In this document: one piece after another, positions 1-64,000 of the stretch
Layout: each line of letters begins with the position of its first letter
Numbering within the stretch: position 1 is the stretch's first letter
NCBI GenBank assembly: GCA_031316115.1
Contig: JALDRC010000011.1
Span: 4,978-68,977, forward strand
Direction of reading: 5' to 3'
DNA from: Nitrososphaeraceae archaeon
GTDB lineage: Archaea > Thermoproteota > Nitrososphaeria > Nitrososphaerales > Nitrososphaeraceae
Length of the DNA stretch: 64,000 bases
Translations under genes and position numbers: made by a program
The notes under the pieces: generated by a model
Databases searched by the model: none
What the model was told of the DNA's origin: nothing
The model's input: only the letters and a program-made list of their open reading frames with translations

Positions 1-383
1 TCAAGATTCATCTCTTTTGGTGAAGCAAATACCATGTTCATCATAAATTTACTTTCCTTTCCCTTCCAGTCTTTTGGAAGGTCGATTTGATATCCTATAT
101 CAGAATCTATATAGGTACCACTTACATCTTGAAAAAATAAATTAGGCATTGCAAAATCTGTTAAATTGTCAAATTCTGAAAAATTAGTAAAATTTTGTTC
201 TGACATAAGTTCATTAAAAGAAGAGTTATAGTCGGAAGGTATTTCAAAATTAGGTAATGATATTTCTGAGGAGTTGCTTAATTGAGTTTGTCCATAAACA
301 TAATGTGTACCTGAGGTTATTGCTACTATAGATGTTAGTATAATAATGACAAATTTGATATAAATCTGTAACTTTGAAATCAA
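1..383 (-). CDS. Secreted protein, 5' part only (runs off the window start); possibly PsbP-like surface protein
   Basis: Manual translation from TTG at 383: LISKLQIYIKFVIIILTSIVAITSGTHYVYGQ... (signal-peptide-like), open to position 1, includes YQIDLPKDWKG. Confidence 0.6.
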   Translation of the reverse strand, partial: MISKLQIYIKFVIIILTSIVAITSGTHYVYGQTQLSNSSEISLPNFEIPSDYNSSFNELMSEQNFTNFSEFDNLTDFAMPNLFFQDVSGTYIDSDIGYQIDLPKDWKGKESKFMMNMVFASPKEMNL

Positions 384-879
384 TTATAACATCTTTTACT
401 ATTATATTGCTATTAGATAGTCCTTTTGATTTTTTAAATTATTTATCTAATTATTCTGATAAAATGGAAAACAAAATTAAGTGAATCTTGGTATTAGTAA
501 AGTACAATACTAATAATTCATAAATCAGAAGGAAATTTATCTCAATTTTTAAAATAATTCTAAGTTCCAATAATAAAAACTAAATACAAGATAGTAGTAT
601 ATCAATAGTAGTAGAGTTTTATTTTAGAACCGCTATAGGTATTACTCCCGACGCTTAATACCATCTGAAATGTATCTTATAAAAGGAAGATTAAATAATC
701 ATAATGGTAACAAGAATGTCAAGCAGATAAAAAGTGTTACCCATGTAGGTAAGTGAACCTGTTACCTGTGTGTGGAAGTAACAACAGTTAGTAATTTAGC
801 AAATAATTCCAAAGGTAAAAGTAGAAAGGCGGGGAGACTGTGTAAAGTGTTCACAAACTACTAAAAATAATGAAGATGG

Positions 880-1289
880 TTGTAGAGCAAAAAATGAAAC
901 CAGCAAGCGTGAATTTCCCCTTGGGAATAAAATAGGAGTATCATCAAGTTATTACAAACATCCTCTAAAAAGACATACTTCCAGACTATCTTAACGTATT
1001 GATGATCTGACAATAAATGAAGAATTTTATCTATAAAAAAAGGTTGAAAATTATAATAGAGAGACCAGGATAACGATTACATTATTAAGGATAAACTTCC
1101 TGAGAAGACCAACAGATAAAAGAAATGCAGACTAGAATAGAAAGTTATGAAAAATCTAATCATCTTAACGATCTGCTTTATGATAAATATGTTCAGGAAC
1201 TCATAAATTTAAGAAAGGAAATGGATGAAGTTTTACCAAGTATGTATAAAAAGAAAAAAAAAGAAACTGGAATACAGAAATCTAGATAG
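880..1289 (+). pseudogene. C-terminal remnant of a tyrosine recombinase/integrase (Nitrososphaera type)
   Basis: Across frameshifts reads MKPASVNFPLG / NKIGVSSSYYK / DYLN / IDDLTINEE / QDNDYIIKDKLPEK, resembling the H...YY catalytic tail and DLTINEE motif of thaumarchaeal integrases. Confidence 0.5.
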
Positions 1290-1387
1290 ATTATTAACAG
1301 AAGAGAAAGAGAAAGAGAAAGAATATAATTCTCTTTTGGTAGAATAAGAGAAAGGCAAATAATAAGTAAACTTACATTTATCTATTT

Positions 1388-1651
1388 ATGACACAGGATA
1401 AAGATTTGCATCGTGAGGAAGAATTGAACGAAAATATGTATAGTGATCATTTTGATGATATTTCTAATTTAAAACGTATTATATACGAATCACAGCAAAC
1501 CATTGATCAATCAAACGATGATATAATCAAGGAAGTATCAAGTAGAACCATTAAAACAGCAAAAAAATACCTACAAGACTTGGAGAACGAGACGGAGCAA
1601 GTAACTAAACAATATGAATGGACAAAAAGAAAACTAGAATCATTCAAATAA
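1388..1651 (+). CDS. Hypothetical small coiled-coil protein
   Basis: 87-aa ORF, charged helical composition. Confidence 0.5.
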   Translation: MTQDKDLHREEELNENMYSDHFDDISNLKRIIYESQQTIDQSNDDIIKEVSSRTIKTAKKYLQDLENETEQVTKQYEWTKRKLESFK

Positions 1652-1849
1652 TGGAGGCTGGGTCATAATGATTCTATTTTCATAACGAATAAAGCTAGTT
1701 TATTGTTGTAGATGTTTTGGTTAAACTAGATACAAACAAACAAACAAACAAGCAGCACAAAATAGTTCTGAATCCATTCTAATTAGCATTTTATATTTGA
1801 TCGGTATAATTCGTTGGTCAGATAATAATAAGAATAAATCCCGACTTGG

Positions 1850-2065
1850 AAGATCATATGTCTATTCTCCCACTGTTATTCTACTACTTCTTCTCTATAC
1901 TTCTTTCCCGAATCCTATACCCATGTTCTGCTTCTATGAAAATCTTCTACTGCCAGTGCAGGAATATAATTATCATATACTATATTTAACAAAAGCAACA
2001 TTCTTTCCTTTATATCTGCATTAGATCCTTTTCTATACAACTGCTCAAATCTTACCTTGAGAATC
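1850..2065 (-). pseudogene. IS630-like transposase N-terminal HTH remnant
   Basis: Manual translation LKVRFEQLYRKGSNADIKERMLLLLNIVYDNYIPALAVEDFHRSRTWV*; contains stops. Confidence 0.45.
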
Positions 2066-2519
2066 TTATTGTTCTCAACAAAAACTAAACGAATGGTTGT
2101 ATGCTTACCAAGTTAGCTAACTCGATTATTATCTAAAATGTATGACTATAATGTTAAATTAATGTCAGCATAATTATTTTAATCGGTATAGTATTGCTGT
2201 TGTCGTTATTGTTGTTTTTACTAACACTTTGCATCTGCCTAACCCCCTATTCTTTTAACGTTGTTAGGAGTAAAAAAGTCTCCATTACAAGATGTTCTCA
2301 TTTTTAATGGGTCGAGACCAGTATGAAACTATATACAACTATGGAACAGAAGATAATCTGTTATTTACTGTAAGTATCTTATCTGTTTTAAATGTTGGCT
2401 TAAGATATGATACTTAATTTTAGTAAATTATATAAAATATAAATATTATCTGAATTTATTCCTCAAAATAAGTTGATGCATAATGATTTTTGCAACTAAA
2501 TTATTTATAATAGATCTTG

Positions 2520-3770
2520 TTAATATTTTTTTATTTGAAAACAAGTAATAATTCCTCCGATGATGCCAAATAGAGCATAAAGAATTAAAAATATATGTCT
2601 ATAGTTTTGATCATAACCAAACGTACTTTCGGTAGAATTATACCAGCTCAATACTATAACAACACACGATATAACAAAAATAAATAGAGGAACAAATAGA
2701 ACTAAGGCTTTTATACTTTTTGTTCTATCCATAAATATAGGAAATATGTCCTCCGTATTGATGGTACTATTACTTTCCTCTTTTTCTAAAGTGGTAATAT
2801 GTTGATGGGGAATTTTATAATTTTTTAATAAAATCTTTCGTGTAGAATTAGCATCACTTAGTATTGATAAACAAAAAATAAATCCAGAAATCAAAAGTAA
2901 AGGAAAGATCAATATTACATGATCAAAACCTACGGTAAGTTTTCCAAGCGGACTTTCAAATTCGTTTAAAAGACTTTGGATATCATTTCTTTCTTCGTTT
3001 AAGTCAGTTAATTTTTGTTTTAATATCATAGTTTCTTGTTTTCTTTCATTAATTTCATTATTTATTTGACTTAACTTGATATTGATAGTATTAAATATGT
3101 TAATAACCTCTTCATTTAACCTGCTAAGTTCATGTTTAATCCTCTCATTAGAAGTATCAGAATCATTAGTAAGTAATAAATTTAAATTATATAACTTTAG
3201 TTGAATATTTTCGATAATTGAATTAAGGTTATTTTTAAGTTCATTATAATTTGAAGAATTAAGATTGTTGAGAGGAAATATTATTTGTTGATTTAATGTT
3301 TCATTAAGTATATTTTTCATATCGATAGACTTGTAATTTAGATTACAATTTATCCAATTCTTTGTATTGTTATTAACGACTTCACAATTCTTTTCAGTAA
3401 TAAAATCATGTGAAGTTATTGTATCATTATTTTTGTTGCTAATGTTCCTTAAATAATTATAAAATTGGCCAAATTCCGTTATAACAAAATCAAGTCTATT
3501 GTTGAAGGTTTTATTTCCAAGAGAAATTTTTGCACTTGTTTCATTTAATGTATTACGATCTGCTAATTTTTCTTTTAAATTTTTATTGTTAATATCTAAT
3601 TGTTTTGATAAATTTGTTTCTAATATTTGAATGTAAACATATGGAAATAACATAAAGAAAAAAACAAACAAAGAAATACCGATTAATATTGCAAAATATT
3701 TTTCAAAATTTTTTGATTTATTTTCATAAAGCTGAATTAATCGTTCTAAATCTTTTTGATCATCAGCCAT
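2520..3770 (-). CDS. Membrane protein with long coiled-coil extracellular region
   Basis: 416 aa; N-terminal TM, heptad-rich middle, three C-terminal TM segments. Confidence 0.75.
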   Translation of the reverse strand: MADDQKDLERLIQLYENKSKNFEKYFAILIGISLFVFFFMLFPYVYIQILETNLSKQLDINNKNLKEKLADRNTLNETSAKISLGNKTFNNRLDFVITEFGQFYNYLRNISNKNNDTITSHDFITEKNCEVVNNNTKNWINCNLNYKSIDMKNILNETLNQQIIFPLNNLNSSNYNELKNNLNSIIENIQLKLYNLNLLLTNDSDTSNERIKHELSRLNEEVINIFNTINIKLSQINNEINERKQETMILKQKLTDLNEERNDIQSLLNEFESPLGKLTVGFDHVILIFPLLLISGFIFCLSILSDANSTRKILLKNYKIPHQHITTLEKEESNSTINTEDIFPIFMDRTKSIKALVLFVPLFIFVISCVVIVLSWYNSTESTFGYDQNYRHIFLILYALFGIIGGIITCFQIKKY

Positions 3771-4059
3771 ATTATTAACTGATATAAGGTATATTTAAAC
3801 AAGGTTATGTGAATTATTAATTCCTTTTACTACTATAAAAAATACAAAAGCATTCTACTCCACACCCTAGTCAAAATATTAAATAGGATTTATCATAGTT
3901 TAGTTCCATTCATTTATGTCTACCGCTAATTCTTCTCCTAGCATATATGATATATAATTATAACAACCTTAACCATTCTCTACTATGCAATTTTTTGGAC
4001 TAATGTTAATACTGAATCTAAATCAAATATAAATATTCAATCAAACTGAGTGGCTATTT

Positions 4060-4680
4060 TTAATGTTTGTATTTACGTCTAATCACTATAGTTAGTGGAA
4101 CTATTACTAACCAAAAATATTGAGCAATATCCAAGTTAACAAATGATATAACTATTGATATTGTAAAAACAATGGGGATAGCTATAAGGTTTATCATGAT
4201 ACCTTTGATAAAAAAAGGATGCAAATTTTTATCAAGATAGTTATTTTTTGTAGCGTACCACCATATTAATGCAAGTAATAAACTTGTCATAATTACAATA
4301 AAATTATAGATAATATATGGAATTTGATATGTACCGTAATTTATTATGAGGGTAGTAGAGAGTGATAAAAGGGTTATTAATAAAAGAAATAACAAATTTA
4401 GATATACCAAAGTAATATGTGATCCCTTAATATGATTAAATACTTGATGATACGATATCCAGAATATTGCAATTATAGCAAAACTTATAATATAACTTTC
4501 AAATTGTGGATATAGATTATATAATCTGTCTAATAATTCGAATTGTGTTAAGTTAGTTGGAAAATCAGGTATATCTATGGATAAAGCCATAAGAGTTATT
4601 GCAAATGCAAATACCGCATCACTAAACGCTATTACATGTTCTTGTTTTATAGATGGAGTAAATGATCCTGTTGAAGGCAT
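4060..4680 (-). CDS. TMEM175-family potassium channel (DUF1211)
   Basis: FSDAVFAFAITLM signature, Y..SF..I..FW..H motif, 6 TM. Confidence 0.9.
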   Translation of the reverse strand: MPSTGSFTPSIKQEHVIAFSDAVFAFAITLMALSIDIPDFPTNLTQFELLDRLYNLYPQFESYIISFAIIAIFWISYHQVFNHIKGSHITLVYLNLLFLLLITLLSLSTTLIINYGTYQIPYIIYNFIVIMTSLLLALIWWYATKNNYLDKNLHPFFIKGIMINLIAIPIVFTISIVISFVNLDIAQYFWLVIVPLTIVIRRKYKH

Positions 4681-5351
4681 ATTTGAAATCTAGTGATGAT
4701 AAAAAAAACTCTTAAATATTTCTTGTGAATCAGATTATCAGTTTGTAAAAAGATAACGATTTCCCCGCTGTTGTTTTGATGGATAATGGTATTAAGATCG
4801 TGTTTGAAAGGTCGGTTAATTTAAGAACCGCAATTAAGTAAATAACCACATATGAATATAACGAAAGAACCTCTATATTTAGACGGTAAGGTATAAATTT
4901 TCAAATTATAATGAAGTATTTGTTACTGACACTAATATAATTATAGTTAAAGATGTAAACGACATTTGATAAATGAAAGGTTTAGTCTTAACCCATAATT
5001 CCAATTATATTATTGTGTCTTGAAATAACTTTATAAGATAGACCAATGACCACCATTCATATATTCAAATCTCATTCAATCCATTTTTAATAAATTACAA
5101 TAATTTAAATGAAAAATTCAATCATTTAGATAATCAATAGTTTATCAAATTTACATATTATCTTTATCTAAATATATTGTAAAAATATAGACTCCAAATA
5201 ACGACTTTGAGTTCGAGTTCCTTCTTCCCGCTGAACTTGTAATCAAAATATTATGAAGCACACGACCTAAAATCACATCTTTCATTTTGTAATTATTATA
5301 ATTTTTTTATTGTTATTGTAGTGTTATATAGGATTTTGAACAATATAAAAT

Positions 5352-5603
5352 ATGTCAAATGATATTCCTCTAAATGAATCTAATATACAAGATATTATAA
5401 AAAAAGAAGCAAGAGGGCTTGGCGATGATAGTGATTTTGGTGAAGTTCAAGAGGTTTTAGGAGAACACGTGATAACTAAAAAAGGAACGGTAGGCTCAGA
5501 CAGATTCTACTTTCCTAAAAATCTAATCGAAAGATTTGATGGTAATACTGTATACTTTAAGATAACCAAAGATGAATCAAAAGAATATAAAAGAGATTAT
5601 TGA
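5352..5603 (+). CDS. Conserved small hypothetical protein (PRC-barrel-like, Nitrososphaeraceae family)
   Basis: 83 aa, KKEARGLGDDSDFGEVQEV...FYFPK...FDG pattern. Confidence 0.7.
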   Translation: MSNDIPLNESNIQDIIKKEARGLGDDSDFGEVQEVLGEHVITKKGTVGSDRFYFPKNLIERFDGNTVYFKITKDESKEYKRDY

Positions 5604-5849
5604 TTAATTGTTATCCAAAACAAAATACATAATACTGTTTAGTATGTATCCGTAAATATTTAACTAGTAATCTATAAATCAGACTTTGAATTATCCTGTT
5701 TCATCTGGTTTCATTTCAAAATTTTTATTTTTTAATAAATTAAATCTATCTATATCTAGATATAAATATAGAACTTAATTTGTAATGAAATAATCAATAA
5801 TTTGATATTATCCAAATCAAGGGATATTATATGATTTGTATCATACTTA

Positions 5850-6446
5850 AAATAATGATTTGTATTATTCTCTACTATTTTTATCTTCTGGATAAGCCTC
5901 TTCGGCAATTTCTCTATTGGTTCTCCTGTAGGTAATGGGGTGTCTCTATTGACTTTTATATTTTGATAATTCTGGAAAATTTTTTCCAATTATGACATTC
6001 ATTCCAACTGCGATTATTTCAGATTTAGGAATATCGTATCTATCATTAGAATATCCAAAAACGATTATCTTATCATGAGTTTCTTTTACGACATAACCTA
6101 AATCATCTTCATTCTCCGCGCGTACACCCTTTGTTAAAAAGGGATTTAGGATATTTGCCTTCATAAGTTGCTAGATCAACTTGATTATCATTATCTTCCC
6201 ATGGATCCGTTCTACTTGTTGGTAAGGATCATCTCGTTTTGCGGCATATCTATTTTCTACATCTGAAAATTGAAGACCAATAAGAACATTTGCACCTACT
6301 TGTTGAATATCAGATATTGGTATATCATATCTTTTTCCTTTTCCGCCAAAAACAATTATCTTATCAGGGGTTTCTCTCACAACATATCCAATATCAGGAT
6401 TATCTAAAGTTTTAACTCCTCTGTTAAAATATTTACCTGAAACCAT
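5850..6446 (-). pseudogene. Two-domain tandem-repeat protein split by at least three 1-nt indels
   Basis: ORFs 6171-6446, 5946-6164 and 5756-5989 join into one protein with two copies of (F)NRGV/NKGV...GYVV.ET.DKIIVFG....RYDIP.S.I..VG.NV.IG. Confidence 0.75.
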
Positions 6447-6769
6447 ATTTTATATATGGTATTTGTGTCTTAAAAAAATTTCGGAAAATAATGATTTTAC
6501 TATTTCTAAATAATGAAATGACCTAAAAACCAAAAAAATAGTATTTTAATAGAATTAGAAATTTAATATTCTTAGTAACTGCTATTTTTAATTAATTAAA
6601 ACCATTCACCTAACGTTGTATCGATAAAACTATCTCTTTTCATTTAAATGATGCAACTTTATCAAGTTAAATTATTTATCATCCACTTTCTATGAAAAAG
6701 ACATTGATATTGAACTTAAAAAATAAAAAGAAAAGGTAATTATTTTTGTATTTTTGTATTTTTGTTTCC

Positions 6770-7287
6770 TTATTTTATTTTTATTTTAGTTTCCTCAACA
6801 GATGTTGGTTTTGTTTCGGTAGCTCTATTTTCAAAATACCATTTTCTACTGTGGCATCTACCTTAGCAGGTATAATATTTTCTGTAAATGGAATTTTTCT
6901 TGAAAACGATTTATAGCTTCTTTCTCTAAGAACGTAGTTTTCTTCTTCCTTTTCATTTTTTTTTTCATCTATGCCAGAAATTGAGAGATATTCTTCTGTT
7001 GCTTTAAGTTCTATCTTGTCCTTTTGTATGCCAGGTACCTCCAATGAAATTATGTATTTATCTCCATTATCTACAATATCACATAACGGAACACGTGTTT
7101 CAATAAAATCCATACCTGGTGTCATTCCATATGTTTTTAAAGGATTCATAAAAGGAGCAAAAAAAGCATCTTCTATATCGTGTCTAAATGTATCAAAGAG
7201 TTCATCAAATGGTCTACGTATCATTACTTGTCTTTTTTGGTCATCTTTATTTTTTGGTGTTATTTGAGAGGATGACATTTTGTTCAT
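6770..7287 (-). CDS. hsp20: Small heat shock protein Hsp20/alpha-crystallin (C-terminal frameshift in this sequence)
   Basis: Alpha-crystallin domain (LEVPGIQKDKI...ATVENGILKIELPK); the alternative frame gives the tail TKPTSVEETKIKIK* ending at 6770. Confidence 0.92.
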
Positions 7288-7423
7288 TATTTAATAATCA
7301 AAATAGATATTTATATCTTACTCACATAATGTGTTTATTTAAAAAAGTTTAATACCAAATTTTTTTAGTAAAATTTATAAATTCTCAATTATATATGTTG
7401 GTAACAAGAGGTGTGTATGTGTA

Positions 7424-9088
7424 ATGTCATCTCAAGTTCCAGTTTTATTATTGAAAGAAGGAAGCACTGAAACTAAAGATAAAGATGCACAAAGAAACAA
7501 TATTACAGCAGCCAAACTAGCTGCAGAAATAATCAAATCTAGTTTGGGTCCACGCGGTATGGATAAAATGCTAGTTGATTCAATAGGAGATGTAACTATC
7601 ACAAACGATGGAGCTACTATTCTTAAGGAAATAGATGTACAACATCCTGCTGCCAAAATGATGGTAGAAATTACAAAGACTGTAGATAATGAAGTTGGAG
7701 ATGGTACTACGTCAGTAGTTGTCTTTGCAGGATCATTGTTAGAGAAGGCGGAAGAATTTATAGCCAGAAAAGTTCATCCTACTGTAATAGTAGATGGTTA
7801 TCGAAAAACTGCAGTAAAAGCAATTGAAGTATTAAAACATGTTGCTGAAAAAATAGAACCTACCGATAAAGATGATTTGAAAAAAATTGCGGTTACATCT
7901 ATGGCATCCAAACTTACATCAAATAATTCTCCAGAACTTTCAGATGTAATTATAAATGCAATATTGTCTGTTGTAGAAAAATCTGATAATACACCATTGA
8001 AAGTTGATATTGAAAACATCAAAGTAGAAAAGAAAGCTGGTAGTTCGATTAGAGATACCAAATTGATCAATGGAATCATATTAGACAAGGAAGTAGTTCA
8101 TGGAGGAATGCCAAAAAGAATTGAAAATGCTAAAATTGCTCTACTTAATTGTCCTTTAGAAATTGAAAAGACTGAATTTGATGCAAAAATAAATATTAAC
8201 AATCCAGAACAAATTCAGAAATTCATAGATGAAAAAAATACGATGTTAAAGGGAATGGTTGAGAAAATTTCAGAAACAGAAGCTAATGTTGTTCTATGCC
8301 AAAAAGGGATTGGTGAAATGGCACAACATTATTTGGCAAAATCAGGAATCTTATCAGTAAGACGAATCAAGGAAAGCGATATGTACAAATTATCAAAAGC
8401 AACTGGAGGTAAACTGATAAACAATCTTAATGATCTAACCAAAGAAGATCTAGGATATGCCAATCTAGTTGAAGAAAGAACAATTGAAACTGATAAATGG
8501 GTATTTGTAGAAGAATGTAAAAACCCTAAATCTGTAACTATTCTGGTAAGAGGAGGATCACAAAGAATCGTAGATGAGGTAGAAAGATCAATGCATGATG
8601 GACTTATGACTCTAAAAGATGTTATTGAATACCCATATATCATTGCTGGAGCTGGTGCCCCTGAGATATTCGTTTCATATAAACTAAGGGAATGGTCTAA
8701 CACATTAAATGGTAGAGAGCAATTATCTGCAGAGAAATTCATTCAAGCACTTGAATCTATTCCATTAACCTTAGCACAAAATGCAGGTATGGATCCTATT
8801 GATAGTCAAGTTCAACTAAGATCTAAAGTTTCAACAAGTAATAAACCAAAATATGGAGTAGATGTGATAAATGCAAAGATATCTGATGTATATGTAAAAG
8901 GAATATTTGAACCACTTGCAGTAAAAGAACAGGTTATCAATGCGGCTACAGAAGCTTGCTCGATGATACTTCATATTGATGATGTAATTGCTGCGGGGGC
9001 ATCTAAGGTACCTTCAGGTCCTTTCCATGGTGGTGGTGTAGGAGGAGGCATGGGTCCAGGAATGCATGGAGGAATGCCTGAGATGTGA
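7424..9088 (+). CDS. ths: Thermosome subunit (group II chaperonin)
   Basis: [26 protein letters not shown] motifs, Gly/Met-rich tail. Confidence 0.97.
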
Positions 9089-9625
9089 TAATATGTAATA
9101 ATAAATTTATTTTTTTAAATTTATTCTTGTGGACCGAATTATATTGATCATGTATTTTCAGTATTAGCTGACTAATTTATTATTTCATAATTATAAATGG
9201 AAATAAAGCTATCTTCTTATGTTTCCATAATTAAAAACAATTTTGTATATCTTTTTACAAAACTTTATCATTACAAAAAAGAAAAAAGATTTTTGTTAAA
9301 ATAGCAAATAGCAAATATTACATTATCTTAACAAAATCTGTAATTATATTAATTTTTATTATACTTGGATCTTGGATGTATGGAAAATATTTACTAATAG
9401 TTAAATCTAGTAAAAGTATTTACTAATCATCAATAACTCTTGTATGGCCTATATAACGGAAATACATAATTGTATCACATTCTTTTAAAACTAGTTTTGA
9501 GAAACAATAAAGTGTGAAATTTCATCAATACCTAGAATTTGGTTTTATATATCAGGAATAAACATAATCAAACTAATTTAGTATCTAATTTTCATATGAT
9601 CAATTCGCAGAGAGTGAAATAAAAC

Positions 9626-10651
9626 ATGAAAAATATAATTTTGTTGTTATCTATTTTTCTGGTCATGTCTACTACATTAATCCTTACATCGGGTACAGTA
9701 ATTTACGCGGAAGTACCTTCTAATGACACAAGTATAAAAAAAACTAATCTCAATATCGCAGTTGCAGCGGATTGGGGTTGTAATGATGATGCTAAAAGAA
9801 CATCAGAAAATATTCAAGACAAGAATCCAGATCTGGTAATTGCAGCAGGAGATTTAAGTTACAAAGGGCAAGTTAGTTGTTGGGAAAATATTATTTCTCC
9901 ATTTGAATCAAAATTAAAGATAGCCCTGGGTGACCACGAATATTCAGATACTAAAGGAGGTAAAACAGGTGTAATTAATGAGTATTTGAAGCCACTAGAT
10001 TTGTCAACAACATATTACTCTTTTGATAAGAATAATGCTCATTTTCTTGTTATAGATCCATATGTTGATTTTGGACCTGGCTCCTCTCAATATCAATTCA
10101 TTGACAATGATTTAAAAACTTCCTCAAAAAATCCAAATATAGATTGGACATTAGTTGTAGAACACATCCCAATGTATACTTCACCTTCTAAACATCCTGC
10201 CAATTCTACAATAAGAGATATTTATCATCCACTTTTTGATAAATATGGCGTAGATTTGGTTTTTAGTGGAGATAACCACAACTATCAAAGGACATTTCCA
10301 TTAAAATATAATAGTGCTGGAACAGATAGCTCTAATCCTAAGATATCAAATAAAGATTCAAACAACTATCGTTCTGATAGCGGCGTCATTTACATGATAA
10401 CCGGGACTGCAGGAAGATCCCATTATTCAATAAAACAACAAGCACCTTTTGTGGCAAAACAAGATGATAAAAATTTTGGAGTTTTGAATATTGATATTAA
10501 TGACAAGAATCTGCAAGGTGTTTTCTTTGCAAATCCTAAAGAAACTGGATTTCAAACTATATCTAGTAAAAATAATATCATAGATCACTTTACCATTTCA
10601 AAGGAGAAAGGACAAAATACTATCGATATCAAAAACTTGGGACAGTTCTAA
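9626..10651 (+). CDS. Secreted metallophosphoesterase (purple acid phosphatase-like)
   Basis: Signal peptide; ADWG, GDLSY, GDHE, H, GDNHNY motifs. Confidence 0.9.
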   Translation: MKNIILLLSIFLVMSTTLILTSGTVIYAEVPSNDTSIKKTNLNIAVAADWGCNDDAKRTSENIQDKNPDLVIAAGDLSYKGQVSCWENIISPFESKLKIALGDHEYSDTKGGKTGVINEYLKPLDLSTTYYSFDKNNAHFLVIDPYVDFGPGSSQYQFIDNDLKTSSKNPNIDWTLVVEHIPMYTSPSKHPANSTIRDIYHPLFDKYGVDLVFSGDNHNYQRTFPLKYNSAGTDSSNPKISNKDSNNYRSDSGVIYMITGTAGRSHYSIKQQAPFVAKQDDKNFGVLNIDINDKNLQGVFFANPKETGFQTISSKNNIIDHFTISKEKGQNTIDIKNLGQF

Positions 10652-11039
10652 ATTTCGATCTTGATATAAAAATTATTTAATGATTGCAGATATTGAATAT
10701 TAATATAAAGCCTACAAATAACTCTAATTCAAAACCCTATTAAATATACTTAATGAAACAATACCCCGTATTTTTCGCTCTTTTACTCTCTCTTTTATAA
10801 GCAATCCATTTAACAATCGATGATATTTTTTGTTCAATAGTTATCTAATCTGTTGCATGATAATAGAGTAATGATAGGTGTAATATCTGAACAGCAGTTT
10901 AGATTAATTTTCATGAAAAAAAATTGCAAAGGGTTAAATTATCTCTGCTCGTCGATACCTATTACTGATTTATCTCCATCTGAAGTTTTTTTAAATTCCA
11001 ATCTTCATAATAATATGAATTATTGATTATAACCCATTC

Positions 11040-11440
11040 ATAACCAGATATTTCCTATATCAATTGTCACATGAGTATTAGCAAATTAATTTGGTATGAG
11101 GTTTTAAGTCGGATCTCTTTAATACATTGCTCACAAGTTTGATTTTCTAAAATAGTTATAAAAAAACGATACATAGTTGCAGATCCTTGCTTTAATCATC
11201 CTGCATTATAATTGATCACACTGTAACATGGAATTAAGATTGGTATGTTATTTTATTTACAGGAATAATGAGAATACAAATCTTAACAGGATAAATTGGC
11301 AGAATTTTATGAATCAAATGTTGAAAAGACTATTTATTTCATACCTCCATAAGGATATCAATAGACTCACTGATCCGAAAAAAGTAAAATCTGCCTTTAA
11401 AATCGATTTATTGTCTTTCTGATAATATGGTCAAGAGTTG
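11040..11440 (+). pseudogene. DDE transposase remnant, homologous to 16812-17117
   Basis: YIVADP upstream and MELRLVC...RNNENTNLNRI resembling MEFRLVYPVQRYKNTPLDRI. Confidence 0.45.
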
Positions 11441-11504
11441 AGTCATAGTTATATTGTCAATTTTGGTTTAAAGCGTAATTTTTATTATTGTCTTCCAATA
11501 ATTC

Positions 11505-12375
11505 TACCATATGCCTGCAAACAAATTGTGGCATGACTATGATGAATCTTTAATAGAACATGGGCCTGTTATAATAGATTTAGATCTCATCAAATTATCT
11601 AACCAAGATATCAAGAATATGAATAAAGACAAAGTGGGATACAGTTCTAGTATTCTGATAGTCACTCAGTTTTAGCATTCCTAAAGATTTGGTTCAAGAT
11701 TCAACACCATACTGTTTAGGGAATAGTAAGGGGATTATCAGGTTATTTAAGATTTGAATAGATATACTTTACACAAATCAGGAATTGAATTCTAAAAATA
11801 GAACCATCTGTTAGAGATCTAGATTTTGATGATGATTCTATAACACTTGTTGTTGATGTATCAGGTTTGACAATTCCAGAAAGGTGCTACATAAAAACAA
11901 ATGGTAATGTGAAAATAAGGAATTTGTAAAACTGCATATATCAGTAGATGAAAGTCCAAGAAAGTGGTATTATTTAGGAGAACTAAAGGAAATGTACATG
12001 ATACGAAAAAGTTTGGTCTTCTGGTAAAGTAAGCAGCCAGTAAATATGATATAGACAAAGTATACGGAGATAAAGCATATGATAACAGAAATAACTTTAA
12101 CATTACTTGACAGGACAAATGCAGAACAAGCAATAAAGATAAAATGCAGCAACCACAGCAAAAGATTATCAATTAAGAAGAGAAGAAGTACTATTCAGAA
12201 GGAAATTAGGAGATAGAGGATGGAAGATTTGAAAGATACAGGTAGAAGATGAATAGCTGAAATAGTATTCTCTCAATCAAAAGAGTATTTGGAAGGCACC
12301 TGTTATCAAATAAGTTTAACAGACAAAACAATTACAGTCTAAAGATGTTTTACAATAAATATGTAGTGTTGTAAA
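11505..12375 (+). pseudogene. IS5-family transposase, heavily frameshifted
   Basis: Fragments YDESLIE, MNKDKVG, TLVVDVSGLT, KLHI.VDEKSKKVV, DKVYGDKAYDNRNNFN, IAEIVFS..KRVFG across several frames. Confidence 0.75.
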
Positions 12376-12546
12376 CTCAACAAAAAGTATCAGATCACAT
12401 TGAAGAAAAAAATAGACAATTGTGGATGCTATAAAGAAATATTTACATAGTGTTGATGACTTTGTATTTCTTCTATACTTGTACTAGATAAATTTAATAT
12501 AATTTTATTATTAAATCTTTATAATGAATATAGATAGTTATGATTT

Positions 12547-13758
12547 GTGAACAGATTTAAACTTTTATTTTTAAATTCTACTATATTGATTATTGTGCTA
12601 GGTTTAGTACCTGTGGCCTTCTTTATATCTCTTGTCTATGCCCAAGAATTTGAAGTCAATGAAGAAGATTATTTTGATACAGATGAAAACCAAGATAATG
12701 AAAAAGACACATCATCAAAAACTAATTCTCAATCTGCATCCAGCACCAGAATCTCAGAGGATACTGATAATGAGAACTGTATAAATAATCAAATTGAAGC
12801 AGTTTTGTTATCTGATAGTTATACAGATTCTGATGAATTTTACAAGTCAAATTTTCACTTTATAAAAAAATTTGACAAGGATGGTAATCTTGTAGATAGT
12901 TGGGGCACTGTTGGTTCCGGAGATGGACAGTTTCTTCATGCTCATGGAATAACTGTTGATTTAGAAGATAATATTTATGTTAGTGATGCAGAAAATTGCA
13001 ACATCCAGAAATTTGATAAAAACGGAAATTTTATTACTAAATGGGGTACAAAAGGGAAAGGCCCAGGACAGTTTATGCAACCTGAAAGCATGGCTGTAGA
13101 TTCTAAAAATAACATCTACCTAGCAGAATATTCAGCTAACAATATTCAAAAATTTGATAGCAATGGAACATTCGTAACTATGTGGGGGAAGAATGGAGAA
13201 AATGCAGGTGAATTTAAAAAACCATGGGGTGTAGCGGTAGATTCAAATGATAATGTCTATGTTAGTGATCAAGCACTCCCAAGAGTACAAAAATTTGATA
13301 GCAATGGAACTTTTATAGATATGTGGGGAAAATACGGGTCAAAGAAAGGTCAATTTGTACATCAACATGACATTACTGTAGATTCAAATGATTCTATTTA
13401 CGTTACAGATGGCAGACAAAATTCTCGAATATCGGTATTTGATAGTGAAGGTAACTTTATCAAACAGTGGGGAAGTGAAGGCAAAGATGAAGGACAGTTT
13501 ATAGAAGACCATGGTATTGTTGTTGATTCAGAAGGTAATGTCTATGTTGTAGATACAAGAAATGTAAGAATACAAAAATTTGATAGTGACAGTAATTTTG
13601 TTACCATGTGGGGATCTCTTGGGTGTAAAGATGACCAATTTTTGATTCCACATGATATAGCAATGGATTCGGAAGGATACTTGTATGTTACAGATAGTGG
13701 AAAATCACACTTTAGAGCAAATTATGACTGTAGCAAAGGTAATAATAAAGAAGCATAA
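12547..13758 (+). CDS. Secreted NHL-repeat (6-bladed beta-propeller) protein
   Basis: Repeated G.F..P.GI.VDS.GN.YV.D....RIQKFD..G.F...WG. Confidence 0.92.
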   Translation: MNRFKLLFLNSTILIIVLGLVPVAFFISLVYAQEFEVNEEDYFDTDENQDNEKDTSSKTNSQSASSTRISEDTDNENCINNQIEAVLLSDSYTDSDEFYKSNFHFIKKFDKDGNLVDSWGTVGSGDGQFLHAHGITVDLEDNIYVSDAENCNIQKFDKNGNFITKWGTKGKGPGQFMQPESMAVDSKNNIYLAEYSANNIQKFDSNGTFVTMWGKNGENAGEFKKPWGVAVDSNDNVYVSDQALPRVQKFDSNGTFIDMWGKYGSKKGQFVHQHDITVDSNDSIYVTDGRQNSRISVFDSEGNFIKQWGSEGKDEGQFIEDHGIVVDSEGNVYVVDTRNVRIQKFDSDSNFVTMWGSLGCKDDQFLIPHDIAMDSEGYLYVTDSGKSHFRANYDCSKGNNKEA

Positions 13759-14044
13759 CTACTTTAGTATTATCTTCATACCATATAGTATATTTCTATA
13801 ATAGTATATTCCATTTCTAGCCCAATAATATTTCCATAACCTTATGATTAAAACTCTATTAGTTCAACGCCTGGAGTAGAACATGTATGCTTGCTTCAAA
13901 TCCAAATGAAACACCAGTACATCAGAAGATAACTCAGATGTATACGCAAACAGATTTTATACCAACATAGAAGAACAAAAGAATACAATATCAGAATAGC
14001 TTGAAAAGAATTTGGAGGATGATATAATGACATTCATGATAGCA

Positions 14045-14150
14045 CTTTATAATGAATCTCTGATAGAATCTGGATGAATTTAATATATTTTGATTTTAAC
14101 ATATCACACAATGAAGATATTCAGAAGATGAATAAAGACAAAGTGTATCA
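14045..14150 (+). pseudogene. Second IS5-family fragment (5' end)
   Basis: YNESLIE...MNKDKV, with DNA similarity to 11535-11640. Confidence 0.55.
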
Positions 14151-14756
14151 AAATACCATCCCAGCATCCTGACGATTATATACAGAACTTGTTGCACTGA
14201 ATATTAATGAAGGTCAAAAGATTATGGAAGTTCTAAGGTTTATGATTTACATTATTGTGTATAGTTATTTATTACTATAAATTGTTCCAGATTGATAATT
14301 AGAAATAACCTGATTAAAAAAAGTAACATTGGACATACTTAATGGAAAATATGCAGAGGAAAAATAATTTTTATCCTTGGTAAAAGTAATGGTATATGGT
14401 TCTCTAATCTCAGTTGGATTGTATCATCTAACTCTTTCGCCTGTGTCTTGATAGTAAAAATACAAATGTAATTAATACCATGATAGCGTTTTCTAACCCT
14501 TCTAAAATTTTATGATTGGTAATTTGGCTATAAATATTTTCAATCGATACAATTGCTGATAATAGATAACATAAACAAGATTTATGATTGCCAAAATAGT
14601 TTAGTAGGTAAATTCAATAGAATAAGAGAGCAAGATTTTGATATTGATACCCTCTATTTGGTATTAATAATATTATAATAATATCATACTCTGATAAAAT
14701 GAAATTAATGGTATCAAATACATAATATTTAAATTCAACTAAAATTTTACCGATAT

Positions 14757-15167
14757 GTGACTCAATCTAGACCAATTGGAATTCCTGTTATTGCTATTCT
14801 TATGATTATTGGTGGAGTAATACTTCTCTTCAATGGAATCGCTCCTTTATTTTTAGGTCCTCTGATTAGCATTGATGTTTCTGATTATCCAATTAATACT
14901 TTAGGGCTAATAATTACAATAGGTGGCTTAGTATTAGTAGGACTTGGAATAGCAAGCTTTATTGTATCATGGGGTCTTTTAAAAAGAAAAGTATGGGCTC
15001 GAACAATTACACTTGTAATCAGCCTAATTGCAATAATATTTGCGATTATAAATCTTATAAGCAGTGAAGATTTGATACATATTATTGGAATAATAGTATA
15101 CGGCATAATAATTTACTATCTCTATACAAAAAAAGTAAAATTATTTTTTAGTAAGGTTCAAGAATAA
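14757..15167 (+). CDS. Small 4-TM membrane protein
   Basis: RPIGIPVIAIL start, four hydrophobic segments, WGLLKRKVWAR. Confidence 0.8.
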   Translation: MTQSRPIGIPVIAILMIIGGVILLFNGIAPLFLGPLISIDVSDYPINTLGLIITIGGLVLVGLGIASFIVSWGLLKRKVWARTITLVISLIAIIFAIINLISSEDLIHIIGIIVYGIIIYYLYTKKVKLFFSKVQE

Positions 15168-15619
15168 TTTACTATCTAAATTTTTTTAAATAAAGTCGAA
15201 ATTTTTAACATATCCTAAAATGGTAAACTTAAAAAACTAGATGATGTTAATAGAATAGTTTCAAGAGTTGTGGTTAAATCATTAACCATGATTAAACAAC
15301 GTAAGTATATTTTTTCAACTCCTGAATGCAGTAATTTTCCTGAGTTCACCTGATTATATATAAAAATACATTATTTCAACCAAAATCTCCCTGGGAGTAC
15401 ATTTAGCGATTTAGTTCTATTACGCATACTCACAGAATAGAACATAACTAATGAGTACAATACAATATCAGTAGATATTCTTGGTCATTTCAAAATCTAA
15501 ATAACCATCAAATTAAAAAGTACGTCAAGATTATAATTTTTCACCAATTCAAAAATATTCTATTAACTTTATGTATTTGAGACAGCATTTATATAGAGAT
15601 TTTTAGTTGTTAACTGTAT

Positions 15620-16162
15620 ATGTTTCATTATAAAGCAGACTTTTCAAATTTTCTTTTATTAGCAGCAGTTTTTTCTCTTATTATATTTACTTTCTATTCA
15701 TTAGATAATGCATATTCAATAAATCCAACCAATCCTACCGATCAAACTATCAAAGGTGCTATAACTAGTCTAACCAATGAAAATAATTTGTCAAAACCCT
15801 CTTGGATTCTTGCTGGTGTATTCAAAATAGAAAATGTCACCTCATCTCCTACATTTAATAGTACTTTTTACATGATTAAAACTGATGGAACAAATAAACA
15901 CATACATTCTATATATGATTTTAAGTTAAATGGTGAGCCAATTGTAAATCCTAATAATAACTCAACCGTACTTAATGGTACTTCTACAATAACTATGAAA
16001 GACGGACCTGTAAAGGAGGTTCCAACAGTGATTTCATTATTAAATGATGATGGCTTTACTATTTTGGTAGATCCTTCTAAAGTAAGCAATCATTTTGGTA
16101 ACTGGCCTATATACGGTACACAACATCTGATTTGCGTAGAAATCCCCAGTTATTGCAAATAA
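15620..16162 (+). CDS. Secreted hypothetical protein
   Basis: Signal peptide; WILAG.F...F.MIKTDG...H.H...NHFG..PIYG pattern typical of a Nitrososphaeraceae family. Confidence 0.75.
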   Translation: MFHYKADFSNFLLLAAVFSLIIFTFYSLDNAYSINPTNPTDQTIKGAITSLTNENNLSKPSWILAGVFKIENVTSSPTFNSTFYMIKTDGTNKHIHSIYDFKLNGEPIVNPNNNSTVLNGTSTITMKDGPVKEVPTVISLLNDDGFTILVDPSKVSNHFGNWPIYGTQHLICVEIPSYCK

Positions 16163-16811
16163 AATACATCCCCTTTAATTCCATCTAATACTCTGTTTTT
16201 TATTATTTAAAACAGATTTATAATTTAAGCTCGGTAATAATAATCATTTCAATACGTGGTTGAGATAGCATTACTCATAATTTTTACAAGATGCATTATT
16301 GTTATCTAAATTAAATTAAATGAATTTATTAAACACTGAAATAGTAGTTATTCAATTCCTGACAGATCAATAGATTACTCATGTTTATTAATAAATCAAA
16401 TATATTTCAGTTTCTGGATCCAAAACATGAATTATATTTCATATTTGAAATTATGATTGAAAGAGTAATTCAATATTTTAACGATTGGATTTCATATCTA
16501 TTTTGATGATTAATATATGCGTAATAATATCAAAATGGTAAATTGTGATCAAAAGCCTCATTATGGGTTCAACCTCTTAGTTTGTATGTGTGTTTAAAAA
16601 TTAGAAACCACTTCTATTCAAGAATGAGATGAAATAATTCAAAGTTAAAAATAATGACACGGCTCTTTTACAAGAAAATATAATCCTATCTTATTATTTA
16701 ATTTAATTTAATTTAATTAAATGCTATAACTATTATATGATAATTATTTGAGACTGGGTCATAATTCAGTTAGCAAATATTGTAATGTAAGCAGTATTGT
16801 ATTATCAATTC

Positions 16812-17117
16812 TTATGTTCCTAACATGTATTTTATTACCATAGGGTTATCACTGTCGGTCTTACAGTTATAGTATACAAGTAACTGGTATAGTAAAACTG
16901 ATAGGACTACTATTGCACAACTCTTAGCATACCCTCTAACATGTAATGGAACTATCCTGAATCCCGATTTGATATGCCCTCTCAAAGGTTCTATAGATGT
17001 ACTTCTAAATGAATAGTTGGCCTGTCCAACATTAGATTTATAAAATTCTATCAATTTTATCCGGTCAAGAGGTGTATTTTTATATCTTTGTACAGGATAC
17101 ACCAATCTAAATTCCAT
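16812..17117 (-). pseudogene. C-terminal fragment of a DDE transposase
   Basis: RSTSIEPL..HIK..FRI.PL.VRG...LLYQL.VYYN...IKYMLGT; no N-terminal part. Confidence 0.65.
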
Positions 17118-17128
17118 GCTATTGCTGA

Positions 17129-17650
17129 GATGATTCTTTATTACATGAAGTAAAGAATCTAAAATTATCGGGTAAAATAGAAATTAGTGAAGCATTATTT
17201 GGCGGTCACAAGGGAGGAGGTAAACGTGGATGGGGTACAATTGAGCAAAAAAATCTTGTATTTGGTCTATACAAAAGAAATGGAATAGTAATTACTTTCC
17301 ATGTATATGATAGAAAACATGAAACACTAATTCCGTTAATAAAAAAATATACCAAGAAAGGTAGTTTGTATTATTCTTATGATCATACTGCATCCGCAAT
17401 GCTGAATATGATTGGAAAACACAAAGTAGTTGCACATGTAAGAGAAGAATACGTTAGAGAGGATAGTCATATTAATGGATTAGAAGAATTCTGGAGTTAT
17501 GCTAAAACTTTGTTATATCATTATAGAGGAGTACCAAAACAATATTTTCATCTATATCTAAAAGAAATAGAATTCAGATTCAACAACAGAAACAAAAATA
17601 TCTTCCATATGTCTGCTAATATCCTCGTGAAAACTGTTCCAAAACCTTAG
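17129..17650 (+). pseudogene. Truncated IS1595-family (ISXO2-like) transposase
   Basis: Frame open from 17129: LSGKIEISEALFGG (first catalytic D replaced by S), HINGLEEFWSYAK, YLKEIEFRFNNR. Confidence 0.85.
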
Positions 17651-17824
17651 GTGTTACCTTTGATAATCCCAAACCTCTATTTATGTGAGTTTTGAAGCGA
17701 TTTGTTGTAGATAATGATGTCTACAATTCAGAACTAATTATTTGGTAAATAACTTTTCAAAAAAAATACTGAAATTTGCAGATAGTACTGAATTATTAAA
17801 TGCAGAAAAAGGAGGGAAATTAAT

Positions 17825-19081
17825 CTAAGCTATTTGCGAATTAAATGTATTTTTCTGTGAATTAGGAGGAACTATTTCTCTTATTTCAACATCATATATA
17901 TCAAATTTAAAATCATTTGCTTTTAAAATCACTATTGGAGAAGCCCAAGTGATTGCTTGACCATCAGTTTGGGCACCACACTTTTTCATATTGTCGCCCC
18001 AATCACCATTATCTATCATCTCATGTATTTTTTTGTATGGTCCTTTTCCACCATTTTCAGTATCTACCCAAGTTTCAAGCTTGACTGCAGTATCATTGAT
18101 ATTGTAAACTATGCCTTTAAAACCTATTATTTTTTCATAAATGTCTCCTACATTCAAACTTTCATTATATCGTTCCCATTCATAATCAATATGAAATTGT
18201 TCCTTTTTCATTCTTACATTTCCATCATCTGAAATATTGTTATGATAACTGGATCCTCCACAGAAAAATTCGGGCTCATTATTTGATTTTTTATATTCAT
18301 TATCTAATTGAGCATGTGTTATAGACCTTGTTACTATTGAAAGTGCATGATGCTCCTTTTCCGAACGTGACGAATCAAGCAACTTAAAAATCAAAGTTGT
18401 CTCTATATTCTTCCAATCAGTTGGCTTGTACCAATATCCTTTATCATTGAGTTTAGAAAAATTCCAACTTTGGATTTTACCTGAGGACATGTTATTTAAT
18501 TTTACTGGGTCATCTGGCAGTATTCCTGCATCCTTGGTATGAATATCTATTCTAGGTCTACCAAAATCTATTCTCCAGCTTCCGTCTTTGTTCTGTTTTG
18601 TGAAAACGTTTGATTTATCTTCTTTATTTACTTGTACTTTATCATTTGGATTAGTTTTATTAAAGTTGTACGTTTGTCCATCTGGAGCTGTTTGGTATAT
18701 TTGAGGTATGTGTAAAATTCTGTAATTATGTTTAAGAATCAGATCTTGATCTGTGTGTGTCCAAGAGACATCGTACTTTTCTTTATTATCTTTATCTTTT
18801 TTTTCTAGATTATATTTACTTTTTCTTTCTTTCTTTTTATCATGGGTTTTCTTTTCCTTTTCTTTGTTTTCAGTATCTTTGGTGTTTTTATCTTCTGTTT
18901 TGGTCTTTGCCCCCTTTTCATCCTTACCTTCTGAGTTATTATTATCTTCATTGTCTGGTTCTGCAAAAATTAGCATGGATTTATTATTAGTATGGTTATA
19001 ACTAATAATAGAAACTAAAAGGAGTATACTTAGAAAATAACATAACCATGCAAAGGTATTTTTTTCACTTTGATGATCCAA
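17825..19081 (-). CDS. Secreted protein with Lys/Glu/Asp-rich linker and conserved C-terminal domain; paralog of 21510-22688
   Basis: Signal anchor, low-complexity linker, DWKNIE, KLETWVD, ITW, VEIREI motifs. Confidence 0.8.
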   Translation of the reverse strand: MDHQSEKNTFAWLCYFLSILLLVSIISYNHTNNKSMLIFAEPDNEDNNNSEGKDEKGAKTKTEDKNTKDTENKEKEKKTHDKKKERKSKYNLEKKDKDNKEKYDVSWTHTDQDLILKHNYRILHIPQIYQTAPDGQTYNFNKTNPNDKVQVNKEDKSNVFTKQNKDGSWRIDFGRPRIDIHTKDAGILPDDPVKLNNMSSGKIQSWNFSKLNDKGYWYKPTDWKNIETTLIFKLLDSSRSEKEHHALSIVTRSITHAQLDNEYKKSNNEPEFFCGGSSYHNNISDDGNVRMKKEQFHIDYEWERYNESLNVGDIYEKIIGFKGIVYNINDTAVKLETWVDTENGGKGPYKKIHEMIDNGDWGDNMKKCGAQTDGQAITWASPIVILKANDFKFDIYDVEIREIVPPNSQKNTFNSQIA

Positions 19082-20217
19082 TTCATATCAAATAGATTGT
19101 TATGATATATAATAAATTGCAAAGGATCTATAAGAAAAAAATTTGTTATTTATTTATAGAATCTATTTCTGTAAATATATTCTTAGATTTGATATATGAA
19201 ATAATTCTATTATCTATATTTATTTTAAGTATTTTTTATTGATAATTTTGTCTGGTAATAATATTTCAATTGATTTAATTATATTAAGAATAATAGGTTT
19301 TTGATCTTATTTTGTATATTTCTATCTTATTAAAAGTAAATTCTATCTAATGTCATATATTTCTAATGACATCACAAGCCTTTGTCTAAAAGATTTACTT
19401 AAATTATGAAAGAGTAAAAAACTGGTCCAAGGCGGTATAAAGTTTTCTTCTTGTATCTTTATAAAATCTAAATAACTAAACTCATGCTTTTTCAGGATTT
19501 CATAGGATGAAATTTAATATCTACGGATATACTTTTTTGTTGAGATAACAGGTTTATCATTTTCAGGAATTGTTAAACAATAATAACTCCAATAAAAAAT
19601 ATGTACAGATTTTAACATATCACCGAGAAAAAATATATGGTAGATTCTAGGAAAGATTAACCTTAATAATAAATAACGTAGTTTAATAGACAAATATTTG
19701 ACGAATTTTGAATATGTGAAACTTTCAAATACTTATAGCTTATATATCAACATCGTAATAGTGTATGAAAATCATCAAAAATGTGATAAATTAAATGATT
19801 TTTATTTCAAAATTTATCGCATTATTAATGAATACCTTTCTTTTATCGCTTGTATATTCTAGAATGTGTAAAATAAATAATAAAAACTCCATTCTATTTG
19901 ATAATTGGTATTGTGCGTATTTTTTTAATGAATACTAACTAATCATCTATTCAAAATTAAGATTTATTTACTATATTTATCAACTAAAATATCCACAAAT
20001 TTGAAAAAACAAAAAAAACAACCAGTATTTTTGATTATATTATTAATAAGCTTTCCAAAAACGCATGATTATCGAGATAATTCTGATATAATCTGACTTA
20101 ATTTAATAAAATCTTACTTCTATCATCTTACAAAATCTAGTATCACAGAAATGATCTTTTTTTAAAATAAAATATGTGAAGTTGTGTTAATTTTTCCATT
20201 GAATGTTTTCTTTCTTA

Positions 20218-21057
20218 TCATCTTACTGGCAAACTATTTGCACTATCAAACTTCTTTAATACTCTTTTTTCGCATTCTTGAGCTTCAGGAGGGCTCAAGT
20301 CATCACCTGCGACACAAGCCAGAAATTTATCTCCTAGCTGAATTAATCCAGCATCTGTCTGTCTATCGAAGGTAAATGTTCTTGTTATAGTATCATCTTT
20401 GCTTTTAGAGATCTCTTGCTTTGCATTGTCTATTAGTTCTGATTGGATTTGACCTTTCAACATCACCATTACTTTGATCTTGTCTGCATTCTTTCTATCC
20501 GACATTGGGACCACAAGTTTAACGATTGCTTTCTCATTGTGATCACCGGTCTGACTCGTAGGTCCACCATTTGCATTAAAGAAGGCTAAGCTATCTTCGT
20601 AAACCATTGAAGAAGGTTTGAAAAGACTTACTGTGGTAGGTCCGCTAGTAGATGCCATATCTCCTTCATTACAATCATATTTTGTTAACTCTGAGTCACT
20701 CATGTGTTCCTTCACATGATATACACATGCAATATATTCATCAGGAGGACTTCCTTTGACAAGATCGTTTTCAGCATCTACCTTAAAATCAACTTTCATA
20801 GTCTGCTTTGCAGGGTCTATTTCAGAAAAAGGGATGTCTTTTGTGAGAGTTTCTCCATTAAATAAGGCTGTAATCCTTAAAAAACCATCTCTTTCCAAAT
20901 CTTGTAAAAATATTTTGACTCGAAGTGTGATTTTATCTTTACCGTTGTCCTCGTCTTGTTGAGCAAATGTTGTTTCAATAGAAGGGGCTAAGATTAATGG
21001 CAAAGCTAAAGCTAGAATCAGAACACTAGATAGGATTGTTATTGTTTTTCTCATCAA
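20218..21057 (-). CDS. Secreted hypothetical protein with two internal repeat domains
   Basis: Signal peptide; repeated DEYIACV...CNEG and DKFLACV...CEKR. Confidence 0.8.
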   Translation of the reverse strand: MMRKTITILSSVLILALALPLILAPSIETTFAQQDEDNGKDKITLRVKIFLQDLERDGFLRITALFNGETLTKDIPFSEIDPAKQTMKVDFKVDAENDLVKGSPPDEYIACVYHVKEHMSDSELTKYDCNEGDMASTSGPTTVSLFKPSSMVYEDSLAFFNANGGPTSQTGDHNEKAIVKLVVPMSDRKNADKIKVMVMLKGQIQSELIDNAKQEISKSKDDTITRTFTFDRQTDAGLIQLGDKFLACVAGDDLSPPEAQECEKRVLKKFDSANSLPVR

Positions 21058-21509
21058 TTCTGGATTATTTTAAAACATGTTTAATATTTATGTTCTACTG
21101 ATACCAAATCTTTACTAAATACCGTGATTTTATCAAACTCATTTGACCTTTATACATTCAAAGCTCTTAAAATGAGAAAGAAAAATATCTTTTTTGCAAG
21201 CAAAATCAATGATTATTGTTTCAACACAATTTTCTTTACTGTAATCTTGTATTTTCCTAATCATTTTATAAAATACAAGACTTCAGATTCAAATAAGAAT
21301 ATATTTTTTTGTGGGGCAAAATAAGGTAAAAAGTCATGGTTTAACTTTGAATAAAGTCTAATAAAAACTCGATTATATCACTTAAACTTATAAATTTTCT
21401 TTGATTTACACAGAATATTTTTCAAAATAATGATTTATAAAAAATCAAATAGAAGATTATTCACAAAAATTAAAATCCAGTATTTTTTTTGAGTATTGTA
21501 TAAGCGAAC

Positions 21510-22688
21510 TTGATTTTTAAAAACATAACTTTTATCTTGATACTCATATCTATCTCATTACTAATAGTTCCTTTTATTGACTTTAATGATAATAAATTTG
21601 CATCCGCAAAATCAGACGATGATGATGACGATAAGGAAGAAGATGACGAAGAAGAAAATAAAAATTACAAGAAAAAATCAAGGGATAAAGATAAAGACAC
21701 ACAAGATGAGAAGGAAGATCAACAACAAGGTGATGACGAAAAAGACAATGACAAAAAGACAAAAAAAAGTAAAAAAAATAAAAATAAGAAAGAGTTTGAT
21801 AACTATAGCGAAGCATCTTATGATAGAACTCTAACAGATAATAGAGAAAATGATGCTTATGATATATTTGGTATAAAAGAGATCTATCCAACTTCTTTAG
21901 ATGGCGAGGAATGGTTTTTAGATATGGAAGATCCAGTTGCTGATCCTCAGTTTAGTCCATTCAATATGAATACAAAAGCTACAGATCCAAATTTCAAGCT
22001 CACCCAAAATGAAGATGGCTCTTGGAAACTTAAATCAAAAAATTCTGAAGCTAAAGTCAGGATGGATGTATTTACCACTGATGGATATCATCCAGAAAGT
22101 ATAGAAACCTTTGATCATACAGAGCTGGCTAAAAAAGGATTTATGCAATCAGAAAAAGATTGGAAAAACGTGGAAATAACTGGATATATAAAACTTAACC
22201 ATCGTACCATACCATTAGATGAAGGAAAGTTTACTTGGTATAATAGAGGCGGCCATCATTCGGCTTCCAATCCCTGTGAGGGTGTAGGTTACAAAGGAAG
22301 TATTTATTTTTCAGGTGATTTAAAATTTTCAAAAGAACAATGGCATGTTAGTTACTTTTTTACTGATATTGAAAAAGGAATTGACTCATTAGAGGATAGA
22401 TGGATTGGTTATAAATTTATATCATATAATATTCCAGATCCTGACGAATCATCAGATACATTAGTGAAAATTGAAAGTTGGGTTGATATGGACAATGATG
22501 GAAATTGGATAAAGATGGATGAATACATAGATGATGGAAAATGGGGGAAATCGGGTAAAAGATGCGATGGGGAAAAAGATCAAATAATTACATGGGGAGG
22601 ACCTATTGCCACTTTTAGATGGGACAGGGCAGATGATGTTGACTTTATGGACTTGAGCGTTAGAGAAATTGAACCGCCATATATATAG
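21510..22688 (+). CDS. Secreted protein with acidic/basic linker; paralog of 17825-19081
   Basis: Signal peptide, DWKNVE, KIESWVD, ITWGGP, LSVREI. Confidence 0.85.
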   Translation: MIFKNITFILILISISLLIVPFIDFNDNKFASAKSDDDDDDKEEDDEEENKNYKKKSRDKDKDTQDEKEDQQQGDDEKDNDKKTKKSKKNKNKKEFDNYSEASYDRTLTDNRENDAYDIFGIKEIYPTSLDGEEWFLDMEDPVADPQFSPFNMNTKATDPNFKLTQNEDGSWKLKSKNSEAKVRMDVFTTDGYHPESIETFDHTELAKKGFMQSEKDWKNVEITGYIKLNHRTIPLDEGKFTWYNRGGHHSASNPCEGVGYKGSIYFSGDLKFSKEQWHVSYFFTDIEKGIDSLEDRWIGYKFISYNIPDPDESSDTLVKIESWVDMDNDGNWIKMDEYIDDGKWGKSGKRCDGEKDQIITWGGPIATFRWDRADDVDFMDLSVREIEPPYI

Positions 22689-22721
22689 CATATACTCTCA
22701 ATAAGATTTTCCGCAATCTAG

Positions 22722-22865
22722 AAACAAATTGTTACTAGAACCGGTTTTACATTAATTTATGATTTATTGAAGAAATTGAAGCATCATGCAATTGATAACG
22801 ATCAGACTTTGACCGCGATAGTTAATGATGCATTGTATGAATATCTGGATAGAAGAAACGGATAG
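22722..22865 (+). pseudogene. Ribbon-helix-helix (CopG/MetJ-like) DNA-binding protein, start codon missing
   Basis: Manual translation KQIVTRTGFTLIYDLLKKLKHHAIDNDQTLTAIVNDALYEYLDRRNG*; in-frame TAG at 22719 upstream. Confidence 0.65.
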
Positions 22866-22993
22866 AAAAATAGTAGAATCATTTCATTCTTTGTTTTGGA
22901 GATATTATTAGATCAATATAGGTACCAATAGTTTCTATTATCAATGGAAATAAACTACTTTTATCTAATGCTATATGTAAAACCATTAAACCC

Positions 22994-23074
22994 AATATAT
23001 CCATAGACAAGTCAAATCGGATGGTAGGTAGAAAGGTTTGCACTCTACTATCATTTCTCTACCATCTGGTTTTT
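22994..23074 (+). ncRNA. Cassette 1
   Basis: Stem 23014-23027/23059-23072 (AAATCGGATGGTAG/CTACCATCTGGTTT, 2 G-U), ends TTTTT; start site inferred. Confidence 0.6.
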
Positions 23075-23132
23075 AGTATTTGGTTAATTTTTAAATTAAT
23101 ATCTCATTCGAATAAAACTCATTATATCAATA

Positions 23133-23185
23133 GATTGGTAGATATGCTAGATGAATATAGTCCTAAGTATTTTCTAGTATCAATC
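23133..23185 (+). ncRNA. Cassette 2 (degenerate)
   Basis: GATTG/CAATC and ATGCTAGA/TCTAGTAT stems at the expected periodic position; no clear T tract. Confidence 0.35.
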
Positions 23186-23233
23186 GTAATAAATCAGTCT
23201 TATCTAATATTGCGTGTAAAACCAAGGATTTGC

Positions 23234-23302
23234 AGGGCTTACCGATGGAATCTATACCAGATGGTAGAAAAATTCCTTATAGTGTCTCTACCATCTGGTT
23301 TT
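23234..23302 (+). ncRNA. Cassette 3
   Basis: Perfect 13-bp stem ACCAGATGGTAGA/TCTACCATCTGGT; shares TTATCTAAT-N6-TGTAAAACCA and an 18-nt 3' end with cassette 1. Confidence 0.6.
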
Positions 23303-23361
23303 AATATTTTTTTTATTTTTTCTAAAACCACTAAATATTTTATTTACCATGATATATTGCC

Positions 23362-23446
23362 GGAAGGCAGGAATACAATCTGGAGGGTAAGATAGTAGTT
23401 TAAGCCATATTGGTCATCACTGCTATTATCTTACTCTCTAGTTTTT
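23362..23446 (+). ncRNA. Cassette 4
   Basis: 19-bp stem 23380-23398/23423-23441 with 3 G-U pairs, then TTTTT. Confidence 0.65.
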
Positions 23447-23497
23447 ACTAACTTTTATCATAAAGTGCAAAATATTATGATTCACATAAGATAATAC

Positions 23498-23575
23498 AGA
23501 GTGGTGTATCATAGCTCGGAGAGCAACAATGTAGAAGTTTAGTATCCTCTTTCCTTCTACCTGCTCTCAAATTTT
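23498..23575 (+). ncRNA. Cassette 5
   Basis: GAGAGCA/TGCTCTC outer stem and GTAGAAG/CTTCTAC inner stem. Confidence 0.6.
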
Positions 23576-23615
23576 ATCGAACTTATAAATATTATATTTA
23601 CCATGTTATATTACC

Positions 23616-23696
23616 AATAAGGTAGTAAGACGTTCCGAAGGAAGGCAGGATAGTAGTCAATCAATCCCTTGTTCTACTATCTTACTTTCCAATTTT
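23616..23696 (+). ncRNA. Cassette 6
   Basis: 17-bp stem 23640-23656/23674-23690 (2 G-U, 1 mismatch), then AATTTT. Confidence 0.65.
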
Positions 23697-23750
23697 CACT
23701 AACTTTTATCATAAAGTGCTAAGTATTATGATTCCCTTAAATTTATACCT

Positions 23751-23822
23751 AAAAAAGGTGCGCCACAATGGGAGAGCATTAAGGTAACAGGAACACGAAT
23801 TGTCCTAACCGCTCTCCAATTT
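23751..23822 (+). ncRNA. Cassette 7
   Basis: GGAGAGC/GCTCTCC outer stem with inner GGT/ACC and AGGA/TCCT. Confidence 0.6.
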
Positions 23823-23875
23823 CCTCTAACAATTATCTTAAACCGCTAAATATCATGATCACCATAAAGTTGTAC

Positions 23876-23959
23876 AACTGCTAACGAATACCTGTTGGAG
23901 AGTAAGAGATCATTGGTAGAAGTTTAGTTCCTGACCTTTCTTCTACTGGCTCTCCAATT
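23876..23959 (+). ncRNA. Cassette 8
   Basis: TTGGAGAG/CTCTCCAA outer stem; inner GTAGAAG/CTTCTAC as in cassette 5. Confidence 0.6.
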
Positions 23960-23996
23960 ATGATATGATTTATTATGCTCGCAAACGTTACCAATT

Positions 23997-24083
23997 ACTT
24001 CATACAAATCGAAGGATAGTGCCATAGGAGAGAGTAGGGACGACCAAGTCTGTCGACGATTCATTCCCTATTCTCTCCATTTT
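23997..24083 (+). ncRNA. Cassette 9
   Basis: 14-bp stem GGAGAGAGTAGGGA/TCCCTATTCTCTCC (1 G-U), then ATTTT; may also terminate the convergent operon. Confidence 0.55.
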
Positions 24084-24093
24084 AATATACTAT

Positions 24094-24555
24094 TTATTCC
24101 AAGTCTGGACTGTTATCAGAATAACTGATTAGTTTAGTCCCTCTATCAATTCGTTGCTGGATATCTGTGTCCAATTCCTCTGGTTCCAGTCTAGACTTTC
24201 TATTACTATTATTATTTCTATTCCTAGGTTTTATGAAGTGTTCTACCTTTAACCTATTAGAGTCATGAATTATTTCTGGTACGTCTCTGAAGCCAGCAAT
24301 CGTGCTTTCTTGCTTGCCATGTTCTACTGGATATACTGTTCCGCATTAATAGTATTGCAACCAACTTTCAAAGTCTGCTGGAATAGAACCATTTATGTAT
24401 TCATGGGGTTGATATATTCTAGGTTTTAGTTCCTTGTATGGAAATCCAAAGGTTCCACAGTGGACACAATATCTTTTATCTTCCGATGACTCTGAAGTAT
24501 AATAATTATCAGTTAGTGAAGTCCAATATTCTATACGTTTCTTAATTCTAGGCAT
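24094..24555 (-). pseudogene. Zn-ribbon/Zn-finger protein with one internal TAA
   Basis: YCVHCG...WLQYY*CGTVYPVEH; frame continues after the TAA at 24346 to a TAA at 24094 (~153 codons). Confidence 0.6.
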
Positions 24556-24592
24556 ATCTATAATTATTACTAGTTGTTAGTCTTAAATATCG

Positions 24593-26094
24593 CTATACTT
24601 CGAACAGCACACCTTTACAGAGAAGCCGAAGGCTGTCAAGATGGTCATTGTGAACTGTAGATGTCTTATCGAGATTAAATTCTTAGGCGTATGCAATCTT
24701 AAATGATCGAATAAGTTTATCGTACTTGGGATCAATTGCCAACTTTTGTTTTGTAAGGAATTGGTATAAGTGTTGTAATATAGTTTTATGTTCTTTGCCA
24801 AAGTTTACTGGAATTATACAATCGTCTTCAATATAGATATCTTTTACTTTTTCCCAGTCTAGGCTTTCGCCGTATTTACTCTTACATTCATTTACTGCTC
24901 CTCTGTTAGCACCATCTACAAACCATGAAAGATTAGGGATCGGGGTATGCAATTGGAACATATCATTTGCTATTTCACTAGGTGTTTTCTTGTCATATTC
25001 CTTACCTACTATTATTCTAACAATTTGTAGTTGTGGATCTAGTTCTGCAATGAATAAGGCCGTTACTGAACTATTAAATCCAAAGTCAACACCACCTATA
25101 TGCAAATCAAATGGGTTTGTTGGTAAATCTTTATACTGAATTCCTAATTGAATCACTTTATCAATATCAACCAGTGGAAATACATTTCCTATCTTCCCGA
25201 GATATTTGAGGTTATATTCACGTTCAAAATACGATTCATTCCTTTCACGTTCTCTTTGTATAATATCAGTGTCAAATATTTTCCCAAGTTCATTATTATA
25301 ATCTAGAAATATTTTATGAAAGAAATCTTTGAATATTTCGTTCTTCTCTATCCGTGCAAATAGATAATCTGGTCTATTGGGTGTGCTTGCCAATATGATC
25401 TTGCATTTACTTTTCTCCTCATAGGATTTTATCACATATTCTAATTCGTTCTGCTCTGCAGGCTCAAAGTAATCGGCCTCATCTTTGAAAAGATAGGAAA
25501 CATCTGTGTATCCTCTTAAATCCTGTATTCTTTTGGTAGGAAATACTTTGATCCAGGTATTGTTAAGCCATAATTCAGTATATTTGGATTCAAATTGTAT
25601 GTCGGGAAATTTCTTTTCAAAAAATCTTGTAAGACGTATTTTATGTTATTGCTTAATTCTTCCCTAGTTCCAGATACTAAAAATATAGATTTGCCATCCA
25701 ATTCATTTGAAGACATGCATTTCTAACCCAGATATCTCAGAACAAGTTCTGTTATTCCGATACCTCTGGCTTTCTTAATCCAGATATGTTGATTGTTTTC
25801 TATTGCATCTATTACTAATATCTCATAGTCAAATAATGGATATTCTTGTCCATTTTTCTGTGGCAATCCAATCACATGGTTAAAACAACAATTCCCATTA
25901 TTCTGAATATATAGACTTTTATGTTTAATAATATCAGCCCAGATCCAGAACTGCTTCTGGCGAAACTGCTCTGTGAAGCGTTGGGATTGCTGCTGGGCTG
26001 ATATATGAGTGATGGTTGCAGGTTTGAGATATCCGATATTCCTACTTACCGCGAGATTGTCGGTAACCAATCTCGCAAGATCCTTAAAAGTCAT
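24593..26094 (-). pseudogene. Terminase large subunit-like ATPase/nuclease
   Basis: Walker A-like IWIKKARGIGITE, Walker B-like YLFKDEADY, ASTP coupling motif, RNase H-like GGVDFG and HNDHLDSLR; interrupted by TAG (25723), a 1-nt frameshift (~25620) and TAA (24683). Confidence 0.85.
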
Positions 26095-26123
26095 ACTAGT
26101 TTATCAGAGATCCCATCAAAATG

Positions 26124-26549
26124 TTAAAACTTGGTTGTCAAAGTGTTTAATTCTTCTTCGCTGGTGAACGAATCCTCTAGTTTTTGTTTAGTATCTTCTA
26201 CAAACTTTATAGAGTCATTTAGCATAGCGTTAGTTAGCAAGTCCATTTTAGTTTGAATAGAATCCTTTGCTAATGATAATGCAGTTACTTTACCTTTGTT
26301 ATCTTGCGTTTTCTCTGCTTGCGCTACCATGATAAATGCTTCTTTAATTATTTCTTCAATCCCTTTTACTGCCTTATCAAACTCATATGGTAATTTTTCA
26401 TCGATCTGATTCTTTATTGCTTCTTTTGCCTGTTCTCTTAGAAATTTTATATCTCTAGATACTGTATATTTTGATAATTGTAGTATTTGACATATATCAG
26501 ACTGTGTGAATCCTTTAACTGCCAATTCTTGTGTTCTTGTGTTAGTCAA
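26124..26549 (-). CDS. HTH plus coiled-coil protein directly upstream of the terminase-like gene (candidate small terminase subunit)
   Basis: QELAVKGFTQSDICQILQLSKYTVSRDIKFLR HTH; position in operon. Confidence 0.7.
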   Translation of the reverse strand: MTNTRTQELAVKGFTQSDICQILQLSKYTVSRDIKFLREQAKEAIKNQIDEKLPYEFDKAVKGIEEIIKEAFIMVAQAEKTQDNKGKVTALSLAKDSIQTKMDLLTNAMLNDSIKFVEDTKQKLEDSFTSEEELNTLTTKF

Positions 26550-26815
26550 TTGCTTTTTTCACCCCACCAATTTTATCTAGTTGCAAGATTAATATAACAT
26601 AGTAATATTTGCAATAATAATTATTAACCTTTAGGGTAAATGTTAATAACTTCTATAATGATTTTCAATCGTCTTTAAAACGGCTTCTCTATACAAAAAC
26701 TATATAATCATATTATACTAATTATTATCTTTTAAATCTATCCAAATACCTTATAGTCAAAAATTATAAAAAATTTATTCTTACCTTAGATATATTTTAA
26801 ACCTGTTTTATGTAA

Positions 26816-27740
26816 ATGAAAATATCAATAAATATTCCTATATTCTTGATTGGTACAATATTAATGCTTGGAACTACCATTTCTATGGGAATTCCAACAA
26901 CATCGGTTGCATGATCTTACGAAGACTCATGGAAAAGACAAAAAGTCTTCAAGTCTAAATAAGCAGAATGTTAACTGCAACAACATGATAATAAATGAAG
27001 GAGATAGCGCTGGTCAAGGCTCAGCGGGAGAAGATATGATTAATGGAATGGCTAATGAAGATGATGGAACAGGGCAGTGGCTAGAAAACGGTAAAGATAA
27101 AGATTCGAACAACATTAACGAGAATATAGTTAATTTCTGCAAAAACAAGAATACTGAGGTAGTAATAGTAGCAGAAGGAGAGCCACAAACAGGATCTTTG
27201 ACGGTTAAGAAGGAAATCTTTGGATGCGAAACTATGGATGAAATAGGCGCTAATTGTCAACCATTAGATAATAATTCTCCAAACTGGATTTCATGTGATA
27301 ATTCTGAAATTAGCAATGATGTATTTTGTCAGGAATTGTCAGAAGATTTATTTGATATTGAAGTTTTAGACGACCAGAATAATCCGATATTGGAATTTGT
27401 AGGTTCACAACAGGGAACAACTATCCACAATCTAGAACCTGGAACATATATTGTTAATGAGATAAAACATCACAGTAGTGAAGACCAATTAGGACAATCT
27501 GAACCAGACCAAATACAATGTAATAACCAGCAAAACTTCCCTGAAGGGGGAAAACTCATCAAGCAAAATCCAATGATAGATTATCGCATTTGCTTTGAAT
27601 ATGAAGATGAACAAGGAAATGATTGTACTACAAATACTATAACAGCAGGTGAAACCAAAACATGTATAGTTAAAAATTACATTAGCACTGCACTACTTTT
27701 TGAATTTCCTTACCCTTGTAATTTTTATGGGTTGAAATAG
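26816..27740 (+). pseudogene. Secreted Cys-containing protein with disrupted N-terminus
   Basis: Signal peptide MKISINIPIFLIGTILMLGTTISMG starts at 26816 in another frame and hits TGA near 26912; body is ORF 26868-27740. Confidence 0.6.
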
Positions 27741-27994
27741 ACAAATACAATAAGGTAAATCCAAAAACCTCTCTATTTTTTATTTGTCTAGCAAAACAGT
27801 AATTCTAAATTAAATAATCAATAAAATAATACTTAGTTCTACTATCTGAATAATTAACTAATTTTATAAAACAATCTATGCTAAATATCTAATATTTTGA
27901 AATTCCTAAAAACATTATACTACTACTTTATATTCAAATAGTATCTAATGCTTGTTAGTATCTCAGATATACTAAATTTGAATTTAATGGTACA

Positions 27995-28450
27995 ATGAAT
28001 AGTAAAACCAAGATTGGTTCAATGTTTCTGTTAGCAGCAGTACTTGTTGCTGGTACAATAGCAATGACAATTCCAAAGTCAATAGCACAGCCAGAAGACA
28101 GAGAATACGAAGACCATTATGGCAAAGATCCGTATAACAAATATTATAATGGTCATGATGATCCATTTGGAAAAGACCATGACAAAGAGTATAAAGGTGC
28201 AAATGTCCAGTCTATAAAATGTATTAATAGCAACGTCAATATCAATGGAGTAGATATTCATAAACGCACACCAACAACATTGGCAGAAGATGCAACAGCA
28301 GCAGATGCACAACAACTACAGAACGGTCAAGGAAATGGCTTATTTGGTGGATTAAACATAGACAAAAATCTAGTAAATATCTGTGTTAACTTCAACTTTA
28401 ACGAACAAGAAGACCAAGATTGTGAAATAAGCGGTACTTGTCCTCTCTAA
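27995..28450 (+). CDS. Secreted hypothetical protein (Nitrososphaeraceae family)
   Basis: MNSKTKIGSMFLLAAVLVAGTIAM signal; IKCINSNVNINGVD...NLVNICVN. Confidence 0.8.
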   Translation: MNSKTKIGSMFLLAAVLVAGTIAMTIPKSIAQPEDREYEDHYGKDPYNKYYNGHDDPFGKDHDKEYKGANVQSIKCINSNVNINGVDIHKRTPTTLAEDATAADAQQLQNGQGNGLFGGLNIDKNLVNICVNFNFNEQEDQDCEISGTCPL

Positions 28451-28659
28451 TCCCTAACTTTTTTATTTGTTAACATTTTTAAGCAATTAATCCATTATCA
28501 TAATTCTAAATTAATTCATTAATGATTTCTTGTACTTGGACAGAAGGACGTTAAAGTAGTATTTAATAGCCATGAGTACGTATACTAAACCTGGTACTTT
28601 CATAAAAGTCAGCAAGCGGTAGAGGAAATTTTCCATTAACTTTTATATTACAAGTTAAT

Positions 28660-29065
28660 CAGTATCCAGTTTTAGAAAAGTAGAATCTGCAACCAATTCA
28701 TTGGTGAGTGCTTTGAGAAGGATTGGATCTCAGGCTAGAAGTGCAGCAAGGGCAGCCGCAGGAGTCAGAGTAAGCAGCATTGTGGTTTTGCTATAGTGGC
28801 AGCACTGCAAGGCTTTAGCGATATAGTAAACAGGCGTACTACCTACAGAGGCATTCACATGGGTGAATCATTTAGTCCAGAATTAGTGACAGTGATACCA
28901 TTAACTAGAGTAACAGGCAATCACTTTGGTCTTACTGCTGCTTCAGGTGGTGGAGGGTGCTACGGTAGAATTCTGACTATAGAAGTTACTGTGATACTTG
29001 ACAATAAAGTATTTGGTAGAGCAGTCAAAAAGGTAGCATTAGAAGATATTGGAATACAGATATAA
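28660..29065 (+). pseudogene. Possible C-terminal remnant of a tail tape-measure-like protein
   Basis: Ala/Ser-rich ATNSLVSALRRIGSQARSAARAAAG, then after a frameshift QGFSDIVNR.TT...MGESFSPELVTVIPL and VILDNKVFGRAV. Confidence 0.4.
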
Positions 29066-29552
29066 TATACAATTAAATATTTTATTATATCTTTATTTAT
29101 TTTATTACTAATAATAACAGTCATTCATTAATATATAGGTAAGATAATTGTTCTCTATTTTCCAATTCAGACAAACCTGGTACAAAAAAGGAATGAGCAA
29201 AATTTGAAAGATAGAATAGAAAGTTTTGATTATTAATATCATTGATAAGTGAGTTGAGATTTGTTTAAAACAAATTCTGATACATATTTCATCTTAATAC
29301 TAATATTATTGGAACTAATTACATTGAAGAGTTCAAGGAGTTAAATATTATACTGGATTAAGAATTGACAAACAGTTATTATTTGTATAGGCTTTCTTTT
29401 ACTGTTAAATTAGTAAATGTATCCTTTAAGATATTCCTAGTATTTTTTTAGAAATTAACTAGCCAAATACGCATCCTTAACTAAAAAATAAATAAGAATA
29501 AAAGTTTTACAAAAAAACATAGGTATTTAACAATAAACATGTATTTTTAATT

Positions 29553-29619
29553 GGGAATGAGGTTAAATGCTGCTCCAGTCTGAGTTAAAATCTATGATGA
29601 CCCTGCGACGAACTGACCC
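29553..29619 (+). ncRNA. C/D box guide sRNA (predicted 23S rRNA Gm2251 guide)
   Basis: GGG/CCC terminal stem; C box ATGAGGT 29557-63, D' CTGA 29580-83, C' ATGATGA 29594-600, D CTGA 29613-16; TTTAACAA box ~27 nt upstream. Confidence 0.8.
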
Positions 29620-30165
29620 TAAATCAAAATAGTTTAATTAATTGGCAGTTTTTTTTCGTTTTTATGATTTTCATAACTTATGTTTTTATGGATTTTATTT
29701 ATATTTAATCATAGCTAATTAGGAATGTAATATACAGTATTTTTATATCAGTTCAAGATCTTGTTTTTTGTTCCATTCAGATTATCCAAATTCAAAGATT
29801 TTAAATAAAAAATTTGTTGATTTCTATTTATTATATAAATTACCAGCATTTAGAACTAATTATTTACAATTCATGAAAAATTTATTTTAGCTAAAAATTA
29901 ATGTGTTAGACTTTCTATTAAAATAACAGTCACATTATGAAAGTTTATTGAATAAAATTTTATAAAGATTAGTTATAATTATCTTCGGAATCCAAAAACA
30001 AGCATCTAGTTTATGATATCAATTAGTTGCTTATGCAACATATGAGAAGAAATCAAATTAAGGAAAAATAATTGGATCATCTGTATTGATGTTAATATCG
30101 GCTATTTGAATAATTGTTTCGTTATAGCAGTTACATAATTTAATTGTTATTCCAAAGTTCATATT

Positions 30166-31680
30166 TCACGTTTTATCCCAAAGATCAAAAACACTATCTA
30201 GTGAGTTCGAATTGTCATTAGGGTTTGTTTGAGTTCCTGTTTGTTCATCAAAAACCTTATTTGGTTCTTGAAACGGTTCAAAAAATTCTGTTCTATCTCT
30301 ATTTCCTTGAAAATTTTTTTTTTCGTTAAAATCTTCAGTAAAAATACCTTTCCCGTTGTTGTCGTTATTTGACACAATCTTGTAGACAGAACCCTCCATT
30401 CCTCGTTTGCTTGAGACTATATATAACGATCCGTCATACGGATTAACTTCCATATCAGTGATAATATCAAATCCCTCTGCAAACTTGTTTTGGATTTCTT
30501 CTTTTTCCGAATCAATTCTTTTATCCTGTAGAGGACCATCTAAAAGTAATTCTTCTCTGGGATTATTAAGATCAAAATCATAAATTGTTCCTTTAGCATT
30601 ACCTACAAACATATGGTATTTGTAATCAGGTCCTAATGAATTAGAATCTAAAAAGATCAGGGATGTTGGAGCTACGGTATCATCCCAACTAAGCTTAGGA
30701 TCACTATAAATCCCTTCACCATTCAAAAGTCCCAGACTAGCTGAATTTTCATAATTGAATTCCTCTACACTCATATATTGATAATCAAAATCCTCATTTG
30801 ATTTACCGTAAATTTTGGCAGAACCGCTATTAAACCCTGGATAGACTAGATTTATTTCATCTCCATATTCTGGACCATTTTCTGTATCCCATAAATATCC
30901 AGTCAAAGGATCAAAATCTATTCCAAAACTATTCCTGATCCCATAGGCATAATACAGATTCAATGGATATTCAGTTCCAAATATACCATTATCATAAGAA
31001 AAACCATCAGGACTGATCCTAAGAATACCACCTCTTCCATCAGCTTGTACTCCGTCTTCAAAATTTTGAGCCTGAGTTTCAAATATTTTACTATTATCCG
31101 TTCCATGGAAATCACCCACTGTGACGTATATATAGCCATCTGGACCTATTTTTAAAATTCCTCCAACATGTGAAGGATCCGGAAAGGAATTCAAAGACAA
31201 TAAATCTATTGGGTTCACAAGTAAATTTTTGAAATTATCTAACTCATATTTTGTTATCTTGAATTGACATGTATCTTCATCATCACATTGTACATAAGAC
31301 AGATATACATTAAAGTAATTATTGTTTTTATTCATTTTTTTATCAACTGCAATTCCTAATAAACCTCTTTCATCCTTGCTATCTACATTTAATTCCAATA
31401 GTGGGTTTGGTTGAACTACTCTATCAATTACTCTTTTTACATACCCGGTATTTTTTTCTAGAATCAAAAAGTCATTCGTGTCTATAAAAGCCATACTAGT
31501 CGGAAAATCTAAACCTGAAACAACTAAATCCGATTCTAGATCTTTATCGATTATTGTAATCGAACCTTTTTCAGGCTTTTTAGGTTGTTCGGCGGCACTT
31601 ATATCTAACTGTAAAGAAACTGATGTAAATAAAATTAGTTGTAAAAAAATTATAGAGTAAATATAATAAAAATATCTCAT
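30166..31680 (-). CDS. Secreted PQQ-dependent glucose/sorbosone dehydrogenase (GSDH) family protein
   Basis: ERGLLGIA, HVGG..KIGPDG.IY, YAYGIRNSFG.DFDP, ENGP..GDEIN. Confidence 0.92.
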   Translation of the reverse strand: MRYFYYIYSIIFLQLILFTSVSLQLDISAAEQPKKPEKGSITIIDKDLESDLVVSGLDFPTSMAFIDTNDFLILEKNTGYVKRVIDRVVQPNPLLELNVDSKDERGLLGIAVDKKMNKNNNYFNVYLSYVQCDDEDTCQFKITKYELDNFKNLLVNPIDLLSLNSFPDPSHVGGILKIGPDGYIYVTVGDFHGTDNSKIFETQAQNFEDGVQADGRGGILRISPDGFSYDNGIFGTEYPLNLYYAYGIRNSFGIDFDPLTGYLWDTENGPEYGDEINLVYPGFNSGSAKIYGKSNEDFDYQYMSVEEFNYENSASLGLLNGEGIYSDPKLSWDDTVAPTSLIFLDSNSLGPDYKYHMFVGNAKGTIYDFDLNNPREELLLDGPLQDKRIDSEKEEIQNKFAEGFDIITDMEVNPYDGSLYIVSSKRGMEGSVYKIVSNNDNNGKGIFTEDFNEKKNFQGNRDRTEFFEPFQEPNKVFDEQTGTQTNPNDNSNSLDSVFDLWDKT

Positions 31681-32996
31681 AAAGTCGTTATATAATAGAA
31701 ATAACCTCCAGTTTAAGAACTCCGAACAAATTCTTTATAATATTTTGAAATATAAATTTTATAAAGCGATGTTATATCAAAATCTTCTATTAGTCAGACT
31801 AAAAACATCTATTAAAAACTAAAACATATGTGTCAATATTATGTTATTTTTTATAACATGAATAATTATTTTCCATGCAAATTCTAGGAGTTATATAAAA
31901 AATTTAATAGAAATAAAAAATAAAGTTAATATAACAATTAATTCCCAACAGTACTATAATTTAATTTATTATGATAATATTGAATAGAACTAATATAAAT
32001 ATTGTATCTATCTTATATACAACATGATCAAATACATTTGGATATCAAATATATTATTAAAAAAAACAGGTAAGGAAATAATATTCCTAAACTAGAAAAC
32101 ATTCTATATATTTGAATGATTTACTAAGGTTTTTATTATTATAAAAGTGTATTTTTTTAGAAAATCAAATTCAAAACTATTTTTAATTGTAATAAACGGC
32201 TATAAAAAAATAAAAAAATCATTGTGGCCAACAGATAAAATATATGAAAACTGGATTAAATAACCGAATAATTTGAATCATTAGAATATACACATCTATT
32301 ATATTCACCAAACGTATGATATAAGAGAATTAATCAATGATCCTCTAATAAAATAATACTATCTCATGATATCAAATATTACAGATAACCATTTCGAAAA
32401 CAATGGAAAAGGCAATTCAGAAATCGAGTTTTAACATAATCTTAAATCTAAAAATTCTCCAAGTCATAATACAACAAACAGTCAGCAATAAGAAAAACTT
32501 TAATACGTTAAAAGTAATCATTACCTCTTAATACCAAAATATCAAGACGGTATTTTGAATTGATAATATCTATTATAAATAAGACTAGCGTTAGACAATC
32601 CAAACAAAATGTAAATTAAAAAATTAACTAGTCGATATTATGTGTTCATAAAGTAAAGCAATTAATATTATTGCTACTTTTGAAAAGTTGATATTTAATT
32701 AAAATCTAAAAAAAAGAATATTTTAAATTAGTAAAAAAGACATGATAAAAAAATATAATCCATAAAAAATTTTATCATTATGTCTTAATCTAGTTCAAAG
32801 GTATTTAATAAAAACATAATTTGATATAGTTTAATGCGCTTATAAAAAAGTACTATAGTTTAATCTAGTAGATGTTACAAATTAATTTTATAATTATTTT
32901 ACCCTATTCTTTTGTATCGTTTAAATGTACTTTTAAAAATAATCTGAAAAATTACCAATTAAGGATATTAATCTTGATGATCTTACTATTGTCAAT

Positions 32997-35900
32997 TTGG
33001 AAATTAATACAAAAATTTTGTATGTTGTTATAGCTTTGTTTTCTATTTGTATATTCACAATGTTTCCACTTGTATATTCTAATGCGATCGAAATAATGGA
33101 TGATAGAACGCCTAATTCAATTGACGATAAAGTTTCTAATAGTAATTTAAAGGAAAATTCCATTAATGGGAAATTATCTGAAAACAATCAAAATCTACTG
33201 ACTGGATTTGAACAATCCAATAATTCTTTAACTAATTTTCTAGATACCAAAATTTTAGAAGTAAGAGATGGAAAAGGTGTTCTTATAAAGGATGGAGATC
33301 GGATTAATACAGATTCAATCACTCTCCAAATAGCAGCAAAAAATGTATTTGATGTGGATGGAGTAAGATGTAATTTGAATCAACAGAGCTATTCAGGTTG
33401 TGAGTTGTTTAATGATCCATCACAAGGTAATGAAAAATTTGATTCAAAGGACTGTACTACAAAAAAAATTGTAAGTAATGAGGATCAATCACAAACTTTT
33501 GAAATTTGCACTTTTAACATAGAGATAAGTAATTTTACTCCTGGCCCATATGAATTTCAGGTTGCATCTTTTCATGAAGAAGAACCATCCAAAACAAGTG
33601 TTTTAGGTTTAACTGATGAGAATTATGATAAGAGTGATAAAATTCTTGGAAATAAAGATCATGAAAGTAAAACAAAAACTTATGGTACGGTAAAAAAGCC
33701 TTCTGATAATAGCGCATATCCACACGAATATGGAAAACATATAGATGACAATGATTTATCGATGAGGCCCTTTTTATTAGCACTAAATGGTCCAAACAAT
33801 ATTCCATCTTCTGCTATTAACCAAATGGATGAACAATCAAGGGAAAAAGGATTGAATACACTATCAAATGATAATATACAATTGGACAAGCAATTAACCG
33901 AGCAGAACAAAAGAGTAAATACTACTCTATTGGACACAACACCTGCCACATTTAAATGGTCATTTGGAGCCAATACAACTATTAACCATGTTGTAGATGG
34001 AAATGGTAATACTTTAAATAATGACAGTATTACCAACTCAGATTCTATCAATTTTACCTTTTCGACAATAGCAGCTGGAAAACAGATATCAACAGATAAG
34101 TTTATTTGTTCTTTGGATAATCAAAAACCTACCGAATGTGGTTCTGGATTGGTAACTTATAATAATTTAGAATTCGGAAATCATGACTTTACTGTACAAT
34201 CTATTATTAAATCAAAGAATGTAGAAAACTCCGGTAATTCTAACAAAGTTTTGTCCATTCCTGCCAAATTTAGCTGGAATATAATACCACAGACTATTAT
34301 CACATCAGCTGTCCTAGATAATCAAGATGCGATAGAAAACAAAACTACAATAAACTCTAAAAAAATAACATTTTCGTTTTCAACTTCTAACCCTAACAAA
34401 AAAAGTTCAGACTATACGTTTGAATGTTCTTTAGATAATGAGATATTCAAGAGATGTTTAGAAGGTTCAAAAACATATTCCAATCTAGATTTTGGAACCC
34501 ATTTATTTAAAGTTAAATCGTTAATGAAATCGAAACAAGGAAGTTTTATTGAAGATTCTAATCCTGCGGTGTTCATATGGAAGGTTAACCCCAACTCTGT
34601 ATTGAGCAATGCTACAGATGGAAATAATATGCGAATCAATGATAATGGAATTACTGAATCTAGAGATGTTACTTTTAACTATTTTGGAGAAATTGAAGGA
34701 AATCCAATAAATTTAGATAAATTTCAATGTTACCTTGATGGCATAGAATTTTTTGAGTGTGATAATGGTAAAATAACACTAAAGGATCTTGATCCGGGAT
34801 ACCATGAATTTAAAGTCGCAACGGTTATAGATAATGATAAATCATCAGATTTTTCTAGAAATAATAGTAATAGTTTTACTCAGGATACAAATACTAAAAA
34901 GTTCGAAGAATCTAAATACCAAATTAATTCCATAATTCCACAACAAATTAACAAAAATAATACTTCGTCTTCTAACCATAATAAAACATCTACATTTTCA
35001 ATAAACAACGAAAATATTACTACATTTAGTTGGAACATTGCTGCCGATACAATAATTGATTCAGCAGTAGATGGAAGTGGACTTGAATTGGATAAAGCCA
35101 ATAATACTAGTTCAAACTCTGCAAAATTTGCGTTTTCAGCACTGTCTGATGGCAAACCTGTATTAGTGGATGGATTCAAATGTACATTAGATGATAGAGA
35201 ACCAGTAGATTGTTCAGCAAATTCAATAGCATTTGCCAATTTATCTCCAGGAAAACATTCCTTAAAGGTTACGTCAGTTTTCAATGGTAATGGAGTTGCT
35301 ATCTCTGATCCAACACCAGCAGTGTTTAGTTGGGATGTTGACCCCAATACAGTTATAGAATCTGCAGTAGATGGAAGTGGACTTGAATTGGATAAAGCCA
35401 ATAATACTAGTTCAAACTCTGCAAAATTTGCGTTTTCAGCACTGTCTGATGGCAAACCTGTATTAGTGGACGGATTCAAATGTACATTAGATGATAGAGA
35501 ACCAGTAGATTGTTCAGCAAATTCAATAGCATTTGACAATTTATCTCCAGGAAAACATTCCTTAAAGGTTGAATCGTTGTTTAATAACACTGGAGTTGCT
35601 ATCTCTGATCCAACACCAGCAAGGTTTACCTGGAGTATTGCACCTGATACAGTAATTGACTCTGCAATAGATGGCAATGGAGATTTATTGGACGAAGCAG
35701 CTATTACTAGTTCAAACTCTGCAAAATTTACGTTTTCAGCATTGTCAAATAACCAAACAATTAACGCCGATGGGTTCATTTGTAAGATAGATGAAATGAA
35801 GCCAAGTAAATGTAATGATGAAGTAATGACACTCGATTCTCTCCCTGAAGGCGATCATAGATTTGGAGTATTCTCATATGTCATGATTGATAATAAAAAT

Positions 35901-36068
35901 GCAATAAAGGATCCATCACCTGATTGGTTTACTTGGTCTATAGACAATGATGACAATAAAAATACCAATACACAAATCGATGATATTATACCAGATTCAG
36001 GAGGAGCACAAGTTGCAAATGAGGTTGATACTAATGTAGATGAACACAAAGAATCGAAATTTACATGA
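32997..36068 (+). CDS. Large secreted/surface protein with ~100-aa Ig-like repeats
   Basis: Signal peptide; repeated T.I.SA.DG...F.F....F.C.LD.....C......Y.NL..G.H.F.V...P..F.W. Confidence 0.88.
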   Translation: MEINTKILYVVIALFSICIFTMFPLVYSNAIEIMDDRTPNSIDDKVSNSNLKENSINGKLSENNQNLLTGFEQSNNSLTNFLDTKILEVRDGKGVLIKDGDRINTDSITLQIAAKNVFDVDGVRCNLNQQSYSGCELFNDPSQGNEKFDSKDCTTKKIVSNEDQSQTFEICTFNIEISNFTPGPYEFQVASFHEEEPSKTSVLGLTDENYDKSDKILGNKDHESKTKTYGTVKKPSDNSAYPHEYGKHIDDNDLSMRPFLLALNGPNNIPSSAINQMDEQSREKGLNTLSNDNIQLDKQLTEQNKRVNTTLLDTTPATFKWSFGANTTINHVVDGNGNTLNNDSITNSDSINFTFSTIAAGKQISTDKFICSLDNQKPTECGSGLVTYNNLEFGNHDFTVQSIIKSKNVENSGNSNKVLSIPAKFSWNIIPQTIITSAVLDNQDAIENKTTINSKKITFSFSTSNPNKKSSDYTFECSLDNEIFKRCLEGSKTYSNLDFGTHLFKVKSLMKSKQGSFIEDSNPAVFIWKVNPNSVLSNATDGNNMRINDNGITESRDVTFNYFGEIEGNPINLDKFQCYLDGIEFFECDNGKITLKDLDPGYHEFKVATVIDNDKSSDFSRNNSNSFTQDTNTKKFEESKYQINSIIPQQINKNNTSSSNHNKTSTFSINNENITTFSWNIAADTIIDSAVDGSGLELDKANNTSSNSAKFAFSALSDGKPVLVDGFKCTLDDREPVDCSANSIAFANLSPGKHSLKVTSVFNGNGVAISDPTPAVFSWDVDPNTVIESAVDGSGLELDKANNTSSNSAKFAFSALSDGKPVLVDGFKCTLDDREPVDCSANSIAFDNLSPGKHSLKVESLFNNTGVAISDPTPARFTWSIAPDTVIDSAIDGNGDLLDEAAITSSNSAKFTFSALSNNQTINADGFICKIDEMKPSKCNDEVMTLDSLPEGDHRFGVFSYVMIDNKNAIKDPSPDWFTWSIDNDDNKNTNTQIDDIIPDSGGAQVANEVDTNVDEHKESKFT
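35064..35663 (+). repeat. 300-bp tandem duplication within the Ig-like repeat gene
   Basis: 35064-35270 almost identical to 35364-35570; a third diverged copy begins ~35664. Confidence 0.95.
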
Positions 36069-36689
36069 TGCCTAATTTTAACTACCGCGAATTGGGTGAT
36101 TACTTTTACTAATTCTCTAAAATAAAAAATTAAGAATTTTACAGAAGAGAACAGAGATATCAAAATATAACGTGAGTTAATTTTTTTCAAATTTTATTTA
36201 TTTACTAATTAAAAATTTTACAAGTTATGATTTTACATTATTTCTTGATTAACATAATATGTTATATAAAATTAGCCTATAAACCAGAATATAAAAAGTA
36301 CAAAAGACCAATTTAAAGAAATTTATATTCTTTAATTTGATGAGATGATTATAAAATGGAGAGAAAGATTATATTAAATACATTTAATTTTTAGTCACCA
36401 AATTAACAATAAATCTTATTTTATTAAATGATATATACAATTGAAACAAGAATGTAAAAAACAAGTTAGTATTGTTTATTTATCAAAATTTAATTTGGGT
36501 TAAAAGACTTTGATCTTAGTTATAAGCCTCATAATTGATTTTTACTTTTCATTATTTAACTGCATTTAAATATTCCTAAAAGAACTAGTTTTATACATAT
36601 GACCAAAAGTTATTATTGTTTTCTCTAAATATAATAAATAATAAAATATTTCAAAGCAAATAAAGTTAATTAGATACAGATTCTTAAAT

Positions 36690-37850
36690 CTAGGTTTTTA
36701 GTTTTAGCAAAGGTAATGATAAAAAAATAATTAAAATACCTGCCATAATCCAAGCAAAATCATATCCGTATTCATAAACAAAATATGAAAAAACCATAGG
36801 AATCCAGAATGAGCCGGTAAGGGAAATGCCATTTACAAAACTGATAGCAAGAGTTTGATATTCTATTTTTATACCATAATCTTGTTTTGCTTTAGCATAC
36901 ACAACTACAAATCCCATCGACAAAAAGATTCCAGCGACAAGAATTGAACATATTACTACGTATATTGAATGAATATACAGCAACATTATACTTGATGCTG
37001 AAATCAAAGAACAAATAAACAACAATTTTTTGGTATTGTGAATTTTATTGTAAATTTTTCCGAATAAAGGAGAAACAATTATTCCTGTGATCAAACTCAA
37101 ACTTCCAAAGAACCCAGCTAAAACTGGTTCTACATTTAATTTCTCAATCAAAAATAAAACCATAAATGTAAGGGTCAGACTTGCACCTGTTTGAAATCCT
37201 AAGAGTGCAAATCCAAGAGTTATTAACGAGCGGTTTAATAATACTGTTTTCAAATCTCTTATTTCAATTTTTATTCTGGTTTTGAGGTCATTAATCAAAT
37301 TTAATTCCATAAATATTGTAATTATAACCCCGCAAACTCCTCCTATTATAATTGCTAAATGCCATCCTATTAAATCTGCGATAGATATCCAACCAAAAAT
37401 TCCAATTAACGCTCCTATTGCATGAGCTGAATTTAAAATACCTACTCCTAATCCTGTATTTTTTTCACCCAAAAATTTTGTTATAAGTGTTATACTAGGA
37501 CCAAAAAAACATGCCATTCCGATTCCAACCAGAAATCTTAGTATGGCGATTAGTACAATGTCTTCTAACAAACCAGATATTATAACCATCAAAGAGGAAA
37601 ATAATATTCCAAATATACTCAATCTTCTAGAACCAAACTTTGCAGCTAATATTCCTGCAGGGATCTGGAAAATACCGACACCAATAATAAAACTTGTAGT
37701 GATTAGTCCTAGTGAAGAAATATCTAAATGAAAATCTAAAGAAATAAAATAAAATATAGAAGAAACATTAAACCAATTGATTGTATATAATACTCTAGCT
37801 AAAAACAATGTGAGAGGAATGCGTTTAAACAATATGGCTAAAATTTTCAT
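36690..37850 (-). CDS. MFS transporter
   Basis: 12 TM; FQIPAGILAAKFGSRR motif A-like. Confidence 0.92.
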   Translation of the reverse strand: MKILAILFKRIPLTLFLARVLYTINWFNVSSIFYFISLDFHLDISSLGLITTSFIIGVGIFQIPAGILAAKFGSRRLSIFGILFSSLMVIISGLLEDIVLIAILRFLVGIGMACFFGPSITLITKFLGEKNTGLGVGILNSAHAIGALIGIFGWISIADLIGWHLAIIIGGVCGVIITIFMELNLINDLKTRIKIEIRDLKTVLLNRSLITLGFALLGFQTGASLTLTFMVLFLIEKLNVEPVLAGFFGSLSLITGIIVSPLFGKIYNKIHNTKKLLFICSLISASSIMLLYIHSIYVVICSILVAGIFLSMGFVVVYAKAKQDYGIKIEYQTLAISFVNGISLTGSFWIPMVFSYFVYEYGYDFAWIMAGILIIFLSLPLLKLKT

Positions 37851-38121
37851 ACCTGTTACAAAACGATTATGATAAAGAATTGATTGTCATAAAATCTTTA
37901 TCCTTATGCTTATCTTTTCAAAAAATTATATGATTACAGGTTATTAATAATCTATAATAAATGGCAATTTACAATCAGAACTTTACATCTGAAAATATAT
38001 TTCAGGTTTAACTTTATAAACTGTAATCCAATAAGTTAATAATGGATGAATTAAATTTAAAATTTGATCATAATTTTTTTGTGAAAATATTAATACTCTT
38101 CCTCTTTATATAAATTCAATA

Positions 38122-38799
38122 ATGGGATTGTACAAGGCTGGAGATATAACTAAGTTTTGTTTTGTCTTCGTGTTCTTGTTATTACTTATCCTTGTTTTGA
38201 ATACAAATTTCACTTCTGTCAATAGTCAAGAAGATAATACAGAAGAGATCAAAAAACAACTAAAATATTCATATACAGATAATCCTGATATTGATCTGAC
38301 GATCGAAGGAACATCAGGTGATGATGAAATAAGGGGAACCGAAAAGAATGATGAAATAGATGGAAAAAATGGGAATGATAAATTGGAAGGATTTTTTGGT
38401 GATGATAAGCTCTATGGGGATGATGGCAATGATGTTTTGATAGGGGGTAAAGGTAACGACCTATTGGATGGAGGAGATGGCAATGATACATTGAAAGGAG
38501 GTAAAGGTAACGACCTATTGGAGGGAGGAGATGACAATGATAATCTTAAAGGATATCAAGGAAATGATACGTTGATTGGGGGAGATGGGAACGACAGATT
38601 AGAAGGTGGTTTGGGAATTGATATTCTAGAAGGTGGTGAAGGTGCAGATTTTTTTATTTGTGATGCTGATGATAAGATAGTAGATTTCGAAAAAGAAGAA
38701 GGTGATTTCTTAGCTGAAACATGTAAAATCAATACAGAGTCCAACGTTAAAAAAAATTCAACAAAAACACCTAATTTCACTTTAAGATATCTTGGGTAA
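38122..38799 (+). CDS. Secreted RTX/hemolysin-type Ca-binding repeat protein
   Basis: Multiple GG.GND.L nonapeptides. Confidence 0.9.
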
Positions 38800-38919
38800 T
38801 TTTGACATCAGATTCTGAATATCTACATATTTTTAGATCCTATGTATTTGATATGGATATTCCAGTACAGTTCAATTTAATATTTATTTTAATATAAAAG
38901 ATAAAGAGGCTTCAAATTC

Positions 38920-39114
38920 TTAGTTATTCAATACAGAGTCTATGATTTCAGTCGAGACCTGTGAAGATGTTTGGTTTGTTAAATTTACTGGTGGGATCGG
39001 CTCTATCTTCTGATCATCCTCTTGACCTATTATAGGATCGATATCGTAATAACTCACAAGAAATACGGACATTATAGATACTAACAATCCAATAGAAAGG
39101 ATCATTTTTGACAT
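38920..39114 (-). CDS. Small secreted/membrane hypothetical protein
   Basis: 64 aa with N-terminal hydrophobic helix. Confidence 0.55.
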   Translation of the reverse strand: MSKMILSIGLLVSIMSVFLVSYYDIDPIIGQEDDQKIEPIPPVNLTNQTSSQVSTEIIDSVLNN

Positions 39115-39320
39115 ACCATTGATTGTTTCTTATATTATTAAAATATTGTTCTTCAAGTTTCGATTTATCAACCTCTAATTATATTTAAAAATTATAAAAA
39201 TTAAAATCTTATTAATAATATTTTAACATATTCAGACGCCTAGTCAAATTCTTACAAAAAAAATTTATTAAATATATAAAACATGATAAATTTATAAACT
39301 GACCTAGATAAAATAATACA

Positions 39321-39668
39321 ATGAATTACGAAGAATTAGGACAAAAGATAATGAGTCTAGATCCAGGAGTACGTTTTGTAACAATATTTGATACGAAGGA
39401 ATCAAAACCAGTATACTCTGAACACAAACCAGGAGTCACTAATCTACTTTCAAAGGAAGAGAGCAAAGAATCTTTACAATTAGCTATAAATGCATGGAAA
39501 ACACGTGCAAAACTAGAACCAAAAATAGGAAAAGGAAAATATGTTTTAGCTGAATATGATAAAATTAAAAGAATTACTATTCCTATGGACGAAAATCATT
39601 TACTTTATATCACAACAGAAGTTGAATGTGACTCTCAAGCCCTTTTAAACAATATAAGGCAAATGTGA
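39321..39668 (+). CDS. Thaumarchaeal conserved protein, roadblock/longin-like
   Basis: IMSLDPGVRFVTI...GKGKYVLAEYDKIKRITIP family pattern. Confidence 0.75.
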   Translation: MNYEELGQKIMSLDPGVRFVTIFDTKESKPVYSEHKPGVTNLLSKEESKESLQLAINAWKTRAKLEPKIGKGKYVLAEYDKIKRITIPMDENHLLYITTEVECDSQALLNNIRQM

Positions 39669-39782
39669 GTTTAATGTTCATCTCTAGAAAATAAATTTTC
39701 TCATTTTTTTATTTAACGACTAGAAAATTCTATCTAACCCTTTATAAAACGGATTAATAAAATTACTTATAGACTTTAAAGT

Positions 39783-40316
39783 TTGGATAATAACAATGAT
39801 AAATTCTATCAATATATATTTATTAATCCAGGATGTTATTTTCGCAAGATAAAAAGAGAACTGGGATATTCAGTTGGGACAACCCAATATCAACTTAACA
39901 AATTAGAAAAGGAAGGAAAAATAGTGTCCTATAGTAATGGATTTTATAAATCTTATTTTGCAAATGGTTTATTTGATGAGAATGAAAAAAAAATTCTACA
40001 AATTCTTAATCAAAAATCATTACGTGAAATTCTTTTATTTATTATAGAGAAGAAAAATTCAACAAAACAAGATATCGTAAAGAAATTTGAAATTTCTTAC
40101 TCTACGGCAACTTGGTACCTTGAAAAATTAATTGATAGTAATTTAATATTAGAGAAAAAAAATGGAAAATTTACTTTATATTTTGTTAACCCTGATGTTA
40201 AAACAACACCTATAACCGTGCAATTACTAAAAAAATATTATTCTAATATTTGGAATACTTGGGCTAATAGACTCGCAGAATTCTTCCTTTTACTTTCCAA
40301 AGAAGAAGGAAGATAA
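39783..40316 (+). CDS. Double winged-helix transcriptional regulator
   Basis: NPGCYFRKIKREL...TQYQLNKLEKEGKI and a second wHTH. Confidence 0.85.
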   Translation: MDNNNDKFYQYIFINPGCYFRKIKRELGYSVGTTQYQLNKLEKEGKIVSYSNGFYKSYFANGLFDENEKKILQILNQKSLREILLFIIEKKNSTKQDIVKKFEISYSTATWYLEKLIDSNLILEKKNGKFTLYFVNPDVKTTPITVQLLKKYYSNIWNTWANRLAEFFLLLSKEEGR

Positions 40317-40335
40317 ACTGTTAATACTCTAAATC

Positions 40336-40620
40336 TTGACCATTAATATTTTTGACCAAATAGAAGGATCAATATATTTTTCTAGTGCTATATTATCTAG
40401 TGTCCTTTTAGGCTTATCTGTCTCTGCTTATCGTAAAAGGGCGGTAAAAAAAATCCTTTTTGCAGTTGGGGCTTTTGCTTTTTTTGTTTTTTATTTGTTT
40501 TTTGAAGCATTTGAAGAATTCACTCCTCAAATCCAGGAATATGTGGGAGTAGATATCTTTGTTGCTAGCTTGACCTTCTTAGTTGTTATTTTTTTCTTTT
40601 TAGCATTAATCAAAAAATGA
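40336..40620 (+). CDS. Small 3-TM membrane protein, likely co-transcribed with the regulator
   Basis: LLGLSVSAYRKR...; 19 bp after the upstream stop. Confidence 0.75.
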   Translation: MTINIFDQIEGSIYFSSAILSSVLLGLSVSAYRKRAVKKILFAVGAFAFFVFYLFFEAFEEFTPQIQEYVGVDIFVASLTFLVVIFFFLALIKK

Positions 40621-40873
40621 ATCATCGTTTCTTTGATGCTATAGATTCAGTATTGATATATTGATTCAATTAAGGTACATGTTTGACGTCGCAAGTATTA
40701 TGTTTTTGTAAGATACACCTTCATAAAAAACAGAATTATATACCGCAACTTCGGTTTTAACATGTTACAATTAAAAACAGATTATTGGTGGCAAAAACAA
40801 AATCAATAGATAAAATAAATTTTATGGTTATCGCTAATTTGGATATAACATGGAGTTGACAATGAAATTAATT

Positions 40874-42106
40874 TTATTTTTTAATAGTAAAATAATCTAT
40901 TATTTTCAATTTATCGTTCTCGTTTCTAGGTTGACATGATTCGAGATCCATTGTTTCTTTTTTCTTTTCAGATATTATAGTATCGCAGACTAAACCTATA
41001 TCATAAAATATTCCCTCTATCTTATTGTTAAATACTTTTAAATTCAAAAACCCAAATCCTTCATTATAACCATATGCCACATAGTCAGGTTTTTCAGTTA
41101 ACCTATGAAGCTCTTTACCTCCTGTTCCAACTATTAAAAAAATCATTCCATTTGAACTGTTAAACGTATTGTTTCTACCGTTTATTGACTCAATGATCGG
41201 TAAGGATATATCTTGATCGTTAAATAACAGTGGAAATGTTCTGGAGTATATGTGATTATGGCCGTGCAAAACAATATCTACTCCATATTTTTCGAATATC
41301 TTTTCATATTTTTCTCGTAGGATAAATTCTTCCAATTGTTTAGAGGAAGGTGAGTAAAAGGGTTTGTGCAACATCACAATTATCCAATCAATATCTTTAT
41401 TTTGACTAGCCTTTTTCAAATCATCAAGCACAAATTGATACTGTTTATTGTCTACTTTAATATCTGGAACTAATGAATTTAAATCTAGATATTTTTTAAG
41501 TTTGGGGATTTCTATTTCGACAGATTGTTGTTCAAATAAATCCTTTATCGGTATTGTTTGAAAACGTTCTAGAAGTGGTTCTTGTTTCTTTAAATCTAAT
41601 TTAGTTTTATCTTTATTGCCAATTTTTTCAGTTAGTTTTGCATTAGATTCCAATGTATCGACTGATAGCTCTAACTGAGAATCCAAGACGAGGACATGCA
41701 TATTTTGATAATCAAAAGAATAATAGGAAGTATTCAAACCGTAATGATTCATTAATTTATCTTTAAGTTTATCGCCTGTAGTTCCTTCCTCTTCAAAGTC
41801 ATCATGATTTCCTATTGCAATCTTTGTATTCGAATCCAATGATTTTGTCATATCAAACCAACAATCGGGAGTTGTTTGATAACTAAGATCACCTACAGCA
41901 AGGAATAATTCTGGATCTAGTTTTTCTATATTGTTAATATTCTCCTGAGCTCTCAAAGAGCATCCAAAGTCTGATGCTGTGATAATATTAAAATATTCAT
42001 CATTAGTTCTAGAACTATTTGTTGCAAAAGAATATTGATCATTATATAATATAATAAAAGCAATGCCAATAAGGATTAATATTGAATGTAAAATTTTTTT
42101 CCGCAT
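40874..42106 (-). CDS. Secreted metallophosphoesterase with ~70-aa insertion
   Basis: SDFG, GDLSY, GNHD, HKP, GHNH motifs. Confidence 0.9.
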   Translation of the reverse strand: MRKKILHSILILIGIAFIILYNDQYSFATNSSRTNDEYFNIITASDFGCSLRAQENINNIEKLDPELFLAVGDLSYQTTPDCWFDMTKSLDSNTKIAIGNHDDFEEEGTTGDKLKDKLMNHYGLNTSYYSFDYQNMHVLVLDSQLELSVDTLESNAKLTEKIGNKDKTKLDLKKQEPLLERFQTIPIKDLFEQQSVEIEIPKLKKYLDLNSLVPDIKVDNKQYQFVLDDLKKASQNKDIDWIIVMLHKPFYSPSSKQLEEFILREKYEKIFEKYGVDIVLHGHNHIYSRTFPLLFNDQDISLPIIESINGRNNTFNSSNGMIFLIVGTGGKELHRLTEKPDYVAYGYNEGFGFLNLKVFNNKIEGIFYDIGLVCDTIISEKKKETMDLESCQPRNENDKLKIIDYFTIKK

Positions 42107-42902
42107 CTATATCTCTCTTTCAGAAATGGATGACTTTCATCTGGATATATCGACCCATCTGTTCCAAATGATTGAAACATTTTCATAATTGGATATTAAG
42201 ACTTCATTTTTGTAATAGATCCAAGATTCTTTTGCATACATTTCAAAAAAATTCATTAGTTATCCTTGGTTACCCCATAATACTTTAAGTAAATAATCTT
42301 GTTTAGATTAAATTTAACTTCCATAATCGCAATTCTTCTCATAATAAGTAATTGCAGTATGACTCTTTAAAAATAATATGATACAATTCTAAAACAAATA
42401 TTATTTTATCCATAGAAAGATAATTAGTAAATTCACATAATTGTACTATTTTTCTCGTTAGTTTTATCTAGTGATTTTTTAACCATTTAATAATCAAGTT
42501 AAATTTTTTAAATACAAAAAATTGTAAAATAAAATCTATTTATTTAAATAACTAAATCAGAATTTTTTATCTGAAGTTAGAGAAATTTAGAATTTGAAGA
42601 ATAGACTTTTTTTATATAGATTAAATTCAATGATATTCAAAAATATTGAGTAAATGAAAATATCTTATACTGCTGAAAAGTTAATATATTTAATCATCAT
42701 ATTGATGAATAACGCAAATTTGCAACCGATATTTTAAATCCTTCCTTCAATTTTTGCAAATTTCGAGCAGATAGTATAATTGTTTTAATTTGCAGATGTT
42801 TGATATGATATTTTAACTAAATTATATGAATTTCTTCAGATTTTTTTTCTATTAACAATTATCAAAAACAATTTATTATGGTTATTTTATAGTGAAGTAG
42901 AT

Positions 42903-44783
42903 ATGTTAATTCATTCGTATAATGCTGTTCTAGGAATATTTGCGGTAATATCTGGATTTATAATTTTATTTGGTGTAAATAATGTCTATGGATCGGAGAA
43001 TAATGTTTCAAATATTGTGACTAATGAATCAGTCAATCAATCTTTGTCAAATGAATCAGTCAATCAATCTTTGTCAAATGAATCAGTCAATCAATCTTTG
43101 TCAAATGAATCAGTCAATCAATCTTTGTCAAATGAATCAGTCAATCAATCTTTGTCAAATGAATCAGTCAATCAATCTTTGTCAAATGAATCAGTCAATC
43201 AATCTTTGTCAAATGAATCAGTCAATCAATCTTTAAATATTGCTTATAAGTTTGCCCCGTTTCTATCACTTAACGGAACTGATTATGTTGATTTAGCAGA
43301 TGATAAAATTTTTTCGCTTGAGAAATTCACTGTCGGTTCTTGGATAAGAGTAAATGAGTCTGATTTATCTAATCCTGCCATCCTGATAAACAAAGGAGGA
43401 TTTAATTCAGAAGAGAAAGGAAAAAACATGAACTATGGTTTTTGGTTTAATAGTAAAGGTATAATTCAAGGAGGATTTGAAACTGATTCTGGTCAATATT
43501 TTGCAGCTAATTCCACTGATAAATACAACGATGGTAAGTGGCATTATATTGTTTTATCCAACGATGGCAACCTACTAAAATTATATGTCGACGGAAAACC
43601 AGTTTCTATAAAAGCGACAAACGGAACCAAACCGGATAATTCTGGATCTCAACCACTGAGGATAGGCGCTAATTCATTAGAGGAAGATAAATTTTTTAAA
43701 GGAAATATCGATGAAGTGCGGGTCTGGAATAGAGGCTTAACAGACAGCGAAGTGAATGATCTTTTCGTAGGATCATTTAATAATACAAATGGTCAGATTT
43801 TATATTTGAATTTCACAGAGCCATCTCTCACTCAAACCACTACGCTTTCAAAACATGATCAAGACCAAGATTCTTTCAAAGATGCTACAGAGTATAAATG
43901 GATCAAAACTTGGGGAGGTCAAGGAACCGAAGATGGGAAATTTTTACGTCCACATGATATCGATTTCAATAATGATGAATCTATCATGTATATAATAGAT
44001 CGAGATGGTGGACGAGTTCAGGCATTTGATAAAGACGGAAACTTTCTATTCAAATTTGGTAAGAATGGACAAGGAGATGGTGAATTTAAGGTTCCATATG
44101 GACTAGATGTTGATAAAGAAGGGAATATCTGGGTAGCAGATAGGGCAAATCATAGAGTTCAAAAATTTGATAGTCAAGGTAATTTCATCTTGAAAATTGG
44201 TCAGAACGACTTTACAAAAAGTTCTGCACCCGGTGAATTTGATAATCCAAGGCATGTAAGAGTAGACGCCGATGCTAAATATGTGTATGTTGCAGATTCT
44301 AAAAATAACCGAGTTCAACAATTTGACGTTAATGGTACATTTATTAGAACAATTGGACAATTGGGAGATAAACCAGGTGAATTTAATCTTGTAACTACTA
44401 TAGAAATGGACCCTGATGGTAATTTCTTTACTACTGAAAGGGGCAATGAACGTATTCAAAAGTTTGATAAGGATTGGAATCCTATATTGATGTGGGGAAG
44501 TAAGGGAAGTGGAGATTCGCAGTTTTGTCATTCAGAACACATAGCAATTGACAAGTACGGCAATGTCTACATGAACGATCCACAATCCGATCCAGGATGT
44601 AGTTTAGTACCATCGGTCAAAAAATTTGATAACAATGGAAAGTTCATTACCAAATGGGGTTCATTAGGTAAAGAACCTGGCCAATTTGGAGACCCAGAGC
44701 ATCTTGCAGTTGATTCTGATGGAAATGTCTATGTTTCGGATCGAAAGAATGACAATATCCAAAAATTCGCACCAGTCCCATAA
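42903..44783 (+). CDS. Secreted LamG (concanavalin A-like) plus NHL-repeat protein
   Basis: Signal peptide, NESVNQSLS repeats, WHYIV...LYVDG...IGAN...GNIDEVRVWN, then NHL blades. Confidence 0.92.
   Translation: MLIHSYNAVLGIFAVISGFIILFGVNNVYGSENNVSNIVTNESVNQSLSNESVNQSLSNESVNQSLSNESVNQSLSNESVNQSLSNESVNQSLSNESVNQSLSNESVNQSLNIAYKFAPFLSLNGTDYVDLADDKIFSLEKFTVGSWIRVNESDLSNPAILINKGGFNSEEKGKNMNYGFWFNSKGIIQGGFETDSGQYFAANSTDKYNDGKWHYIVLSNDGNLLKLYVDGKPVSIKATNGTKPDNSGSQPLRIGANSLEEDKFFKGNIDEVRVWNRGLTDSEVNDLFVGSFNNTNGQILYLNFTEPSLTQTTTLSKHDQDQDSFKDATEYKWIKTWGGQGTEDGKFLRPHDIDFNNDESIMYIIDRDGGRVQAFDKDGNFLFKFGKNGQGDGEFKVPYGLDVDKEGNIWVADRANHRVQKFDSQGNFILKIGQNDFTKSSAPGEFDNPRHVRVDADAKYVYVADSKNNRVQQFDVNGTFIRTIGQLGDKPGEFNLVTTIEMDPDGNFFTTERGNERIQKFDKDWNPILMWGSKGSGDSQFCHSEHIAIDKYGNVYMNDPQSDPGCSLVPSVKKFDNNGKFITKWGSLGKEPGQFGDPEHLAVDSDGNVYVSDRKNDNIQKFAPVP
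43023..43235 (+). repeat. 27-bp coding tandem repeat, 8 copies (last partial)
   Basis: AATGAATCAGTCAATCAATCTTTGTCA x7 plus 24 bp. Confidence 0.98.
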
Positions 44784-44827
44784 TTTTTTCTATATCTTTA
44801 TAACTCATATAGAAATAAATAAGACGG

Positions 44828-45856
44828 ATGGAACAAATAATCAATTTTTTTGATTTCTTTAGAAAAAACATAATTGATAATACTATTAATTTTCCATTTT
44901 TACTAAGAACTATTCTTGTTGTATTGTTCCTTTCGATTTTCTCGTTATTTTTAGTTTTTCCATCTTCTTCTTATGGTCAACAAACCCCTGGCGAAAATTA
45001 TAAGTTTGCCTACAAATGGGGAGAAGAGGGTGAAAATAATGGCAATTTTAAAGTGCCTCATAGTCTTGCAATAGATAAATTGGGTTTTGTCTATGTTACA
45101 GATACTGGAAATAACAGAGTACAAAAGTTTGATTCAAACGGTTCATTTATCACTACTTGGGGTAGTAAAGGTTCTGGAGACGGTCAATTTCTTTCATTAC
45201 ATGATATAGCTATAGATAATAAAAATAATTTTGTGTATACAGTGGAATTAGATAATCATCGCGTTCAAAAGTTCGATTCAAACGGTAAATTTATTTCCAA
45301 ATTTGGGTACGAGGATACTGGAGGAGAAGCTGAAACAAGATCACCACATCAACTCTATATCGATAATGTTGGAAATGTATATCTTTCAGATAGAGGTAAC
45401 TCAGAGATACTTAAATTTGATTCAAACGGTAAATTTTTACAGAAATGGGGAAAACGTGGTGACCAACCAGGAGAATTTAACAAACCTCATGGAATTGTAA
45501 TAGATTCTCATGGTCTCATTTATGTGACTGATATGGGAAATTCACGTGTTCAAAAATTCGATTCTAATGGTAAATTTATAACAATGTGGGGATCAAAAGG
45601 GAGCGGAGAAGAAAAGTTTTCATATAGTATACCAGGATTAGGCGTTGACGCTTTAGATCATATCTATGTACTCGATAGACTTGATTCTGTCATACAAAAA
45701 TTCGATTCTAATGGTAAATTTATAACAATGTGGGGATCAAAAGGAAAGGATGACGGTCAATTCAATAAACCTGAGGATATTGCAATAAATCATAAAACTG
45801 GAAAAATCTATGTGACCGACACAAAGAATTCAAGAATACAAGTATTTGAACCTTAG
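44828..45856 (+). CDS. NHL-repeat 6-bladed beta-propeller protein
   Basis: Six NHL repeats after a TM/signal segment. Confidence 0.92.
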   Translation: MEQIINFFDFFRKNIIDNTINFPFLLRTILVVLFLSIFSLFLVFPSSSYGQQTPGENYKFAYKWGEEGENNGNFKVPHSLAIDKLGFVYVTDTGNNRVQKFDSNGSFITTWGSKGSGDGQFLSLHDIAIDNKNNFVYTVELDNHRVQKFDSNGKFISKFGYEDTGGEAETRSPHQLYIDNVGNVYLSDRGNSEILKFDSNGKFLQKWGKRGDQPGEFNKPHGIVIDSHGLIYVTDMGNSRVQKFDSNGKFITMWGSKGSGEEKFSYSIPGLGVDALDHIYVLDRLDSVIQKFDSNGKFITMWGSKGKDDGQFNKPEDIAINHKTGKIYVTDTKNSRIQVFEP

Positions 45857-46204
45857 TTGAAGATATATAATATTTGAGAATAGATTTTTATCTCTATCTA
45901 TGTCCAATATTAATTGGTAAAAATAAAGGTTGTAATATTAGCGATGAATTAATCTAATACAATTATATAAATAAATTTTCACTTAAATGCGTATAATTTA
46001 AGAATTAATAATATTCTTGTATCACTTTGTTTTTTAATCTTTAATACTCACAATAGTGTATGAATATATATATTTATATACCATCTATTTTGTTTAGAAG
46101 TTTAAATTCTCAATATTTCAACACTAAGGTAATCTATCATATGCTTTTTTTGTCTCGGATGTCTTTTAAAACTATTATAATTATATAAGGGAAGGTAATG
46201 AAAA

Positions 46205-47761
46205 ATGTTTGGACAGATATCATTGCATAATATATATTCAAATTTATCTAAAATGACAAAAATCAACTTGGTTTATTTTTTCATAATAGGCATTATTGCC
46301 TTTTTTTTAGTAGATAGTATTACAGTTTTCGGACAATCAGACGATGAAAAAAAAGTAAAGAATGTACAGCCTGTTCCAAAAATTTATGATGAAAACCTCA
46401 AGATCGAATTAGTTGCTAACAAATTTAAATTCCCTACAACACTTGAATTTATAGGCCCAAATGATTTTTTGATTTTAGAAAAAAATACAGGTGAGGTTAA
46501 AAGAGTCATAAATGACAAGATTATTGAAAAACCACTCTTAAAACTAAATGTTAGCACAAATGATGAACGTGGACTTCTTGGAATAGCCATAATTAAAAAA
46601 GAAGATGCCAAATTTAACACAACCTCAACCAACGATGATCGAATTACACATTATGTGTTCTTGTATGCTGTACAATGTAATGAAAAAAAGCAAGATTGTA
46701 AAAATAGAATTTACAGATATGAACTTGATAATGATAATAATGTTCTTGTTAATCCTAAACTATTGTTAGGAATTCCTTCATTTCCAGAGACATCTCATAT
46801 TGGAGGAATTATTAAAGTAGGACCAGATGGTAATCTATATTTAACAATTGGAAATTTTCAAAGAACTAATCCAATTGAAGTCTATAAAAGCAAAACTCAA
46901 AATTTTGAAGATGGACATGATTTTGACGGAAGAGGAGGGATACTTACTATAACTCAAGATGGATTAGTTACAGGGAATAGTGTTATCGGTGACAAATTTC
47001 CGTTTAGTCTGTATTATGCATATGGTGTCAGAAATAGTTTTGGAATAAATTTTGATCCAGTCACCGGAAAATTATGGGATACTGAAAATGGTCCTTACTT
47101 TGGTGACGAAATAAATATCATAGAACCAGGCTTTAACAGTGGTGCGGATAAAATTTTTGGAATCTGGAAAAATGATGGTGAGGGAAAGAGAGTGATCCAA
47201 TTAGCGAATGGATCGGAGAAATTCGAAACTGTAACAGAAGAGAAGCCAAGTGATTTATTATATTATGGTAGTGCATACTATGGAAAACCCAAATTTATTT
47301 GGGACAAAACTGTTGCACCAACTGCTATAATTTTTCCAAATTCAAACAAGCTAGGAGATCAATACGAAAACAACATATTTGTAGGATCTGTAGACGGAGG
47401 ACGGCTATTTAATTTTGAATTAAATAAAGAGAGAAATGGATTGGTATTAGATGGACCTTTGGCTGATGGGATAGCGAATAATATGACCGAATATAAAGAT
47501 ATTACGTTAGCTGATGGTTTCAGTTATATTACAGATCTTAAGATAGAACCAGATACTGGATATTTGTACGTTGTTTCAGGTACAAAAGGAGCAGCAACAG
47601 GTAATTTTGGAGAAGTCTATAAGATACTTCCAGCGGGACCTTTAGATGTAAGACCTTCAGATAGTCCTGGAATAGCTGCCATGAAAAGGTTAATGAAAAT
47701 GACACCGGATCAAGTAGAGACCCCACAGATGCATGTTAAGGATTTACTGACGAAAAAATAA
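46205..47761 (+). CDS. Secreted PQQ-dependent GSDH family protein
   Basis: ERGLLGIA, HIGG..KVGPDG, YAYGVRNSFG, ENGP..GDEIN. Confidence 0.92.
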   Translation: MFGQISLHNIYSNLSKMTKINLVYFFIIGIIAFFLVDSITVFGQSDDEKKVKNVQPVPKIYDENLKIELVANKFKFPTTLEFIGPNDFLILEKNTGEVKRVINDKIIEKPLLKLNVSTNDERGLLGIAIIKKEDAKFNTTSTNDDRITHYVFLYAVQCNEKKQDCKNRIYRYELDNDNNVLVNPKLLLGIPSFPETSHIGGIIKVGPDGNLYLTIGNFQRTNPIEVYKSKTQNFEDGHDFDGRGGILTITQDGLVTGNSVIGDKFPFSLYYAYGVRNSFGINFDPVTGKLWDTENGPYFGDEINIIEPGFNSGADKIFGIWKNDGEGKRVIQLANGSEKFETVTEEKPSDLLYYGSAYYGKPKFIWDKTVAPTAIIFPNSNKLGDQYENNIFVGSVDGGRLFNFELNKERNGLVLDGPLADGIANNMTEYKDITLADGFSYITDLKIEPDTGYLYVVSGTKGAATGNFGEVYKILPAGPLDVRPSDSPGIAAMKRLMKMTPDQVETPQMHVKDLLTKK

Positions 47762-48257
47762 ATTCAGGGAATTGAATAATTTTAAATCTATCAAAGAATA
47801 GTAAGAATATGAATATAATTAGATTATTTATAGATCTCACTATAATTTAAGAACTAAAACATAATTGTAGACCACTATTCCCTGCAGTTAATAGAGGAAA
47901 GATCCTAAATTATTTCATTAAATCTATAACTTGAATATTCCACTCTAATTCTGTTAAGATATTTCTATATTATAAGATTATATAAGTTCTAAATTAAAGA
48001 GTACATTTGAAAATATAAAGGAGGTCTTGTGTTAATTACATGAATACTTTCTGGTAGTACACAGGATCAAATTGTTCCAAATTATAAAGTTGATGGTATT
48101 TTGTAATATAATACTATAAAAAATATAGATAACAATTTCTGCAACAAAAATAGGAATATTGTTAGGTACTTATTTTCCTTTTTAATTTAAAAGAGGTTTA
48201 TAAACTAAAAAGAAAAATTTAAAATAACACTCTAACTTTACAATTTTAGTATATTGT

Positions 48258-49523
48258 ATGAATGTATTGAATATAAAAAATATTATGATTTTCATTCCTT
48301 TTGTTCTTTTTATCTTTTTGGGTTTGAATTCTCTAATCCCTAGTTATTCATCGGTTGAACAAATTACAGACGCAAAAGTTCAACTTTATGAATCAAAATT
48401 AAAAATTAAATCAATCGAAGAAAATCTAGATTTCCCAACTCATATAGCATTTTTTGATAGTGATGATATTTTAGTTTATGAAAAATCTGGATTGGTAAAA
48501 CGTGTAACAGATGGAAAAACAATAAAAGATCCGCTCTTTAATTTTAAGACAGTCACTAACGAACCGATAATAATGAAAGGAATAATAGCAAAGGAAAAGG
48601 AGATTCAGAAAGATAAGATTACTCATGATGTTTTTTTTAATTATGTACAATGTAACAAAAGTAATGAATGTACATACGAAATTATTAGTTTAGAATTAGA
48701 TGATAAAAATAAGGAGTTAATACATCTAACACATCTGGTCTCATTACCGTTATCATCTGAATTTCATCAAAATCAAGGCATTATTAGAGTAGGTATAGAT
48801 AATAATATTTACCTTAAATTAGCGGAACTTGAGGCCAAATCAAAAAACAAACACGATCTTGAAGGTAAAAATAATTGGTTAGAATGCATAATAAAATCTA
48901 GACAAAATACAAATTATGATCAAAATTCTTATGGAGCAAGTAAACTAATTCAGCAGGATAATGGTCACGGATTGAGATATGCTTTTGGAACGGATTATGA
49001 TCCCTATAGTGGACAATTATGGTATTTAGACAATGATAAAATCAAAGGAGATAAAATTAGTATTTTAAAAAGGTCGCTGAAAAGCAACTTCAAGGATATC
49101 GATAGATATGAAGTTTCAAATGGTAATAATTATTTCTGTATAGAAAAAATTTATAAACAAAATGCTGAACTACGAGCTAATGATGCTACCTCATATAAAT
49201 CACTAGTATTTTTGGATTCAAAGGCACTTGGAAATAAATATATGAATAATCTTTTTGTTATAGCAAATGCAACCAAAATATTGGAATTTGACTTACCTAA
49301 AAACCGAAATGGGTTAAGTCTAGCTAGTTCTGGTGATAACGCGGATATAAATTTAAATCACAAGGAAAGCATATTTGCAGATGGATTTTCTAAATTAACG
49401 GATCTTCAAGTAAACCCATATGATGGCACACTCTATGCAATTGATTCAGGAACAGTAGGATTCAACGGATACATTTACAAAATAGACAGGTCAATAGATT
49501 CTGATTCATGGTTTATGCCATAA
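48258..49523 (+). CDS. Divergent GSDH-like beta-propeller lacking conserved motifs
   Basis: LDFPTHIAF and DLQVNPYDGTLY retained; GLRYAFG and DNDKIKGDKIS replace GxRNSFG and ENGPxxGDEIN. Confidence 0.75.
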   Translation: MNVLNIKNIMIFIPFVLFIFLGLNSLIPSYSSVEQITDAKVQLYESKLKIKSIEENLDFPTHIAFFDSDDILVYEKSGLVKRVTDGKTIKDPLFNFKTVTNEPIIMKGIIAKEKEIQKDKITHDVFFNYVQCNKSNECTYEIISLELDDKNKELIHLTHLVSLPLSSEFHQNQGIIRVGIDNNIYLKLAELEAKSKNKHDLEGKNNWLECIIKSRQNTNYDQNSYGASKLIQQDNGHGLRYAFGTDYDPYSGQLWYLDNDKIKGDKISILKRSLKSNFKDIDRYEVSNGNNYFCIEKIYKQNAELRANDATSYKSLVFLDSKALGNKYMNNLFVIANATKILEFDLPKNRNGLSLASSGDNADINLNHKESIFADGFSKLTDLQVNPYDGTLYAIDSGTVGFNGYIYKIDRSIDSDSWFMP

Positions 49524-49551
49524 TTAGAATAAGGTTATACTATCAAATTAA

Positions 49552-50272
49552 GACTGTGTTAATTTAAGATAATATTCACCTCCTTTAATAAAAAATCATG
49601 ATTATTATTTACTATCATATCATTGTACATAGAAACAAAGAATTGTATCCAGTTATACACATGAAATAGATTACAGTATTCTTTGATACAAGGATAATAA
49701 TCATCAAAACTTTCTATTCTGTCTTTCAAAAACTGGTTTACTCTTTCCATCAAATTTTTCTCTATTGAAGAATGCAAATAGTGTTTTAATCCAATTACGT
49801 CACAGGCTTGATCATACCAGGTACCACCATCTGTATAGACGGTATGTTTTCAATATTTTGATACAAGCGATCGAATGAATTTCTCAGCAACAATCATATT
49901 TCTTTCTTCAGAGAGATAGATTCCAAGCACAGAACTGTGAACTGGTTCAATACAAATCCATAACCAATAATGCTTGTTACCAATCTGAATGATTGTTTCA
50001 TCTAGAATAAAAGCCGTTACTCTTTTTCTTTTGTAAACCTGACAGGATCCAAACCTCTGAATCCAGTTCCAAACAGCAACATAACTCCTTTTATCATCTC
50101 TAAATATCACTAATGCTTTAGATGTACTACGTAAACTTAAACCAAGAAAGTATAGATAAAGAGAATACATAACAATATAATTATGTGTTCTATTTCTTTC
50201 AAATCTTATTTTATTCATAATATATTTAGAATGTTCTTATCTATAGCTTTTACTGCTTAAGTTAACACAGCC
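49552..50272 (-). mobile_element. IS6-family element (~721 bp) with terminal inverted repeats and 8-bp target-site duplication
   Basis: IRs GACTGTGTTAATTTAAG (49552) and CTTAAGTTAACACAGCC (50256-50272), 15/17 match; CAAATTAA at 49544-51 and 50273-80. Confidence 0.92.
49559..50218 (-). pseudogene. IS6 transposase with a single nonsense codon
   Basis: ILDET...SKY*KHTVYTDGGTWY...MERVNQFLKDRIESFDDYYPC; TGA at 49850 is in frame with the downstream ORF. Confidence 0.9.
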
Positions 50273-50407
50273 CAAATTAATGATAAATTTTATTAGATTA
50301 TAGATATATTAGACAGAACTTAAATTAATACATTTTACTGAATAGTTGAGTATATGCAAATCGAAAAATTTTTATTATTAAAAAAATTAATTTAAGAATT
50401 CAGAGAC

Positions 50408-51388
50408 TTGGATAAGAATTCGGTTAACCATTTTTTCTACGTCGAAAATTGGATTTCCGATGCACATAAAATGAGTTTAATTTATATTCTTTTTTTCGTT
50501 ATGTTCAGTTTTGCAATAATTGAATTGAATTTTGAAATTTCTTATTCTCTGCCGGAGGTTTCTGATGTTAATATCGCCTTCGTGGGTGATTGGGGTTGCA
50601 CAGGTGATACTAAAAAAACTGTAAAGGCTATTGAAAAACAAGAACCAGACTTGATTTTTAGTTTGGGTGATACATCTTATGAATTGGATCTAGAATGCTG
50701 GTTGGATATAGTAAAACCTATTTTCAATAAAATGAAAGCAGTGATAGGTAATCATGATGTTTATGTTCCAAATATTTTAAATCAATATATGGATAGATTT
50801 AACTTAACTAATCAATATTATTCATTTGATTATAACAATATTCATTTTCTTGTTATGTCTTCTGAATTTTTGTATATGCCTGATTCGGCTCAATATAAGT
50901 TTATAGAAGACGATTTGAAGGAAAATTCAAAGAATTCTAACACAACCTGGACAATTGTCCTAAGTCATAGGCAACAATATTCCTCACAATGTGGCAATCA
51001 TGAGTCATGTGATCCAGTTAAGAGGTTACGAAATACTTATCACCCACTCTTTCAAAAATATGATGTAGATTTAATTATCAGCGGACATGCTCATAATTAT
51101 CAAAGATCTTACCCTTTGATTTATAACGATACAAATTCTTCTAGACCTATAGTAGGAGATACAGCAAAAACACTATATAATTCGCCAAAAGGGTTGATAC
51201 AAATAGTTGCAGGAATCGGCGGAGTCGATCATGACAACTTTTCAAACCAAGAACCATTTATAGTCTATCAAGATGATGTAGGTTATGGGTTTTTCAATAT
51301 TGATATTTCTAAAGATGCCAACGTCTTAAGAGGTACATACTTTGAATATAATGGAGAAAAATTAGATGAATTTACGATTAAAAAATGA
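50408..51388 (+). CDS. Secreted metallophosphoesterase (true start possibly ATG 50471)
   Basis: GDWG, GDTSY, GNHD, SHR, GHAH motifs. Confidence 0.9.
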   Translation: MDKNSVNHFFYVENWISDAHKMSLIYILFFVMFSFAIIELNFEISYSLPEVSDVNIAFVGDWGCTGDTKKTVKAIEKQEPDLIFSLGDTSYELDLECWLDIVKPIFNKMKAVIGNHDVYVPNILNQYMDRFNLTNQYYSFDYNNIHFLVMSSEFLYMPDSAQYKFIEDDLKENSKNSNTTWTIVLSHRQQYSSQCGNHESCDPVKRLRNTYHPLFQKYDVDLIISGHAHNYQRSYPLIYNDTNSSRPIVGDTAKTLYNSPKGLIQIVAGIGGVDHDNFSNQEPFIVYQDDVGYGFFNIDISKDANVLRGTYFEYNGEKLDEFTIKK

Positions 51389-51467
51389 TTTAAACATGAT
51401 TAAAATACAATTTCTTTTTGCTAAATAAAAAAATTCTACTAAAAACATCTATAAGGTTAAAGTATTT

Positions 51468-51605
51468 TTAATATTTTTTATACTGGATAGCATGTTTTTC
51501 AGAATGACAGTGTTCTGAACAATAGTAATCATCACACATGTAACAGAATAACGGATAGTCTTGAGTCTTCCTACCACAATTAGCACAACTTACTGACATA
51601 TCCAT
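51468..51605 (-). CDS. 45-aa AN1-like zinc-finger micro-protein
   Basis: MDMSVSCANCGRKTQDYPLFCYMCDDYYCSEHCHSEKHAIQYKKY*; TTTACATA box ~30 nt upstream. Confidence 0.7.
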   Translation of the reverse strand: MDMSVSCANCGRKTQDYPLFCYMCDDYYCSEHCHSEKHAIQYKKY

Positions 51606-51873
51606 ATATAATAATACAACATAATAGTATGTAAATTTGACTATTTAATTAACAAAATTCAAACTGTTAAAATGTGTTATTTCAGCAAATAGTAATAATT
51701 TTTACCTTTGCAAATTAAATGTGTTTAAAATTATTTAGTTCATAAAGTTATAGATAAAACATGTTTATTATCAAATTGATTGTTTTTTCTCATATCTTCA
51801 AACTATAACAATACAAATGAAATATACTGAAGTGTTTGATATAAAAAATAATCGAAGTTTGTCTTGTATTATT

Positions 51874-52389
51874 TTATCTTATTTTCGACCTTTTTATTTT
51901 CTCTTGTAATAACATACATCCTTGGATCAATGTTTCTGGTCTTGGCGGACATCCAGGTACATACACATCTACAGGTACTACTCCATCGATTCCAGGTAAA
52001 ACATTATAGGAATCGATATACAAGCCTCCAGTTATAGAACATGCACCCATAGCAATTACATATTTAGGGTCACCCATCTGGTCATAAACCATTCTTAGTC
52101 TTGGAGCCATCTTTCTTGTCACTGTTCCTTGAACAACGATAAGATCACATTGTCGTAATGAACCAAAAGCTTCTATAATTCCAAATCGCTCACAATCATA
52201 TCTTGGACTAGAGGTTGCACCAAATTCAACACTACAGCATGCTGTCTCAAGATGAACAGGCCAAAGAGACCATACTCTTCCCCAATTTATTGCATAACCT
52301 AATGGTTGATCAAGAGCACGAACTAAAACATCGCTAACCTTACTGACTAGCATATTAAAATTTGAAGGATTTACTAGTTCTTTTAACAT
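51874..52389 (-). CDS. nuoB: NADH-quinone oxidoreductase subunit B
   Basis: TACCSVE, AMGACSITGG, PGCPPRPE. Confidence 0.95.
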   Translation of the reverse strand: MLKELVNPSNFNMLVSKVSDVLVRALDQPLGYAINWGRVWSLWPVHLETACCSVEFGATSSPRYDCERFGIIEAFGSLRQCDLIVVQGTVTRKMAPRLRMVYDQMGDPKYVIAMGACSITGGLYIDSYNVLPGIDGVVPVDVYVPGCPPRPETLIQGCMLLQEKIKRSKIR

Positions 52390-52640
52390 TTAAAATCGAC
52401 CACCTATACTATATATTACTTCTATAGATAATTTATTTATTTGCAAAAAACATAGCCAAGAACTTGATACTAAAGCATATTAACACGCGTTATATGCCCA
52501 AGATATGAAAATAATAATTCTATATTATTAAGAATTTAAGAATAAATTAATAAAAATTATAGAGCTATTCAATAAATTTTCATTTTGACAATTTTTAATT
52601 TAATAAATATTATATATGTTAATCATTATATTTTATAGTT

Positions 52641-53522
52641 ATGGATTTAAATTATGATTATCCTCTGTATCGTCCTCCTTCTGAGGCTAACTCTATGATA
52701 TTTCAGGTAACACTTGGATGTTCATTTAACAAGTGTTCGTTCTGTAATATGTACAGGACAAAATCTTATTCAGAAAGACCATGGGATGAAATTCAAATGG
52801 AAATAGATCTTGCATCAAAGTTTTATCCAGAAACAAAACGAGTTTTTTTGGCAGATGGAGATGCATTAAACCTTTCTGTAGATAGATTAATACAAATTAT
52901 CGAGTATATATACAAGAAGTTTCCTTCTCTAGAAAGAGTCTCTTCCTATGCTATGCCCAAAAATTTATTACAAAAAACTGATACTGATCTGAAAAAATTA
53001 AAAAATGCTGGTTTAGATATGCTTTATGTAGGTATCGAAAGTGGGAATGATATTGTATTAAAGAAGGTCACAAAAGGTGCTACATTCAAAACTATCGTTG
53101 AAAGCTGCAATAAGGCCATAAATAATGGTTTTATCTTATCATGTATGGTCATTTTAGGTTTAGGAGGTACTACCTATTCAAAAAAACATATTCTAGATAC
53201 TGCTAAAGTTTTAGGAGAAATATCGCCTAATTATGTTGGTGCACTAAATTTGCAACTAGAAGACGGTGTCTATGAAGAATTCATGACTAAATATGAAGAA
53301 CCATTTACATTTTTAAATGATTCTCAAATTTTAGATGAATTAGAACTTCTTGTTTCAAATATTCATCCTAAAAGGAATATTATTTTTAGAGCAAATCATG
53401 CCTCTAATGTTTATTCCGTCAAAGGAACACTTCCTCAGGACAAAGAAAAAATTGTTTCTCTGATCAAAAATCTTAGGGGACATCCTGAAATGCTAAAACC
53501 AAAAATATTAAGAAGATTCTAA
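52641..53522 (+). CDS. Radical SAM protein
   Basis: QVTLGCSFNKCSFCNMY CxxxCxxC motif. Confidence 0.92.
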   Translation: MDLNYDYPLYRPPSEANSMIFQVTLGCSFNKCSFCNMYRTKSYSERPWDEIQMEIDLASKFYPETKRVFLADGDALNLSVDRLIQIIEYIYKKFPSLERVSSYAMPKNLLQKTDTDLKKLKNAGLDMLYVGIESGNDIVLKKVTKGATFKTIVESCNKAINNGFILSCMVILGLGGTTYSKKHILDTAKVLGEISPNYVGALNLQLEDGVYEEFMTKYEEPFTFLNDSQILDELELLVSNIHPKRNIIFRANHASNVYSVKGTLPQDKEKIVSLIKNLRGHPEMLKPKILRRF

Positions 53523-53957
53523 ATTACTCTTGTCGTATCACCAATCTCAGGATTTAACATTCTGAACAATTTTTTTAGATAAAAAATAATTATACAATAC
53601 ATCAAAACACGCAAGGTTTCAAATATTTTCTATTATGTTTGAAAAATAAATAAATACATTGTTCTACCGGAGATAATGAGTTTACCTCTGCGATCCAATC
53701 CCCAGTGATATATTAATCCTTTCATAATATTGTAGATTATCTGACAAATTTAAAATAAAGACAATGATTAGATCAAATTGATTGTGATATTTAAATCAAT
53801 AATGGGAACGTATCTCTTTAGTTAGACTTGTATTTGAAAAGTTCACATTGATTTATACACAATATTATAGAACAAAAAAAAACTTTGTTTTAAAAATTGT
53901 TATTTAATAAATTAGTTCTATAACAAAATTATAGATTACTAAAAGTCTTTTAATTTT

Positions 53958-55238
53958 TCAAGTATTGCTTGCCCTATATCTTAGCATTGCTCCTATCTTT
54001 CCAAGACTAGCAAGTTGAATACCTTCTTCAGTTTTTCCTGAAAGCACTTCTAATCTGCATCCTGTCATCATTGTTAATTCTTCTAAAAATTCTATAATAT
54101 CTTGTTCAATAGCTTCAAGATCGTTTATTCCTCCACATGAAGGACAGGGATTAGCTAAAAGATCTTGTTTAACAGAAACTAAATCTCCTCTATCAATAAA
54201 TCTCTCTTGCGAATGAGAACATTTATTACATTTTATCTCCAACCGTAAAAATGTAATATCATCTGTTACTATAACAAGATCGGCAATGCCATTCTTGAGG
54301 GAATTAATTACGTCAAATATACCATATATACCAAGCCCATTTCCGGAATAAACTTCGCTTATAAAGTTTTTTATGATTTTTTTTTCCTCCATCAACCTAT
54401 ATTCAGTCATAATTCCTTGTTCGTTGATTTTATCTATGAGCTCTCTCACACCTTCACTCCCAGAATAGGACGAATCTAACACTGCAATTACATTATTTTG
54501 CAATCTGTAATCAAGATATTCTTCCCTCAAAAAATAATCTTTAGTCGGGCCTGGTCCTCCTAAAATTATACCCTTCACATTATAATCATCGATAAAAATT
54601 TTTTGAGCATAGTCAGCTACTCTTCTATAATATTCATTGAGTTCGTTATCTCTAAGTCTTTCAAATCTTCTAGCTGATTGACCACCTTGTCTATGCTTTC
54701 CAGCAACACCCGAAGTCAAAGACTCTATTACTTCCCATCTATCTCCAGTTAATATCCCAAGACCTGCTTCTTGGGTATCTATAGCCAAAATCCCAATAAC
54801 CTTATCATCCTTCATCATGTCTTTTAGATGATCTATCCAAAAGTGATCATCACATCGATATAGGTTGATTTTAATAGGTTTTGGTGGATCTACTGGAAAA
54901 ATTTCAATTTTCTCTGTTCCCAATCCTTTTCCAGTAGGGATAGCTCCACAAAATATTACAAGTCCATTTTCTGGAGACTCCTTGTATAACTTTAGATATT
55001 CAATCGTTCTACTTAAAGCATCTTGCACATGGGTTCTTGTCAAGTCTGATTTGATATTAGATGCTGTGCCAGCTTCATTTTTTAGCTGTGACATAACATC
55101 ATAAATCGGCCTTTTAGGAGGAATGTAAACGGTAACAAGCTCTGTACCGTGACCGCTAATACTTCCTAACTTATTTATCATTTTATTTAATTTATACCGT
55201 TTAACTGAATTCCATTTAATTTGAGAAGAAGACGACAT
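53958..55238 (-). CDS. prf1: Peptide chain release factor aRF1
   Basis: ASNIKS, YRCD, GGQSARRFERLR. Confidence 0.97.
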   Translation of the reverse strand: MSSSSQIKWNSVKRYKLNKMINKLGSISGHGTELVTVYIPPKRPIYDVMSQLKNEAGTASNIKSDLTRTHVQDALSRTIEYLKLYKESPENGLVIFCGAIPTGKGLGTEKIEIFPVDPPKPIKINLYRCDDHFWIDHLKDMMKDDKVIGILAIDTQEAGLGILTGDRWEVIESLTSGVAGKHRQGGQSARRFERLRDNELNEYYRRVADYAQKIFIDDYNVKGIILGGPGPTKDYFLREEYLDYRLQNNVIAVLDSSYSGSEGVRELIDKINEQGIMTEYRLMEEKKIIKNFISEVYSGNGLGIYGIFDVINSLKNGIADLVIVTDDITFLRLEIKCNKCSHSQERFIDRGDLVSVKQDLLANPCPSCGGINDLEAIEQDIIEFLEELTMMTGCRLEVLSGKTEEGIQLASLGKIGAMLRYRASNT

Positions 55239-55374
55239 TTTAACAAGTAATAAAATTGATTTGTAAGACTATTTTATTGTTATTATGCATCAAATATTTC
55301 ACTTTGCAATTGGATATCTTGTTTAATGATCAACGGTTTTAACATCTTAAATATTAACCATAAGAATAATAGAT

Positions 55375-55929
55375 ATGCTTCCAAGCTTGGATTATATCAA
55401 ACAAACTAGAATCAAGCTGGGTATCACACAGAGAAAACTTGCAACTTTGTCTGGAATAAGTACATCTATGATAAATCAAATAGAAACTGGAAGGTGTAAA
55501 CCGAGTTACGATACGGCAAAGAAAATATTTGAAATTCTTAGTTCACTTGAAGGTCAATCTTCAAAGAAAGCAGGAGATCTTTGCTGTAGGAAAATAATAT
55601 TTGCTCAAAAGCGTGATTCTTTAAATAGTATTGTAGAAAAAATGAGATTAAATTTTGTGAGTCAAATACCAGTATTTGATGAACAGAAAATTGTAGGAAT
55701 TGTTTCAGAAGATAGTTTTGCTAAAAAAATGGTCGAAAATGGTGAAAATGATCTAAAGAATATGACAACCGAAATGATAATGGACCCCCCACCTCCACTT
55801 GTAGACTCTGCTACCCCAGCTAAAGCCCTTGTTCAATTGATCAGATTTGCAAAATGCATTCTTGTAACTGAAAAAGGAAATGTTGTTGGAATAATCACAA
55901 CGACAGATATTCTTAAAATGGTGGAATAG
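55375..55929 (+). CDS. XRE-HTH plus CBS-pair transcriptional regulator
   Basis: RIKLGITQRKLA...INQIETGRCKPSY; two CBS domains. Confidence 0.92.
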   Translation: MLPSLDYIKQTRIKLGITQRKLATLSGISTSMINQIETGRCKPSYDTAKKIFEILSSLEGQSSKKAGDLCCRKIIFAQKRDSLNSIVEKMRLNFVSQIPVFDEQKIVGIVSEDSFAKKMVENGENDLKNMTTEMIMDPPPPLVDSATPAKALVQLIRFAKCILVTEKGNVVGIITTTDILKMVE

Positions 55930-55947
55930 GTTATTGATATTTTATAA

Positions 55948-56064
55948 TTAGAGTTTTTCTAGACCAATACAACAATCTGCGCAATTAATGCATTCTTTGC
56001 AGAGATTCAATTGGTCAGAAATGTTAAGCATAACTCCACATAATGCACATTGTTTTTTACTCAT
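55948..56064 (-). CDS. 38-aa Cys-rich micro-protein
   Basis: MSKKQCALCGVMLNISDQLNLCKECINCADCCIGLEKL*; TTAATATA box ~30 nt upstream. Confidence 0.65.
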   Translation of the reverse strand: MSKKQCALCGVMLNISDQLNLCKECINCADCCIGLEKL

Positions 56065-56928
56065 AGTATCAATATAAAGTAACTTATGTATATTAACCTA
56101 TATATCAATCTCATTTCAATTCATTTACTAAAGTTAAAGTCATTTTGAGATACAAGTAGATTTAATCTATTCTTTTCATCTTTGTGTTCTTGTTTTAAGT
56201 TTACGTAACCATATAAAGTGTTAACGCTATTTGAAAGATAGCAAAATTTTGATGACTGTTATCTCTGTATCAAAAAGAACGGTAATCTATTACGTATTTC
56301 AACTAAATACAATTTTCTTTGTATAAAATATAACAACAGTGGCTAATGGTTCTGATTTTGAATTAATGATTGGAATATCATCTTAGATTTACATAACTGA
56401 GAATAGATTCTTTTTTAAAGAATTAAAAACAATTTAATCTACTGTTTTCTAATATGGGAATTTTTTACTACATTTATAATAACTCAGAATCGACAAAAGA
56501 ACCATAACTTAAGAAATAAATGTCTATCTGGTTTTAATCTAACAGGAATATATTATACTAATATATTGGTGTAATTTTGTAAGGATATAATAAATATAAT
56601 AATAGTACAAAAAAATACTATAATTTTCATAAAAAATATTATCTTTTTTTTTATATTAATGATTCGAACAAAATTAATTGTTTAATTGCAAATTTTTAAT
56701 TCTCGATTCAAAAATTCCTTTCCTCATTGTACTTATTTAAATCTATTGAATTTCTCGAAAATGGTTATAATAATATAACATGTTAAAAAAGATAATGAGA
56801 ATATAACAATTCCCAAAACATTATATTTTTCTACTCGATTTTCCGTAAAAAAAATTTTTAAAACTAATAATCATTATGGAGGAAAAGAGAAGTGTCTCAA
56901 TAAGAATTTTATAGTACGAAATAGTGAT

Positions 56929-57141
56929 ATGGTTATGGTTTATAAATATATAAACATTATAGGCACTTCGCCCAACGGAATAGATGATGCAGTTAAAGAT
57001 GCAGTAGCAGAAGCAACAAAAACAATTCATAATATAGAATGGGCAGAATTAGGGAGAGTAACTTTTAAAGTTATAGATGATGATATTAAAGAATTTCAAG
57101 CTGAGGTAAAAATGGGTTTTAAAATAGAACGAAAAGATTAA
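56929..57141 (+). CDS. Dodecin (flavin-binding)
   Basis: VYKYINIIGTS...AVKDAVAEA.KT...FQAEVKMGFKIE. Confidence 0.9.
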   Translation: MVMVYKYINIIGTSPNGIDDAVKDAVAEATKTIHNIEWAELGRVTFKVIDDDIKEFQAEVKMGFKIERKD

Positions 57142-57803
57142 AAATAAAATATTTTTATTTTGTTAGTTTAATATATCAGTATCTCTTTAATAATTTCATT
57201 CCTAAACTAATGTTCTGAGAAAGGTGAGAAATCTAAAACTAAAATTACCTATTATCTATTTTTTATGAGTTTTTTTTTGAAACTTTTCAATAATTTTTCA
57301 TATTTCATGATTTCTAATATGTGGTATCTAAAACGTATTTAGGAAGCGACATTTGAACAATTTTTATGGTCAATGCATTTGAAAAACAATATTAAACCAT
57401 GACACTAATAAATTTAGTTTTAATATAAAAGTCAAGTAACGTGAATTCATATATTAATTGTTCTTAAAAATAAACATTTATAATATTTTGATTTTAAAAA
57501 TTTTGTTTTAATAACTTTCTGAATAAACAAATTCATTCTATTATTACTCAATCAAGATAAAACATTCTCAGCTATATATTTTCCCTTCCTAAACCAAAAA
57601 CTAAAAGAATAATGTTGTACTCTAGTTATAAAATAATATAGATCCTTATAAAATATTGAAAGTTAAAATAGATATCAATAACAAAAACAATCTCTTACAA
57701 ATCTAGACTAAAATATTATCTATTGAATGAGATCAAAAAAATCTATTTTTAATTTTTTTTTATACTACATTTCAGAGATTCATAATTTATTAGATCTAAA
57801 AAC

Positions 57804-58700
57804 TCACCTTAAAGTATAAAATTTGTATAAATTTCCATTTTCTTTATTGATATATTTCCAGTTCATCTTGTCAGTTGAAACATGAATAAATGAAGGTTGT
57901 GTTCTGGGGTGGAGCAATTTGAAAACGTTCTCTCCTATGGAAACTTTATTTGGCGCTGTCAATGATGTTATTTTTGAAGTAACATTCATACAATATCCAA
58001 GTATATCTATGGGGGAGCTCTTGTCATTTCCATATTGAACTACGATATTCTCTCCGTCATCTATGCCTATCTTTACTGCAAGCTCTGGGTAGTCGTTCTT
58101 TTTCATAACTGGATTTAGACCTTTTCTTATTATTTCTATGATAGATCTTCCACATTGAACTGACTTATCACATACAAGAAGTTTGTTAAAAGAGGAAGGA
58201 AAAAAAGAAATCACAGCATCTCCGGAAAATTTTAGAACGTAACCATTATGACTTTCTATAACCGAAGCTAACTCATATGAAAAAGCATGTATAATCGTAA
58301 CCATTTTTTCAGCTGGAAGAGTCATACTCATCTTTGTTGATCCAACTAAATCAGCATACATTACTACCAACTCCACCTTTGAATTTACATGCTTTAGTAA
58401 GAAATCTTGACCTCTCTTTATAGAACTATCATAATGATATTTCTCTGTTAAAGCATCTCCGAATCTATCTTTGCGTTGGGTTAATAGAGTTTGAATATCA
58501 ACGAGATTGTTATTTGATCTATTACTTGGATGTATAGTGTCTTCATTTATCCCACCATCAATCATTCTTTTCAAGATACTGTTCGTATTATCGTCTTGCT
58601 GATGAGTTAGTTGTTCATTAGAAAGTTTATTTTTTTTTCGATAGATACTTTTCTTGGTTTTTTTAGACTGATTTTTATTTGAAGGTTTAGATAACCCCAT
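57804..58700 (-). CDS. Class III adenylate/guanylate cyclase domain protein
   Basis: VMYADLVGST, LKFSGDA, KIGID.G, DILG..MN. Confidence 0.9.
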   Translation of the reverse strand: MGLSKPSNKNQSKKTKKSIYRKKNKLSNEQLTHQQDDNTNSILKRMIDGGINEDTIHPSNRSNNNLVDIQTLLTQRKDRFGDALTEKYHYDSSIKRGQDFLLKHVNSKVELVVMYADLVGSTKMSMTLPAEKMVTIIHAFSYELASVIESHNGYVLKFSGDAVISFFPSSFNKLLVCDKSVQCGRSIIEIIRKGLNPVMKKNDYPELAVKIGIDDGENIVVQYGNDKSSPIDILGYCMNVTSKITSLTAPNKVSIGENVFKLLHPRTQPSFIHVSTDKMNWKYINKENGNLYKFYTLR

Positions 58701-59285
58701 TACTTCATATGATTTAAGAATAAAGGAAAATATAAGATTTTAAATTAATCTATACTGTGTTTGAATGTAACATCAAAAATAAAATACTTTCCCTTCAATT
58801 GATAAACTAAAAGTTATCCTAACTGTTGAATGTCTTTTCTCTATCCCGTATACAATTGAAAATTCATATTTTTATAATCATTATTTATCTAGAAATATCT
58901 CCTTGATAAATAAAATAAACCAGTCTAAATATATTTTATTTTTGTTTTATTATCCATTTGTGATTATTAGAAAAATTTTGGAATAATTATTTGATTTTGA
59001 ATTCATACAATTAATATTAATTTTCTCTCCCTGACCAATAACCTGTTAGATATTATCCATAAATTTTATCTTTCTTCTAATTATGTTAAAATCTTGAATT
59101 TTTCTTTTACATTCTATCACTTTTCCCGTGTATCCATAATGAAGAAAATGAACAAATTTTCCTGAATGAAAAATTATTATATTTCTAGATAAGGTATAAT
59201 ATTTTGGAGTTAAATCTGATGATATTTTTTATAATACATTATAAAATAATTTTTATAGATCCAAAGTCAAAAAGATCATGTTAGA

Positions 59286-59687
59286 ATGCGAGTAGATCAT
59301 ATTGCAATTGCTGTGAATAATGTTGAATCAGCACTGACCAACTACCAGAATATATTGAAGATAGATAAAATAGAGATGGAAGAAGTACCAACAGAAAAAG
59401 TTCGTGTGGCAATGCTAATGTTAGAAGATACTCGAATTGAACTCTTAGAACCAATGTCTGAGGATAGCCCTATATCTAAATTTTTAAAGCAAAGAGGTGA
59501 GGGCATTCACCATATTGCTATTACCGCAGATAATATAGAAGAAGATGTTGACAGAGCAGTAAAAAACGGAATGAAATTCTTAGGGGATTTGAGAACAGGT
59601 TCATATGGTAGAAAAATTACATTTATTCATCCAAAATCATTAAATGGAGTCCTTACTGAATTTTGTCAAGCTCCACCTCAAGGCTGA
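59286..59687 (+). CDS. mce: Methylmalonyl-CoA epimerase
   Basis: DHIAIAV, IELLEP, GEGIHHIA, FIHPKSLNGVLTE. Confidence 0.93.
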   Translation: MRVDHIAIAVNNVESALTNYQNILKIDKIEMEEVPTEKVRVAMLMLEDTRIELLEPMSEDSPISKFLKQRGEGIHHIAITADNIEEDVDRAVKNGMKFLGDLRTGSYGRKITFIHPKSLNGVLTEFCQAPPQG

Positions 59688-59835
59688 ATTTCTATAAAGA
59701 ATAACATCTAGGTAAAAACTCCTTTGTTCCTGGATTTACTAATTATTTTTTAAAATATTGAAATAATTATTTTGAATTTGAAATTAATACTACTTTATTA
59801 ATAGCAGTAACAATTGATAAAGATAACCTTCACCA

Positions 59836-60867
59836 CTAATATCTGCTTAATTCTTCTAATACTAGATTTGTAAATTCCACAGTAGAAAGTCTTCCACCAA
59901 TATCCTTTGTTTTTTGGTCCTTTTTCAATAAAGAAATAATTGCATTCTCAATATTTTTCCCTTGAATATACAGATTAACATCATTAAATTTATCTGAAAG
60001 CCATTCTAGCATCATTTTAATGCTTAATAACATTGAAGATGGGTTGGCGATATTTTTACCAGCTATATCAAAAGCTGCACCATGAACTGGTTCAAACAAA
60101 GAAAATTGTTCTCCAATATTAGCAGCCGGACCCATTCCTAATCCACCTACCACCTGAGCTGCTTCATCTGAAAGAATATCTCCAAATAGATTTGTAGTGA
60201 CAATGATATCAAAATCTTCCGGATTTCTTATTAAATTCATGGCTGCTGCATCTACGTAAAGTTCGCTATATTCTATTCCTGGATATTTTTTTGAAACCTC
60301 TCTGCAAATATTTCTAAATAGACCATCACTCTTCCTAAGTACATTTGCTTTGTGAACGGAAACTACTCTTTTTTTTCCATTTCTGATAATTGCGGCTTTG
60401 AAAGCATATTCTGCGATTCTTCTACATGCCTTTTCAGAGATAATTCGAAGTGTAACTACAGTATCAGAGTCTGCATTAAATTCCCATCCAAGGTAAACAT
60501 CTTCAGTATTTTCTCTTACAGTTACAAGGTCAACATCAGGCGATATTGACTTTATCTTCGGATATGATTTTGCAGGTCGCACATTAGCATATAGATCAAA
60601 AAACCTTCTTAATACAAGTATGACATCTGCTGCTCTTTCTCCTACTGGACCTTTTAAGCAAACGTCACTTTTTTTGATAGCATCAAATGAAAATTCTGGT
60701 AGAGCTTGACCATATTTTATGAAGGCATCATCACCTGCTTCTATTTCAATAATATCAAATTTAGCCAGAGTATTATCATTAAGATATTCTAGAATTCTTC
60801 GTGCGCTATTAGTTAATTCTGGCCCAATACCATCACCCTGAATCAGTGAGACCTTGTATTTACCCAT
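59836..60867 (-). CDS. leuB: 3-isopropylmalate dehydrogenase (isocitrate/isopropylmalate family)
   Basis: GDGIGPE, VRENTED, NLFGDILSD, FEPVHGAAFDIAGKNIANP. Confidence 0.85.
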   Translation of the reverse strand: MGKYKVSLIQGDGIGPELTNSARRILEYLNDNTLAKFDIIEIEAGDDAFIKYGQALPEFSFDAIKKSDVCLKGPVGERAADVILVLRRFFDLYANVRPAKSYPKIKSISPDVDLVTVRENTEDVYLGWEFNADSDTVVTLRIISEKACRRIAEYAFKAAIIRNGKKRVVSVHKANVLRKSDGLFRNICREVSKKYPGIEYSELYVDAAAMNLIRNPEDFDIIVTTNLFGDILSDEAAQVVGGLGMGPAANIGEQFSLFEPVHGAAFDIAGKNIANPSSMLLSIKMMLEWLSDKFNDVNLYIQGKNIENAIISLLKKDQKTKDIGGRLSTVEFTNLVLEELSRY

Positions 60868-60935
60868 TATAATTGATTGAAAAAAGTTAAAACCTATTAA
60901 AAATTTCTTTTAAATCTTCTAATAATAATCCCTAT

Positions 60936-61571
60936 TTAATTGTCCTCAGTTTCTTTTGCCCCTGACAACCCCTCATCTTCATATATACATTCTCCTGAAA
61001 TCTTGTCACCTTCACTAGAATCAAAATCTTTTATTTCATCACCAACATCACAAATGAAAGTATCTGCACCCTTGCCTCCGCTTAAGGTATCGTTTCCAAC
61101 TCCGCCGTTCAGTACATCGTCTCCAGATCCTCCCTTTAAACTGTCGTCTCCTCTCATTCCACTTAAATCGTCATTCCCTTCTCCGCCATCCATCTTGTCA
61201 TCACCATTTTCACCTTTTAACACATCATTCCCAGGACCTCCTTCAATTGTATCATCTCCATTTCCTCCCCTCAAAGTATCATCCCCTTCTCCGCCATCTA
61301 TCTCATCATTCCCATGAGCCCCTTCTAAAACATCGTTTCCCTCATTTCCAAATAACTCATCATCACCAGATCCTCCCTTTATTTTATCATCATTTTCTGT
61401 TCCTTCTATTGCCACACTTACCTTGGGTTTAGGAATTTGTCCAGTAGGAATCTGATCAGTTTCATCCTCATCATCATTTTGAGAATATGAATAATTAGTG
61501 ATTGAAAAAAAATTCAATAATAAGAGAATAGAAAATGCTAAAACTCCAATCAATGTAGTTTTTTTGCTCAA
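60936..61571 (-). CDS. Secreted RTX/hemolysin-type Ca-binding repeat protein
   Basis: Multiple GG.G.D.L repeats; paralog of 38122-38799. Confidence 0.9.
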   Translation of the reverse strand: MSKKTTLIGVLAFSILLLLNFFSITNYSYSQNDDEDETDQIPTGQIPKPKVSVAIEGTENDDKIKGGSGDDELFGNEGNDVLEGAHGNDEIDGGEGDDTLRGGNGDDTIEGGPGNDVLKGENGDDKMDGGEGNDDLSGMRGDDSLKGGSGDDVLNGGVGNDTLSGGKGADTFICDVGDEIKDFDSSEGDKISGECIYEDEGLSGAKETEDN

Positions 61572-62064
61572 TTAGAATTATTTATCGATATATTATCTAT
61601 ATATATTTATATACCAAAAAAATACTGTATTAACTAATAGAACAATTTTCTAAATAATCTGGTATCATAATTTTCATTGATAATTATATCAAACTAATAC
61701 CTAAGTCTAGATTATGGAAATCACTTTTATTTCCAAATAACCTTAGATTGTATTTTGTCAGTAAATAGCTGCTAGATAGGAATAAGACGGTATTAATATT
61801 TTCTCAATATCGGTAATATAACCTTAAAATTATTAAAGCAAAGTAATTCATTAGATTTCAATTTAGTGGTAATTACAATAGAAAGCATTGTTATAAACTT
61901 TCAACTTGCTTTAGAGAAAAATATTTTTTCATATTTTACCTCAAATATACCATATCAGATTATCCAAGGTTTTTTCAACATGAAGAAATTGTTTGTTTGT
62001 TGCTTGGCTGGTGTGTTAATTTGTCAAGATCTTCAAATAATGAATTAACCAATCATGAGTTAAT

Positions 62065-63621
62065 CTAATGATTGTTGTTGTCTGATTGTAAAATTTTTCT
62101 TAACATTATTTTATTTATTGCATCCATCATTGCCTGAACTGACGCTACAACAACATCTGCTCCTGATTTCCTTGCAGATACAACATTCCCACTTTTGTCT
62201 TCTACTTTTACTGAAACTTCCGCAAGAGCATCGGATCCCCCAGTAATGGAATCTAATCTATATTCTCGAATTTTTATATTAGCTACCTCAACTGCAATCT
62301 TTTGAATTGCCTTTAATGCAGAATCCACAGGTCCCACACCAACCTCCGATGTAATGTAGTCTTTTCCTCCTGTATGTAATCTGATGACTGCTGTGGGTGT
62401 AATATTTTGTCCTGTTACAATATGGAAATCTTGTAGTTTAAATTTCTCTTCAAATTTTGTATTACCCATTATATGACCTGAAATAGATAATAATTCTGCT
62501 GTAGTTATGGATTTTCCTACATCAGCAAGATTTTTTTGTGTAGTTACTATTTCTTTCAATTCTTCTTCTGATGGTTTAATTCCAAAATCCCCTAACATTG
62601 CTTTTATTCCATGAGCTCCGGCATGTTTTCCAGCTTGTAACCATCTTTTCCTTCCCACCAATTCAGGACTTATTGGCTCGTAGGTTAATGGATTATTTAT
62701 AATACCATGTGTGTGTATACCAGATTCATGACCAAATGCATTTTCGCCTATTATTGCCTTGTTTGGTTGAACAATTATGCCCATTGCATTGGATACAAAT
62801 TTTGATGTTTCATATAGTTTTTCCGTGACTATGTTAGTTTTTTTATTATATAAGCAATGTAAAGCCATTACAAATTCCTCTAGAGAGGCATTTCCTGCTC
62901 TTTCACCTATTCCATTTATCGTTACATGTGCACAACTTGCACCTGCATTTATACCTGCTATTGAATTTGCAACAGCATGTCCAAAATCATCATGACAATG
63001 CATACTTATAGGTACTGATATATTAAATGCGATTTCTTTTACTAGGTTAGTTATATAATCAGGTGTTGCATAACCTACAGTATCTGGAATATCTATTCGA
63101 TCAGCACCAGCAGATTGGGCTTCTTTGAAGACTTTAATTAGAAAATTTCTGTCTGATCTAGTTGCGTCTTCCGCGGAAAATTCTACTTGCACTCCATGTT
63201 TTTTAGCATAATCTACTGCCCAAATAGCCCTATCTATGACTTGTTCCTGTGTCATGTTTAGTTTATATTTCATATGAATATCCGAAGTAGCGATGAACGT
63301 ATGAATATATTTTAGGTCACATTTTAAAGCTGCATCAATATCCGATTGTACTGTTCTAGCTAATCCACATATCTCCGATTTCAAACCTTGTGCGACAATT
63401 GTTTTTATCGCTGCGGCTTCTCCTTCTGATACTACTGGAAAACCAGCTTCTATCGCATCAACTCCTATTTCATCTAGCTTTAAAGCAATTTTCAACTTTT
63501 GTTCTGCATTTACAGATACACCAGGAGTTTGTTCTCCATCTCTTAATGTAGTATCAAATATTCTAATTTTTTCAATTATCTTATTGTTATTATTTTCAGT
63601 TGATTTACTATTTTTTGTCAA
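62065..63621 (-). CDS. leuA: 2-isopropylmalate synthase (LeuA/CimA family)
   Basis: DTTLRDGEQTPG, HCHDDFG, GIGERAGN, C-terminal regulatory domain; LeuA vs CimA not resolvable by eye. Confidence 0.8.
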   Translation of the reverse strand: MTKNSKSTENNNNKIIEKIRIFDTTLRDGEQTPGVSVNAEQKLKIALKLDEIGVDAIEAGFPVVSEGEAAAIKTIVAQGLKSEICGLARTVQSDIDAALKCDLKYIHTFIATSDIHMKYKLNMTQEQVIDRAIWAVDYAKKHGVQVEFSAEDATRSDRNFLIKVFKEAQSAGADRIDIPDTVGYATPDYITNLVKEIAFNISVPISMHCHDDFGHAVANSIAGINAGASCAHVTINGIGERAGNASLEEFVMALHCLYNKKTNIVTEKLYETSKFVSNAMGIIVQPNKAIIGENAFGHESGIHTHGIINNPLTYEPISPELVGRKRWLQAGKHAGAHGIKAMLGDFGIKPSEEELKEIVTTQKNLADVGKSITTAELLSISGHIMGNTKFEEKFKLQDFHIVTGQNITPTAVIRLHTGGKDYITSEVGVGPVDSALKAIQKIAVEVANIKIREYRLDSITGGSDALAEVSVKVEDKSGNVVSARKSGADVVVASVQAMMDAINKIMLRKILQSDNNNH

Positions 63622-63624
63622 TAT

Positions 63625-64000
63625 TTATGTTCCTCTTCTTAAAGCAGATACACCAGTTCTTGCGATTTGAATTATACCATAATGATCTACCAAATTTTTG
63701 AATGCATCTATTTTATCAGGTGTGCCAGTTAACTCTACAATTATTGATTCTTTTCCAATATCTAAAATTTTTGCTCTAAATATTCCTGCAAAATGAGAGA
63801 TTTCCATCCTAGATGTAGGGTCTGGTGACTTCATTTTTATAAGTGCCAGTTCCCTAAAGACAGTGTTATCGATATCTAAAACCTTCACTTCTATAACATC
63901 AATTACCTTCCTCAATTGCTTAACGAGTTGATCCAGCGTCCGAGAATCACTTTGTGTAGCTATTGTCATTCTTGAAAGATCTTTTTGTTCTGTAGAGCCT
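63625..64000 (-). CDS. ilvN: Acetolactate synthase small subunit (5' end outside window)
   Basis: SRMTI...KQLRKVIDV...RELALIK...ELTGTPDKIDAF...ARTGVSAL. Confidence 0.95.
   Translation of the reverse strand, partial: GSTEQKDLSRMTIATQSDSRTLDQLVKQLRKVIDVIEVKVLDIDNTVFRELALIKMKSPDPTSRMEISHFAGIFRAKILDIGKESIIVELTGTPDKIDAFKNLVDHYGIIQIARTGVSALRRGT

Follow-up and report, generated by a model that had tools for sequence, protein, structure and literature searches.

The locus at about 22.7-26.6 kb of the window (the whole analysed stretch of 64,000 nucleotides from a Nitrososphaeraceae archaeon) is very probably a decayed, capsid-less element with a large terminase (TerL) and a hairpin battery linked to an RHH gene. 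It consists of an RHH remnant on the + strand, a minus-strand operon of HTH, TerL and Zn-ribbon genes and, between the two, an array of eight hairpins. The original prediction rightly named intact homologues as the test; L270 and L271 are intact and keep three hairpin units each, so that the array truly belongs to this single clade of elements. For the whole statement, i.e., a decayed element with an RNA battery that has a regulatory or immunity role, we consider the chances slightly better than even.

Gene content and decay of the window copy

The features of the locus, in window positions, are the following:

22722..22865, + strand: remnant of an RHH (CopG/Arc-like) gene, without start and first ~10 codons
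22891..22985, + strand: imperfect long inverted repeat, possible degenerate unit of uncertain membership (repeats I1, D3; -16.3 kcal/mol)
23014..23077, + strand: u1, stem base GATGGTAG..CTACCATC and T-run (-21.2 kcal/mol, z -3.5)
23254..23303, + strand: u2, paralogue of u1, and T-run (-22.6 kcal/mol, z -3.4; repeats D6, I22)
23333..23447, + strand: u3, TATA-like box at 23333, leader, hairpin 23380-23441, TTTTT (-30 kcal/mol, z -4.9)
23470..23576, + strand: u4 (two-helix type B), box at 23470, hairpin 23519-23568, TTTT
23587..23697, + strand: u5, box at 23587, hairpin 23640-23690, TTTT
23721..23823, + strand: u6 (type B), variant box AAGTATTA at 23721, hairpin 23771-23817, weak T-run; the weakest unit (z -1.6)
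23848..23958, + strand: u7 (type B), box AAATATC at 23848, hairpin 23894-23958, no clear T-run
24027..24084, + strand: u8, last unit, hairpin 24027-24078 and TTTT, adjoining the Zn-ribbon stop (-29.2 kcal/mol, z -4.6)
24094..24555, - strand: Zn-ribbon pseudogene (CxxC...CxxC), conserved partner downstream of TerL
24593..26094, - strand: TerL pseudogene with two in-frame stops and one frameshift
26124..26549, - strand: HTH gene in the small-terminase position, open frame of 141 aa with a TTG start and a 10-codon deletion
26600..26613, - strand: TATA-like box (TGCAAATATTACTA) ahead of the HTH-TerL operon, visible in the sequence itself

The predicted arrangement, an RHH gene and array on the + strand converging on a minus-strand operon, is present at the expected coordinates, as are the intergenic gaps of 29 bp (HTH/TerL) and 37 bp (TerL/Zn-ribbon). 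The operon stop, expected ~15 nt from the last hairpin, occupies 24094-24096, which is 10-15 nt from it (stem end 24078, T-run end 24083). Likewise, no portal, capsid or integrase gene was found among the neighbouring genes, a Pfam search of the neighbouring ORFs gave no informative match, and the wider window carries cellular genes, e.g., thermosome and eRF1. The ORFs flanking the locus resemble secreted or surface proteins. The box TGCAAATATTACTA resembles the boxes of the array units and would be the promoter of the HTH-TerL operon.

That this copy is pseudogenised was also foreseen. In TerL, the stop codon TAG occupies 25723-25725 where the intact relative P0001 has Trp, a TAA at 24683-24685 replaces a Glu of P0001, and the frame shifts at about 25606-25612. 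An in-frame TAA interrupts the Zn-ribbon gene at 24346-24348, and one Cys of its second CxxC motif is lost. The RHH frame begins right behind a TAG at 22719, with neither an ATG nor a GTG inside; over residues 11-57 of P0121, an intact homologue of 57 aa, the identity is 91%, and since the match covers only these residues the frame is 5'-truncated (its Pfam RHH_1 match, E 0.021, is below cutoff). All three are pseudogenes, and the integrase and PriX-domain genes have been lost from the window copy. The HTH frame has stayed open, but it is short of 10 codons that L271 has (89% protein identity, with an 11-residue gap in the alignment) and that also occur in a metagenome variant, as a 30-nt insertion after 26528.

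The window TerL matches PHROG_2 (E 2.3e-21) and is 78% identical to P0001, and Walker A (KKxRGIGxT), Walker B (DEAD), the STP motif and the nuclease Asp residues are conserved in an alignment of 30 TerL sequences. With the AlphaFold model of P0001 (pLDDT 87), the top of the structure list contains large terminases only (T4 gp17 at 9e-18, D6E, Sf6 and HK97, and the G20c nuclease domain at TM 0.75), so that by PHROG match and predicted fold TerL is a genuine large terminase. In one branch of the TerL family only the ATPase domain is left, standing alone at a host locus that is conserved. The Zn-ribbon gene has no family match and no PDB match; its homologues lie downstream of TerL in L001, L005, L270, L271 and the viral contig L085. 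TerL and the Zn-ribbon gene make up a packaging module from head-tailed archaeal viruses, to which the HTH gene, with weak HTH matches and homologues upstream of TerL in about 29 loci, may by its position belong as the small terminase.

The parent element and the distribution of the array

TerL has 1203 homologues and 80 genomic loci, nearly all in Nitrososphaerales, and one 1.8-Mb contig carries 7 element copies. The prediction of a decayed provirus or satellite with an sRNA battery was essentially right about the decayed element and its battery, but no head-tail provirus was the parent. The window copy derives from an integrative element of ammonia-oxidising archaea, roughly 10 kb long and capsid-less, in which the packaging genes are all that is present of a head-tail virus. 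In the intact close copies (L270, L271 and L001) the PriX-domain (primase-like), HTH, TerL and Zn-ribbon genes follow each other on one strand, while the opposite strand carries 2-3 hairpin units and the RHH gene facing the packaging operon; a ~230-aa gene and a tyrosine integrase come next, and portal- or capsid-sized genes are absent from all three. Across the family the HTH gene, the PriX-domain protein and the integrase are conserved neighbours of TerL, and no conserved gene follows it downstream. The IMG/VR contigs L082-L085 have portal-sized, ~255-aa and ~390-440-aa genes after TerL, none with homologues in the cellular loci. A search for element borders and att sites found none.

Among 217 TerL-family loci from three family scans (2.27 Mb, including viral contigs), arrays are confined to the closest clade, and 214 loci are without them; a comparable array was found only in L011 and L013, and L001 (the same place as L007) has two hairpins. 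Viral contigs with portal-sized genes have no hairpin arrays. L270, L271 and L220 each have three W-type hairpins between the RHH and Zn-ribbon genes, and in these loci, in L001 and in the window the hairpins lie downstream of the RHH gene and on its strand. In L011, L013 and L225 they likewise follow, on its strand, an RHH-like gene of a second type that comes with a stem motif of its own (the motifs of the two types being GGAGAG..GTAGAAG and CCATAGCCCTC), and the L011 array is 2.4 kb from TerL and directed away from it. L005 and L076 have the window-type RHH gene and no hairpins. Since the array in every case follows the RHH gene immediately and on its strand, L011 included, the battery goes with the element's RHH regulatory module and not with TerL.

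It was also proposed that the terminase module works with the RNAs, so that the TerL ATPase-nuclease would cooperate with a phi29-pRNA-like cofactor or act as an RNA-guided nuclease. The array and the TerL operon are indeed adjacent and convergent in the window, L220, L270, L271 and L001, and the apex of L271 unit 2 is antisense at 19 of 22 positions to its own Zn-ribbon mRNA (duplex -29.7 kcal/mol), with 0 of 150 decoy segments coming near for this 24-mer. However, when complementarity to the element's own Zn-ribbon, TerL and HTH mRNAs was tested against decoys, the overall result was not significant, the TerL fold and motifs are those of an ordinary terminase with no added RNA-binding domain, and the Rfam search gave no pRNA or other match. 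The ATPase of the phi29 packaging motor is not known to belong to the TerL type. The original prediction had itself named homologous loci without arrays as the observation that would speak against this cooperation, and such loci, including the viral contigs and many intact cellular copies, make up 214 of the 217 scanned; because of this and the linkage to RHH, cooperation of TerL with the RNAs is not supported, is already largely refuted by the array distribution, and we consider it highly improbable.

The hairpins as probable small RNA genes

The eight + strand hairpins (u1-u8, 23014-24084) have folding energies of -18 to -30 kcal/mol and z-scores of -1.6 to -4.9 against shuffles. By strict criteria the 1228-nt array holds 6 hairpins, compared with 0.055 +/- 0.23 (max 1) in 200 dinucleotide shuffles, and the remaining 62.8 kb of the window holds 2. 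No tRNA gene or Rfam match was found in the array region. The 5' part of the repeat at 22891..22985 occurs again at 23148-23224, ahead of u2; u5 is a paralogue of u3 inside a 251-nt two-unit duplication (repeat D1), a further block duplication measures 239 nt, and metagenome contigs show skips and back-joints inside the array. Judging from this repeat structure and from the comparison with L220, L270 and L271, the eight units are evidently a local tandem-duplication expansion of a three-unit array. Within it, u4 is orthologous to the first hairpin of L270 (alignment A6) and u8 to hairpins of L270 and L271 (alignment A5).

In u3-u7 an AAATATT-type box is placed 46-53 nt upstream of the stem (47 nt in u3), and in other arrays mostly 45-52 nt (one L011 unit at 67); no box can be recognised in u1, u2 or u8. 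Behind the stems there are T-runs on the RHH strand, which also folds better, by a mean of 3.0 kcal/mol (Wilcoxon p 0.004), and has 40 G·U pairs versus 20 on the other strand (p 0.013), a bias possibly due in part to purine-rich 5' arms and counted on hairpins several of which are paralogues. The u8 orthologues (A5) have compensatory changes in 5 of 15 pairs and many GC-to-GU changes; the u4/u7 orthologues, found in related intact elements, have zero compensatory changes (A6).

In metatranscriptome X22, a 203-nt contig is 100% identical to 23819-24021 (the u7 region), in a dataset which otherwise covers only thermosome pieces across 27 kb of the window; X26 contains a contig from a paralogous array, and the window's own array was not seen there although the neighbouring genes are strongly expressed. 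Standard libraries lose RNAs below 100 nt, so this absence is not decisive. The metatranscriptome signal consists of assembled contigs that span unit boundaries, and these could be read-through transcripts or contaminating DNA. From their anatomy, the G·U strand bias and this weak signal, the units are probably small RNA genes, a reading we favour with reasonable though not strong confidence.

The inverted repeats could instead act as DNA, as a replication origin, a pac-like site or a centromere-like/operator array bound by RHH. RHH proteins do bind repeated sites (ParR/parC, omega, SSV1 F55), and here the array adjoins both the packaging operon and the RHH gene, each RHH type is paired with its own stem motif, the AT-rich spacers are similar to unwinding elements and the unit number is variable as in iteron arrays. 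Yet protein sites require a conserved motif and not unit-specific complementarity over 16-25 bp, the pairing is preserved through compensatory and G·U changes, a one-strand G·U bias is not expected from double-stranded DNA, the T-run is on one strand only with the TATA-like box at a fixed spacing, and most TerL elements need an origin and a pac site and have no array. We thus regard a role as DNA sites as unlikely, at roughly one chance in five.

Another possibility is that the array has no function, being a set of tandem duplications of a terminator-plus-promoter segment left to drift after the element died. The copy in the window is indeed a remnant with broken genes, its block duplications are recent, the unit number is unstable in metagenomes and searches for RNA targets found none. 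Against this, intact elements retain three units between the RHH and Zn-ribbon genes, the window and L270/L271 have kept orthologous hairpins, with compensatory changes, another stem family, unrelated to the first, is built alike behind a different RHH gene, and the window stems are still well paired while three neighbouring genes are broken, all of which makes drift improbable.

Finally, the hairpins may be sites of a tyrosine recombinase, in an integron-like attC array with units of ~128 nt as minimal cassettes. Hairpin bases are conserved and centres variable, unit number and order vary, and the tyrosine recombinase of the intact elements weakly matches 'integron integrase' TIGR02249. However, its 32 bits are far under the 265-bit cutoff, there are zero ORFs between the hairpins, the R/L-box motif (GTTRRRY) is absent, the integrase is 3-4 kb off at the element edge as in an ordinary integration gene, and the strand bias with box and T-run anatomy fits RNA genes better. 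Of all the readings considered this one is the least probable, and we give it hardly any weight.

Possible function and comparison with known systems

If the units are RNA genes, the array would be eight small genes on the RHH strand, in which a unit of the u3-u7 kind consists of a TATA-like box, about 20-25 nt of leader and a 45-65-nt hairpin, followed in u3-u6 by an oligo-T run, and each unit would yield a hairpin RNA of about 75-95 nt. To hypothesize, these RNAs may act in trans as regulatory or immunity RNAs that, jointly with the RHH repressor, keep the late genes of the element itself in check; the late genes of a rival element or of a helper virus would be alternative targets. This proposal is modelled on Arc/Mnt with sar RNA, the P4 CI RNA and CopG with RNAII, and a blastn-short search for targets in 2.3 Mb of related loci returned nothing. 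A regulatory or immunity function in a satellite-like element is, by this analogy, a tentative suggestion.

The cryptic integrated element NitKor-E1 of Ca. Nitrosopumilus koreensis AR1 has TerS and TerL without other caudoviral genes, its terminase was termed 'enigmatic', and hairpin or small RNA genes were not reported for it (Krupovic et al. 2019, PMC6563490). Compared by description, it is similar to the present element in being thaumarchaeal and in having, besides a tyrosine integrase, a small gene ahead of TerL, while the Nitrososphaeraceae elements differ by the PriX-domain gene, the Zn-ribbon gene and the RHH and hairpin module, and form a large multi-copy family.

With the large terminases of Caudoviricetes (T4 gp17, D6E, Sf6 gp2 and HK97) the present TerL shares the two-domain fold and catalytic motifs, but the window copy is a pseudogene and the family members in cellular genomes reside in capsid-less elements. 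As in phi29, a small structured RNA would be part of a genome that also encodes a packaging ATPase, but the ATPase class is different, there is no Rfam match and the RNA genes are not conserved with TerL.

P22 immI combines the RHH repressors Arc and Mnt with the sar antisense RNA, and pMV158 combines CopG with RNAII. In both, as proposed here, a regulatory module inside a mobile element has an RHH repressor gene that adjoins a short gene for a hairpin RNA, the latter having a promoter and a terminator to itself. Their single RNA overlaps its target in antisense, whereas here 3-8 tandem units show no overlap, and there is no sequence relationship between these modules and the present one.

Satellites (PICI/SaPI, P4 and PLE, and the archaeal pSSVx, pSSVi and SRCE) are likewise small and have an integrase and a primase-type replication gene, and P4 immunity uses a small hairpin RNA (CI). 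Like them, the element is multi-copy, its virus-type genes are a few for packaging and none for a capsid, and it has viral relatives whose morphogenetic modules are complete. In bacterial satellites, TerS or redirecting factors are usual and TerL, which the present element does carry, is rare. Known archaeal satellites parasitise spindle-shaped and not head-tailed viruses (bioRxiv 10.1101/2025.02.15.638363). By analogy, the element resembles a satellite, which may be mobilised by a putative helper virus.

Damage to the remnant and identity of its terminase

The window has a G+C content of about 29% and carries archaeal housekeeping genes (thermosome, eRF1) amid many genes for secreted proteins. 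As described in the original prediction, a hairpin array faces an operon of HTH, TerL and Zn-ribbon genes, the three minus-strand genes being separated by gaps of 29 and 37 bp, and no portal or capsid gene stands beside it in the window; array, coordinates and spacing were confirmed, and the copy is indeed pseudogenised, with TerL, Zn-ribbon and RHH all broken.

Features of the remnant and its flanks
17825-19081, minus strand: putative secreted-protein paralogue
20218-21057, minus strand: putative secreted-protein paralogue
21510-22688, plus strand: putative secreted-protein paralogue
22722-22865, plus strand: RHH frame, without start codon
23014-24084, plus strand: eight hairpins, u1 to u8, numbered from the RHH side
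24094-24555, minus strand: Zn-ribbon gene, pseudogene
24593-26094, minus strand: terminase-like (TerL) gene, pseudogene
26124-26549, minus strand: HTH gene, 141 aa
26868-27740, plus strand: putative secreted-protein paralogue
27995-28450, plus strand: putative secreted-protein paralogue

The TerL reading frame is not intact, being interrupted by TAG at 25723, a frameshift at approximately 25606-25612 and TAA at 24683; in place of the two stops, P0001, the closest intact relative (78% identical), has Trp and Glu. The Zn-ribbon gene is broken by an in-frame TAA at 24346 and is short of one Cys of its second CxxC motif, and the RHH frame begins immediately past a stop codon and aligns (91%) to residues 11-57 of P0121, an intact homologue of 57 aa. 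The HTH frame is open and ten codons short of its 89%-identical homologue in L271, a contig of a relative; the missing 30 nt are present in one metagenome variant. The window copy is a dead remnant of low biological weight, and the interest lies in its family and in the unexplained RHH-linked battery of hairpins.

Pfam and NCBIfam recognized neither the TerL pieces nor the Zn-ribbon protein nor the ~230-aa gene of the relatives. The RHH remnant matches Pfam RHH_1 weakly (E 0.021, 15.2 bits, cutoff 20.5), its homologue in the related locus L001 has a precomputed weak hit to the same family, and the sequence pattern of the remnant would agree with a beta-strand and two helices; an RHH profile search of all loci recovered the seed sequences only. 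As the genes that precede TerL in viral contigs show no similarity to the window HTH protein, it is position only that would suggest a small-terminase role for this protein, and the intact HTH protein, when looked up, led to ~1-kb contigs only.

The terminase-like gene of the window is a genuine TerL, in which both the ASCE ATPase and the RNase H-like nuclease domains are found. Its read-through matches PHROG_2, "terminase large subunit" (E 2.3e-21), the window copy has the ATPase motifs KKARGIGIT, LFKDEAD and ASTP, all of them invariant in alignment A2, and the nuclease motifs GVDFG, FVDGAN and NDHLDSLR are also present, with D334, D391 and D481 invariant and D484 nearly so. Across an alignment of 30 homologues, Walker A (KKxRGIGxT), Walker B (DEAD), the STP motif and three acidic nuclease positions are kept, and Pfam Terminase_6N is on record for several members of the family. 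By sequence, the TerL alignment used as a profile matched nothing in the PDB, and the fold search alone succeeded: the top PDB matches of the AlphaFold model of P0001 (pLDDT 87) are large terminases only (T4 gp17, D6E, Sf6, HK97), while in Foldseek its ATPase domain matches those of T4 gp17 and P74-26 and its nuclease domain those of G20c, SPP1, P22 and RB49 (best TM 0.75, G20c). A terminase is taken as a hallmark of a true head-tailed virus.

In at least 16 MAG contigs from Nitrososphaeraceae there is an intact ORF with the ATPase domain only of this TerL family, without the nuclease domain (L038, L045 at 8733-9548, L053, L057, L060, L062, L064-L067, L069, L072, L075, L077, L079 and L080). 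These ORFs are mostly ~270 aa long (one has 315 aa), end shortly past a FEREYNLKY motif and stand in conserved host synteny (Nre, RTX-repeat protein, FMN reductase, TerL-N, PP2C phosphatase, glyoxalase, polyprenyl synthetase), which looks like an exapted terminase ATPase.

The paralogous families that flank the remnant are unannotated and apparently secreted, and recur beside TerL elements in other genomes. Two of their genes (20218-21057 and 27995-28450) are strongly represented in the wastewater metatranscriptome X26, with contig depths of 15 and 25-65. These families may be element cargo or genes of a variable island.

A family of capsid-less elements and its viral relatives

The TerL family comprises 1203 proteins at E <= 0.001, and in a scan with each species represented by one genome, 80 TerL loci were detected, almost all from Nitrososphaerales, with multiple copies in several genomes. 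Seven copies (L003, L004, L005, L007, which is the same place as L001, L010, L043 and L055) lie on the 1.8-Mb contig CAVOHZ010000010.1 of one Nitrososphaerales genome, some intact with a PriX-domain gene and an integrase and others fragmented, which indicates an active, proliferating element family. Additionally, in metagenomes holding the window sequence, the depth of the TerL stretch is 2-5x that of its flanks and several diverged contigs are assembled, which fits a multi-copy element. One further TerL of this archaeal family (42% identical) is on L008, the 2.7-kb contig PHFX01000287.1 binned as Candidatus Brocadia sp., an anammox bacterium; this assignment is most likely a binning error.

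Conserved neighbours were found by clustering all ORFs of the 80 loci. An HTH gene lies directly upstream of TerL in about 29 of them, and the other conserved neighbours are a PriX-domain protein (NF033412, 62 bits vs a cutoff of 50), a ~600-aa protein and a tyrosine integrase. No conserved gene occupies the portal position after TerL in these clustered cellular loci, and none of the 80 has portal and capsid genes next to TerL. Viruses related to the elements are present in IMG/VR: in four contigs of 40-59 kb (L082-L085; TerL 40-50% identical), TerL is followed by a Zn-ribbon homologue and then by genes of ~520, ~255 and ~390-440 aa, and it is only here that portal-sized genes follow TerL. The three genes are probably the portal, minor head protein and capsid of uncharacterised Nitrososphaerales head-tailed viruses, an identification from size and order only, since Pfam and PHROGs left these families unnamed, bar one weak "minor head protein" match. 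Homologues of the three families occur in 0 of the 80 cellular loci, and therefore the cellular copies are capsid-less integrative elements that keep the packaging module only. One such terminase-bearing element, NitKor-E1, with TerS and TerL and no capsid genes, has been described from Thaumarchaeota, and its terminase was left as "enigmatic" (Krupovic et al. 2019, PMC6563490).

Two JGI contigs, L270 and L271, from the 90% cluster of P0001 are close and intact relatives. In both, an HTH gene (152/154 aa, 89% identical to that of the window) is followed by TerL (502/499 aa) and Zn-ribbon (153 aa) genes, both intact, a gap of 510-570 nt, an RHH gene (67/63 aa) encoded on the other strand, a ~232-aa gene and an integrase of 544-560 aa. 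A PriX-domain gene precedes HTH in L271 only, the L270 contig beginning too near TerL to show one; host genes lie past the integrase in L270, and the L271 contig stops soon after it. The gap holds three hairpin and T-run units of the window type. The Logan contig L220, found via its RHH protein, has the same layout with three units (RHH 87%, Zn-ribbon 70% and TerL 71% identical to the window), and its hairpins align with those of the window only at a 29-nt box. Two hairpins are found in the same place in L001, where the TerL match has 68% identity to P0001 and the protein P0003 has 57% identity to the window TerL read-through. Because intact relatives hold hairpin units in the same position, the array is a real component of this element clade, and in the window an array of three units has been expanded to eight.

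L001, L270 and L271 combine a tyrosine recombinase and a PriX-domain protein with no homologues of morphogenesis genes, i.e., they have the integrase and replication gene of a satellite and no capsid genes; the window copy itself has lost both integrase and replication gene, and att repeats were looked for in L001 and not found. A decayed provirus or satellite with an sRNA battery had been suggested for the window, of which the decayed satellite-like element carrying such a battery is supported by the intact relatives, while the provirus part finds no head-tail morphogenesis genes in the cellular copies.

The hairpin array, its anatomy and its link to RHH

The eight hairpins lie between the RHH and Zn-ribbon genes and have folding energies of -18 to -30 kcal/mol (z -1.6 to -4.9). 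Under strict criteria, six hairpins were counted in 1228 nt vs 0.055 +/- 0.23 in dinucleotide shuffles, with two in the remaining 62.8 kb of the window. In u3-u8 the stem has the base GGAGAG...CTCTCC, with GTAGAAG or GATAGTAG as an inner motif, and u1 and u2 have a different stem base, GATGGTAG...CTACCATC. Block duplications of ~250 nt, spaced by 251 and 239 nt, make up the array. Units u3-u7 have a conserved box, AAcyrCTAAATATTaTgaTTyAC, at 46-53 nt ahead of the stem; in L220 and in two further contigs, L011 and L225, the distance is mostly 45-52 nt, and u1, u2 and u8 are without the box. A T-run follows six of the eight stems, u7 being without one. Since the HTH-TerL operon is preceded by a similar box, TGCAAATATTA, and the leaderless RHH gene of L220 by another, AAATATAT, at 22-28 nt, the box is probably the local TATA element.

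In metagenome runs X1, X2, X11 and X13, contigs over 22400-26700 of the window show skips of 210-455 nt and one back-joint of 586 nt in the array, and loose contig ends hold unit variants missing from the window, so unit number and order differ among co-occurring copies. Short direct repeats, 23921-23932 paired with 24131-24142 and 23125-23145 paired with 24144-24164, join the array to the 3' part of the Zn-ribbon gene, where the antisense site of L271 (see below) also lies. Dispersed, MITE-like copies of either hairpin type were absent from 2.3 Mb, and when IMG/VR was scanned for exact patterns of both stem types, there were single chance-level matches only and no arrays.

Several known kinds of locus were considered. 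A 124-aa ORF overlapping the array (23021-23395) was judged spurious, as it runs through the hairpins. An integron attC array was rejected (TIGR02249 32 bits vs a cutoff of 265, no ORFs between hairpins, no GTTRRRY motif), and so were CRISPR, tRNA and type III toxin-antitoxin repeats, with no tRNA genes, no such tandem repeat and no CRISPR family above noise. ARAGORN found no tRNA gene over the region, Rfam no family at the gathering threshold or at E <= 5, and PADLOC no defence-system match. The scan for bacterial-type terminators and promoters was uninformative because the hairpin loops exceed its limits.

The original prediction also proposed, as an alternative, that the terminase works with the RNAs, and named loci lacking arrays as evidence against this. 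We scanned 217 TerL loci (2.27 Mb; genomes, IMG/VR and metagenomes) for hairpin clusters with following T-runs, and an array was found in L011 and L013 only, two decayed copies from one MAG, or in 3/217 loci when the L001 hairpins are counted. The L011 and L013 hairpins have a different stem, CCATAGCCCTC...GAGGGCTATGG, with similar box spacing for most units, and follow immediately on an RHH-like gene of another type, at a distance of 2.4 kb from TerL and facing away from it; in L225, a third contig with this type of RHH, a box and hairpin follow immediately downstream. No enrichment of hairpins downstream of TerL was seen in 81 loci, and L005 and L076 have the window-type RHH gene and no hairpins. 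The array goes with RHH, not with TerL, and by the refuting observation that the original prediction had set, this distribution speaks against a terminase-RNA module, which is not supported. Packaging of the phi29 type, dependent on a pRNA, was rejected on the same count and on the lack of any Rfam pRNA match at the gathering threshold or E <= 5.

Strand asymmetry bears on whether the units are RNA genes or DNA sites. When 22 hairpins from five loci were folded on both strands, the RHH strand had 40 G·U pairs vs 20 on the other (binomial p 0.013) and folded better by a mean of 3.0 kcal/mol (Wilcoxon p 0.004), and the one-sided T-runs and fixed box spacing point the same way, to RNA from the RHH strand. 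The anatomy of archaeal small-RNA genes, a TATA-like box at a fixed distance and an oligo-T, is found in the units except u1, u2, u7 and u8. Orthologous hairpins were also compared: u8 corresponds to the L270 unit adjoining the Zn-ribbon stop and to the middle unit of L271, and alignment A5 of these shows compensatory changes in 5 of 15 pairs, with many GC-to-GU changes; the first unit of L270 is orthologous to u4 and u7 (~85% identical, same two-helix architecture), and their alignment A6 has no compensatory changes. In the mangrove metatranscriptome X22, a 203-nt contig is identical to 23819-24021, the rest of the 27-kb window region giving thermosome fragments only, and X26 holds a contig from a paralogous array; the window's own array is not present there, though two neighbouring genes are strongly expressed. 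As the assembled contigs cross unit borders, both signals are possibly read-through or contaminating DNA. Hairpins acting as DNA sites would be expected on neither strand in particular, and with G·U excess, better fold and T-runs all on the RHH strand this is the less likely explanation; the units are more likely RNA genes.

Possible role of the battery and known systems

Targets were sought by blastn-short of the arrays against all loci, which gave AT-rich chance matches only. A duplex scan showed that the apex of L271 unit 2 (6903-6924), the hairpin nearest the RHH gene, is antisense at 19/22 positions to the element's own Zn-ribbon mRNA (6355-6378; codons EPEELDTDI; -29.7 kcal/mol), and 0/150 decoy segments for that 24-mer reached -22. 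L270 lacks the site, and a decoy-controlled antisense test without gaps, run on six elements, was not significant.

To hypothesize from anatomy, the hairpin RNAs may be regulatory or immunity RNAs that act with the RHH repressor. A wider reading, which we consider rather unlikely, is that the capsid-less multi-copy elements (integrase, PriX-domain, HTH, TerL, Zn-ribbon) are satellites that hijack helper capsids with their own terminase, and that the RHH-linked battery is an RNA-based immunity or interference system in one clade. The helper viruses would then be head-tailed archaeal viruses to which the element brings its own terminase, each hairpin unit might be a specificity element against its own late operon, rival elements or the helper, and the battery would grow and diversify by tandem duplication.

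NitKor-E1-like elements form a large, multi-copy and active-looking family among the ammonia oxidisers of soil and wastewater, and for this reason terminase-bearing satellites of archaeal head-tailed viruses are now directly testable. One clade carries the hairpin-RNA battery, a compact accessory that had not been described before. To our knowledge, almost nothing is known about small RNAs in Nitrososphaerales, and the units, if expressed, would be a rare case there of regulatory RNAs encoded by a mobile element.

For packaging of the phi29 type, the RNA gene would be expected to stay with the packaging ATPase gene across relatives; here the hairpins are not conserved with TerL. The models for the proposed pairing of RNA and RHH repressor are P22 immI, the P4 CI RNA and CopG/RNAII.

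Follow-up and report, generated by a model that had tools for sequence, protein, structure and literature searches.

The array described here is probably a battery of tandem genes encoding small, structured non-coding RNAs of one lineage-specific family, all read from the plus strand. It occupies positions 22,990-24,085 of the window, meaning the whole 64,000-nt stretch of DNA that was analysed, and belongs to a Nitrososphaerales archaeon from soil or sediment whose genome has 29% GC. Eight strong hairpins (U1 and U3-U9) and a weak one (U2) follow one another at a spacing of 119-139 nt, and every unit has the same orientation. A unit would comprise an AT-rich TATA-like box, a leader of ~20 nt that is predicted to be mostly unpaired, a hairpin of 45-65 nt and a short U run. 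In units of the U1/U3 type the leader would be longer and conserved. In the units generally, the hairpin arms would be purine-rich on the 5′ side (GGAGRG...GUAG) and pyrimidine-rich on the 3′ side (CUAC...CYCUCC). The units presumably arose by tandem duplication, partly as two-unit blocks of ~250 nt, and diverged afterwards. The locus itself appears to be fixed yet fast-changing, lying between a ribbon-helix-helix (RHH) gene and a decaying zinc-ribbon/TerL/TerS-like operon, with 8-9 units here and three different ones in a related strain (L175). Both the mode of action and the production of one transcript per unit are parts of the model that we infer.

The outermost base pairs of the nine hairpins begin at 23014, 23133, 23256, 23380, 23519, 23640, 23768/71, 23894/5 and 24027, which is where the initial annotation of this DNA had located them. 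Gapless stems of 13-20 bp are found in U1, U3, U4, U6 and U9, compared with the 13-19 bp first reported for the longer stems, and U5, U7 and U8 are two-helix hairpins; loops span 10-24 nt. U1 (22994-23078) consists of a leader, a 19-pair hairpin of the GATGGTAG family at 23014-23072, with four G·U pairs, and a T5 run (dG -21.2 kcal/mol, z -3.11), and its plus-strand fold is 7 kcal/mol better than that of the minus strand. U3 (23234-23305), with a TAATATT box at 23206, has a leader, a perfect 13-bp hairpin at 23256-23299 that is also recorded as an inverted repeat, and a T run (dG -22.3, z -3.11). U4 (23333-23447) begins with an AAATATT box at 23333 and continues with a leader from ~23362, a 20-pair hairpin at 23380-23441 and a T5 run; its fold reaches -30.0 kcal/mol on the plus strand (z -4.72) versus -16.0 on the minus strand. 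U5 (23470-23576), of which strain variants are present, carries an AAATATT box at 23470, a leader, a hairpin at 23519-23568 with a lower stem of GGAGAGC and an upper stem of GTAGAAG, and a T4 run (dG -22.6, z -3.41). U6 (23587-23697) has an AAATATT box at 23587, a leader, a 17-pair hairpin at 23640-23690 and a T4 run (dG -21.1, z -3.11). In U7 (23721-23824), an AAGTATT box at 23721 and a leader precede a hairpin at 23771-23817 (GGAGAGC/GCTCTCC) that matches the GGAGAG...CTCTCC pattern, followed by a T3 run (dG -18.0, z -1.94). U8 (23848-23962) shows an AAATATC box at 23848, a leader, a hairpin at 23894-23958 and a poor T run (dG -22.2, z -1.92). The array ends with U9 (23970-24085), which has a TTTATTATG box, a leader, a 14-bp hairpin at 24027-24078 and a T4 run (dG -30.5, z -4.48). 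A GTAG/CTAC motif recurs in most stems, positioned within the stem and away from its 5′ foot. When the 64-kb window was searched for the GGAGAG...CTCTCC pattern and for two spacer motifs, the array was their sole location, against a chance expectation of ~0. The direct-repeat families of the array are spacer/promoter segments, 60-84% identical and ~125 or 250 nt apart.

Nine cassettes had originally been counted, a number that is doubtful because the second cassette resembles the upstream sequence of U3. U2 (23126-23195) is a weak palindrome at 23133-23185 with an AAGTATT box at 23165, and is homologous both to 22902-22955 and to sequence in a distant genome (L037). Because it is the weakest hairpin of the array (dG -13.6, z -2.25), and because its 3′ half, the conserved upstream element of U3, and the U0 element match the sequence that precedes the hairpin of L037, U2 is more likely to belong to the promoter or operator of U3 than to form a separate cassette. 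U0 (22902-22955, plus strand; TTAGATCAATATAGG...TTTCTATTAT) is the conserved element upstream of U1, absent from the cassettes listed in the initial annotation; it is a weak palindrome with TATA-like boxes that is 74% identical to 23148-23224 and 83% identical to L037 5180-5233, and it may likewise be a promoter or operator. A 124-aa open reading frame at 23021-23395 and several on the minus strand were considered as coding sequences and rejected, as they lack family matches and cut across the hairpins.

The stability of the hairpins is well above expectation. Unit folds range from -13.6 to -30.5 kcal/mol, with z-scores of -1.9 to -4.7 against 200 dinucleotide shuffles, and all nine units proved more stable than their shuffled counterparts (Stouffer z -9.35), a comparison that the initial annotation had suggested. 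When a 70-nt sliding fold was run over the whole 64 kb, 10 of the 17 windows with a dG of -20 or lower fell within the 1.1 kb of the array. Pairing is also strand-asymmetric. When stems were delimited in a strand-neutral way, the plus strand had 15 G·U pairs to 4 A·C mismatches (p = 0.019); within cassettes 1, 4, 6 and 9 the ratio is 11 to 1, a larger excess than the eight to one previously noted for those four. The G·U excess could partly come from strand-biased C>T mutation, and even then transcription of the plus strand would be needed. In U1, U2, U4, U6 and U8, the plus strand folds 3-14 kcal/mol better than the minus strand, and in L175, too, plus-strand folding is favoured (-24.4 versus -14.5 kcal/mol).

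Moreover, each 5′ arm is fitted to its own 3′ arm. Since the 3′ arms are too divergent for MAFFT alignment, co-variation was measured by comparing the energies of own-arm and other-arm duplexes. For 11 hairpins taken from three genomes, the mean energy was -23.0 kcal/mol for own-arm duplexes and -15.1 for mixed pairs, a preference reached by none of 200,000 permutations of the arms; these arms are mostly those of paralogues, with homologues coming from three genomes or contigs. Read by hand, the arms of U4 and U6 are distinguished by one compensatory double change from G-C to A-U together with three single changes of the G·U type, and those of U1 and U3 by two changes of the G·U type. Strain variation follows the same rule. 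For example, a strain variant of U4 has 14 changes in its 22-nt loop and two in the 40 stem nucleotides, both of the latter converting G·U to A-U, and the stem polymorphisms 23032 A>G and 23569 A>C either preserve pairing or create further pairs. Selection on the hairpins as plus-strand RNA structure is thus supported at the sequence level by the G·U bias, the matching of own arms, and strain variants that keep the stem and alter the loop. Given how freely its sequence varies between strains, the loop is probably not the functional part.

Sequences of the form AA[AG]TAT[TC] occur on the plus strand at 23165, 23333, 23470, 23587, 23721 and 23848. The last five lie 47-53 nt ahead of the following stem, in five units in succession, which bears out the TATA-like box that had been proposed upstream of the units, and AAATATT also stands ~30 nt ahead of several protein-gene starts in the window. 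Transcription starts assigned to the array are nevertheless guesses, because TATA-like strings are common at 29% GC and several alternative boxes lie upstream of U1 and U3. The T-rich ends that had been described were recovered as 4-5 T after U1, U3, U4, U5, U6 and U9; the description fits U7 (3 T) and U8 (2 T) poorly, their runs being below typical archaeal terminator length. A bacterial promoter/terminator scan was uninformative, because the loops of the array exceed its size limit.

Expression data come from one metatranscriptome (X22), in which a single 203-nt contig aligns to 23819-24021 with 100% identity and covers all of U8. The contig has a depth of 2.8, extends beyond both predicted ends of U8, and is of unassigned strand, and DNA carry-over is possible. 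Across 20 kb, coverage in X22 was confined to Hsp20, the thermosome gene and the array. In three wastewater metatranscriptomes the organism was barely present and even the thermosome gene lacked coverage, which makes these data uninformative; the unit of L037 was absent from all RNA runs searched. The proposal that the units are independently transcribed RNAs of ~70-90 nt fits poorly with the sole RNA contig, which overruns U8 at both ends, and with the weak T runs of U7 and U8.

Homologues of the array were found in three genomes or contigs in total. In L175, an RHH gene is followed by two clear hairpin units, a weak one and then a zinc-ribbon gene, which constitutes the same locus with different units; identity of its flanks to the window is 87% and 70%, and TTAGACCAATATA lies downstream of the RHH gene in both. 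In L037, the conserved upstream element precedes a hairpin with unrelated arms (z -2.7). No further copy was detected in the other 63 kb of the window, and ~1 Mb of related loci yielded only that of L037. A 78%-identical homologue of a 392-aa neighbour gene has no array downstream. Pattern scans of IMG/VR gave no match or single chance matches, a scan of JGI metagenome contigs gave 21 single matches, of which the ones examined were due to chance, and GenBank phages gave no array match. In metagenomes, the 3′ arm and tail of U6 reach 5-8 times the depth of the flanks, with many differing left flanks.

The genes around the array have largely decayed. Just upstream is the RHH (CopG-like) gene (22722-22865, plus strand), whose N-terminus is missing because of a TAG at 22719-22721; its 57-aa homologue P0241 is 91% identical and has an ATG start (Pfam RHH_1, E = 0.0012), and nine of the gene's 12 strain SNPs are synonymous. 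Converging on the array from the other side is a small zinc-ribbon-like pseudogene (24094-24555, minus strand), read by three-frame translation against L175. It is 70% identical in nucleotides to L175 1059-1438, has an in-frame stop at the CYQCG of L175, and is without a match in Pfam, PHROG or PADLOC. Beyond it lies a TerL-like gene (24683-26094, minus strand), split into three ORFs of 123, 66 and 250 aa, full-length relatives having 410-430 aa; the stop that ends the 123-aa part is also found on an Illumina-based Logan contig. With a phrog_2 match of E = 1.6e-11 and 28.6% identity to the TerL of provirus Pro-Nvie1, this gene upholds the description of a terminase-like operon beside the array. 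An HTH protein with weak HTH matches (26124-26549, minus strand) occupies the position of a small terminase subunit, and in about half of the related loci the TerL-like gene has such a gene immediately upstream. The hairpins are all intact, whereas the TerS-TerL module and the genes beside it are pseudogenes.

Similar arrays had been anticipated beside terminase-like genes elsewhere, an expectation that a survey of 80 other Nitrososphaerales loci with a TerL-like gene did not bear out. Searched with an nhmmer profile of the spacers, blastn and a GTAG/CTAC hairpin descriptor, none of the 80 carried an array beside the TerS-TerL module; L037, one of the 80, has a single unit 4.7 kb upstream. An energy-only scan for hairpin clusters was too noisy in the higher-GC genomes. 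Only ordinary genes were found downstream of TerL in loci L002 and L048, and provirus Pro-Nvie1 has no array. Because the other 80 modules lack the array, and because the module and its neighbours are pseudogenes here, the association with terminase looks incidental.

Other explanations can account for parts of these data. A long precursor could run through the array and be cut into hairpin units, much as in CRISPR arrays, TIGR stem-loops or miRNA clusters, in which case the boxes would not be separate promoters. Such a transcript would explain why the 203-nt contig extends between the feet of U7 and U9 and thereby includes the promoter and terminator predicted for U8, and it would accord with the weak T runs of U7 and U8 and with the upstream RHH gene on the same strand. 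There is, however, no obvious reason for a promoterless spacer to have conserved, in five units, both the box sequence and a distance of 47-53 nt, T5 or longer runs follow U1, U3 and U4, and neither a processing enzyme nor a partner gene was found at the locus. Furthermore, standard metatranscriptome libraries lose RNAs of <100 nt, so that read-through molecules are the likeliest to be seen, and on the whole a precursor is unlikely. We regard as very unlikely that the array is a functionless, decaying tandem repeat whose hairpins are remnant terminators or promoters of lost small genes, even though the surrounding protein genes are all pseudogenes and the searches revealed neither a target nor a partner nor wide conservation. 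The hairpins have remained intact and very stable despite their divergence, with matching arms and stem changes that keep pairing; hairpin units are kept in L175, where the flanks are only 70-87% identical; and RNA was seen from the array alongside that of only Hsp20 and the thermosome.

Two further explanations would place the function, if any, in the DNA. REP- or MITE-like palindromic repeats, selfish or transposase-recognised, might have accumulated in one intergenic gap, an idea that draws on the multicopy state in metagenomes (the 5-8x depth and varied left flanks of the U6 3′ arm and tail), the GTAG/CTAC of most stems and the strain-variable content of the array. It is nonetheless very improbable: a DNA palindrome should be symmetric rather than show 15 G·U to 4 A·C on one strand, all units share a single orientation, the other 63 kb hold no copy and ~1 Mb of related loci only the one in L037, and no RAYT or Y1 transposase is present in the window. 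In addition, loops diverge and stems are kept, unlike the situation in young MITE copies, and GTAG is within the stem instead of at its 5′ foot. Alternatively, the units could be double-stranded DNA sites, serving either as pac/cos-type packaging signals for TerS-TerL or as RHH/HTH operators. The array does adjoin TerS-like, TerL-like and RHH genes, and U1 and U3 are preceded by a conserved element, an imperfect palindrome overlying a TATA-like box, that could be an operator. An operator role for U0 and U2 alone would be compatible with the small-RNA battery. As an account of the whole array, DNA sites are extremely improbable, given that the 80 other TerS-TerL modules and Pro-Nvie1 lack it, that stem sequences differ from unit to unit and so could not all be read by one DNA-binding protein, that the G·U asymmetry points to RNA, and that the TerL, RHH and zinc-ribbon genes are broken while the hairpins are all intact.

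The array was also compared with known RNA and repeat systems. An Rfam 15 search of the whole window was empty at gathering scores, in keeping with the view that the units belong to no described RNA family; with the limit relaxed to E <= 10, the best matches in 22500-24500 had E = 0.83-4.2 and were at least 28 bits under the cut-off. ARAGORN found no tRNA or tmRNA gene in the window. CRISPR arrays consist of near-identical direct repeats of 25-40 nt between unique spacers, with a period of 60-75 nt. They and the solitary-repeat RNA anti-CRISPRs share with the present locus a periodic, non-coding and strain-variable array in or near a mobile element. The array differs from CRISPR in lacking short identical repeats and in its period of ~125 nt; its best match to CRISPR-DR families in Rfam has E = 1.7, and no Cas family was found by Pfam or PADLOC among the ~45 ORFs of the window, the sole match being a 16-bit 'CasR' HTH. 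It was therefore rightly described as not CRISPR-like, with neither identical repeats nor a cas gene in the window. From the solitary-repeat anti-CRISPRs it differs in having stems too long and too varied to mimic one repeat.

TIGR-Tas arrays, as described by Faure et al., are expressed arrays of tandem units with variable yet palindromic bounds, found in viruses, proviruses and archaea. Variable palindromic sequences bound the tandem units of our array too. At 10-24 nt, however, its loops could not accommodate two spacers together with boxes, and a promoter-like box is present in each unit. Neither a recurring motif pair nor C/D boxes occur across the loops, and no Nop domain (PF01798 or related) was found in window ORFs of at least 100 aa or in the small ORFs beside the array. 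Box C/D guide RNAs carry RUGAUGA and CUGA at their ends, and H/ACA guides carry ACA on the 3′ side of a hairpin that has a pseudouridylation pocket. Both were considered and set aside, the only snoRNA matches being on the minus strand at chance level (E = 0.83 and 2.6); in addition, AAUUUU or GGUUUU without ACA follows the stems, most of which have no pocket.

Among DNA repeats, REP elements have GTAG as a hallmark, and the array shares with REP/BIME the clustering of short imperfect palindromes, an intergenic position, recurrent GTAG and a multicopy state. It differs in its strand-asymmetric (G·U) pairing, single orientation, promoter-like boxes and placement of GTAG inside the stem, as well as in the absence of a RAYT and of dispersed copies from the 64-kb window. 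Integron attC sites depend on an IntI integrase, and each palindrome has R″/R′ core sites (RYYYAAC ... GTTRRRY) at its foot. An attC array was rejected, there being no integrase in the window and the stem feet reading GGAGAG/CTCTCC or CCAGATGG/CCATCTGG on either strand.

The closest parallels in layout are bacterial arrays of sibling small RNAs, LhrC1-4 of Listeria being one such tandem array. Tandem sibling small-RNA genes of the NsiR1 type are a further case, from work of 2010 cited in PMC4734099. Shared features are head-to-tail units of ~100-140 nt, an apparent promoter for each, a terminal hairpin with a U run, and divergence between copies; judged from sequence, the sibling layout would be represented here by the box at constant distance in five units and the T runs after six. 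The present array differs in being archaeal with a TATA-type box, in being known from sequence alone apart from one 203-nt RNA contig, and in having much longer hairpins (13-20 bp) that are strongly divergent between units. Its units share a stem motif rather than a seed, and the set of units varies between strains. Neither sequence nor Rfam links the NsiR1 and LhrC arrays to it.

Should the small-RNA battery be real, the units could act in several ways. It is plausible, if only tentatively held, that they work as sibling sRNAs do, with the 5′ leader as an mRNA-pairing seed and the hairpin providing stability, the 3′ end and a protein handle. Somewhat doubtful is a role in which the conserved stem binds and titrates a protein encoded elsewhere, and rather doubtful are further mechanisms, for example small RNAs processed out of the stem. 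The initial annotation had put forward antisense regulators, guides, decoys and antitoxins as candidate roles. Antisense targets of at least 16 nt were absent from the window and from ~1 Mb of related DNA, the longest matches (15 nt) being at chance level, and duplex energies between loop and leader and between loop and start site were within the range of shuffles. A separate and quite unlikely explanation is that the array supplies the RNA component of an RNA-guided or RNA-decoy system not yet described, in which a variable 5′ segment of ~20 nt would be joined to a hairpin 'handle' with shared features, each unit having its own promoter and the partner protein being encoded elsewhere, all in the service of mobile-element or virus-host conflict, as with CRISPR or TIGR arrays though in a different arrangement. 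The handle would share a GGAGRG/CYCUCC foot and GUAG/CUAC, and the set of units would turn over between strains at a fixed locus in a mobile-element relic.

To our knowledge, small regulatory RNAs are almost unknown in the Nitrososphaerales, which comprise ammonia-oxidising and related archaea, and no archaeal example has been described, as far as we know, in which hairpin RNA genes, each with a promoter of its own, form a tandem battery. Provided that the units are real RNAs, they would represent a new RNA family that is clearly recognisable by its structure and lies at a strain-variable locus. That the hairpins have outlasted the decaying genes of the mobile element suggests that the host, or relatives of the element, still use the units, and a partner protein or targets could reveal a new regulatory layer, or a mobile-element conflict, in an ecologically important group. 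The array supplies concrete coordinates for mapping RNA ends. Finally, some leaders resemble degenerate 5′ arms, that of U4 being similar to the arm of U6 and that of U9 to the arm of U1, a likeness that would fit duplication debris as well as it would fit a seed.

Hairpins were found across 22,990-24,085 (+) where the initial annotation had placed them; it had taken them for nine independently transcribed small-RNA-like cassettes of ~70-90 nt (here U1-U9). The stems of U1, U3, U4, U6 and U9 are long and near-continuous (13-20 pairs), in U5, U7 and U8 an internal loop separates a foot of 6-7 bp, GGAGAG(C)/(G)CTCTCC, from a second helix, and the U2 hairpin is weak. The annotation had proposed comparison with dinucleotide shuffles and a search of Rfam as checks; every predicted unit was more stable than its shuffles (z -1.9 to -4.7, combined z -9.35), and Rfam gave no match in the array region, where no tRNA and no ORF with a family match was found either. 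When all 64 kb were folded in sliding 70-nt segments, 10 of the 17 segments with dG <= -20 kcal/mol fell in the array's 1.1 kb, and within the window neither the hairpin pattern nor any of the spacer motifs recurs outside the array. Taken together, this excess stability, the uniqueness and the lack of any ORF-family, tRNA or Rfam match show that the array is real, far beyond chance.

The array could conceivably act as DNA palindromes, which would be symmetric with respect to strand. With stems defined strand-blind, so that G·T and A·C were treated alike, the + strand bias that the annotation had reported persisted, at 15 G·U pairs versus 4 A·C mismatches (two-sided p = 0.019), and this asymmetry points to selection on the + strand RNA, or at least to its transcription. 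Moreover, + strand RNA folds better by 3-14 kcal/mol in five units, none folds much better on the - strand, and the T runs and AT-rich boxes are also positioned for + strand transcription.

The units are paralogues whose spacers align at 60-84%. In 11 hairpins (8 from the array, 1 from the Nitrososphaerales TerL-like locus L037 and 2 from L175, a related-strain contig), duplexes formed by a hairpin's own arms averaged -23.0 kcal/mol versus -15.1 for mixed pairs, a mean reached by none of 200,000 permutations. A comparison of the U4 and U6 arms by hand showed one double change (from G-C to A-U), three substitutions at single positions via G·U and one C·A break. A U4 variant from a soil metagenome carries 14 changes in the 22-nt loop versus two in 40 stem nucleotides, both of the latter being switches between G·U and A-U, and stem SNPs in other strains likewise keep or add pairs (23032 A>G giving G·U; 23569 A>C giving an extra G-C). 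Purines make up 69-93% of the 5' arm in every one of the 11 hairpins, and in most of them GTAG pairs with CTAC. Own-arm matching, pair-keeping variants and purine-rich 5' arms thus identify the stem as the conserved part, while the loop drifts.

Candidate promoters precede several of the stems. The + strand carries AA[AG]TAT[TC] at 23333, 23470, 23587, 23721 and 23848, in each case 47-53 nt ahead of the next stem and embedded in a longer conserved motif that is unique within the window. AAATATT is also found ~30 nt ahead of the start codon in several protein genes of the window, a spacing consistent with a TATA box of archaeal type; given the genome's 29% GC, the box is only suggestive of a promoter. 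A predicted start ~28 nt 3' of the box would give a ~20-nt leader that is unpaired in the folds. The region upstream of U1 and U3 is longer and differs from that of the other units, and it is here that the annotated second cassette (U2) is better placed, as U3 upstream sequence rather than a unit of its own, since its 3' half (23148-23208) is homologous to 22902-22955, a copy absent from the annotated list, and both are homologous to 5180-5247 of L037 (79% and 83%, respectively). A related TTAGACCAATATA also lies 3' of the ribbon-helix-helix (RHH) gene in L175. This U1/U3 upstream element forms an imperfect palindrome that covers TATA-like boxes, which makes it a possible operator.

Evidence of expression came from a mangrove metatranscriptome, X22, in which a 203-nt contig is identical (100%) to 23819-24021. 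The contig spans the predicted U8 promoter and end, and is therefore evidence that the region is transcribed, not that discrete unit-length RNAs exist. Elsewhere in a 20-kb stretch of the window, X22 covers nothing but Hsp20 and the thermosome gene (6781-9088), which makes DNA carry-over less likely. Chaperone genes of this kind are usually among the most highly expressed, and the restriction of coverage to them and the array suggests that the array RNA is abundant. The Hsp20 and thermosome contigs carry 4-12 mismatches and so derive from related strains. Three wastewater metatranscriptomes, in which the organism is barely present, were uninformative.

Homologues are few. L175, a 1.7-kb contig found via the 57-aa RHH homologue P0241, has the window's gene order (RHH, hairpin units, zinc-ribbon gene, TerL end) and flanks of 87% and 70% identity; between them lie only two clear hairpin units and a weak one, differing in sequence from the window's, with the same promoter piece and, in one unit, a favoured + strand fold (-24.4 vs -14.5). 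The L037 genome, with a TerL-like protein of about 60% identity, has a single unit, in which the conserved upstream element precedes a hairpin whose arms are unrelated (dG -23, z -2.7). At 5925-6270 of L037, within or next to an ORF and ~600 nt from this lone unit, there is a long perfect tandem repeat of GAATTGTTATTGTTT (>20 copies). In metagenome contigs, the segment comprising the U4/U6-type 3' arm, tail and next promoter reaches 5-8x flank depth and occurs with many different left flanks and loops, and some joints skip array units, all of which indicates that the hairpin family is multicopy and that arrays differ between strains. Beyond these, no homologue was found in the 80 Nitrososphaerales loci, IMG/VR, a JGI metagenome pattern scan or GenBank phages.

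The best-supported reading is that of a tandem battery of genes for lineage-specific small structured RNAs on the + strand, which would have arisen by tandem duplication followed by divergence. On the features tested, membership of CRISPR, C/D, H/ACA and attC fails, and the array belongs to no described family. As regards REP elements, the 64-kb window has no RAYT gene and no further copy, and its units share one orientation. Its nearest known layout is that of bacterial tandem sibling-sRNA gene arrays, such as LhrC. The nearest published arrays of tandem variable palindromes are the TIGR-Tas stem-loop arrays, which are defined by a Nop-type Tas protein and by loops that each contain two spacers flanked by boxes (PMC12045711); the present array has neither. 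NsiR1 is a further sibling-sRNA array (cited in PMC4734099). The present array is best filed as a putative tandem small-RNA gene array.

As to function, the stem and foot motif are kept, and so to a lesser degree is the leader, whereas the loop varies freely. This pattern favours two models. In one, the 5' leader would be a seed and the hairpin would provide stability and a protein handle; in the other, the hairpin itself would bind some protein whose gene lies elsewhere. Antisense action via the loop would be the least likely. Searches of the limited DNA at hand gave no targets.

Four - strand genes converge on the array, encoding an HTH protein placed like a small terminase subunit (26124-26549), a TerL-like protein split into 123 + 66 + 250 aa (24683-26094), a small ORF and a zinc-ribbon protein with an in-frame stop (24094-24555), and an RHH gene now missing its N-terminus lies upstream (22719-22865, +). 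All three flanking protein genes (zinc-ribbon, RHH and TerL) are thus broken in this genome, and the zinc-ribbon gene of L175 is also broken, at a different place; strain SNPs in the RHH gene are mostly synonymous despite its lost N-terminus. On the best-supported reading, the locus is fixed but fast-changing and lies in the relic of a mobile element, where the hairpins are kept as the protein genes decay. The annotation had set the array beside a terminase-like operon, and the adjacency is true; a functional link is improbable, because no array accompanies any of 80 other copies of the module or the TerL-bearing provirus Pro-Nvie1. The HTH (TerS-like) and TerL-like pair is a two-gene module, multicopy in Nitrososphaerales MAGs, that adjoins unrelated genes with no portal or capsid gene next to it. 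The 1.8-Mb contig CAVOHZ010000010.1 has at least 7 copies, and the TH526 and GS_HAYS MAGs have many more; it is unusual for a terminase pair to act in the manner of a repetitive mobile module. A similar TerS-TerL-only element has been termed enigmatic (PMC6563490). Within the TerL-like N-terminal fragment, a 12-bp perfect stem (ATATCAGCCCAG/CTGGGCTGATAT) encloses 45 nt at 25931-26005; this very stable structure (dG -33 kcal/mol, z -5.8) may be a palindrome that inserted there, or it may act in regulation or recoding.

The window is a chromosomal segment from a Nitrososphaerales archaeon with a low GC content (about 29%), and it includes genes for a thermosome (7424-9088), Hsp20, eRF1, leuA and NHL and GSDH repeat proteins, and its genes have their nearest relatives in MAGs labelled Nitrososphaerales or Nitrososphaeraceae. 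Metagenomes from wastewater, sediment, soil and mangrove contain near-identical DNA. The window has no gene for a Nop, Cas, Argonaute, integrase or RAYT protein. Transposase fragments, one a short ORF at 17366-17650 (+) that matches phrog_13752 (unknown function) and reads by eye, without tool support, as IS1595-like, the other a DDE_Tnp_IS240 at 49850-50218 (-), point to several past insertions. Paralogous secreted proteins at 17825-19081 (-) and 21510-22688 (+) share a C-terminal domain and have low-complexity, Lys/Asp/Glu-rich N-terminal halves; their family is large in Nitrososphaeraceae (728 matches at E <= 1e-20) and is called "carbohydrate-binding protein" in some records. Finally, this archaeal chromosome encodes two proteins with calcium-binding repeats of the RTX type (HemolysinCabind, E about 1e-45), at 38122-38799 (+) and 60936-61571 (-).
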